DNA of 64,000 nt from Oculina patagonica (taxonomy: Eukaryota). Shown piece after piece: positions 1 through 64,000 of this stretch. Position 1 is the first letter of the stretch, and each line of letters opens with the position of its first letter. Position numbers and translations under genes: made by a program. The stretch is taken from positions 17,608,001 to 17,672,000 of the forward strand of contig NC_135759.1 of the NCBI RefSeq assembly GCF_052425735.1, in the 5' to 3' direction. The notes beneath the pieces were generated by a model, which did no database searches, was not told the DNA's origin, and saw only the letters and a program-made list of their open reading frames with translations.

Positions 1-28
1 AGTAATGTTCTCTTTTATTTTATCTTAG

Positions 29-1833
29 GGCTTTAGGAGATCGCGAGTTGGAGACAAGAATCAAAGTGCACATGGAAAAATTAAAAGAACATCGCAATAA
101 AACGTACGGATCAATACAAGAAGAGCTGGAGTCAGCCAGAAGGAACTTGGATATGGTGAGTATAACTTACATTGTATCACTAACCTTACAGTGCGAATCG
201 TTGAACCAAAAGTGACATATTTTTCACACTTATCGCCCTGTTACTTCAAGAATGTTATTTTTTTTTTCGCTGGTTCGTGGTTATAGTAGGCCTTTTGCAC
301 GAATTGGCCACGTAATCGTGTTAATTGCGACAAATGGTTAAAACGAATGATGTACGGGCCCTTCCTCTGGGGCCCTTTTTGATTCTTTTATTGAAACGCG
401 GCCGAATTCGAATGAACGAGAGGGACTGGTTATGAGTGAGAAGCGCAAGGACCGATGGGAGAATAGAATATGTAGATTCTCTTCGACGAAAACTGACTTA
501 AAATCCGCCGCCCACATTTTATAGCTTTTGCATACGTCATTAAAATTTTGTTCGTATAAAACTAGAAGTCTATGTGCTCATAATCATACCTACAAAGATG
601 TGTTTCATACAAAAATGCCGTCCATACCTTATTTCAAATTCTGTGTCATTTCGTCCTTTGAAGTTTTCATCCATTCCTAGTGAAAATTGCATCATTTTCC
701 AAAGTACCTTTTTCCAGGGTAATATCGATACTTGGAGACTATTGTCAATGTTCAGTATATGTGGTAGATATTTCCAAAATATCCTTCAAACAATGTTCAT
801 CCGCCAGTCCGCTTTGAACTAAAGGAGTGGGAAAATGTAAATGAGCTAGTTTGCTGTATGCACGAGGTTTACGTCCGACTTTAGGGCACGTGCAAATTTC
901 ACGATACATTGGGTATCTTTTGTTTTTTTTCGACCCGTTTATTGAAAACAAAAGCAATAGCTCCGGAAAAAAAAATATTCAGAGATGGGATGGGGGTGTT
1001 ACAGACGGGATGTAGGGGGGGGGGGGGAGCGGGCATTGTTCATTCAAGGTCGATTCAAGGGAGTTAAAGCCCGCACAAATGCTGCGCCTTTGCGCACAAT
1101 AGTTTCAATCGATGTGGCTACACCCTGCAGCATTTCCTGCTACATTGCTGACGCGGCCATCAAGCAAGTTATTTTGAACCAAAATGCTAGGGCAGTTATG
1201 CTTTCAGATGAGGAAATTCGCAAAAAGAAAGAGATCGTTGCGATTGGGTAAGCAATCAGGAATAGCCAGAAGACAGGAAAATCGTCGTACTCTATTCTGC
1301 ACTACGTGCGCAATGTTGCAGCTAGTCAACACAACTTGAAAATGTTTCGTGCAAAAGTGCAGAAGTAAAAAGCCATTCTATTTTTTGCGCTCAACAATTT
1401 CAGGGGTACACAAACGGTGCAAATCGGTCAGACATTTCGTGCAACGTTGAACTGTATGCCCTGACCTTTAATCGTTTCGTTTTGATCGCATTCAGGAATA
1501 TAATAGGCACGTTATTGGCCCTGTATTCTGAAAATATGTCACATATATTCACCTCACGCAGTTGAATATATACCGCCTGCTCGATCGTTCACGCTCAATT
1601 TTCCCTTGGTGATCAGTTCGTGTATTCGCTTAACTTGAATGCTGGATACTGTATCAATATTTTAAGAAGAAATTGGATACTAATCATTGGATGTTTTGTT
1701 GCAGGCTCGTCAGCATCAGCGAGAAGTAAACGACAGAAAAGAGTTAGAATATCGCTTGAGAGCCTTCACTGGTGACGAAGTGACGTCATCCCAATGGGGC
1801 GCAAAGACGAAGCCGAAAAATGCTCCTAAATGA
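29..1833 (+). CDS. 3' end (last two coding exons) of an unidentified, probably coiled-coil protein; gene begins upstream of the window
   Basis: Exon 29-155 (ttag|...|gtgag) reads ALGDRELETRIKVHMEKLKEHRNKTYGSIQEELESARRNLDM. It splices in phase 0 to exon 1705-1833 (tgcag|) ARQHQREVNDRKELEYRLRAFTGDEVTSSQWGAKTKPKNAPK*. An AATAAA lies near 2227. Confidence 0.7.
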
Positions 1834-2704
1834 ATACGAGCTGCTGAAAGTCATGTACATACCACTTTAATTTATAATTTTTTGCAGAGTGAAAAAAAAT
1901 AGTGTTTAGATTAATATATGAAATATTAAACGTTATCAGGAGCCCATAAGTGAAGGAGAAAAGAAAAATGTTGCAGATTTAATTTGCCAAAATGACATAT
2001 TTATATGTTTCGAAATAGTGTTTTTTTAAGTTGATTCACTTGTACCTATTCTTAATTCACAGATTTTTTAATAAGGATTTAAAAGTAATCTAAAATCTAT
2101 TGCACCAAAAGTGATTTTTTCAGAGTTAAATTTTGATTAAGGACTATGGTACTAGCTGTTAAAAAAGAAGATTGTTACCACATTGTTGTAAAAGTGACTT
2201 TATTTAAATAATTCACTGACATTTCAAATAAAGTTGTATATACATTTGACTTCTGGCTAACGTTATTTACACTAAAGGAAAAGAAGAAATGAGATGTACA
2301 CTCAATGTTCATTCACAGCCTTATTGGGTTTGGTCACGCAACATTCCCCTCCAGTAACGGCCGTTAGTAAAGAGAAGCGTTACGTGACAGTTTAAACAAC
2401 AACCGACTGCGAATAAGACCATTAAAAATCCCTGACAAAAGTATTTTACTATACAACAGAACCCTTGCAGTGAATAAATTATATACAGAATGTTATCACG
2501 CCTTTGAGAAGAAACAACTTTAAATATAGACAAAGAAAGGTAACTATATACAGTCATTTTCAACATGGTGAAGTTTAAACGTCGACCTACAGTCGCTCGC
2601 CTCTAATGATTTTCCATTGGAGTACAGTAGTTTGATTGACGGCAGCTAAGCCAACCGATGGTCAACGTTTGAACTACTTGGTTCGCAATAGCGAAGCCCG
2701 CGAG

Positions 2705-2719
2705 TGACGTCATGACTCA
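2705..2719. promoter_or_regulatory. Adjacent CRE (TGACGTCA) and AP-1 (TGACTCA) motifs
   Basis: tgacgtca 2705-2712 is directly followed by tgactca 2713-2719. Motif match only; target gene unknown. Confidence 0.3.
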
Positions 2720-3033
2720 GACAAGACTCAGCCAAACAAACCAGAATGGCGGACGATTTCCTGAAACACTTTCTTAAACAGACAGTGTTCCTAAGACACT
2801 TTGTTAAAACGAAAACTTCGCCTAGATTCCTTCTATTCCTCTCAGAACACGCTAATGTTTTCTGAGCCTCATGGGGGTATATTCATTTGCATTCTATTTT
2901 CAGACCTCGCGCGCTTCGCTATTGGCGCCTATCAAGCCGCAAACAATGCAGCAAATCAATTAGAACTCAAGTGTTAAAACTTCCCAAGAGATTTGTAAGT
3001 AAGTTTTTTTGTCAAATTAAGGTGAATTAAAAA

Positions 3034-3762
3034 AGGCACAATCAGGCAGCTTTACTGTTTTTAAAAGACTGGCTGTGTAAATCGACATAAAGTTGCGAAG
3101 TACTAAATTGACAGTGTCCAAATAGCGTGGAAAAGTAGCTAAATTGATTTCCTGCAATGTTCACAATTTCCTTCAAATCAAACTGGAAAAGATTAAGACA
3201 GTGCTAGATTTCGAACGATAAACTGTAGACGAAGATGTGCCTTCCATTACGCATCCAGAAAACGTAAAGCAGTTTCTTTATTTGCTTTAAAGGGACACTC
3301 ATGAGGATTTTTCTGCGTTTTGGTAAAAAGTGCTAAAATTTGCGAAGTAATCTTCAAACATGAAATGCACCTAGCTAGTACATCAAGATGAAGATATAAA
3401 GTTAATTGATGTTGAAGGAAGAAGGGAGCATTATCGAAGCATTACTATTTTTTATCTGTTTGGTCAGGCAACAAGGACAGAACTTGAAAAAATCAGCCTG
3501 ACTTTTACAAGTTGAGATCTTACGTTCCTGATGGCATCGCAATAATATAACTTGTTTATAGCTTCAGTACACTGGCATAGCAATTTTTAACAAAACTTCA
3601 CCACTATTTGTAAGATTCCCTATGTTTCTTGGCTCTTGGATTTTTGACGTAAAACTCGTGACAGTGTCACTTTAATTTGGCTACTGATGAGAAAATTTAA
3701 TTAAATGTAGACGCGAAGTTAAATTTCACAACAGACATTAGGTTAGATTTCACAACAGACAT
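3034..3762 (+). repeat. Diverged copy of the GPCR 3' end and 3' flank (relic of a tandem duplication; second copy about 5300-5605)
   Basis: aggcacaatcaggcagctttactgttttttaaaagactggctgtgtaaatcgacataaagttg...gccttccattacgcatcca matches 5301-5498. After the inserted MITE, gatgagaaaa...aaatgtaga...ttcacaaca(g/a)acatt matches about 5553-5605. Confidence 0.8.
3291..3671. mobile_element. Non-autonomous Kolobok-like DNA transposon (TTAA target)
   Basis: ttaa|agggacactcatgag ... ctcgtgacagtgtcact|ttaa. Imperfect TIRs with AG..CT termini and TTAA TSD; absent from the paralogous flank near 5500. Confidence 0.7.
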
Positions 3763-4435
3763 TATATAAATGTTTGCCGTTTGCCTTCAAACCACCTGTC
3801 GGTAGCATCTTAACGTCAACTCAAGATTCAAAATCATGCACGCTAGCCAGAAAACGTTGCATAATCAAATCATAATAATCATAATTAAATTAACGACAGA
3901 GAACGTTTCGACCTAAACGTCCACTAGAGAGATAACAAGTGACTAAGCCGACAGCCCCTAACATCTTAGCCAACAGCCGCAACTGTAATTGACTTGTACA
4001 GAAGAAACGTTTTCTAGGAAAGACATTTTTAAGGTTTATGTTAACGGGAAAATTCAATTTCCATTTCAGATCACCTGCACTTGTAAGCGGAAGTGTTTAG
4101 AGGAAATGAATTCTTGACTAATGTGCACGCCATCAGACTGCGCAACAACAAAATTGTTTGTTTTGTCAACGACAACAAACTTTACCTTCAAATTTTCACA
4201 GTGATTTAGGAATTTTTAGCAGAGCATAGCTGAACTATTTTCCCATAATATTATAAAACATCGATTATGTTTAGATACACTTAGTCAGCAAAAGTGGGCG
4301 TGTTAGCAGTGACATATGAAATCATCATCTCAAATAACAAAGCAACAAGCTGATGTTATTTTCTTAACGGTTCGGAACTTTCTCAACTTCAAGCACTCTT
4401 CCTGGCAAGCTTACTTTTCTTACTACCCAAGAGCA

Positions 4436-5331
4436 ATGCCGAACTTTACTGGAGAAGAAAACTACACAAGCAACCTGAGCCAAGCACTCAGCGCACCACC
4501 AGCAGGCATAACTGAATTTCTGTCAGCTTTGAACATTTTTCTTTCCATCACCGCAGCTTTGGGAAATGTTCTGATCCTTTATGCTCTTAAGAATGTCTCT
4601 TCTATTTATCCTCCGACAAAACTTTTCTTTCGATGTCTGGCGGTCACTGATCTTTGCGTTGGTCTTATTGTACAACCACTATATACGACCCGCATTATAT
4701 CTCGTATTGTAAAGATGAATGTGAATGTGCTGTACTACGTTAACAACGTTTGGGCAGCTTCAACGTTTATTTTATGTGTAGTATCTGCCTTGACGTCGAC
4801 AGCAATAAGTTTGGACAGGCTTTTCGCACTTTGTGGACTGAGATACAGACATGTCGTAACGTTAAGGCGAGTGCGTGTAGTCATAACTTGTTTTTGGCTA
4901 ATTGCTATTCCAAGTGGATGGCTCCGGGTATGGAGAGAAGATATTGCAATTAAGGCAGCCACTGTTGGATTAATACTTTGTCTGCTAACTTCGATTTTCT
5001 GTTACACGAGGATCCACCTCAAATTACGACAATACAAAACAATGCCCTTCACGGGCAACAGAAAGGACAAAGGATTCCACTAAACATAGCAAGATACAAA
5101 AAGACAGTTTCCACCATTATGTGGGTGCAGTTGGCATTAGTTGCCTGCTATGTTCCGTGGGGCATTGTGGCTGTACTTTACGCGAATGGAATTGAACATG
5201 ATGTGGCTTGGTTAGCTACAGAGACACTCGTCTACTTCAACTCATCTCTAAACCCGATCTTGTACTGTTGGAAAATCAAGAAAGTGAAACAAGCAGTTAA
5301 AGGCATGATCAGGCAGTTTTTCTGTTTTTAA
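4436..5331 (+). pseudogene. Intronless rhodopsin-class GPCR (cnidarian-expanded adenosine/melanocortin-receptor-like type), frameshifted in ICL3
   Basis: Motifs GNVLIL (TM1), LAVTDLCVG (TM2), AISLDRL (TM3), RYRHVVTLRRV, CYVP (TM6) and NSSLNPILYCW (TM7). TM1-5 lie in ORF 4316-5083 and TM6-7 in ORF 4978-5331, with the frame switch near 5032-5036. Confidence 0.85.
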
Positions 5332-6205
5332 AAGACTAGCTGTGTAGATCGACATAAAGTTGAAAAATACAATTGACAGTCTCTGAATAGCGGTGAAAAA
5401 AGGAGCTAAACAATGTACAAAATTACCATTAAATCGAACTGGAAATGATTAAAACTGTAGACAAAGATGCGGATCATGCGCCTTCCATTACGCATCCATT
5501 TGGTCAAATACTGACCTAGCAACTTTGTTTTAACGTTACTTGCTAAGCCTCCGATGAGAAAACTTTTATAAATGTAGATAAGAGGTTAGGCTTCACAACA
5601 AACATTCAACAGTTCATGACGAATTCTCTTTGGATGAGTGCAAATCTATTATATTTTGACCTATACCAAAGTAAGAACTTTTGCTAACAGTTTAAGTAAG
5701 TGTGATAATTTGTTTGATAGGGTAACACAAAATATAAAATAAAATCTGGCCAATTTTTTTCGAAAAAAAAAAAAAAGAGATCTTTTGTATCCCACCACTG
5801 CGATTGGCATTGCTGCCAAAGAATGAAGTTGAAATAACAACATGAAATCTGTGACTGAAGAGTGGAAAAGATGAAGTAAATTTGTATCTTGTGTAACCAT
5901 TAAGAAGCATGGTTTACAGGAGTGTTGTTAGCTTTACACTCTTGGCCGCCAAACAAGAAGGCGAACAAACACTCTTAGCTTGCGTAGCAGGCTAAGAGTG
6001 TGTCCCCCACTCCTTCGTTTTCACTCCTCGAACTCTCACAATCCTCCTACTACCCCTACCCCTTTTTACGCCATTTTAAACTCTATGATTGGCTGCTGTT
6101 TACCTTTCTCTATAAAGGTCAACTAAAGCAGACACAAAACCTTACTTTGATTTTTTAAAAAAAAACAATAATAATAAAAGTATTGGAAAGTCACTCAAAG
6201 ACACT

Positions 6206-9200
6206 TCACTTCTGTTCGCTCTCCCCTGCTTCCTGTTCGACTATATTAATAACCGGAAACACGTGTTGTTCTTGTGCTGCCAGACGGCCTCTCTGTTCCA
6301 GTTCCTGCTCGATCTGTTGTAATCTTCTGTACTTGCTGACGTGCTCAGCCCGGACTGGACCACCGAGTTTAATGAAACGCGCTCCAAAAGCCACGGCCTG
6401 AAGAATGAAAAGATTAACGTTACTTGAGAAAGCGATTATTGCTATGAAGAAACTAAACAAAAACCTAAAGAACCAACCAAGGTGCAACCTTGTGCGCAAT
6501 TTCTAAGGCTATGTTTACACGGGACCGGTTCCAAACGGATCCAGTCCGATTTTCAGACCGGATAGGCCTTCTGTTTACATGGGCCCATTCTGGAACCGGT
6601 CCGGAACGGATCCAAAACTGGACCTGCTATTTTGCAGGTCCAGTTATGGTTCCGTTCCGGACCGGATCTAGAACGGTCCCGTGTAAACACTTGGATCGGT
6701 TCCAAACGGTTCCATGTGAACAGAAGCCGATCCGGTCCGGTCCCGTGTAAACATAGCCTACGTTGATGGGTTGTCCATCCCTGAAGTTGTTGCGTACAAA
6801 TTAATGCGACAACTTCGAGGTAAAATGATAGAGTAGAAACAGGGATGGACTTTGTTGCGCGCAGTGTTGCACGGTGTGTTCGGGTCCAAATACAGCTACA
6901 AGGACGGTTAGAAAGAGATTGTGACTGCTCAACGATGATCCATACAAATACAGATGGCAGTTTTTTTAAAGTAGTTTTTGTGAATTCTAAAAACGGAGTT
7001 ACAGCTTTTACACGCGCACAAACGCACGCGCCAAAAGCACGCACACACACGCAGCGCATGCACGCGCACGCACCGTTTGTTACATCACAGTTGGCACAGT
7101 GACATAGTTTGTTGAAGGTTTGTCGCTGACTGTGTTTTGATGTTATTTTTTCAAGACGTTTCGGCTATTGCTTAAGCCTTCATCAGTTAAAAAATCAAAG
7201 CTTTCACACGCGATTTAAAAAATAGCAGCACGTTAGCGCGCGCTTTAAAAATAACGTGTAAAAGTTTGAAACAAAAGAAAACGTGGCGCGAAACTCATGC
7301 GCGTGACAAGGATTTGTAAACCTCTGGGATGACAGCATGGTCGTTCCCAGAGTGCGTATCCTTTATGGACAACCAGGCTTCCAAAAAGAGTCGCTTGTGG
7401 TAATTTCGCTCATGTCCAACTACATTGACGGCATTGAAATCCATGTGGTGATTATTTTCATGTACATGACAGGAGATCTTTGAGTCATGGTCGAACATGG
7501 CCACTGCTCGTTTGTGTTCCGCAATGAAAATAATCACCACATGGATTTCAATGCCGTCAATGTAGTTGGACATGAGCGAAATTACCACAAGCGACTCTTT
7601 TTGGAAGCCTGGTTGTCCATAAAGGATACGCACTCTGGGAACGACCATGCTGTCATCCCAGAGGTTTACAAATCCTTGTCACGCGCATGAGTTTCGCGCC
7701 ACGTTTTCTTTTGTTTCAAACTTTTACACGTTATTTTTAAAGCGCGCGCTAACGTGCTGCTATTTTTTAAATCGCGTGTGAAAGCTTTGATTTTTTAACT
7801 GATGAAGGCTTAAGCAATAGCCGAAACGTCTTGAAAAAATAACATCAAAACACAGTCAGCGACAAACCTTCAACAAACTATGTCTTCCCCTGACTACAAT
7901 TACACTATTTTCAATGGCACAGTGACAGTTGCATTTTAACATGGATCCACGATTTTAACCACTGAGAAAGAGGCAGCAACCTCGATACGTCTGGCTTTTT
8001 CTTCTTTTTTTTTTCCAATTATATTTTTGGCGCACATTTAATTAAACAACTGTTGGAGTTACATGTACAAATCTACCGAAAAAGGGGAAATTACTGAAGC
8101 GGTGAACACAGATGTAGCACTCTTAACCGATTGATCACGGTATGTGAAAAGAATTGTCGTTTTAAAAGTCATAAACACCTCTACTGCATATGAGATTGAA
8201 GGTTTTTTCCCCTGCGGTAGTATCCTTAGGAAATATCAGTAAAACAAAGAAGTTACGCTAAAAATACTTTCTTGTTCTGCGGCTCGCGTTTTTCCTTTCC
8301 TTTTTTTCTTTGCGTTATTAAGGCCCCGTTTACACGGGTCCGGACAAATTTTTGCATGGACGAATTTTGTTCCTGGACCGCCTGTTTACATGGATCCGTG
8401 CAAATTCTGTTACAGATTGCAGTGGTGTTTACACGGATCCGTGCAAATTTTAGACCAGTCGCGGCATGTGAATGGCTTTTTTACGTCTCTGTTGTGATTG
8501 GTTATCGCTAATGTTTTAAGCCAATCATGTTGCAGCTGATGCAGTACGCGACAAATCAAACATGGCGGCAGACAAAAACTTTGGCTTTGGCTTTCTGGCC
8601 CGTGACTTTTTCCTCGGTTGGTTGTTTCGTAAGCTGTACATGCTCACAAAGAAATTCAAACGTGTAAGATGCCTCGATCGATGAAGAAGATCGGAAACAA
8701 AAGCCATTTGCAGCAACGTGTACTGCAAAAGCCCGCCTAATCCGGCCAAAATAGCGATGCATGCTGCTGCCGCTCGTCTCCTCATATCTGCATTTGTTTC
8801 TTTTGTCTTAAATTTAACAAAATGGAACAAAATGTTTCATTTTCGATAGGCAACCAGGCAAAACATAACTAGATTCCAGGCCTTAACAACGCTATCTGAG
8901 CAAAAAGTTGCACGGTTCGGGTGTTTACACGAGTCCGTACGAAATATGGAACCGTGCCGGTCAAAAAGTCGACCTGCTTTTTTCAGGTCCCAAACTTGCA
9001 CACTTAGCCGTTCAAAAATTCGTCCAGTTCCGCCGGTCCCGTGTAAACGCAAGGTGGAACCGTGCAAGTTTTTGTCCGTGCAAAAATTTGTCCGGACCCG
9101 TGTAAACGGGGCCTAATATAAGGTCCAAGATAACGGCTTTCGTTACTTTTAAGGGACTCGCGCTATATAGGAAAAATAACTGTCTGAATGCACGCGCAAA

Positions 9201-12200
9201 ATGGCGTAAACACGGTAAGTGAATTTACTTTTAATTTACAAATTTAGAACGAGACAAAGAAGGCAATTTTTTAGAATTAACAAATTTAGAACGAGTAAAA
9301 GAAGACAATATCTCGCACTAACAAATCAAAAGTGTCATCGTAACGACCTCTGTACATACAAATTTCTTCGTTCTTTGGAGTCCACGGTCATAAATGTGTT
9401 TAAAGTTTATCTTGTAAATCCTTATTCTTTGCAGATAACTACTAGACATTTAGTATTTTGTAGCAACTCTGAGTTTTAACTTTCCAACTTGGCTTAAAAA
9501 CAAACGAGCTCAGTTTGCGTGAATGATGTAGAATTTACGCAGACCGATTGTTTACTCGAAAATCAAAGCGAAACAAGCAAACCAAAAAAATCAAAATAAA
9601 CAAAACAAAAAGAGCGAATCGGGTAGCAGTTAGCTGCAAAACACGACCGCCTTTAAACAGTCAGACCCGCCTTATGCACTTGACATTTGACTCAATGAGA
9701 GTAATGGATAAAAATACCGGTTTTATGATTTCACCCGTAAACACCGACACATATAGTGAGAGAAAACATATTACAAGTCAGTTATCAGAAAGGAAAGAAA
9801 GCGCTTGTGAACGCTCTAACAGAAAATGACTCTGCACAGTATTTTTCTGAAATGTATTGTGCTTATTTCTTGTACCTGTCATTTGGGCCAAGTTCTTGTG
9901 TATTCGCTACCAGCAGGTAAGACTGAATATTTAATACTGTTGCTATTCTCGCGAGGAAAACATCATTTTCCCCGTGGTAGATTTCATATGAAAATATTTT
10001 ATTGTTCCTGACTAACATATTATAGTTCCAGTCGAATCTGTGAGAGTTTGGTGTGGTTAATCAACACCAAACTAACTCTGTTGATGTTTCTTTCAATACA
10101 ACAACAGGTGGCCAGTTTAGCTGACTACAGAACTGGAGCTAATTTTAGTCGACATTGAATTTCCTTCGTCCAAACCCCTGTTAGACGTTTTTTTTTTAAG
10201 GTGCCTGAAATTCTAAAATGCAATAACAGTGAAAATTTCTTTAAGACCTGTTCATGGGTAAGCAAATCGCAAATGTTTCCATGTCGGTTCAGATCTCCGT
10301 TTAAGAGATAAAACGTTTTGAAATTTGATCGAATTGGTAACGGTCCGAGCCACTTTAAAAACAATATCAACTGTCACAAAAGCCAATCCGAGCCATGGAA
10401 TCAAGTTAAGAGTTTGATTCTTTGAAAATGGGAACCACGAAAGGTTTTTAAAATACAAATCGAGTTTGAAAGTACATTAATACATTAAATATCACAAAAT
10501 TATTGCAACTGAGCTTCTTAACTAAGAAATGGAATCCAAGAAAGAAATTCTGCCTTTGAAAAACATAATTTGCGTCCGCTCGATGTTTGTTCTGACAGTA
10601 CAGCAATTAATCTGCAACAAAGTAATTTTTATTCCCTCCCCAATCTTGTTTATGAGTAATTAGTATTTTACCGGTATTTTTTCTAGTATTTTTAGCCTTG
10701 CTTCAATCTAAAAATAATTTAACTTTTTAACTTAATACTGTCTCTGAGACTTCACCTCTTATAATAAAACCGTACTGAAAAATGTTAGACAAGTTTCACT
10801 AAAGGTTGACGATTTTACGTTTTGGGCAATTTGACTACCTTTCTTCTGACATAAAAAAGAATTAAAATATGTCAGTCCGGAGTTTGTTTTCCTGGGTTAC
10901 CATGCGTTCCAGGCTCTTCTGTTATAAATTATGACACGTACATGAAGGTGGAATACTCTTTTCTTCGTAATAAGCCATTTTCGAGTTACCCTTTGCTTCC
11001 GTTTCAAAACTAGTTACATACGAATCCAAAACGAGTTACATACGAATCCATGCGTTTCCCCTATATGTCCATTTTCATGCAAATCAAACTCATTTTCATT
11101 TGAATGGTTTCGCAGGTAGACTCGTTTTGAAACAGAGGCAAAGGGTAACTCGGAAATAACCTATTATGCCCAAAACATTTCTTCTACGAACGGGAAAAGC
11201 TTCTATCCTATTACAATTTACTTCAGTTTAACTGCCATTTCCTTCTTAGGATCGTGTGGTGTGAGACCAGAGTGGGCTGAGCAGGCATCTGACAAGAGGA
11301 TCACTGGGGGACACGAAGCTAAACCCGGTAGCTGGCCTTGGATGACGAACATTTTTGTAACGGGGCTAGGAGAGTACTTCAAATGTGGGGCTGCTCTGAT
11401 ATCGGACCGCTGGGTCCTCACAGCGGCTCACTGTACGATCGCCAACGTTGGGCCAATAATGGCACCCGCCAGTAAATATCCAGAAGTGTTAAGGGTAATT
11501 TGCGTTCCATGTCAGTTTAACATAACATCGTTTAACTAGCTTATCATAGTGAAATTAAACCGCTTAATGCGGTCAGATGATTGTACGAAATAGGCCCTTT
11601 CCACGGACCGGACACCAAATAAAACATATACAAAATATGTGGTATAGCACAACGAAGACACTTGTTTAGAAGATTCATCACGTGCAACGGCGGTCGACGG
11701 TCAACATTCGCGGGTAACAGCGCACCCTCTGACGACATAGATTTTGCAATGTTGTCCGCTCAGAGACTTTTGGCGGGAAACAGTTTTATTGTTAAGATGT
11801 CATGTGACCTCGAAGTAGCCAATAAGAGCGCGCGCTGTTGGGGAAAACTTCAGCTATATAACAACAACCATGGTGCACTGCAAACGAATGCAACAGACAG
11901 TCAGCAGTCAAAACAAAGTAGCTCGCACCAGTCAGTCTTGATTTCCTTCATTTTGGTCTTGTCGCTTTCCTGACTCTTTTTTATAAATCAACCAAGCAGG
12001 ACAGTGGTTGATTTTGTAAAGACATATGACCATGTTCGAGTCATGGGTCAATTCCCTGGACATTTTTGTGTCCAAGAAGTGATAAACATTCATATTCTTC
12101 CTACAATAGATTGCGTTTGCCAAGCAAAAAAAATGAGAATAAAGAAAACAATCAAAAAGGGGATATTGTCTTAATGAACCAACCAATTATTATTACTAAC

Positions 12201-15200
12201 ATTAAAAGAAATCCATGAAAAGTAAAAATAATTTATATTTCAAGATACGCGTTGGTGAACATAACATGGATCAACAGGAAGGGACCGAGCAGGATATAGC
12301 GGTGCAAAAAGTGTTCCTGCATCCTAAATGGGATATAAGGACAAAGAAAACACCTAGTGGAGTGAAGATTTCAACAACACACGATATTGCCTTGATACAG
12401 CTCAGCAGACCAGTCAAGTTTACTTCCAATGTCAAAAGCCTTTGTCTTGACAATGGACAACCTTTTAAAGCTGGTAAGAGATGTGCAAGTGTGTCAGATC
12501 TTCCTTACCCGATAGTCCCAAAGCACAAAACAGTAAAGTAACTACAAATTTCATTTTGCAAGATACTGAAAACAAATACCACAAGAAGTGTTTCTCAATA
12601 GATTTACTCTCTATCAACAAACATCAAAGTTAGCACCACTTTGTACAGCTAAAGGACCACATCAAAGTACTGGCCAACAGCTTTCATTTGAATGGTCACA
12701 CACTAGAGTTTAATACACAGACCTAAATGTAAGAACTGTAGACCATCTTGCGCAGCATAAAAAACAGTACATGTACCACATCAAAGTACTACTCAATAGC
12801 TTTCACCTGAATCATCTCACATTAGGGCTTCATCCACAGACAAAAGTAAGAACCTCCAAATACAGCATAATTAACAGTACCACATGAAAGTACTGCTCAG
12901 TAGTTTTTATTTGAATGGTCACACCCTAGGGTTTAATCCACAGACTCAAAAGTTTGAACCACCTTGTGCAACATAAACAGTACCACATGAAAGTACTGCT
13001 CAATAGTTTTTATTTGAGTGGTCACACACAAGGGCTTCATTTACAGACTAAAAAGATAAAACCACCATGTGCAGGTGAGCGTAATATAAAGGAATACCAT
13101 ATGAAAGTACCGGTTACTAGCTTTCATTCGAATGATCACTAGGTTTTTATCCACTGAATTTAAAGTTAGAACCACCATCTATAGCATAATAAAAGACCAC
13201 ATTTAAAAGCTGCTCAATTGCTTTATCGTGAAAGCTTTCAATAGTTTAAGCTTTAAACTAAGACAAAATCAAAGGCAACGAAGATCAAAAATTGTGATGC
13301 GTTCAAACATTGTAGGAAAAAGATTCACAGTTACATGTTGGCATAGAAAAGCCGACACAATACAAAATGAAGAGCACGATTGTTCTCTGAAAGAAAAGCC
13401 GCTAAAAGCTCTTTTCTACTGCTTTCGTGTAGGTACAATGTGTTACATTGCCGGTTGGGGAACTCAAAAGGTCAAAGGCCCTCCTACGAGAGTACTTCAT
13501 GAAGCTGCTTTACCAATGGTATCACACGGAGACTGCAACGCCCCCCAGTCATACAGCGGAGTTATCACAGAAAACATGATCTGTGCAGGGTACAAACAGG
13601 GGGGTGTGGACACTTGTGAAGGAGACAGTGGGGGTAAGTGCCAATGTGATTTAAAACTAGAGAGGTCACAAAGGGGAAAGTAGTTCTTACAATGAAGTTA
13701 ATATGTTTAATTAAAGAAAGTTCAAAATATTTGATTCTCATTGGCAAATCATTATCCACCGCTAAGAAGGTTTTTAGTGAGAATGTAGATCTGCCGCTTC
13801 TGAGCCTTTCATCAAATTTAGGCCATGCTCTAGATGCCTTAAATCCGTTTTACGCCACCTTCATCAGTATTCTTTGGTATCCACCATCCTTTCAGCTCAT
13901 TTTACTCCTTGTCCACAACTCAGTATTGCCTTAATCGCAATTCAGTCTTTTCTTGTCAAAAAGAAAAAACACTGCGTGGCGAACCTAAAGAGCTTTTGCG
14001 TAGGAAGCTGTCAGAACCTTTAATCTGACTACAAAACCTTTACGTGTCAGTGTCACGAGAACTCTTCTAAGTATTTTTTTTGTGTAAACTGTGCTAGAAC
14101 TCTGAGGGTGCACTCACTGATCAACAAAATAGCTTTCAAAACATAAAAGAAAGGCGTACATTCATTCTCCAAGATGTGAATAGACCGTAATCAATGGTTT
14201 TTATGTGATTTTCTTCCAAGAAACATTGTCAAACTTGAAAACGTTGGTCCGACTTTTTCAAATTTTAGGCCACTTTCTCCCTACCCATCCACAGCTACAC
14301 CACTTTTTAACAATCTTCATGACTAGTACACTTCGTTTTAGCAAGGCCAGGCCACTATAAGTGGATTTCCAATTAATACCAACACCTTCGCTGGATTTTC
14401 AAGTAGACTAAATCTTGAGACTAGGGAATAATTTTGTCACGGATTCACTGTTTTCTCTCTTTGCAGGCCCTCTGATGTGCAAGGGAGGGGAGGGTAGGTG
14501 GTATTTGACCGGAGTGGCATCGTTTGGTCACACAGGATGCGGTGTACCATACAAGTATGGTGTGTACACACGAGTTGTGAATCATCTGCAGTGGATTGCA
14601 CAGGTCACGGGAATGAACTTACAACAGCCGCCAGCTCAAGAAATACAACTGATTACAAAGAAATGACATAGAGCGGTCAAACCGGCTTGTAATTTTGTTT
14701 ACCACTGCTCTTCTTAGAAGTAAACGTTTTCTTACAAAACTCTTGCAGATTTTCCCTTCAAACTCTTACAAAAACGTTTTAGGGAGGCCCCCTCCTCAGG
14801 CGCTTTGCGCTTTCCGCGCTGCAATAACAAAACGAGCGCGACTGGTGACGAGAGCAAAGCGCGAGGGAAAAAGTGAAAGGCGTCTGGGTACGAGGCGGGT
14901 TCAGGGCGGCGAAAAGCGGAAGTGGCGTTGTATTTTTGCGTTTCACCGCTGTGAAGGAAGAGCTAACAAAAAGGAAGTAAAGTCGTACAAAGCGCACGGA
15001 AGGCAAAAACGAATCGTGCAATCGTCGCCACCAATTTTGGTTTAAGGCCACCTGAAGAAGATTACTACAACATTAACTTGCACACTTCTACCGACAAATG
15101 AATTTTTTTTAGAAAAACAACAACAACAGAAATCAAACTTTAACATTTGTTTCCCTTGTCATCATCCACAACACTGTTTCATTGTAAAGCTCTATAACTG

Positions 15201-18200
15201 GCCATTACTTTATTCCCCCATGCTCTGACTCGACGGATTATTGTACCGTATTTATTCGATTTAGTGCCCTGGGTGCTTATTAAATTTTTGGACCTCAAGA
15301 GTGTGTGCTTATTTGAGGTGGGCGCTTATTAAATTTTTACCATTTTTAGCAAGTAGTGCGCTTATTTTGCAAGAAAACAGTAAATGATTACAAAATGAAA
15401 AGATGTACCAAAGCTGAATTTTAACTGTTCATTGAAAGTTTCTGTAAATTATTATGAAAGCTCGCTCTTCGGAGAAGCTGGTCTACTTAGTCAATTTCAC
15501 TCCTCTCATTTTACTCCTCTCGTACACTTCTTTTTTAGGGGGTGAGGGTGGGCGCTTATTTGAGGTTGGGTGCTTAATCGAATATATACGGTATCTAGAC
15601 AAGTAAGAGCCATGTTAACCCCGAAAGTGGTCACGTTAACTTGACGTCATCAGAACACGTCCTGTTACTTAGCAACACATCTGCTGAAAATCGCGTGCTC
15701 AAACAATCGTCCGAAAAACGAAAAATTTTTCTCCCCTCAAAACTGGGAGACTTTTCAGTTCTAAAACTTCGGTCATGTCTGAGGCAAGAGACACTTCCGC
15801 CCGAATAAAGAGCTGCACAGGGAGCACAGAAACGAAAAATCAAGAAACTCACCAGATCCGCAAGAATGGAAGAAGAGTCTGCACACGGCCCGTCTGCCAG
15901 TGCAAGAAGACCTCCCTGATCTGTGGGAAAAAATACAAAAGGTCAAAAACGCCCAAAGATTAGAAGCTTTTCCAAAGGGGTTTTAATCCTGCCCTACGTT
16001 ACGAGAAGACTGCAACCGGTCAGATATTTTCCCAACATTAACTGAAAATGCGCCAATTCTGGGCTAAGGTACTTACCTTTTTCCCGACATATTTGAGACG
16101 ATAAACGGTACCACAACCCTCACCCCCACACACCCTTAAGCCCCTTTCCCATTCCCCTTCCCCCTTCCTTGTTGCTTTCAACCAAGAATCCTGTCTCGTG
16201 TACAGAAGCAACCTTCTGAAGCAAGATTGAATGACATAACACGTTTTTTGTGGTATTCAAAAAGAGTATTTAATTTGCGGGAGACTCGCGTTTGTCTCAA
16301 CTAGTTCTATCCAGGATTGTAGCTTTATCAAGTCCTTATGTACCGGCTCATTTACAAACTGAACTGAGGTTGGTGGGGGGGGGGGGGGGGGGGCACGTCA
16401 GCATGACTTAATACACATGTTGCTTAGAAAATCCACTGATTTACACTGCGAATGTTTCGGAAACCGAATCCAGAACGGAAACGAAAAAAAAAGTTATTTT
16501 CCCCTCAACTTGAACTAACCTTTGACAGTCTTGGCCATTTGTGACAGGCCTGTAATAGTGTTGGCTTGATCCAAGCTAAGAGCTACAACACTACTTAGTT
16601 TGTCTGTCACTCCACACTCTAAAATACTGCAGTGTTTTCTGTACAGGTCACTGCCAACTATGAAGCACTTTTCTCCAATCCTCTGGTTGAGTTTTTTCCA
16701 GCCTTCTCTGTCCTGAAAAAAATTGCATGCAACATAAAAATTGCATGTCAATCCTTTTCAAGGTCACTGATGTAACTGATTTTCCATCAGTTTTTTTTTA
16801 AAAAAAATTGGAACGCTGTCATTTCTTCAGTCAGGTCAACCAGCTGGAAATACCGCAATATGGCTGCGTTAGTTAACAGATACGGAATAAACATTAAACC
16901 CCCATCCCCTCTACTTCCAACCCCCATTATCCAATCATTGTGATAGAATGCTTTTCTTCCCGTATATTTGGTTTTCGAAAGGCATAAAAAAAATTAAATT
17001 ACCTTTATTTAGACACGGTAAGGATTAAAGCTATAAGCTTGTGGGGCCGTGTATTCCCGATCGAATTGGAATTTGGGAGTGTTGGTTTTTGTGGAGGGAG
17101 GAAAACTGGAGAACCCGGAGAAAAACCCTCGGAGCAAGGAAGAGAACCAACAACAAACTCACCCCACATATGACACCGGGCCGGAATTGAACCCGGGCCA
17201 CATTGGTGGGAAGCGAGCGCTCTCACCACTGCGCCATCCCTACTTCCCGATCTTGAAAGGAACTGGAACTGGAATTCCATTTGAAAGTGGAAAATATAGA
17301 AACTGCAGAAGACGGTATCCAGTATTCACGCATTCTAGAAAACTTTTCATCGAAATAAAGCGTTCCACTTAACCTTCCTTTCACTAGAAATATAGCTGAA
17401 TGAACGTGTTTCTAATTCGCTGGTTTGCTGGGTTTCCATAAAAATAAGTTTTGCACACAGAGTTTAAAGTAGCAAGGCAGCACGAGCATTATTTTTAAGC
17501 TCCCCGCTGTCTCAATCTTCTTTAAAAGGACTATGTCACAGATTTTTAAATAACAGGTTTTTGAACAGCTAAAATTTATATTTGTGTCGAAATAATGGTC
17601 TATTTTTATCCACAGTTGCCATTTTATAGCTTTTAAACTATTTAAAAGCGCGTTTGGCGGCGGATGGAAATGGATTGCAATTTTTAAATTGCAATCCAAA
17701 AATACGTTAACCAACGTTTTCAAGTTTTTTTCTGCGCACCTTCAAAAAATAGATATTTATATTTAATATATATATTTAAGGTTATATCTTCAGTAAAATG
17801 TTCAAAGATAATGTTTTCATGGGTAAAGTTGCCTACCACTTATTTCAGAACAGTTTAGGTCAAAAATCTGCGAAATCCCAGTGGCATAGCCCCTTTACCT
17901 CTAACCCGTCATGCTCCTTTTCGATTTATAAATATCTCTTTGGATGATTCTACTGCCTTAGTAAACCAGTATTTGGAGACTTCTTTTCATTTGAAAGTAA
18001 CTTTGTGTAAACGCATGTGTATACTAACCGGACTCCTGACGCCATCCACAATAGCTATAATTCCAGGATATCTCTCATGAAGTTCACAGTACAAGTTTAT
18101 CACATCATCCAGACTTTTAAAAGTGTTAGCCATTATCTCGTACTTCTGCTTCTCCTGTATAAGATAAAAGATATAAATTTTTTTTAGTTGAACTCGTGGA

Positions 18201-21200
18201 TTCGAGTTTGCGAAGATAGCTGGTGCCAATTGACTTACATTCGCACCCACGCACGCACACGCGCATGATCGCTCAACCACGCGCGCCATCGCTCAAACAC
18301 CATATTTTGGACTAACAAACCAGTATTCACGAAAGAGGAGGAGATTTCGCAGTGATATGTCAACGTAAGCAATTTAAAGGAAGCCTGAAAAAAAATTCAG
18401 GCTCCGACTTCCCAAGCTAAAATATAACTGTAAAGATCTCATATTCTTTCGTTCTTTCTAACGCAGTTCACATTTAGGTTTCATGCATTTCGTATAATTT
18501 ATTCATCATCACATAAACCATATTTGTTCTTAAATTATACCACATGTTATGACTCTTGCATACTGCACAATATTACTTACACAAATCTCTCATAGAACTG
18601 CTAAGTGAACATAAAGTTTTCGCAGCGCAGTGTTTACAGCTTTTAAAATGTTAAATCAACGTCTTTACACGTAGACAAACTAGAACAAACACAGTTTTAA
18701 TTCTTTTTTTTTTTTACACGCATACATGTTGTTAGTAAGGAGTGTTTAGATGGGGTAGCGCTCTTGAAGAAACAGTAACCTCGGCATTACAAACAAGAAA
18801 TAATATCTTCAACGCTTTCTGTCACTTATTTTACCTGGTCATAAAACTCAGAGGCTGCACAGTTGAGAGCGATTTGAACATCAGTACCCAGGCTATACCC
18901 ACAGGTAGACACAACATCTTGTACAAAATCCAGCGCCTGCTCTGGCTTGTCCATTGAAGGAGTGAAACTGCCATCATCATTTATGCACCGGCCAGACGGC
19001 TAACAACACAAACGTAAAATGGGTGTAAAACAAGGTAAAATCTACACACGGGGAAAAGGTATATCGGTATATAGCTATCGGTATATAAATGCGGTCTCCA
19101 AAGCAAAAACCAACTAGGTTCCCTTTCCAAGGAGTACCCCTTCGCTGTTAATGTTACTTACGTCCGGGTACACAGTCCAACATTGCACGCAAATATTATG
19201 CACAGTGGCTACATTGTTAAACATGTAATTTTTGTATCCACTCCTAAATCGTCGTGCGCAATGTTGCAAAATTAGAATCGGGTTCTACTTCTGCAGTATT
19301 GGGCGCAACAGTTACAATGTGTGTCCACCATCTGCAGCATTAAGCAAAATGGCTAAGCACAAGTAACAGCAATTTTCTGTCTTTTGACGATCCATTCTCT
19401 GTCTTCAGTCTGTGTTTCTACTGTTAGAGATTCTATATATGTCAGCATTAACTCTGGTAATTGCCATTAAAAATATCAACAATAAGATCAACCTTACCCC
19501 ATATTTTTGTGCCAGGGTGTCTGCCATCCGCTGATGTATGTTGGTAAATTGATGTATGACCTAAATAAAAAAGAAAAGGAAAACATTGCTTATCCTTATT
19601 TACCATGAAAACCATTAAGTAAGATATTCCAGCTTGGTAAAGTACAAACAAATCGGTGCCGCTCTTTCTTTCCTCAGACACACGAGAGCTGGCGCAAAAA
19701 TTCATAAACCTATCTTTCATTTTAGAAAATAACGTGAACTGAACGAGTTTCATGGGTTTTTGAACCTATCATGAAACGTCTTAGGAGATTCAATGGTAAT
19801 TTGGTTATTCAAGTTATCTTGAGAAACAGTTACAAAAACGATGCTATGAATTGGAACATCGAAAAACAATGAGAAAACGAAACAAAAATAAAAACAACAC
19901 CAAGAACAAATTCATTCATCTCTACCTTTTGCATGGGCGTTCCTGGTTTAGGTAAAATAAAGACTTCCTTAATAAGGTTCTGCTTCCCCGCAGCAAGCTT
20001 GCCACTCGTCAATAATGTCATCATGGGAATAGGGAGTGAAAAACTGTCATCTGTCTGTAATAGAAAGACTTGATGTAAGCAAAAGCTTTTCAATATATAG
20101 TAATATATAGTAGGACGATGTAATATCTATATCTAGGAATAGGAAAAGGGACGGAAATAAAGTCTGTGTTGATAACGATAAGGAAAGAATATGAGAAATC
20201 TTTAATCGATCATATAATGAAGAAATTAAGGTATAACCTTCGAAAACAGATGTCTCTGCCTCCACACGAGCTCATTTACATTATCCCTGCATGAGAGATG
20301 GTTTGAGATCCGAACGGCCAATCACATACACTACATAAATTTCTATAGTGCTACTTCGTCAGTATGGAATTTTCGGCTCGAATCTGAGACAGAGCTCTCC
20401 AGCAAATTAACTCAGTGATGACGAGGGACATTAAAAGAGCAATGTCAGGGTATATAAAGTCATTTTTCTGATTCCTTTCCAACTGAAGGAAACCTCAAAA
20501 TAATATTTTTCTAACATAGAAAAACAACCAAGAACCAAGAATGGTTCCGACTGATAAAGATTAAGACAAATTTGGAATGACAATTTTGAAAAACTTTGCC
20601 AATTTTTTCAAAATGTGTTGTCCGTGACGTAGCTCCTTTAATATATTCGGGCGATCACTACACGCAGTGAGTTTAATAAGTATTGTTCCAAAAGATTTGA
20701 CTTCATACTTAGCCTGCTGTATAGGTGTATTTTGGATGAGCGAGCGACCAAGCGAGTGGAAAAATGGACAAAAAAGGGAGTCAGGAGAAAGGAAAAGGAA
20801 AGGAAAAAGGAAAATACGTGATTTTTCCCTTTCTTTGCCGTCCCCCTCCTGCCCTCTTTCAATTCAAACGCTTGCCCACCAAAAACGCCTGCACTGCATG
20901 TAGGGAACATGAAAACTGACTTTAGGTGGTGTACCTTCCCTCCCAAAGAAAACACATGCGAAAGTGGTAGTAAAATGGCAAAAATACCTCTTTTCCAGAT
21001 AATTTTGCAAGATGCTCGTACAAAGAAACTCCCTTAATTTTTGCACCAGTGACAGCTGTTCCCATGGAAACAGCAATCATGGCACAGTCCCTGCAGAGCT
21101 CCTCTTCCTCCAGATCTGGTACAGCTTGTGCTAGTGAGTCCTTATTAGCAGCAGCGCCTTTTTTGCCGTCTGCTTTCTTGGCAGTTTCCTGTGATATGTG

Positions 21201-24200
21201 GGATTGTTTACTTTCTCCTCTGGAAACATTGGATTTCTTGCTTGTGTCTTGGTTGTCCTCAGCTTTCTCTAAGTCCAAACCTTCCTCAGTTTGAACTTCA
21301 ATGCCTTCACTGCTGTCAACTTTTAAAGCAGTCTTTTCTTGTTCTGCCAGTTTCCTAGAAGCCATATGCAAAAAAAAAAAGGTTAACTAGAGTTCCCACA
21401 GGTGCCAGAGCTTTTTTTTTCTTTTTTGCAGGAAAGACACCATTTGTGAGCGGCAATACCCGATTCCCTCTATAGCGTGCGCCTGCAGGGAATCACGGTA
21501 GTTGTATTCATCAAACCATGCACGAGACTTAGCAACGATGCGCGTTGCTAAGTCGGTTGTTTACCATTTACAAGAAATTTCGGAAAATTTCCGTTGGGAA
21601 TTTCCGATCGGGAAGAGCGCGTTCCATTTAGACGGGTCTCATTCGTTCACAGGCCCTCTCACAGGCCCTGTTCAATTTCTGTTGCTCCATCTATTCGTCC
21701 ACGAAAGATGTTTATACTCATGTTGATGATTCATGAAATCATAAAGTTCTTTGTTGAGGAAGAAAGTCTGATAAATTCAAAAGATGATGGGGAAATTAAA
21801 ATCCTAGCAGCTGCTACAACTTTCATGAGACGCGCTACCTGTGCCACAATAGTAACGCATTTTGAATGATCTTTGTTAGCATATTCGATTGATGAATTTA
21901 ATACACTTGCTCTGCCCAAAGAAAGCTTGGCTTCCGGCACAAATTCCACCTACCATTTATTGTGATGCAGTAAATTTTGTCGATCTGCAGCAAATTCTTT
22001 AGTAGAGCATTAGATTAAACCCTGAATATTCACCTGTGAAGAACTTAACTAAGACTGACCCGCCATTTTAGTTGAGGAGCCGTGAGACCCGGCTGTGAAA
22101 AAGGCTTGGGACTAGTGATAAAGACGAGAAATCTGTAAATGGAACACGAATTTCCATTGGGAAGTTTCCAACGGGAAAACGGGACTACCTTTTCAGGTTG
22201 TCCGTTTATTTCGGGAATTTTCCAGTGGGACTAACCGAAAAGTCGTGTTCCATTTACATCCCACCCGGAATTTCCGGAAATTTTTTGTAAATGGTAAACA
22301 ACCCGGGTCCCGTGCATGGTTTGATGAATACAACTACTGTGATTCCCTGCAGGCGCGCGCTATAGAGAGAATCGGGTATTGTGGCTTCACCACTCTATCA
22401 ACGATCGCGGCTTCGCTGCTCTTTGTCACCGCAAAAAAACCCTCTGGCACCCAGGGTAGGGGGGGGGGGGGATTAATACAAAAAAAACTTTCATGGGAGG
22501 GGCATAGTCATTTTCTGAAACAATACAATTTTGACACCTTACTAGACAGTATTATTAGAATCTTTTTCTCTTGAATCAGACAATTTTGTGGTAAGCTTGA
22601 AAAGGCTGCTTATGGGCTGCATTTATATCATTAATTGCAATGTAGATGAGAAAAAACAAACAATAACTAAAGGTGATTGCAAGATAATGGTTATTAATAT
22701 TATGTAGAGTTAAAGGCATGCAATGCGTGCAGATAGCTATTCCCTTTGCACACATTGCAGGCCTATCATACTAGTATTATAGGCATGCAATGCGTGTAGA
22801 GCACCTTGTAGATGCAGCTACTTTGCACACATTGCAGACCTTTCATACTAGTATAAAATTTATAGGAATGCAATGTGTGCAGAGGGCTATGTAGCTGAAG
22901 CCTTTGAACACATTGCAGCCCTATCATACTAGTATTTTAGCCATGCAATGTATGTAGAGGGTACTGTAGCTAAGACACACAGGGCTGATACTTATTATCT
23001 TAGATAGAATTTTCAGTATAAATCAAAAGGTAAGAAAAGGTAAGGAAACTTTATTTAACCAGGGGTGGCCCATTCAGCAATGAGGCTGGTGTCCATTGGG
23101 GCCCTCTGTCGAACATGTAGCATGTAAAACCCACAAGGGTTGTCACTAGTAAATCAGTGAAAGCCTCTTGGCCATGTGCCACATTGTTACACTTGTATGC
23201 AGAACATACATGTATGTAATACACTTGTATTACATCCATGCAACAGTTGATGAAAAAGTTCATTAACAACCTTGTTATTTTCAGATTAACGTCAACAGTT
23301 CAGATAGTTTTTTTCTGGATAGGGATGGTAGTGTTTAGAAATGAACTGAAATTTGACATTCTTAGACTGTTCACAGTCCTGGGGAGAGTGCAAAAAAACC
23401 GTGGGTGGGGAGGGGGGGGGGACTGAACGATCGATCTCTATGACTTCATGGAAAAATAGGGGACTGTGAACAGTCTATGACCTTCTAAGAATCAATTTCA
23501 CGTAATTTGAGACATATTAGAAAGCTCTTAATGTATTAAATAAATGTAATCCAATACACAAATCAATTCTCTTACAGTAAAACCTCATCCATGTTATTCT
23601 GATCAGTTGGGTCAGACCCGACAATAAGTGGTGCGATGACATCATCAATTCTCTCGATCATTTCATCCACTTCTAGTCCTTTAGCAACAGTCTCTGATTC
23701 TCCTATACTGCTTGCAACTGCAGCTTCTGTTGCTTTTTGCTGTTTAGGTTGATCTGGTGTCTTGGTTTTCATGTCAGGAGTTTTGACCTTGGCCCGCACA
23801 GAGTCTGGAGAAGGACTGGAATCCACTGGGGAAACAACACTTGCTACAGGCTGTAAAATAATAAATTTGTTACCTATATGATTTATGGTTTGTAGCTCAA
23901 ATTTGGTTTTGGTTTGAAATGCTAAGACCAAACCAAGAGTGTGTCCCGCTTGTGCAATTTATTTCTCGAGGAATCAATAAAGTGACCAGCTCATTGTTTT
24001 GCATGACTTGAAACTCAAAATTCTTAAGTCGAGACTTGAATCTCAAAATTTTTGAGTTTCGGGAATTAAGTCTTGAGTCTCAAGGATCATGGCTCAAGGG
24101 ACTGTCACCTTACTTTTGAGTGCTACTGTATTCACTTTTTTCAAGGTTGTGATAATGAAGCACCACAAAGAGGAAAATAAATCCATGCATGCCAAGCAGG

Positions 24201-27200
24201 CTCGCATGCATTAGCCACGAGAATGAATCAGTTTGGGGACTGCGCTGGTGACTAACCCTTACACAAGCCTGCTCACTGGCTAGGGAATTAATTGCAAACT
24301 GGTACGACTATCAATGGCCAAACTGCCCTACATGGGAAGCCACAAGCCATGCAGCCCACACTGCCGGAGCTTATTCCTGTTTCCGTAGCATTCAGCGGCT
24401 AGGAGTATTTTTTATTCCTCCCTGAATGGGATGCTAGTCCATCGCAGGGTTCCCCCCCCCCCCAGCATTATGTTGCCAGTACCCATTGATACACCTGGGT
24501 GGAGAGATGCACTATGAGAGTAAAGTGAACACAACACAGTGACCCCGGCTGGGGCTCGACTCGGACCGCTCGATCTGGGGTCTGGCGCACTAACCATTGG
24601 GCCACTGCACCTCCCACAAACTGGCCTACATGGCTGCAGATTATCCTGGGTTCCATAGTAGGCAGGATGGGGGGAGCTTATTCACACAAGGGGGTATTTT
24701 TGGGAAGGGCTTATGTAAATGTACCAGGGGGGGGGGGGACAGGCTTATTTTCAGATGAAAATGTGCATTTTTTTAAAAAAAAGTTAGGTTCTATTTGGGC
24801 GGAATACTGTGACTGAAATTGTTTGGTGCATACAAGAACACCACATAAGTAATAAAACTCTTTAAACATTATGACATGAAAACCAAAACAAGTCCTACAT
24901 TGTGCAGTCGCTCTGAGCATTCTCTAATACAAAACAAGCACTAGTTTATTTTCAGAATTTTATGAGACAGACAAATAAAACTTTACATGGAATGTGAGTT
25001 CACCTACTTATAAATCAGACCCATTTACCTTTGAGAGGCCATTTATTGTGCAGTCAAAACTAACTTCAAAGGTTGGGAACCCTCTGCTGCCAAGAATTTC
25101 TGTTGCTGAGACCTGAAAGTAATGAAATATTAATGTGTGGCTCACTGGAAATGGTGACTGGAAATTATGGGGGGAGGGGGAAGAGGGGGTTCATGGGAAA
25201 GCTCCTTTTCTAGACATGGAGAGTAAACATGAAAAGCAAGGCACAATTGATGAAGAACATTAAGATCATTAAGATCATTATCAACAGCTTAAATGTTTTT
25301 GAGTTTGCTACTGCGCTAACATCCCCAGCTTTGTTTCCAAAGACGTATGATCAATCTTTGTGGTGAGTTGAAACGGCGAATTTGACAGGAAAACTTGTTA
25401 GTTAGTTAATTTAAATTAGTCTTCATAATTTTTATTTTTAATTACAACACCATTTGGAATTTCCAAAGGGGAGAGAAATTCCTTAGGGATGGGAGGAGGG
25501 TGCAAACCAAAAAAACCTTGTGTGGACGGTACACTGTATCCATGGACAACACAATGTGTGACACAATTTTACCCTCAGAGAAGATTAAACCCAATAACAG
25601 AGCAAACTATTTTGTAACAAGTAAGTCAAACATATATATCAGAACAACCCTCCAAGTTTACTTTTTTCCTTAGTGGCCATTTGGCCACCAACTACTCAAG
25701 TTTTGGTCGCCAGTGAAAAATTTTAGTCACCAAATTAAGCTGATGCTTTCAATCATTCCTCTCAATTTTAGTCGCCAAGCTGGCGACCTTGGTTCAAATT
25801 AAGTCGCCAACTCCAAAATTTTAGTCGCCATGGCGACTAAAATGGTCTTAACTTGGAGGGTTGCAGAACCTAATGGGTTTAAACTTAGCCAACTGATACC
25901 AGCACATGGACAGCTCTTGGCATTACCTGTTTTACCCATGATCCCCTACAGTTATTGGACCTTTAAGGATTTGGAAAATATGGTCATGATTAAATTGGAG
26001 CTTAGAAATGAAAAGAGCTGTCAGTAGTATAATCTCCCTTATTTCTTTAGTAAAAATTTTGTGGTTAAAATTGGTTTTTGATTTGAAAATTTGTAAACAA
26101 CTGCAGATGAGAGTTATTTTTATTTCTCTTTTTCATAATTTATTATTGTAATACAAAACAAAGAAAAATCAAAATCAAACAAATTAAACTGCTTTAAAAA
26201 AAATTTCAAGCCTAAACAAATTTTGAACCAAAATTTAAAGAAATACCTTTGATATTGTTGGTACATGTGAACGCTTTCCAAAGTATTCTCCCTGCATGTA
26301 CAAGAATAAAAGTTCACAAATTAACTTGTCGTTTATTTAATCTTTAAATAATTTATTATGCTTTGGTAAAAACTAATACTTAGGGATTTCAAGCTTTCAA
26401 AGAGGAAAGATGAATGTATTGGAGGAAGGGGGGGGGGGGACTTAAGGTTTTCCTTTTAACATTAAAACCACAAATTCCAGCTGCATGTTCTATATGCAGT
26501 TGGAATTTTCATGTTATTATCCTAAGGCTTCCATTCCTACCAAAACTGCAAAATTCTTCTGTCATAAGAAATGCTTAGACTTTCCACTTAAACCTTAGCA
26601 TGAACTAACAGATGGTTCTAATACTATCATAGGTTAATCCCAAGCACATTATGTGAGCATGGTTGTGAAATAAAAAAGCATTTTCATTGTTTCCATTGAG
26701 TTATAGAAACATGAATTGGAAATTTGGGAGAATGAGAAATGCTGTGGGAACACAAGCTGCAGGAAAGTATTTCCACAGCTTTTGAAGTTCTCCCAAATAT
26801 GCACAAGTATTTCTATTACTCAATAGAAATGCAGGGAAAATGTTTTCAATTTCTTTTAGAAAACACTTTTAGAAATTAAATAGATCACTCATTTATTTTG
26901 ATTATCAAAACATAAATTCTCTTCTCTTGCATCACCATAACTGGACGTACACAAAACATAGACCCAGGTCCATGGTCCCTGTGGACCCGGTCCAAGAACT
27001 ACCTTGTGGACCCGGCCCACCACCCCTGTGTACAGCCGCCCCCCTCATCATCATGCACATTCCTGCACTATATATCAGTATTGGCCGTTCCGAGGTTGCG
27101 CAGGAACCTGGGGCGAGTTTCAAATTTCAAGTAATCGATAATCTGACACCACCACACGAAAGATCGCCATGAGGTTGGTGATTTGACCAAGTTTGATGCT

Positions 27201-28330
27201 TTCAGGATGCACAGAAACTTAGTTATGGACCTTGAAACATGGTTAAAAATCCATACAAACGTTTATAATAATTACAAACACTTATTACACTCCACTTGGC
27301 TTCTTTTATCAGTATTCTTGACTGCACAAGTCATATATTTCAAAGCTAAACTTTGTTAACAACAAATCCAAAAGAAAAGCATTTGATCTTCTGCATCTCA
27401 TGATAACAGTTATAGTTCATTACTTGGTCCAGTCCTTCCCATTGCACTTGCAAGAGAACGAGTTGTTTGAAACAATAATATCAAGCAAAATCCGTGTGAA
27501 GAACACTGAAACTTTGCATACTACTACCAGGCCATTATAGGTAGCTTGTGTTCAGTGTGTACAGCCGCCCCCCTCATCTAAAGAAAGGTTTTTTCTTTCC
27601 GATTTTTTTTAGTAGAGGGGGGCAGCTGCACACTAGCTAATCAATAGGGGCTAAAGCCCCAATTGCAAAAATAGTAGGAAGGGATTGAACACTATAAGTC
27701 TGTGCTTGCTACCCTGTCCCCAGTCTAACCATTACAATCCATGGACTGGGTCCACAGGGGTGCTCAATGGAACTGGGTCAATGTTTTTTTTATAAAATGT
27801 GGTTTAAATTCATCTTTGATATAAAATTTTGCAAACCAGTTTGATTTTTATATTTAATTTCCTCATATTCATTATCATAATCTAAAACAAAGGAAAATAA
27901 AAATCAAACTGGTTTTAAAAATTTAAACCCAAAGATAAATTAATTTAAACCGCAACATATAAGCTTACATCCATTACAAGACGAAATCTTAATCCTTGAA
28001 GTCATTTTCATGTTGACTGGGACAATGATAGAATATTGATTTTTACGTTACCCTCAACCACGAACAACAATCCCAGAATAATATTTAGAACACGCAGTGA
28101 AAGAATTTTCATATTTTTTTACAGTCCAGCTAGTTCACACTTCAACGTACGAAAACACAAAGAAGCACAGCAAAGCAACTATGTACCATGTATCCAAAGA
28201 CATCATTTGGTTTCTCCTTGAACATCTTATTGAGAAGCTCTTCGATCTGTTTTGGTACTTCATTCTTGTTGAAATAAGCCACAGCTTCACGCTTCTCCTC
28301 CAGGCTGTATGCACCGTTTTTGACCGCCAT
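6206..28330 (-). CDS. ENO4: Enolase 4 (enolase-like protein), 12 coding exons, 616 aa
   Basis: Exons in transcription order: 28187-28330, 26247-26291, 25029-25112, 23576-23850, 20988-21354, 19926-20054, 19498-19560, 18835-18999, 18029-18154, 16520-16712, 15853-15920, 6206-6397. All introns GT-AG with consistent phases; total 1851 nt. Enolase-like motifs [62 protein letters not shown], plus the ENO4-type N-terminal extension. Confidence 0.93.
6507..6758. mobile_element. Palindromic MITE, PIF/Harbinger-like
   Basis: TIRs ggctatgtttacacgggaccgg / ccggtcccgtgtaaacatagcc; flanks taa / tac. Confidence 0.8.
7145..7195 (-). ncRNA. Second (inverted) copy of the minimal hammerhead ribozyme, sense to ENO4 pre-mRNA
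   Basis: Exact reverse complement of 7790-7840. Confidence 0.75.
7790..7840 (+). ncRNA. Minimal type I hammerhead ribozyme motif in the Penelope pLTR
   Basis: attttttaa-CTGATGA-a-ggct[taagcaat]agcc-GAAAC-GTC-ttgaaaaaat: conserved core, 4-bp stem II, stem I formed by the flanks, palindromic ACGT stem III, predicted cleavage after GUC 7830. Confidence 0.75.
8322..9113. mobile_element. Internally deleted PIF/Harbinger-type DNA transposon
   Basis: Long TIRs ggccccgtttacacgggtccggacaaatttttgca / tgcaaaaatttgtccggacccgtgtaaacggggcc, TAA TSD on both sides, subterminal gtttacac repeats, residual ORF 8525-8830(-). Confidence 0.85.
9826..14666 (+). CDS. Secreted trypsin-like (S1A) serine protease zymogen, 5 exons, 321 aa, nested antisense in the last intron of ENO4
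   Basis: Exons 9826-9916, 11250-11494, 12245-12473, 13433-13633, 14467-14666 (966 nt, phases consistent). Signal peptide, CGVRP propeptide, R|ITGG activation site, [22 protein letters not shown] (Asp in the S1 pocket). Confidence 0.93.
10969..11166. mobile_element. Palindromic MITE
   Basis: Imperfect TIRs aataagccattttcgagttaccctttgc..gtttcaaaac / gttttgaaac..gcaaagggtaactcggaaataacctatt. Confidence 0.65.
12575..13245 (+). repeat. Degenerate tandem repeat of about 105-110 bp (about 6 units) in protease intron 3
   Basis: Recurring unit cagtaccacatgaaagtactgctcaatagtttt..ttgaatggtcacac..agggttt..tccacagac..aaagt.agaaccacc; a fragment also lies at about 44604-44628. Confidence 0.85.
15246..15591. 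mobile_element. Tc1/mariner-type MITE (TA TSD)
   Basis: ta|ccgtatttattcgatt ... aatcgaatatatacgg|ta with internal gggcgcttatt repeats. Confidence 0.75.
17001..17248 (-). mobile_element. tRNA-derived SINE (V-domain-like core)
   Basis: On the minus strand: A-box tggcgcagtgg, B-box gggttcaattcc, followed by gagtttgttgttggttctc..gggtttttctccgggttctccagttttcctccctcc. Confidence 0.8.
17526..17894. mobile_element. Degenerate Kolobok-like MITE
   Basis: ttaa|aaggactatgtcac ... gtggcatagcccct|ttac; imperfect TIR and TSD. Confidence 0.5.
21392..22459. mobile_element. Three nested non-autonomous DNA elements in ENO4 intron 4
   Basis: Outer element ..ggtgccagag / ctctggcacccagggta. Middle palindrome aatacccgatt..catgcacg / cgtgcatg..aatcgggtatt (21456-22380). 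Inner Harbinger-like element ggttgtttaccatttaca / tgtaaatggtaaacaacc (21555-22303). Confidence 0.75.
22714..22960 (+). repeat. Tandem repeat of about 70-80 bp, 3.5 units
   Basis: Recurring atgcaatg(c/t)gtg..aga...cacattgcag.cct.tcatactagtat. Confidence 0.75.
24343..24616 (-). mobile_element. tRNA-derived SINE (same family as 63241-63530)
   Basis: Reverse complement reads ggaggtgcagtggcccaatggttagtgcg...gggggaaccctgcgatggactagcatcccattcaggg...gctacggaaacaggaataagctccggc. Confidence 0.85.
25645..25863. mobile_element. MITE with CA..TG ends and 5-bp TSD
   Basis: cagaa|caaccctccaagtt ... aacttggagggttg|cagaa; internal ttagtcgcca repeats. Confidence 0.8.
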
Positions 28331-28335
28331 TTTGA

Positions 28336-28349
28336 ATCGCCAAGGCAAC
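28336..28349 (-). promoter_or_regulatory. RFX X-box-like motif immediately upstream of the ENO4 start codon
   Basis: Minus strand gttgccttggcgat versus consensus GTTGCCATGGCAAC, 5 bp from the ATG; fits a cilia/flagella-associated gene. Confidence 0.5.
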
Positions 28350-31300
28350 TTCAGTTGTTTACAAGAGACTCGTTTTCATGTACAAGCAAGTGCTGGTTCC
28401 CAGTCCCTTCGTATCCTCAATTTCGTTGATTTTGTTGTTTCCTCGTCTTTCCTCTGTGAATTCTGAAAAAAAACGAAACTTTTATTAGAAGTCTTAGTAA
28501 AAATAAAACTCACTATTATAACAGTGAAATGCCTTACAGTTATAGGCCATTTGGTCTCGTTGTCTCTATTATATATTAAAAAATATTCAATCAGTTATTG
28601 AGACAATTTCTTACCGCAAAAATAAATTTCTCTAAAAAGAAATGGGTGATTTACAGAATTTTGAGCATCCTTTACTTCGTACATATCTGGCACAGACGCA
28701 GGTAGAGTACAGGAAACAAAATAATTTACGGTTTGACGTTCCGTGCTACAAAACTCTTGTAAATCATGTAAAGACAAATCAAAACAAATTTACATGGCTT
28801 TCTTTCACAAAAAGGCAAGGAAATGAAAAGGTGTCAAAAAGCTACATTAAATGCAGCACACAGTCTAACCAGCTTAATTCTACTGTTATTGAATCATTGA
28901 TGATATATCAATATATTGTTCCTGAAAGCGTGACATTGAAAAATGATTGATACGGTTGGTTGAACTAGTTTGATTGCGGGAGGTTAATAACAAATCCATT
29001 AGTCTTTTGCCTGATCGCCATAAATCTCCTTAAATTGTCAGGATCTGTCAGTTCTAAGAATTTTGTGATGTTGAAAATTATTTTGCATGGCAATAGCCTC
29101 CAGTTAATGAAGTTTGTTTACTTTCATTACATATCTGCATGACCGTGTATTGAAATCAGTATACTTGAAGAATTTGATGTCCGGGTCACTTCTGAAAGTA
29201 AATATTTATCGATTAGAATTAAGCTGAAGAAAAATTACCTTTGAGTAAGGAACATTGTTTTCCTTTTACATTTTTCTACTAAACTCGCATTTTTTAACAG
29301 CTTATATTATTAAGATTTTTCGACAAAACGTTATGCTAAAGAACATTGTGTGTAATTTTATTCTTTATTTCTATGTAACTAAATAAAGATTCTATATTTT
29401 AATTTTTCGACGGTTTTCACAAATAAAAGTATTTTATCTTAATAGTAAATTCCAAAGCAGTTCGTGCTAAATTTGTAGTCATCTTTACAGAATGGTAGCT
29501 AACAAGGACTGTCTTTAATTTCCGGAATTACATTTCTCATGGACTAGAAGATGTTTCTGCAAATTGTGTGCACACATGAAGTCAGATCAACTGCATGGTT
29601 ACCCGTTTGCGTCTCACTTTTAAGGAATTTATTTACTGTTTTTAATTTATTTAATTAATTACATAATATGAAAAGGAATTCTGTACAAACTGGATCAGAA
29701 GGGATTGACACAGCTATGGATGAAGAGTGCTCACTGACACTATTATATTCTCGCCATATTTTACTCCAACGTTATTTACGAGAGTCAGATAAGCAAATCC
29801 ACTTCGTCCTGATGGCACACAAGCATGCAGATGATAACATAAAGAAATGGATGAAGTAAAGAGGTACATGAAACCTGAATTTCATTCCAACTCCAAACGT
29901 TTCTCCGAACTCCATAAATTGTATTCTGACCCTCCGCACTGCCAAGGTACATTTTATCTGACATGTCACAGTATCCTGGTGATCTTCAGGCATTTCCCGG
30001 TACACTTAAAATGCCTTTCACGTGTCCTAGCGGAATTGAGTAGACTATCAGCAAGTAGGCGACTGGAAATTTGCTATTAGGAAATGTTCCATTTCGCCAG
30101 CGATCAAGGAAATACTTGTTTAGTTTCGATGTTAAGACGGTTAATTAAGCCCAATTTTCTCGACCCTCGGCCCCTTCTCAGCGTAAGAGATTGTTTGGAC
30201 ATTTGGGACTTCCACTCTTGCTAACAGTTAATAAACCAGTTAACGTCAATTCTCCGAAAGGAAACTTCTACAAGGACAATCTATCTTTAGTTTGATTAAC
30301 TACAAGCTGACTTTCGTTAAGTTATCTGGCGTCTCAAGCTTGAAATAACGCAAGAAGGTTAACGTTGACTGAAATTTTCATATAAGTGAATAGTTCTTGG
30401 TCTCCCCTCAACGAGAATTGACCAATAAAAGTTTTTTTCCTGTGAAACGGCTGGGCGTTTATTTTCTGCATCACGAAATTAATCTTACTAGTTTGGATAT
30501 TTGAGGTTAATGCGGTCCACAATAATAATGCATTGACTAAAGAGACCGCTTCAGGAGTGGTTACATAGTGAGAGCTTAGGTAAATCAGCATTGCCTTGTT
30601 TCTTCCTATACTGTTTGGTAAGTGCATGTTGCTCTTTTTCGTACAGCTAAACCGTTCCTTTTTTGATTGTGCGACATATATTGGCAACAAGAAAGCTGAC
30701 AAGGCGCTGTAGTGATCGATAAATATATTTTCTGTCAGAGTTACAAAGTTTTACCAACAAACAAAACAAACAAACTTTGAAGAAGAATGGCAGTATACTT
30801 TGGCAAGAGCAGGGCTATCCAAAAGCACGCTCTACCTTCTCCTGGTAAGCACAAAGATTTTTGATATTTTTGTCCCAACTTCAGGAATATCTTCTTCGAG
30901 GCTCAAGATCTTTAATTTTTCCCTCTAGTTAAAGTTTTCTATTTAACAAATCAACCCTTAGCAATTGTCTTCCCCTGCCATAAAATGCGCAGCTACTTGC
31001 CTACTAGCACACGATCTGTAGTAAACGTCTTAACGCGGAGGTCAAATCAGGCATAATTAAAAGGCAATCAATCTTTATAAAGTTGTTCCGGGAAATGAGT
31101 GAATCCGGTTTTAACGATACAATTTGTTGTTTGCATGTTCAGTTGTCAATTCTTCTGTACCCCTAACCTAACCTGGTAATAAAAGTGTTGGGCTGAAGTT
31201 TCCAACAATCTATGTAAAATCGCTAACTACAAATCTTTATTTCGCTTAAAGAGGTTAAGAACTAACTTCGCTTTTTCTTTTTGCGAACAAAACAGACGCT

Positions 31301-31383
31301 ATAAACTCCTCCTTCATTTCTCTTTAGTATCGTAGTGAAATTAATCGCAAATTGCAAGCTGAGCATTTATTTTTGTGGAAGGT

Positions 31384-34300
31384 TCAGGGCATAAACTTTG
31401 TCGACACACTATCGGACACTTCCTTCCTTGCATTCCAAAAAAAGAGATTCCCATAAAATATTTCAAGCAATCTATTTTTCTAGGAATTAAAAATGAGAAT
31501 TGTTCAGAATGTCACTTGGTTTGTTGCTTAAATTACTAACACAGTTATCTTAATTTTGTTTTGCGTTGAATTGAACTCGTGATTGAATGTAATTCTATTT
31601 TCTTCTCTTTCTCTCTCTGTGTTCTACGTAAAGTTCCTCCTTACTACCTTCTTACTTATTTAACTCACGTACCCATCCATTTACTTCCGAGTTACCTACC
31701 TTCCGCGTTCCTGCCTTCATATCTCTATGACGTTTACTCTTAAAAATATTTAACGATTAGAATCCGTGTTGTTAGCTTCAACTTACATTATCCTGAAAGC
31801 GAAAAAAGAGGAAGAAAAATGCACTGCATTTCATCCCTAAAACTGCCCTTCTCCCTTTCCCAATCTAATATCTTTTATCTTCTGTATATTGTGGCAGCTC
31901 TCAGATCCATATTTATGGAATTGTTTTACTTCTGGTTCCATTTCTCTGTTAATCTCTCTCTTTTATTTTATTCGTCTGTTGTTCAAGGTTTCTGATCGGG
32001 TTTGTTAGTGTATACATAGCAACTGTTGGTCGATTAATTTTACATTATTTGCATGCTCCTGTTTAAATTACTTACCAGGAGCTTTAAATATTATTCTCTC
32101 GCTTCATTTCGAAATGAAAACGATTTAAGTATTAAATCATCTCAGCACCTTTACGTCTCGTACTCAAAATTTTTGAAAATTAGCTTGTCATGTTTCATTG
32201 TCCATGGTGATTAACGGTATAGTGTATAAAAATACAGTTTTAAAATTTGTTAAATGCAAAAGTTTATTGTATTTCATTTTTTGCCACAGGCTAGGTTAAA
32301 GATTTTCTCTATCCTAAAGAAGATGCGAGGATTAAGTACTGTAATCGGCATATTGACCACAGCCATTAGAATTGGTACCCTAAATATCATTAACCGAATT
32401 TTAGAAAGCACCCTTAAACGACTGACGCAGGTTAATAGCTTGTTAACTTGATCGTAGGACATTTCTGTTTAATTAATCATTCAAAATTGGCGACTCACTG
32501 TTTGACTCTGCATGAATCTTCTAATTAAACAACACCTAATCAACCAACAAATTCATAGTTATTTATCTGACCAACACATTAACGTATCAACTGACTAAAT
32601 TACCTGACGGACTGACTGACTGACGGTATTTATGATTTATTTTCTCTATAATTCTTTATTTCTTTACTACTTTTAGATTTTGTATGAATGACGAAAAATA
32701 AAAGAGTTAATACACGTCCATTACTAACAAGAAAGGAAGGGGTCGACTTGCTTCACTTTCACTGTTTTTAAACCTTGACCGATAGAATCATTCCTTGAAT
32801 GGCCAACCAATCAACCAAATTAACTCAACCAGAAAACTAAACAAAAAAAAACGAACCTGAACAACCANNNNNNNNNNNNNNNNNNNNNNNNNNNNNNNNN
32901 NNNNNNNNNNNNNNNNNNNNNNNNNNNNNNNNNNNNNNNNNNNNNNNNNNNNNNNNNNNNNNNNNNNNNNNNNNNNNNNNNNNNNNNNNNNNNNNNNNNN
33001 NNNNNNNNNNNNNNNATCAATCGATACAACTATTAACCAATCGATGAATCATTCAACCAAACAACCAAGCACCCACCCACCCAACACCAAAAAGGAACTA
33101 ACCAAACAATCAGCCAATCAAGCAACCAACCAACGAACAAACCAAACAATCAACCAAGCAACCAACCAACCAATCAACCAAACCAACCGACCAACCAACC
33201 GACCAATCAACCCACCAACCAACGAACCAAGCNNNNNNNNNNNNNNNNNNNNNNNNNNNNNNNNNNNNNNNNNNNNNNNNNNNNNNNNNNNNNNNNNNNN
33301 NNNNNNNNNNNNNNNNNNNNNNNNNNNNNNNNNNNNNNNNNNNNNNNNNNNNNNNNNNNNNNNNNNNNNNNNNNNNNNNNNNNNNNNNNNNNNNNNNNNN
33401 NNNNNNNNNNCCTAAAGAGGTCCATCCAACCAACCTACCAACCAATCAACCAAGTACACACCTAATCATCTCACCAACCAACCAAGCACACATCCAATCA
33501 GCCAACCAACCAACTAATCATACACCCAATCTTCCATCCATCCAACCAACCGACCAACCAATCAACCAAGTACACACTTAATCATCCAACCAACCAACCA
33601 AGCACACACCCAATCAGCCAACCAACTAACTAATCACACACCCAATCAGCCAACCAACCAACTAACCAACCAACCAACCAATCAAGAACACACAATCAGT
33701 CACCAACCAGCCAACCAGTCAGCCAATCACACACCCAATCAGCCAACCAACCAATCAATCAACCAAGTACACACCCAATCATCAATCCATCCATCCAACC
33801 AACCAATCAATCAACCAATCACACACCCAATAATCCATCCATCCATTCAACCAACCAAGCACACACCCAATCTTCCATCCATCCATCCATCCATCCATAC
33901 ATCCATCCAACCAACAAAACAATCAAACAACCAACCAATCAATCAACCAAGTACACACCCAATCATCAGTCCATCCATCCAACCAACCAATCAATCAACC
34001 AATCACACACCCAATCATCCATCCATCCATCCAACCAGCAAACCAACCATCCAACCAACCAATCAATCAACCAAGTACACACCCAATCAGTCAACCAGGC
34101 AGCNNNNNNNNNNNNNNNNNNNNNNNNNNNNNNNNNNNNNNNNNNNNNNNNNNNNNNNNNNNNNNNNNNNNNNNNNNNNNNNNNNNNNNNNNNNNNNNNN
34201 NNNNNNNNNNNNNNNNNNNNNNNNNNNNNNNNNNNNNNNNNNNNNNNNNNNAACCAATCACACACCCAATAATCCATCCATTCAACCAACCAACCAACCA

Positions 34301-36813
34301 ACCAACCAATCACACATCCAATCATCCAACCGGCCAGCCAACCAGTCAGCCAATCACACACCCAATCAGCCATCCAAGCAACCAACCAAGCACTCACTCG
34401 ATCATCCAACCAACCAACCAACCAACCAAATAACCAAGCAACCAATCAATCAAACAAGCAAGATAGTACACAGCTACTTAAAGAACGGACTATCTGACTG
34501 ACTTACCACCACAGTCAGACAGACAGACAAAAAGACAGACAGTAGACTACTACTACTTAACTAACTGACAGTTAAGAGAAGAACAGACTTACTGACTGAA
34601 TGACTGACTGATTTACTATATCACAGACTTTCCAGCTCATTTACAACAACTCAGGTAAGTTATATTTTAAAATACCTCTGCATAACTTAATTTCTCTCTA
34701 CAAAGCTGAACTTACCTATTGTGCTTGTCTATAAACTTAAATACTATCATAATTTAAAAATATAAACCTTAAAGTTCCTTCCTTCTTTCTGATTACCTTA
34801 TTCCCTTTCCTTACTAGCTATTGCTTACTTGCTTGCTTACTTACTTACTGACTGACTGGCTTACTTACTTACTTAGTTAATAAACTATAACTTGTTAACT
34901 AGCCTATTCAATGACCTACTTATCTTAGACTTATAATAAGACAATTCAGTTCTACTTTTGACAAAAAAGCAGAGTTAGCCAACAAGTATTTTGCCATCGT
35001 TGGTCCTCCAGTTTAGCAAGATATTTCTCACCTCAAGACTTTTTCTTCAGGTCTTTCACTGTTCGTAAAATCTATTAAATTAAATTGAAGTTTTGTAGCC
35101 TGCAGGATGAACTGTTTTCGCATTTTGAGCTAATTCGTTTTTAGAGAAAATTAGAAGGAAAAAAGAAGCAAATCTTTCTTGGCCAAGGTCGTGTTCGGTT
35201 CAGTTGGTGGCACAACAATCTTTTTTCATGGAACAAACAGTTAGTAACAGAAAGCCTAAATCGAAATTACATAATTGTCATCATACACCTACAAAAAAGT
35301 TTGAATGTATACTTAACTGCCACCGTTTTGATCTTTAGCATTGCTTCTTTCTTGAAAAAGAGATCTAACAGTTTCTCACAATTTTCTGAATCGAAAGATC
35401 AAATCGCTCCCAAACAGCACAACGATTTCGGTATACTAGGAAGAGCAGGCAAAATATGAGTGGTTAGTAGTTCCGCGTATGCATCCGGTCGGCATCTTAA
35501 GTACAGTTACTTAATGGAGCGTTCATTCTAGGAAAAGTGTCGTTGTGTTTACGCATGCGCATGCTCATGGCATTTCCACGCGTATTGCAAACAAGAAACG
35601 GTCAAACCATTGAAACTACTTTTTTAAACTGTTTAAAACACGTATTTCATAATTTGAAATAGTTAAGAACGATAATAACGTATAGTTAGGAATCCAAAAA
35701 TAAGTAATGCTTGCATTGACGAAATGTGAAGCAGTGCGTGAATTCTTGGAAAGTCGTATGCATCATTGCTTGCTTTCAAATTTTTAAGATTTCTTAGCAG
35801 GTTAATGTGCTCGAGATCTTTCTTTTAACATTTTTGTTTGTATACATACGGAAACTATATTATATTGGTTAGGAAATGAGTAGATTCTTGTTGAAAACTT
35901 AAAAAATTGCTAATCTATCGGATACAATGGCGAGGTTACTTTTCGTTTACAGCTGTCAGCTATTTTAGTAGTTTCAAGTTACCAGCCACTGACATTGATT
36001 CCTTGTCATATTTAAAATCTAAATTAAATATAAAATTATCCGAATAATTAGAGTTTATAGAGTTCTACGATTCCCTCTATAGAAGAGAAAATGTAAAGGA
36101 ATTAAATTTGCAATTAACAACCTTTTCCAAATTAAATTCACTGCGTTTTACAGTAATGTGCCTTGGTTTGCGTTCTTATCCTGAACTCACTGCGAATCAC
36201 GATCAGTGTTACAACAAGTCTACTAGATAACAAATAAACTAAGGAGGGTAAAATTAAGTAAACTTCAAAATATCGTAATCTAAATTACGAGAATAGGTTA
36301 CATAATTACAACACGAAAAACAAATTTTCGAATCCATCAAAGGCCATTGCAGAAGGCGACACCAATTAAAAGCGTTTCGGGTAACTTGTTTCGTAATTTT
36401 GTGGCGAGAAAAGTTGCACTGGAAACTGTGACATTGTCGCACTGACAGCTAAGCACTGGTACGTCTTGCAAGAGTTTTGTTGGCTGCAGTTAGCGTTGCA
36501 CAATTTTTTTGTTCCACCGACTTTTACGACAGTTGTAATGCTTCAGCGTTGTGCAATGTTATATTTTTGGTTCTAAGTAACTTAAAGAGCCCGCCAGTAT
36601 GTTACCGGACAAGTTACAGGAAGCACTACCTTAGTGGTAACGTACTATCAATGAACCTTAACTGCGGTTTGGGCAAGTCCCTTTCTCCGATTTAAGAGGG
36701 ATTATAGCTCATGGTTAAGAAACAATAGGTGTGGTTCCCCTCTACTAAAAAGTGAAATCCGGTTATTGCTTACCTTGGAAGATGAACATGAAAAGGGACA
36801 CGAATCTTGCCAT
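31384..36813 (-). pseudogene. Possible decayed multi-exon gene for a secreted protein (candidate paralog of the cytokine-like gene)
   Basis: Exon 36774-36813 reads aaaacATG MARFVSLFMFIFQ g|gtaag (phase 1). Exon-like segments near 35310-35435, 35032-35099, 32270-32464 and 32076-32148 contain stops or frameshifts. Terminal exon 31384-31479 reads KNRLLEIFYGNLFFWNARKEVSDSVSTKFMP* and is followed by AATAAA. No intact spliced ORF could be assembled. Confidence 0.3.
32800..34460. repeat. Compound (CCAA)n/(CCAT)n microsatellite with higher-order caatcacacacccaatca units; three N gaps
   Basis: Directly visible; followed by (GACT)n/(CTTA)n degenerate runs to about 34880. Confidence 0.95.
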
Positions 36814-36876
36814 GTTTTTAAGCTAACGAGCTGACTTCGTGTAGCTGCTCCACTGCATGCCACCCTAGACTCTTGA

Positions 36877-36884
36877 TGACGTCA
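36877..36884. promoter_or_regulatory. Palindromic CRE about 65 bp upstream of the minus-strand candidate first exon
   Basis: atgacgtcat at 36876-36885; motif match only. Confidence 0.35.
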
Positions 36885-39530
36885 TTAGGTCATTTTGGAT
36901 GTCGCAAAAAACACATTGCAAAAAAAGAAAATCTGTACTCCATTATCGTCCAGCTCACGAGCAAACGCCTCGCTACAAAAAATGCAAACAAGTGAAACTT
37001 CTTACTAACTGTGACTCCTAAATGTTTCATATTATCGTTTTAAAAGTTTTGCTTTGGGGTCCTGGCTGTACAATTCAGTGCAATGACGCGTTAATTCCCA
37101 GAAACCTGCACGCTTGAAGTCCTCTCGAATCGAACAAAAACATCCTTTTTCCTGCGTTCCTAGGGGAATGTTTTTTTTTCTTTGAGCAAAAAATAACTAA
37201 CAGCTTGGTAATAAAATAAGAAATATTATCCCAGAAAAAATCACCCTTTTCAGTGGGATTTTGCAGCACTTCGTATAGAAGTGCTATTTTTAAACCATGT
37301 GCCCGTTGCCATGGCAGCGCAGAGTATTACGTGGGAGTTAAATCGGACATAAAATATATCTTTGATGGCCTTTGGTTATTGTTAAAAGTTATTTATCTGC
37401 CCACGCTTTCAATACAGGCTTTGTCAACACGCAAGAAAAAGTTGTATTTAATACTATGTTTAACATTATTAAACTAATTAAATGATTAAGGTAAGACTGG
37501 AGTAATGAACTCTCGATTGTCGACTCCGTTTGTCTTTCAAATTCATGCCCCCCTTCTTTGCGCTGCAGAAATGCAAGGCTGCGGTCAGTTTTTTGGAGAT
37601 TCTTTAAGACGTAACTTCTTTATGAAATATAAATTCTAAAATGACAGTTAAAACGTTATTTCATCGATCTTCTGTCTTATTATTAAAATCGGGTGAGAAC
37701 TTAAGTTAAAATGACAGATGGAAAGAGATAGACGGTAAGAAAGACATCCAATATGAAACTTCAACTTCATACCAAACAAGAAGGACTTTTAAGTACTACT
37801 GCAGATTACATTCCCGTACAGACTAGCCTAAACTTAATACCTTTCAGCACAACAGAAATCCAGCATACTAGTTTTGTAACTGATGTGGCCCTTGTCAAAT
37901 AAGAAACTTCCGTATTCATTTGCGACTTCCTGAAACTGTTTTACAGTATTATACAAATTCAAATCATTTCTAATAGTCTATCATTATACCAGTTTGGTAC
38001 ATGAATTTTCTCGATTTAATAGAATTGCCTTGAACATCCCGAAATATCTTCTCTAGAAACGCGTCTTGTTGCAAAAATGGCATCCGAAAGTGGGCAACAC
38101 CTTACTTCAAAATGTCAACACACAGGGAATGTTTGTTAATCGCAGTGGGGGTCCCTGGTGGATTTTGCAGGGGCTCTCCGTTTGCGAGAGCTAGCACGTT
38201 GAAAAACATAGTGGCTCTATGATTTCACTTTTGAAAAATTCTAAAAATGCAACGCAAATCATAAGCTAAATTTATTAATTTTCTCACATACAGTTTTAAC
38301 GCCTGAAGCCTGAAAATAGCTTGAAAAAACAAAACTAACGCTATTTTGTAAGCGTTTAACCACTCGTGTGATTGTTTCGTTACTGTTGAGAAGAAAAGTT
38401 GCAAGCTACTGAGAGATCCTATGATGGGGTTGGAAAGTCTTTTACTTCCTTACGTTGCACAATTAGATGAATGTTTGAATTTAGATACAAGTAACTTTCG
38501 TTTATTAACTTGGCATGGCGTGAACGTTTTCATTCCTTGCATGACTAAGCTACCGGGTTGACGCTAATTTTAATTTTGATGACGCTTGTTAGAGCTCCGC
38601 TAAAACTGGGGGTTTCGAACAAGAGAATTAATAATTAACAGGGAAGTAGAAAATGAACGCATAACCTGGTCACTAATGTTCGCAACATAAAAAGAAAAAG
38701 GAATAATTTAAAAATATATTGAGACTTCTTAAGATTGAAGAAAACAATCTAGGCGACGCCGAGGTAACAAATTCCATGAGAAATTTAACATGGATGCAAA
38801 AAAGCTGCCTTGAAACAAGACAACACGAGCGCAAAATCATTCAAAATTCCTTTTTTTTATTGAGTCCTAGGTGTGGACATTTGCTATTGTATGATCAGAA
38901 AGAGAAGATAAATTGTTGGAGTGGTTTCGAGTCAGTTTTCCTGTTTGGCCAAGTCCTTGCTAACTCGTACTTCAGTGATTGATTGAATAAGTGATTTTGG
39001 CCTTTTTAGCGCAAATAACCAGCAATTGGTGGGAAATGTATTAAAATATATCAACGAAACGTTACGAAAAAGATACTAACTGAAATAGCTTCCCAAAATG
39101 GGACTCCTATACAATACCGAACTGTACTAACAAACCCTACACAACATATCAAACTGGCAAAATTTGATAAAAACTGCTAAACCAAGAGAATATAGGTGAC
39201 ATCAAGACTCATGGATATTTCTTGGCTCGATTTGGATATCATGCCCGTCCCAACACTGTGTCCTACAGTGTCAAAACCGAAAGTCCTCGCCAGTTCTATT
39301 TTTCTCTCTCTCTATTCGCATGATTGCGTTGTTGCTCAGTGCCGGATTAGAAAGCAAGTCGGAACAGGAAAATCGGTCACGTTATTTTCCCTCGGTGCTT
39401 ATAGAAGGAAGAATTTTACTGAAGACACTGAAAAGGTTTCTTTTAGAAGATGACTTTATCAGTGATGAAATCTGCTTCAATAATGTGCATCGTGGAAGAC
39501 ATATTGCGAAGAACATCCGCTGCAAAAATG

Positions 39531-39538
39531 TATAAAAG
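39531..39538 (+). promoter_or_regulatory. TATA box of the cytokine-like gene
   Basis: tataaaag 118 bp upstream of caaccATG (39649), which is followed 10 nt later by a consensus gtaagt donor. Confidence 0.65.
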
Positions 39539-39648
39539 AGGAGTGCTGTCCTATTCCAATTCTTTAAGAGAAGATAAGTACTTAAAGTACAAACAAGGAG
39601 ATCAAGATATCAACAGAGACAGACCAAAAGGAAAATCAAGATTCAACC

Positions 39649-42600
39649 ATGATTTTGGGTAAGTGAAGCAAGTTTCAGTTTAAATGATGCCACCATCGAT
39701 GAAGAGATCGAAGGCTTAGGCCATTAGTCACCAAGATGGCTGTATACTAGCTCCATTTCGTAAACGCAGACTTTTAAGGACACTACAGACTATATCATAT
39801 TTGTTAACGGGGTTTGTAGCACCTTTCAACCGAGGGAAAGCAGTATTTTAGAATCTGACCGTTACATATCTTTTGATGTCAGTTGAAAGCTTGGAATTTT
39901 CAAGTTGTTTTAACCATTCTTGTCATTTCTGGTTTATTATAACCTTTTGATGTTTCGACCTGAACTGTTATTTCGACGTTTCCTTCAATTTGAAGAAAAT
40001 CATGTCAGTCCTTGAAGCAATTACATCTTATCTTTAGTCCGAATTTTGATTCAACATGGTGGCTATGCACCTTCAATGAATTTTCTTCTCAGAAGAACAA
40101 TTCTTTTAACCTTGTTAACAGGGGTTGCCTTAAAAATGTTGCCAAATGCTCTATAAAGGAAAATGAACGCAGCCAAACTAAAAATGTTGTCTAAGTAGCA
40201 CAGCACTGTGAACGCGCGTAATCAGATGCATCGTGGTAAATGTCTTTGTCATCCTCTGCAAAACGACACAGTTAAAGGGACTGTGCCATGTCTGATATAA
40301 GTCCGTTACTAAATTTGGCCAAATATACTCGCTATAAAACTTAATGTTAGCAAGGAAACTACTTCAATACATCTAAATGACAAAACCATCCGTACCTTCT
40401 TTCGTATTTGCTGTGTTATTGAAATGTTCTTTCTAAGTTTTAAGTGGTTACTTTCATATTTCACCCAATTTGGTTGCCATTTTCCAATGCCTAAATTTGG
40501 CTTAAGTCGGTGACACAGTTCCTTTAAATGAACTGAAATTCTTTTTTATTTAATTAAGGGAAACTTAGGCCACGAAATTACATTTTCCATCAAAGAAATG
40601 TCATTTTAGCCACAGTTTTGTGCTAGCGAGAGACAAATTCAATGATAATGCGAAATGTTTAACCAAAATATGAATTGGAAATTGTTCGCAGCCAGCGTTT
40701 AGTCATTAATTGCTCTTCCAGAAATTCATGACAATTAAAACACAACCTAACGGAATTTATCCAGACGACCGTGAGAGAACGTTAAGAAAGAAAAAGTGAA
40801 CACAGTAAATATATATAAAGCTCTTTCGAGAGAGGTTGTCGAAAAGAAGCATTAGAGCGTACGCCATAATGGCGAAAGGTGTGATGGGTAAAAATAGAAA
40901 ACGGCAGCACGCACTGAATCGAACGTTTCCTTCTTATTTTAAGCTTGTGGGGGCAAACTGGCTTTAGCCAGATAAGTTTTGGAATTAATGTCTAAAGCAT
41001 GAAAGCGAATGCAAATGTAAAACTATATTAAATATCTACACAACCATTCGTCAAGTTAGCTTAAATTAAATATAACGCTTCTATCCGACAGCACTTCTTT
41101 GATTATCCTGCCATCTCGTTGAAAAACCGTGAAAATTCGGAATTGTCGCTGTTGCGCTTCTGGAGGACAACCGTTCTTAAAATGACTGTATATAAAACAC
41201 TTATCAGTTGAAACATAGACAGATTGTTACACAATGTAGTTAACCACGAAGTTACAAATCGAAGGCGATTACAAGTTAAATTTTGTCAAAGTCAAGCTTG
41301 TAGAAGTCTCGATCAAATGGTGTTCGTACAACTCGACTGATTTATTTAAGATCGTTGACAATTATTAGCTCTAAAATTACTGACTTACTTTAATTAACAT
41401 GACTCCTTTTGAAACAAAAAGAATGAGTCAATTTTCCAGTTGAGTTGATTTTCACACACTTGAGAGAACTCGCGTTCAATGTGTTTGGAAAATGTCTTGG
41501 TGCGTTGACTGAATTCGTTCTCAATTCCTATCATTTTAATGACAAACCCACCCGATCTGCTGACGTAAAAAATCTAAAAGTCTTGCACTTTCTACCGCTG
41601 GTTTGAAATACCCCCCTTACTTGCCCTAGGCGTTTAGTTCATGTCACAGTTACATATTTAGTAATAACTAGAATTCTAAAATGTGTGTAAAATAGAAGTA
41701 TTTTAGCATAATTATAAAACATGCATATTTAAAAATAGAACTACTAACGAAGTTCATAATATGGTAAGCAGAAGTTTTTGTGATATAATTCAAGCCAGGA
41801 CCATGAAAATGAGAATCGTGTAAAATTTGTAACTTTAAGGGTAAAAAAAGCTTCACGTTCACACGAGATCATCGCTTAAAAAGCGTTCTTTGCAAATTAA
41901 ACACACGGTCACGAACTATTTTTAGTCCAAAGACTGAATAATAATTTAATAACGTTGAAGTTGCTATTTTAGTGCATAAAATGAAAATGATCTAGGAATC
42001 AAACTATTCTGTATTGTATGTGGTCGTTCTTTTCATTTTCATGACGTCACCACGAATTTAACAAAACTGATTTTGAACCAACCGATTAGATTTGGGAACG
42101 ACCCAAACAGAACTTATGCACAAGACAGCTTATCTTTCATTCTTTATTTACTAAATCGTGTCAACTCCTTCCAAAATGTAGGTCTTCCTAAATTTTTTTC
42201 CAATTTGGCTGTTTTTCTTTCAAAAAATGATGTAACACACCAAAATTATTTTTTTCCGTTTCGTACATGTAACATTTTTTAAACCGGGTGTACAGTCAAA
42301 ATGCTATATCGATAACGAAACTTGGTATGGTAATATCTAAACACCGGAAAATATTTACTGTTTTAATAGCTCTTCTCATTTTGTTATTTTCTTTCCCTTT
42401 AGGAAAAGCATTTCTCGTATGGGCAACTTTGTTTGTCATGGGTTTAGCCTTCAGTGATGGGAGTGAGGTGCCCAATGACCCAGTGTTTGATTGTCTTAAG
42501 ACATTCACACTTCAAGCACTTCAGTGCTATGTAAGTACTTAGTTTTGGTGTTACTTATTCTAGAGAGCGATTTTCACTTGAGTGTCGAAAGTAACTTGCG

Positions 42601-45600
42601 TTTGCTTTGGTTTTGCGTTGATTAGTTAAAAGATAATCGCGCGACTTTCTTAACCAATCAGAAGTAAAACCAAAACCAATCTTGATTCGCTCGTACGCGT
42701 TTTCCTGCGCTTCATGCCGGTTACTTGGTATTTGCTTCGAGTTTTGATTCGTTCACTGGATTGTCTGTGTCCTTTGTGATCGGCCAGAGTGATTGCTATG
42801 GTTTTGGTCGAACGAGATATTATCGAAAACCGCTCTAACAACAGTTTTCAAAGGGTTACAGAAGAGCTTTTGTGCAGCGTGAGCTAATAATAATAATAAT
42901 AATAATTTATACATTTATATAGCGCTAAAAACTATAAATATTCTAAAGCGCTGTTTACTATATGTAAAAATAATATAAAAATATAAAAATTAGAATGAAC
43001 CTACATACAAATCAAACTAGAAACAGTGTGATTGAAAAGTTAAAACGCTTAAACGCGAAATGCTTTCTTAAAAAGGAAAGTCTTCAATTGACTTTTAAAA
43101 GTCTCCACTGATGACGCTTTGCGAATGTCAACAGGAAGCTCATTCCACAGGGAGGGGCCTGCCTTGGCAAAGGCTCTATCCCCAAAAGTTTTCAGCATTG
43201 TCTTAGGGACAACTAGCATATCATGGCCATCGGAACGCAGGTTGTACCGACCAACAGGCTTGGCCTTCAAAAGGCCAGAGATGTAAGGAGGAGCTTTCGC
43301 ATGAAGGGCCTTGTACACCAGTAGCAGTATCTTAAACGTCACCCGGTACCGAACAGGAAGCTAATAGGAGTATACATAGGAAAGTAGTCTAAAAGGGCTT
43401 TGGTCAAGTTATATAAATTAAGATTTTTGCCACCTGGTTTATTTGAATTTAATAACGAGCTCCAAAGTTTTTTAAAAGATGGTTTTTGCCAAGATATATC
43501 TTTAATTCAGGGGAATATTATTAGACCAATCAGTCAGTACACACTTGGCCTTTAAAACTTACATTGAAAATTTTACTTTCTGACGCATGATATTACTTAA
43601 CACATCTTCAGGAAACTTTGCCATTAAGTGTAAAAGGAATGAACACTTACAACAACAACAAAAACAACAACAACAACAACCGTTTTCATACTTCAGTATC
43701 ATCACCATTCTAGAGATATCTGTTGTTTGAAATAAACTTTTTACCGCAGAGAATACGTTACTTTTCATAATTTGGTTTTGGCGTTCTTCCTTGTTTTTGT
43801 GACCGCACAAACCTGGAAAGGGAGCGAGCGTGCTGTTTGGTGACGTCACCGTTGACGATAGAGCCAGACTCCCTTGAGACGAAGACGCCTAGGGGCTAAG
43901 ACTAGTTTCAATACTGATTTTAAAAGTAGCTAATGATGTTGTTTTTAATTTTTTTGCATTGATTCCAACTAAAAATCTAATAGAAATAATTGAAACAACA
44001 ATGTTTCTGTGACACTGATACTTCAACACATATCATCATTATCATAACCATGAACAATTTATTGTTTGTTATTGTTATAGAGTGGTTATCACTTGAGTGT
44101 CGAAAGTAATTTGCGTTTGCTTTGGTTGTGCATCACTACGCTTAGTGATTGGTTTAAAAATCTCGCGCTATCTTCTTAGCCAATCAGAAGTAAAACCAAA
44201 ACCAATCGTGACTCGCTTGTGCACGTTTTCCCGCGCTTCGTGCCTGCGACATGTATTTGCTTCGAGTTTTGATTGGCTGGCTAGATTGTCTGTGTCCTTT
44301 GTGATTGGCCAGAGCAATTACTTTGGTTTTGGTTTTACTACACTCAATTGAAAACTGCTCTATTTAACTCAATAATAATTGACGAAATTTTTTTTTCCTA
44401 TACAGAAAACCGCAAATCATATCAAGAATTCTCACCGAGGCGGGGCACTTGGAAGTGAATTAAGAAAACTTGTGCCAAACAACTACCGTACCTGGCCGAA
44501 TAAGGTAAGACAGCGACAGAACTATTATGCACTTTCACTATAAGAATGCCTTAGCTGAAATTTGAAAAAAACTCTATTTAAAAGTTACCCAAAAACCGAC
44601 GGACATGAAGGTACTGCTCAACAGCTTTGAGCCTTTGAGTGATAGGCTTAAGCTTTTAGTTTTGGTTTTGTCGAAAGTCAATACTGCTATTATAAAACAG
44701 AGCTACGATAAAAACCTTGACTGTTCGCTGTTGTGTATACTAATGAGATTTACTGCCAATATTTATCACCAGACTACTCGCCAACGTGCTCAGCAGTGCA
44801 TGACAGCCCTAAAGAACTTTGTCGAGCCACTGAAAGTTGTGGTGCAGAGCGAAAAGCGGACGAAAAATTTTTGCAGATTAACTGGACATACTTTAAACAA
44901 GACACTTCATGGCTTGCTTCGAGTTTTGGAGAACAGCATTAAAGACATCGACGAATATGTAAGTGCTTCTATATTGCTTGGTTTACCGATATTTGAAGAG
45001 AAATAAGTTTTTGATCAATCCATCAATTGACATAATAAAGTGTTCTGCATGACCAAGATACAAAACAGTCCGTCTATCTGGGCATAATCGTGAATGCGTA
45101 ATCAAAACTGAAAGAAAAAGTTATACTTCGTGTTATTTCGTGATTTCTTTATAATGAAAAGAATGCCACACTTTGGAATTATTTCCTTACTTGGGCCTTT
45201 TTTATGCATTTGAATCATATAACTATCCAACTCATTAAATCTTCCTATTGAATTAAGCCCTTTACGTGTATGCCGCAAGCTGCTAAGTAAACGGGGAATA
45301 GGAAGCTAGCTATGCTAGCTAAAAACAGTCCTTCTTTTCCCGGTTAAGAATATGAAAATTATGAAATGCATGAAAGCAGCACAGTTTCAACTGAAATATT
45401 TTACCTTCTAACTGTGCCTCTGCCTGGCTTACGTATTATCATTTCTTTATACAGGTCCGTCTTCAGCATATTAAACTGAAACCTTTGCGAGTGAAGCCCG
45501 TAAATATGACCAGCATGACAGCTCTGGCTGCTCATCAAATGGTAAGCGTTCTTTTTTTTCTAAGAATGAACAAACTGATTGAACAAACTAATGTACACAA

Positions 45601-46489
45601 AGAGAATAAAGTATGTTTTCCCGTAATTAAAAATCAACTTTCTATTTCTTCATGCAATTTAGTTTGGCATGTTTATTTAAATTGAATATAAAGAAACAAA
45701 CAATTTATTTATTAATGTCATGGCGCAGGATGAGGTTGCCCTCTCTATCCGAGCCAAAGGCTCATGTAAAAAGCGCAAGACAATAATTAAAATCGATTAT
45801 AAAAAAATGGGAACTAGTATAAGTAATAGATAATAATAATATGAAAAAAAAATAACGTGTACATCCAAAAATATATGGTAGCTCTAAGGAGAGCGAGCGC
45901 TTATTTTTTCGACACTGATAAACATGGGAAAGTGAAAAACACTGAACAACAACAACAGATACTTTAATTCAAGAACAGTAACAATTAGTGTTTGTATAGT
46001 CATAACACAATTCGTTCGTTTAATATGTTCGATATCACGTTCAGATGGGAAAGCAGACAACGCAATCCACTTGTCTGATCACTCTATTCTATGTCAATGT
46101 CTTAAATGTTGCTTTCATAATGGAGGCACTTTTTGGAAGGGGGTGCGGATTGGAATAGGGGGAGGAATAGGGGGCATGGAGGCGCTTTCTTTTTTAAAAA
46201 AGACAACACTCAAAGGAGAGCGCTAATTACAAAGGCGGCGCTTATTGGAAGGATGGCGCTAAATATAATCATTAAGTTATAAGTTGGAACGAACGCGACT
46301 GTATGTCCATTTACACTAAACATTTTCTTCGCATTTGTTTTTCAGAGTGGTCTTACCTCACGCAAAGCAGTTCAACTACGCAACTTTGTTCTGCTGGATT
46401 TCTTAGACCAAGTCGTTTATGACATAAAAACAACCGCGGGATCGTGCTTTAACACCAAAGCTAGCATTAGCTTCGTTTGCCCAGTTTAA
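39649..46489 (+). CDS. Secreted 217-aa alpha-helical protein, putative long-chain four-helix-bundle cytokine-like
   Basis: Exons 39649-39658, 42403-42530, 44406-44504, 44773-44958, 45455-45541, 46346-46489 (654 nt). All five donors are gtaag, acceptors are yag, phases 1,0,0,0,0. Translation: MILGKAFLVWATLFVMGLAFSDGSEVPNDPVFDCLKTFTLQALQCYKTANHIKNSHRGGALGSELRKLVPNNYRTWPNKTTRQRAQQCMTALKNFVEPLKVVVQSEKRTKNFCRLTGHTLNKTLHGLLRVLENSIKDIDEYVRLQHIKLKPLRVKPVNMTSMTALAAHQMSGLTSRKAVQLRNFVLLDFLDQVVYDIKTTAGSCFNTKASISFVCPV. The gene model is well supported; the fold assignment is inference. Confidence 0.85.
40276..40523. mobile_element. Kolobok-like MITE (TTAA TSD) in intron 1 of the cytokine-like gene
   Basis: ttaa|agggactgtgcca ... 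tgacacagttcct|ttaa. Confidence 0.65.
42563..42837. mobile_element. MITE, same family as 44078-44362
   Basis: agagcgattttcacttgagtgtcgaaagtaa..ccaatcagaagtaaaaccaaaaccaatc..gaaaaccgctct; two similar copies flank the LINE in intron 2. Confidence 0.75.
42890..43360 (-). mobile_element. 5'-truncated L2/CR1-group LINE 3' fragment
   Basis: Reads LPVRYRVTFKILLLVYKALH..PPYIS..YNLRS..FGDRAFAKAGPSLWNELP..FKSQLKTFLF. Has a (TTA)n tail and the direct repeat agctaata at 42882-42889 and 43359-43366. Confidence 0.9.
44078..44362. mobile_element. MITE, same family as 42563-42837
   Basis: tagagtggttatcacttgagtgt ... acactcaattgaaaactgctcta inverted termini. Confidence 0.75.
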
Positions 46490-46821
46490 ATCAACCAGCC
46501 AGTCAAAAATGTAATATTTAGATAGGAAGAGGTCATTACCATGAAATATTAGGCAAATTGCATGCTTAAATGTTTGATGCTATTTTTATCAGGACAGCTT
46601 TTAACTTGTAGAAGATTTTATCAAGGCTACCTCGGTTGTTAAAGAAATTATTACTATTCATATTGAATATAACCTGTACTGTTCTATGAGAATGCTATAG
46701 AAATTGTTAACCTATTTGGTTAAGAAACATTTATTTATCCTGAGATTGTATTTTAACAGTATTTATGCTATTTATGTAGAATGTCGAGGTCTATTGCGAA
46801 TGAAATAGTTTAAAAAATAAA
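46490..46821 (+). promoter_or_regulatory. 3' UTR with AU-rich elements and polyadenylation signal
   Basis: ATTTA at 46516, 46729, 46733 (ATTTATTTA / TTATTTAT), 46761 and 46770; AATAAA at 46816-46821. Confidence 0.6.
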
Positions 46822-47378
46822 ATTGCTTTGCTGAAAAATTGTTATTTTCAATGTCCATAATTTTCGCGGAAATTGTGAGTTACTGCAGCCTCAGTAACGT
46901 TTGCACGGGAAACATCCGGGGATGGGGGCCAGTAAAAAAAGGGGGGGGGGGGCAGTGGGTTCTCAACCAAGTCAATCCCTTGCCCTTTCATAAACCATTT
47001 TTGACAGAAAAGGTACCTCCTTTATCTACATTCCATAGAAATGGTATCCTGGCAAATACCTAGCTACAGTAGACACACTGATTCCTTTCCCTCACTTTTG
47101 GATTCAGTAAACCTTACAATACTTGGATAAATTAACCGTAAGGTGCGTCTGCTTGAGACATTTAGAAAGGTCATGACAGTTTTTCCTACCCTTTTATAAA
47201 TTTCCAACTTGAGAAAGGTTCCCCTATCGGGTGAAGCATAAAAGGGAGTACCGGGGGAAGGATGGATGGAGGGAGGGGGGGGGGGGGGAGGGTCAAGCAA
47301 CGATAACATCAATTTCATTTCGCTACTGACTGTTTACGATTTGAAACTGACAGTCGTGATATATAAAAGGTCCAGATC

Positions 47379-47796
47379 CCGGGGGGGGGGGGGTACTTGG
47401 GTAAATTTTTGTTGGGTATGTGCCGCTGGCCTCTCAGAACCCCTACCCCATTATTGTCTTATTCTATGGCCAATTATAGACCCCATCTTAGTCACTTTTG
47501 GTTAAATTTAATTTTTACGACCCCAACTTAGTCACTTTCTGGGAGCTGTTTGTCAAATATGGAACAACAGCAATAAATACGGTAACATTTTTTTCGGCGA
47601 ATATTTCCGTTCATAAATCACAACTTGCCAGATTTTCGTACTCTCAAAATCCCGGAAAAATGTGACCCCATTCTAGTCACCGTATAAAAAATGCTTGAAA
47701 TAGCGACCCCATTATAGTCAGTCCAGTCGTGAAAATGCGATCCCATCCAGCGGCACATCCCCATTAGCCCATTTATAGGAAGTGCCCCCCCCCCGG
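47379..47796. mobile_element. MITE with CCGGGG..CCCCGG termini and 8-bp TSD
   Basis: tccagatc|ccggggggggggggggtactt ... aagtgccccccccccgg|tccagatc. A related degenerate element lies at about 46915-47258. Confidence 0.8.
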
Positions 47797-48309
47797 TCCA
47801 GATCCTCTCTTTCATAAACGCCATCGCACAAGTGTTCATACTAGTTTTCTAAGACAAAGAAATTTCTCTCCTTTCTAAATGAGGTCTTTTCTTATACAAA
47901 CACCCATACGTAGCTCACTTTGAAAGAGAGTGATCGCCAAGGCCAAGAGTATCCGCGCAACTTATCACATGTCCAGGGAAGATAACGGAGCAGAAGCCAT
48001 ATCTACAGCAGTCTTACAGTGCAATCTACAGGGTTTTCTCGAGGAAACTTGCTGAAACCAGGAAGTACGTACCATGAGAAAGGGTGGCAAAGGGGTTCAT
48101 ACACTTATTGACCTTATTGTCGAACATTTCTTTGACCTAAATAAACACTGTATTTTTTCATTATCACACTCTCACCACACGCCAAGCACATTTCCCAGTC
48201 TCAAGAGAAGCTGATACATGTGATAGTTCACGAGAATTATAGAGTTTTTGGAATTAGCCGGAGATCTCTCTTTATCTACTGAATATTTGCATCATCACAA
48301 ACACAAATA

Positions 48310-48746
48310 CAGTAAAAACCCGCGAGTAAGAAACTAACATTTGCAAATTAGACCCCATGTTTATAAGAACCTATTTAGCCTAAAATTTAAAAACAAGTTC
48401 TTATTTTCTAAAATTGATTAAAAATGTTTACTTTTGGGAAAAGGAAATTACCTCAGTAAAGCCTTTCGAACGAGGTTTTACTGTATATGTACATGTATAC
48501 AATGTTATGTTCTAAATGATTAGTGCTTCATTTTTACATTAACACTTGTGTGGTATGCAAATTTTAAACAAGAAAAAGGCAGAATACCACTAAAATCTCT
48601 ATAACAACATTGAAATTTTGTCTTCAAAAATTAAGAACCTTTTAAGAACCTAATTAGCCTAAATTTGTGTTAATAACCCTTTATGTAAGAACCTATTTAA
48701 GCTGACCTGAAAAAAACAATAGGTTCTTACTCGCGGGTTTTTACTG
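48310..48746. mobile_element. Tc1/mariner-type MITE (TA TSD)
   Basis: ta|cagtaaaaacccgcgagtaagaa ... ttcttactcgcgggtttttactg|ta; perfect 23-bp TIR. Confidence 0.85.
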
Positions 48747-48967
48747 TACTCTTTTTAATAAATAATTTCATGCCATGATATATCAATTCACGAACAGTAG
48801 AAATAGAAATAGCATGAATAACTAGCAAGATAGCCAAGTTTAAGACGTACCCCTGACGTTTTAAGGTACACATTTATGGCTGAACGTTTGAAAAGAATAG
48901 AGGATTCGATATATTAAAAAGGTTTTTAGAGAGCAAGGTTTTTCTCCCCCATTAACTTTTACCCTGA

Positions 48968-49226
48968 CAGGGGCGGATCCAGGATTTCAAAAGGGGGGGG
49001 GGGGGGGTGGATGGCAGACCATTAGGGCCTAACCCTAACCCTAACCCTAACCCTAAATGGCGGCAGACGGCGAAACGTGGCGTAACAACAACCAGACATG
49101 AGCGAGAGCTAATTTTTCTTTCTTTCTTTATTTTCTATTTCAAATAAAGTGACATTTCGATTTTTTTTACTGAAAAATGGGGGTTGGGTATCCATATCCA
49201 CCCCCCTGTATCCGCATCCGCCCCTG
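48968..49226. mobile_element. MITE with CAGGGG..CCCCTG ends, 5-bp TSD and internal telomeric repeats
   Basis: cctga|caggggcggat ... atccgcccctg|cctga; ttaggg-cctaa(ccctaa)4 at 49022-49056. Confidence 0.75.
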
Positions 49227-50285
49227 CCTGACCACCGGGTTCAAAGACTGTTATTATTAAATACCAGGCGCTCCTCGTGAGAGAATCGAGCAGACCTGGG
49301 TGCTGGAATGGATTTCACTTGTTCGCTTCGATCATAAAACACAACAAAAATAATAATTCTTCAACATTTAATGTGAGACATTTATACTCTTAGAGAGTTT
49401 ATGGCATGCATTCTTTTCGCTATTGCGGCGCGCGTGTGGTTTAAGTTATTCCGATTAATTACAAAATTAACATTACTGAACAGTTCCAGGGATCACCAGC
49501 CCTTCCTGTTTTACAAATCCTCGTTGTAATAACTTCTGCACTTCTCTTTTTATCCAGTAAAAAAAGAGTAACAAGAAACCCTTCTACTAGCATGGCAACC
49601 AATTTGATAGTAACGCGGGCTCATACGGGCTTTCTGAATAAATTTGTAATGAGGTTGTAACTGACGTTATTATCCGCTATTAATGTTAAGCTAATCTGAG
49701 TTTTACTGAACGCAATCACAGAACATGGGAACTATCAAGTTCAATTCTAAACCATATTATACATTTAGGTGTGAACGGTATAGCCTGAGTACACTGTAGT
49801 TTTTATGAGGAAAATGTTATGCGCGAGGAATGATAGAAAGAAGGAACGGCGCTTTTCTTATTATTTCGTCCGCGTTGTGCTAAAATTTTCTTCTATAATT
49901 TCTTCCAATCAGCATTTACTTAAAAAAATATCTATATGTTATACTATTGGTATTGCTTTCCGTTCTATAAAATTTTATCGTTAATTTTTCTCAGTCGTTA
50001 AGGTCTGCGCCTTTAAAAAGGTTCTCTTCCTTAACTTGAATTTGAAAAGCCAAGCTCTTATGCAGTCTGATAATTTTACCTTTCTATCAAAAAAAATATA
50101 ACATAATAAATAAAATTCCTTTTTAAAAAGAATTGGAGGGAGGCTTGGTTCTCAATAAGAGTCGACCTTACACTAGTGACAGTTTGGTGAAAGGGTAACA
50201 TTGAAAACATCTACACCCTAACTAAAGCACATCACACCTGTGCTATGCACTACAAGCAGCCAAATATTCCGCAAAAACTAATTAA

Positions 50286-50576
50286 AGGCGGCGAAATACG
50301 AGATACAAAAACCCTCAACCTGTCGCGCAACATTGTTGCATTGCCAGTTTCTACCGCGCGCTCAACTTGTCTCGCAACAAATTTCGGTGTTGCAAGTTGA
50401 AAAAAATTGTTGCAAAAAGTAGAACTTGGTTCTACTTTGTGCAACATGTTGCTGCAACTTGTAACACTGAAATTTGTTGCGAGACAAGTTGAGCGCGCGG
50501 TAGAAATACAGGCAACAACTCGTTCAACTGGCAATGCAACAATGTTGCACGACAAGTTGAGGGCCTTGAGCCGCCT
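50286..50576. mobile_element. Palindromic PIF/Harbinger-like MITE
   Basis: taa|aggcggc ... gccgcct|taa, with extensive internal self-complementarity centred on aaagtagaac..gttctacttt. Confidence 0.75.
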
Positions 50577-51262
50577 TAAGCTCCATTCTCCACTTCAATG
50601 AAGAGAGGAAAACGGCTGCGAAAGTTGATATTATAACTACACTGTTTTAGATTGGGTAACCCTAACCTATTTCTGTGAACCGGAATCTCCCTCCCTCTAA
50701 GTTTCCTCACTCCTCTGGGGTACACGGGGCGTCTACAGTCTTCTACCACATAAAGAACGGTTTACACCCCTGAAAGAGTAGCTACGATACCCGGAAACTC
50801 GGATGAACATTGGGGAACTAAACAAACGTAACCTCCTTGGTATTTACAGCTTCTTTGAGAAGATTGACATATTTCTTTGCCATAAGACAGGCATCAAGTT
50901 CCCGCAAAAGGAAGTGACGTAATAAATTAGTGACGTCATGAGCTATCGGGATGAGTACAAGCTGGGTACAAGCTGGCGTTTCATTTGACTGAATGAAGTT
51001 TCCTTGTTAAAAGTTCTTAACATCTAAAGGTCCGTTTTCTTGAGAGTCTGGTGCCAGTAAGCGCCGCCAGACTTCACGGCAACAAAACCTTGATAACCAG
51101 TGTGAAACGCTAACTATCTTGTTGCCGGGAGCCGAGTTTAAGCGAGGACTTTCCAGGAACGGGCCCAGCTACAATTAAGGTCAAGAAAACGCAGTCACCG
51201 CACAACCTTCAAACGCGTCTATCAGTGCAATATATCCAAGCTTTATCGACTGATCTCTAGCG

Positions 51263-63191
<11,929 letters not shown>

Positions 63192-63240
63192 CTGAAAGGA
63201 AATAAACATAACAGAGTAAAAGGTAAACTTTCTTCGAGGA

Positions 63241-63530
63241 GGAGGCGCGGTGGCCTAATGGTTAGCGCGCTCGCCTCCGAGTCGAACGGCCCGGGTTCGA
63301 GGCCTGGCCGGGGCGCTGCGTTGTGTTCTTGGGCAAGACACTTTACTCTCACAGTGCCTCTCTCCACCCAGGTGTACAAATGGGTAATTTACTGCTGGGG
63401 GGTAACCCTGCGATGGACTAGCATCCCGTCCAGGGGGGAGTAGCAATACTCCTAGTCGCTTAATGCTACGGAAACCGGGATAAGCTCCGGCTGTATGAGC
63501 CTCATGGCTCGGACACAGACTTTACCTTTA
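63241..63530 (+). mobile_element. tRNA-derived SINE, near full length
   Basis: A-box tggcctaatgg, B-box gggttcgaggcc, core ttgtgttcttgggcaagacacttt, gggtaaccctgcgatggactagcatccc, (cttta) tail. Inverted fragments at about 63565-63640 and 56605-56700. Confidence 0.88.
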
Positions 63531-64000
63531 CTTTTTTTTTCTTCGAGGACACATAGACATTCGGTCAGTAAAGTGTCTTGCCCAAGAACACAACGCAGTA
63601 ACCCCGGCCAGGGCACTTACCATTAGGCCACCGTGCCTTCCATCGGGAAACAAAGGGCTAAGCTCAAAATGTCAAAACGTTAAACTGCCAATATAAATTA
63701 ATGGACACTTACAACTCCTACTAATGGGGTAGAATGATCGTGTCATATTCAATTCGGGCGCACTTGTTCATAACAAACTTTGCGTTATAACTTTTTCGGC
63801 TTTGACTCGTTGGCTCTCAAACTTTAAAAGACATTATATTGTATTGCGGTAAAGCCGAAAAAGTTATGATGTAAAGTTTGTGCCGGAAAAACTACAAAGC
63901 TACCTTAAAGTGCTGATGAAGCGAATATTTTTGATGCATATTATTAAAATTTAACATCTTAAAAGAAAACCCTGACAGTTTGAAAAGGAAAGAAATAAAA

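Follow-up and report, generated by a model that had tools for sequence, protein, structure and literature searches.

Helical cytokines and their receptors

Sequence searches are notorious for missing the cytokine ligands of invertebrates. In the human growth hormone (GH) gene, the first coding exon comprises 10 nt and the introns have phases 1,0,0,0; one GH intron precedes helix B, and two others lie close to where helices A and C end. IL-6 features a mini-helix in the loop between helices C and D. Cnidaria are not known to have gp130, LIFR or JAK.

Class I helical cytokines are generally presented, along with their receptors and JAK, as a set that belongs to bilaterians; the complete receptor/JAK pathway is said to have coalesced in Bilateria, with JAK and the classical receptors as additions of that group (PMC6797617, PMC12026705). 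The sole cytokine-receptor-like molecule reported in Cnidaria is CRLF3, an orphan receptor that responds in insects to EPO, a long-chain helical cytokine (PMC6797617, PMC12026705). Among invertebrate ligands of JAK-STAT signalling are the Drosophila Unpaired proteins (Upd1-3), for which BLAST gives no link to IL-6 (PMC8226699).

The gene considered here lies in a window of 64,000 nucleotides, the whole stretch of Oculina patagonica DNA that was analysed, and all coordinates refer to that window. Its product is a candidate pre-bilaterian helical cytokine-like ligand, with homology and function unproven.

Gene structure and transcription

Six exons between positions 39649 and 46489 (+ strand) join into a 654-nt frame with no internal stops, encoding a product of 217 amino acids. 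All five introns are of the GT..AG type, with phases 1,0,0,0,0. The protein has cysteines at residues 34, 45, 88, 113, 204 and 215 and N-x-T sequons at residues 78, 121 and 158. An earlier note on this DNA had described six canonically spliced exons, a stop-free 217-residue protein, six cysteines and three sequons, all of which were reproduced exactly, but its description of the gene as hidden does not hold. GenBank already contains the identical protein, as 'hypothetical protein ACROYT_G005785' (Oculina patagonica), and the gene is annotated, but uncharacterised.

About 110 nt 5' of the start codon, the sequence contains a putative TATA box, TATAAAAG (39531..39538, + strand), inside a promoter/5'UTR block that is kept in Desmophyllum pertusum; it may function as such. 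Coding exon 1 (39649..39658, +) consists of the ATG and seven further nucleotides (Met-Ile-Leu-G); a GTAAGT donor in phase 1 comes next, and the ATG, the 10-nt length and this donor are all kept in Desmophyllum. The 10-nt first coding exon and the 1,0,0,0,0 phase series, to which attention had been drawn previously, are confirmed, and they are kept in that species. Exon 2 (42403..42530, +) encodes the remainder of the signal peptide, the N-terminus and helix A (residues 30-49, with Cys34 and Cys45). The A-B loop is encoded by exon 3 (44406..44504, +), with two short helices, an invariant N-S-H-x-G-G-x-L-G motif and Trp76. Exon 4 (44773..44958, +) covers helix B (81-105, with a kink at Pro98 and Cys88), the B-C loop with Cys113, and helix C (120-144), which carries an invariant sequon at Asn121. 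The C-D loop, with a mini-helix at residues 159-169 and an invariant N-M-T sequon, is encoded by exon 5 (45455..45541, +). The coding part of exon 6 (46346..46489, +) contains helix D (175-199) with its invariant L-R-N-F-V motif, the C-terminal tail with Cys204 and Cys215, and a TAA stop. The 3'UTR extends approximately over 46490..46840 (+), with an AATAAA at 46816-46821, and an RNA contig reaches 46724. An Rfam scan over the locus gave no match.

The first, phase-1 intron falls inside the signal peptide, and the four phase-0 introns, after residues 46, 79, 141 and 170, fall at the boundaries of the predicted helices: those after residues 46 and 141 lie close to where helices A and C end, and those after residues 79 and 170 precede helices B and D. 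This is the arrangement looked for in a helical-cytokine gene, and the first three helix-boundary positions match those of GH/IL-6-type genes.

Spliced RNA-derived contigs from two runs in two studies join 42530 to 44406 and 44504 to 44773, and one further RNA contig links 45478-45541 to 46345-46496, with an acceptor that is ambiguous by one base (46345/46346). Three of the five proposed junctions (e2-e3, e3-e4 and e5-e6) are therefore confirmed by RNA, whereas e1-e2 and e4-e5 have no RNA contig and are backed by the splice sites and exon lengths of Desmophyllum. Seven runs that are probably RNA, drawn from four studies, contain a stretch of the 3'UTR. The gene is expressed at a very low level (contig depth 2-3).

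Conservation and distribution

The same six-exon structure and phases, with an intact frame, are found in Desmophyllum, and four further metagenome-assembly loci repeat the exon series. The longer N-terminus of the Desmophyllum database model was rejected as a mis-model: its ATG overlaps the conserved TATA box, and the model bypasses the conserved signal peptide by means of an internal acceptor. Orthologs were also identified in Montipora, with the N-terminus M-G-K, and in Acropora (M-T-L-G-K in the Acropora muricata RefSeq protein), and the identified orthologs span both major clades of Scleractinia. Exon 4 used by itself as a query found 10 homologs. Across five species 51 residues are invariant, including all six cysteines, and dN/dS is 0.37-0.40 (about 0.38). 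The gene is real, and its model, splicing, conservation, purifying selection and secretion signal are all shown.

It is single-copy: in the Oculina patagonica genome the matches are confined to its own five larger exons, and no paralogs were found there. A profile search of 5.8 billion proteins returned only coral proteins and fragments, and the family is detected in stony corals only. Because of this restricted detection, a pre-bilaterian origin is inferred rather than shown.

Secretion and predicted fold

The only hydrophobic stretch of transmembrane grade is N-terminal, at residues 2-20 (Kyte-Doolittle 19-residue mean 1.97, with values of at most 0.81 elsewhere), and it is kept in the orthologs, in agreement with the signal peptide and the lack of a second transmembrane segment originally proposed. 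The product is read as secreted and free of a membrane anchor, as expected of a cytokine. Cleavage is predicted after Ser21 by rule of thumb, which leaves a mature chain of 196 amino acids, 22 kDa and pI 9.9.

AlphaFold2 (AF2) models were obtained from alignments of 5-6 sequences, from which coral fragments with read-through tails were excluded. The Oculina model has a pLDDT of 76.6 and a pTM of 0.76, with one of five models confident, and the Montipora ortholog, which is 44% identical, gave the same helices at a pLDDT of 79.8 and a pTM of 0.80, with three of five models at or above 70. Both are long-chain four-helix bundles, and the mature chain most likely folds, as modelled, into an up-up-down-down long-chain bundle of the class I helical-cytokine type. 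Helices had been placed by eye at residues 30-55, 81-107, 116-143 and 176-201, which agrees well with the 30-49, 81-105, 120-144 and 175-199 of the Oculina model. The up-up-down-down topology with long A-B and C-D loops that had been read from this spacing is likewise predicted by both models, and the structure searches suggested at the time place cytokines on top. The amphipathic character claimed for all four segments was significant for helices A-C in a simple test; it was not for helix D.

In an exhaustive comparison of the Oculina model with the PDB using VIA-align, the best matches were IL-11 (Z 14.5, 156 residues aligned, rmsd 3.0) and CLCF1 (14.4), followed by IL-6 (13.7), placental lactogen (13.7) and LIF (13.6). 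The top 27 rows are all cytokines, and the first other fold is ferritin, at Z 7.8 and with partial cover of the chain. The Montipora model gave LIF (14.4), CLCF1 (14.1) and IL-11 (14.0), with cytokines in all of the top 26 rows. Both models align sequentially to IL-11, CLCF1, LIF and IL-6 over 144-160 residues at an rmsd of about 3 A and Z 13.3-14.5; VIA-align itself cautions that a best Z of about 14 is frequent for mostly helical models. That the closest structural matches of the coral protein all belong to the class I/II helical cytokines is supported by the two models. Foldseek lists (PDB, Swiss-Prot, AFDB-cluster, Atlas) are dominated by cytokines, with weak E-values of 0.006-0.09 at best, and in an Atlas search limited to unnamed clusters the only rows were weak ones from arthropods and chordates. 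By language-model features the closest clusters are those of LIF, cardiotrophin-2, prolactin, IL-6 and G-CSF (0.90-0.93), although known cytokines were part of the training of both AlphaFold and the language model, so that the two are not fully independent.

Sequence searches gave no corresponding signal. Pfam hmmscan of three family members, with E-values up to 10, listed no cytokine family (IL6, LIF_OSM, CNTF, IL11, GCSF, Hormone_1, Leptin and EPO_TPO were checked), and the matches to DUF4635, SURF2 and Cas_APE2256 are noise, far under the cut-off. Searching PDB sequences with a profile yielded one chance match (E 0.84) and nothing of relevance. Identity as a toxin, a pore-former or a skeletal-matrix protein was rejected, as no such match appeared in any structural or sequence list; coral skeletal matrix proteins in particular are absent from the Swiss-Prot structure matches.

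Comparison with described cytokines

The best shape match of both models is the IL-6/gp130 group (IL-11, CLCF1, LIF, IL-6, CNTF, OSM and IL-27p28), at Z 12-14.5 and an rmsd of about 3 A over 135-160 residues of the whole mature chain. The coral protein shares with these cytokines secretion, a mature size near 20 kDa, four helices each some 25 residues long, long crossover loops between A and B and between C and D and, as in IL-6, a mini-helix in the second of these loops; it is also basic, as LIF and IL-11 are. Identity in the structural alignments is only 8-14%, with no match to the Pfam IL6, LIF_OSM, CNTF or IL11 families, and the arrangement of its cysteines differs from theirs. The ligands of LIFR (LIF, CNTF, OSM, CT-1 and CLCF1) have a site-III F-x-x-K motif at the start of helix D, which the coral protein does not; its helix D has an invariant L-R-N-F-V-x-L in which, by inspection of five of five full-length orthologs, Leu rather than Lys stands three residues after Phe.

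The prolactin/placental lactogen/GH group provides the top Foldseek matches in the PDB and Swiss-Prot, with placental lactogen at Z 13.7 in the PDB comparison. Both this group and the coral protein have two cysteines in the C-terminal tail, spaced by 6-7 residues in GH/prolactin and by 10 in the coral protein. The disulfide pattern of GH/prolactin hormones combines a large loop, from the A-B loop to helix D, with a small C-terminal one; in the coral protein Cys204 and Cys215 could form such a small loop, while its predicted topology would suggest a Cys45-Cys113 pair, with Cys34 and Cys88 each bonded to either Cys204 or Cys215. The protein is not placed in the GH/prolactin family, as it gives no match to Hormone_1 (PF00103). 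Its gene has a 10-nt first coding exon like that of human GH, and an additional phase-0 intron, before helix D.

Like the coral protein, Upd1-3 are invertebrate, secreted, basic, glycosylated and predicted to be helical ligands, but they are about twice as long. Several uncharacterised arthropod proteins are among the AFDB-cluster and language-model neighbours of the coral protein. Drosophila also has Domeless and Hopscotch, counterparts of which were not found in the coral genome by an insensitive exon-wise search. CRLF3 is a receptor and no relative of the coral protein; it is an obvious candidate for its partner, in a pairing that is pure hypothesis.

Receptor and JAK-STAT components in the genome

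It had been suggested that the protein is a ligand for a gp130/Domeless-like receptor acting through JAK-STAT, for which the genome provided no support. In an exon-wise six-frame search, the JAK domains FERM_F1 and Jak1_Phl had no match, and none of IL6Ra-bind, EpoR_lig-bind and Lep_receptor_Ig was matched above cut-off. As the exon-by-exon search is insensitive, these misses are no proof of absence; the controls were prokaryotic genomes and are uninformative on sensitivity. The same search found no match to STAT_alpha and a weak exon match to the STAT DNA-binding domain (STAT_bind, 25.6 bits, slightly below cut-off). A sub-threshold match to EpoR_lig-bind at 24.9 bits has two stops inside the matched stretch, and the Lep_receptor_Ig lead was rejected: it is the first Ig domain of a generic multi-Ig gene, and 10 kb of sequence there contain neither FN3 nor a cytokine-binding module.

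Interpretation

The locus contains a functional, weakly expressed single-copy stony-coral gene for a secreted, basic, N-glycosylated protein with six conserved cysteines, which probably forms a helical-cytokine bundle and acts as an extracellular signalling ligand, a function that we infer. On this reading the mature chain would adopt a four-helix bundle nearest to those of the IL-6/gp130 group and of prolactin/placental lactogen, and the ligand would bind the ectodomain of a cell-surface receptor through its helix faces together with three strongly conserved parts, the A-B loop, the mini-helix of the C-D loop and helix D. This reading does not presuppose canonical JAK-STAT signalling.

That the model arose as an artefact of annotation, or that the gene is a decaying pseudogene and makes no functional product, might be suspected from the low contig depth, the two junctions without RNA support and the different N-terminus of the Desmophyllum database model. 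However, spliced contigs confirm three junctions, the Desmophyllum frame is intact with an identical exon structure, the exon series recurs in four more loci, and 51 residues, including the six cysteines, are invariant across five species at a dN/dS of 0.38; such an explanation is extremely improbable and already largely refuted. A more serious concern is that the likeness to cytokines is convergent, or a product of modelling bias, and that the protein, helical, secreted and specific to Scleractinia, serves some purpose other than signalling (as a matrix, carrier, antimicrobial or adhesive protein). The lack of any link to cytokines in Pfam or PDB sequences would fit such a protein, as would the confinement of detection to stony corals, the shallow alignments, the low confidence of four of the five Oculina models and the middling-to-high Z commonly scored by helical bundles. 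Yet the 44%-identical ortholog gave the same fold with better confidence, and the match is sequential over about 150-160 of 165-178 residues, with both long crossover loops included. All other bundles score about 6 Z units lower than cytokines, which are also the language-model neighbours, and no coral skeletal matrix proteins occur among the Swiss-Prot structure matches. Low expression, basicity and N-glycosylation are more in keeping with a signalling ligand than with an abundant structural protein, and convergence is considered rather unlikely.

With a helical-cytokine-like ligand still preferred, its ancestry and its receptor can be stated only tentatively. It is possible, if doubtful, that the family is truly homologous to the class I helical cytokines of bilaterians, though diverged in the extreme, and that it acts through CRLF3 or an undescribed FN3 receptor. 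The narrower proposal, in which the protein triggers JAK-STAT by binding a cnidarian class I receptor of the gp130/Domeless-like kind, such that canonical signalling predates Bilateria, appears distinctly improbable. The predicted fold is indeed nearest to gp130-family cytokines, the gene phases are 1,0,0,0,0, and the sub-threshold STAT DNA-binding exon points in the same direction. Against these stand the JAK and receptor models without an above-cut-off match (in an insensitive search that also missed STAT_alpha), a sole Ig lead belonging to a generic multi-Ig gene, and the absence of an evident F-x-x-K or Trp hot-spot motif; reviews also place JAK and the classical receptors in Bilateria (PMC6797617, PMC12026705).

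Significance

Full-text searches of the available literature turned up no account of a helical cytokine from a cnidarian. The coral protein offers a concrete molecule with which to ask whether the ligand fold predates the receptor/JAK machinery, and it raises the questions of what its binding partner may be in an animal reported to be without that machinery and whether it is a ligand of CRLF3. If the likeness to cytokines is convergent, it would serve as a warning on the fold-based annotation of helical bundles. If the protein is a true homolog, the ligand side of cytokine signalling would already have been present in the cnidarian-bilaterian ancestor and, were the protein to act through CRLF3, that receptor would gain its first endogenous ligand candidate. 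The gene would also provide a new handle on cell-cell signalling in corals, in immunity, wound repair and symbiosis.

Gene model and prior annotation

The focal gene comprises six coding exons on the + strand (39649-39658, 42403-42530, 44406-44504, 44773-44958, 45455-45541 and 46346-46489), separated by five GT..AG introns with phases 1,0,0,0,0; the joined frame of 654 nt contains no internal stops. This model was rebuilt from the window and agrees exactly with the 217-aa spliced frame of the earlier note, including the 10-nt first coding exon, the intron phases, the cysteines (34, 45, 88, 113, 204 and 215) and the N-x-T sequons (78, 121 and 158). The 22 kDa product has a pI of 9.9, and its N-terminal signal peptide is the sole membrane-grade hydrophobic stretch, as expected for the secreted protein without a second transmembrane segment that had been proposed. 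However, the gene cannot be called hidden, as it had been: when exon 4 was used to query 1.84 billion representative proteins, an entry of 217 aa proved identical to the focal translation; it is titled 'hypothetical protein ACROYT_G005785 [Oculina patagonica]'. The gene is thus previously annotated yet uncharacterised.

Transcription and splicing

The public runs that cover the locus carry only a guessed-RNA label, but their contigs skip introns precisely and are therefore derived from spliced RNA. Contigs from two runs in two studies join 42530 to 44406 and 44504 to 44773 (both GT..AG), a single contig links 45478-45541 with 46345-46496, and another extends across the 3'UTR as far as 46724, with an AATAAA hexamer at 46816. 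RNA thus bears out the proposed junctions between exons 2 and 3, 3 and 4, and 5 and 6, whereas no contig among the public runs spans exons 1 and 2 or 4 and 5, for which comparative support is good. Seven runs, probably of RNA and drawn from four studies, contain the last exon and UTR. Contig depth over the gene is merely 2-3, and expression in the sampled material is therefore low.

Intron 2 contains several further features. Two direct copies (81-89% identical) of an element of about 280 nt lie at 42561-42837 and 44076-44362; related copies are enormously represented in the RNA contigs of all runs (summed depth 10^4-10^5), with many variants and chimeric joints, and no Rfam match was found for the element, which has the appearance of a SINE- or MITE-like repeat present in very high numbers in this coral group. 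On the antisense (-) strand, an open frame of 97 aa (43049-43342) resembles, by eye, the C-terminal end of ORF2 from a non-LTR retrotransposon. Since the RNA contigs over 42915-43361 (depth 40-160) continue into unrelated sequence, this frame is probably a transcribed repeat family and not part of the focal gene. An (AAC)n-type microsatellite is found at 43646-43690.

Elsewhere in the window are an open frame matching a rhodopsin-family GPCR (4316-5083, + strand; 7tm_1, E 2e-12) and, at 13228-13683 (+ strand), one matching an exon of a trypsin-like serine protease (E 6e-19); neither has an evident link to the focal gene. The region 32001-36000 contains three N runs (32868-33015, 33233-33410 and 34104-34251), low GC content and strongly negative GC skew (-0.51, -0.22), and probably consists of repetitive or satellite DNA with strand bias around assembly gaps.

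Orthologues and conservation

In the orthologous locus of Desmophyllum pertusum (MU827322.1, here L007), the promoter block containing TATAAAAG is preserved, as are the start codon, the coding exon of 10 nt with its GTAAGT donor, and the signal-peptide portion of exon 2. The locus threads into six exons of 10, 128, 99, 186, 90 and 135 nt with phases 1,0,0,0,0, and the 215-aa product is uninterrupted and bears a signal peptide. The deposited Desmophyllum protein (OS493_025452, 255 aa; L007:10001-10183 and 13010) uses an upstream start codon that overlaps the conserved TATA box and splices into an internal acceptor, thereby losing the conserved signal peptide; its N-terminus appears to be mis-modelled, whereas the Oculina-type model (10-nt exon 1 and full exon 2) yields the 215-aa secreted product.

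The same exon series occurs at four further loci in ENA coral or Tara metagenome assemblies, and RefSeq/GenBank orthologues exist in two Montipora and two Acropora species; no paralogue was found in the Oculina genome. Five full-length orthologues (42-59% identity) share 51 invariant positions, including all six cysteines and two sequons. The most conserved regions are the A-B loop (N-S-H-x-G-G-x-L-G and Trp76), the C-D mini-helix (N-M-T-x-M-T-x-L-A-A) and helix D (L-R-N-F-V). Between Oculina and Desmophyllum, dN/dS is 0.37-0.40, reflecting purifying selection on a fast-evolving protein.

Predicted structure and intron positions

No Pfam family was detected for the protein, even at an E of 10, and profile search found no solved structure. 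Language-model features, computed from sequence alone, place it near LIF, cardiotrophin-2, prolactin, IL-6 and G-CSF clusters (0.90-0.93). AlphaFold2 modelling with a five-sequence alignment gave one confident model of five (pLDDT 76.6, pTM 0.76), with helices A (30-49), B (81-105, kinked at Pro98), C (120-144) and D (175-199), short helices within the long A-B loop, and a 159-169 helix within the long C-D loop. The Montipora orthologue (44% identical), folded as a replicate, has an unchanged layout (pTM 0.80; pLDDT 79.8, and at least 70 in three of the five models).

Both models were aligned exhaustively against 48,161 PDB representatives by a method independent of Foldseek, in which a Z of about 14 is often reached by helical models in general; the Oculina and Montipora models, respectively, matched IL-11 (14.5, over 156 residues at rmsd 3.0, and 14.0), CLCF1 (14.4, 14.1), IL-6 (13.7, 13.3), placental lactogen (13.7, 13.7), LIF (13.6, 14.4), CNTF (12.7, 12.3), IL-27 (12.7, 12.2), OSM (12.5, 11.9) and GH (11.8, 11.7). 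Rows 1-27 of the Oculina ranking are all helical cytokines, followed by ferritin (Z 7.8, residues 79-211 only); rows 1-26 of the Montipora ranking are all cytokines, with the best non-cytokine fold at 7.7. These matches carry weight because they follow chain order along almost all of the mature protein, belong without exception to a single superfamily, exceed every other bundle by about 6 Z units, and recur with a diverged orthologue. Foldseek searches (PDB, Swiss-Prot, AFDB clusters and ESM Atlas) returned almost wholly prolactin, CNTF, LIF, GH, IL-11, IL-6 and cardiotrophins, with weak E-values (best 0.003-0.09) and TM at most 0.67. The four-helix bundle suspected by eye is thus recovered in the models of both orthologues, and for a predicted structure the support for a cytokine-type fold is good.

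Introns 2-5 interrupt the coding sequence after residue 46, close to where helix A ends; after residue 79, immediately ahead of helix B; after residue 141, close to where helix C ends; and after residue 170, immediately ahead of helix D. In human GH the first coding exon is likewise 10 nt long and the phases are 1,0,0,0; its introns presumably match the first three of these positions, and we take the IL-6 and G-CSF genes to have a similar plan. This is suggestive of common descent, yet phase-1 signal-peptide introns are common among secreted proteins.

Classification and possible receptors

The protein shares secretion, predicted fold and gene structure with long-chain class I helical cytokines, and is predicted to look and act like one, but differs from them in lacking profile similarity and from LIFR-type ligands in lacking the F-x-x-K motif. 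The family is therefore classed only as cytokine-like, with homology unproven, and is not placed within IL-6, LIF or PRL. Full-text literature searches of non-exhaustive coverage turned up no account of a helical cytokine from cnidarians. A cytokine-like secreted ligand is the reading we consider probable. It is rather unlikely that the likeness is convergent or mis-modelled and the protein has another role; the missing profile link to cytokines speaks for this, the agreement between two diverged orthologues against it. An artefactual gene, for which the low contig depth might speak, is barely credible given the spliced RNA and intact orthologues.

The earlier note's further proposal, a JAK-STAT/gp130 ligand, is not adopted, because reviews place STAT, SOCS and SHP before Bilateria and the addition of JAK and the classical receptors within Bilateria (PMC6797617, PMC12026705). 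When the 529-Mb genome was searched exon by exon with Pfam models, neither JAK-specific domains nor IL6Ra-bind were found, and EpoR_lig-bind and Lep_receptor_Ig gave only sub-threshold matches; this search is insensitive, since STAT, listed among components older than cnidarians (PMC6797617), was barely detected. A canonical JAK-STAT ligand, despite the predicted fold, is quite improbable. CRLF3 occurs in cnidarians, its ligand not known (PMC6797617, PMC12026705), and would be the obvious candidate partner.

The weak Lep_receptor_Ig match led to a generic multi-Ig gene (G000:C5:10061000-10070999), which was rejected as a cytokine receptor. It begins with a signal peptide, after which come five or more exons with Ig domains (I-set/Ig_3) and, in the 10 kb read, no FN3 domain; its product could serve as a receptor or an adhesion molecule of the Ig-domain type.

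The focal protein itself would, on the best-supported reading, be a secreted, N-glycosylated and disulfide-bonded ligand acting on a cell-surface receptor, with its conserved surfaces putatively equivalent, in rough terms, to receptor site I and the sites next to it in long-chain cytokines. That helical cytokine signalling predates Bilateria is a tentative suggestion, because detection of the family is limited to stony corals and the receptor search gave no candidate. Weaker structural and language-model neighbours include uncharacterised proteins, with arthropod, mollusc and cnidarian clusters among those in the Atlas; some of the AFDB entries we take, from their accessions, to be arthropod, and A0A3M6V303 (19% identity) is presumably from Pocillopora. 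There are hints here that invertebrates may possess further unrecognised helical-cytokine-like families.
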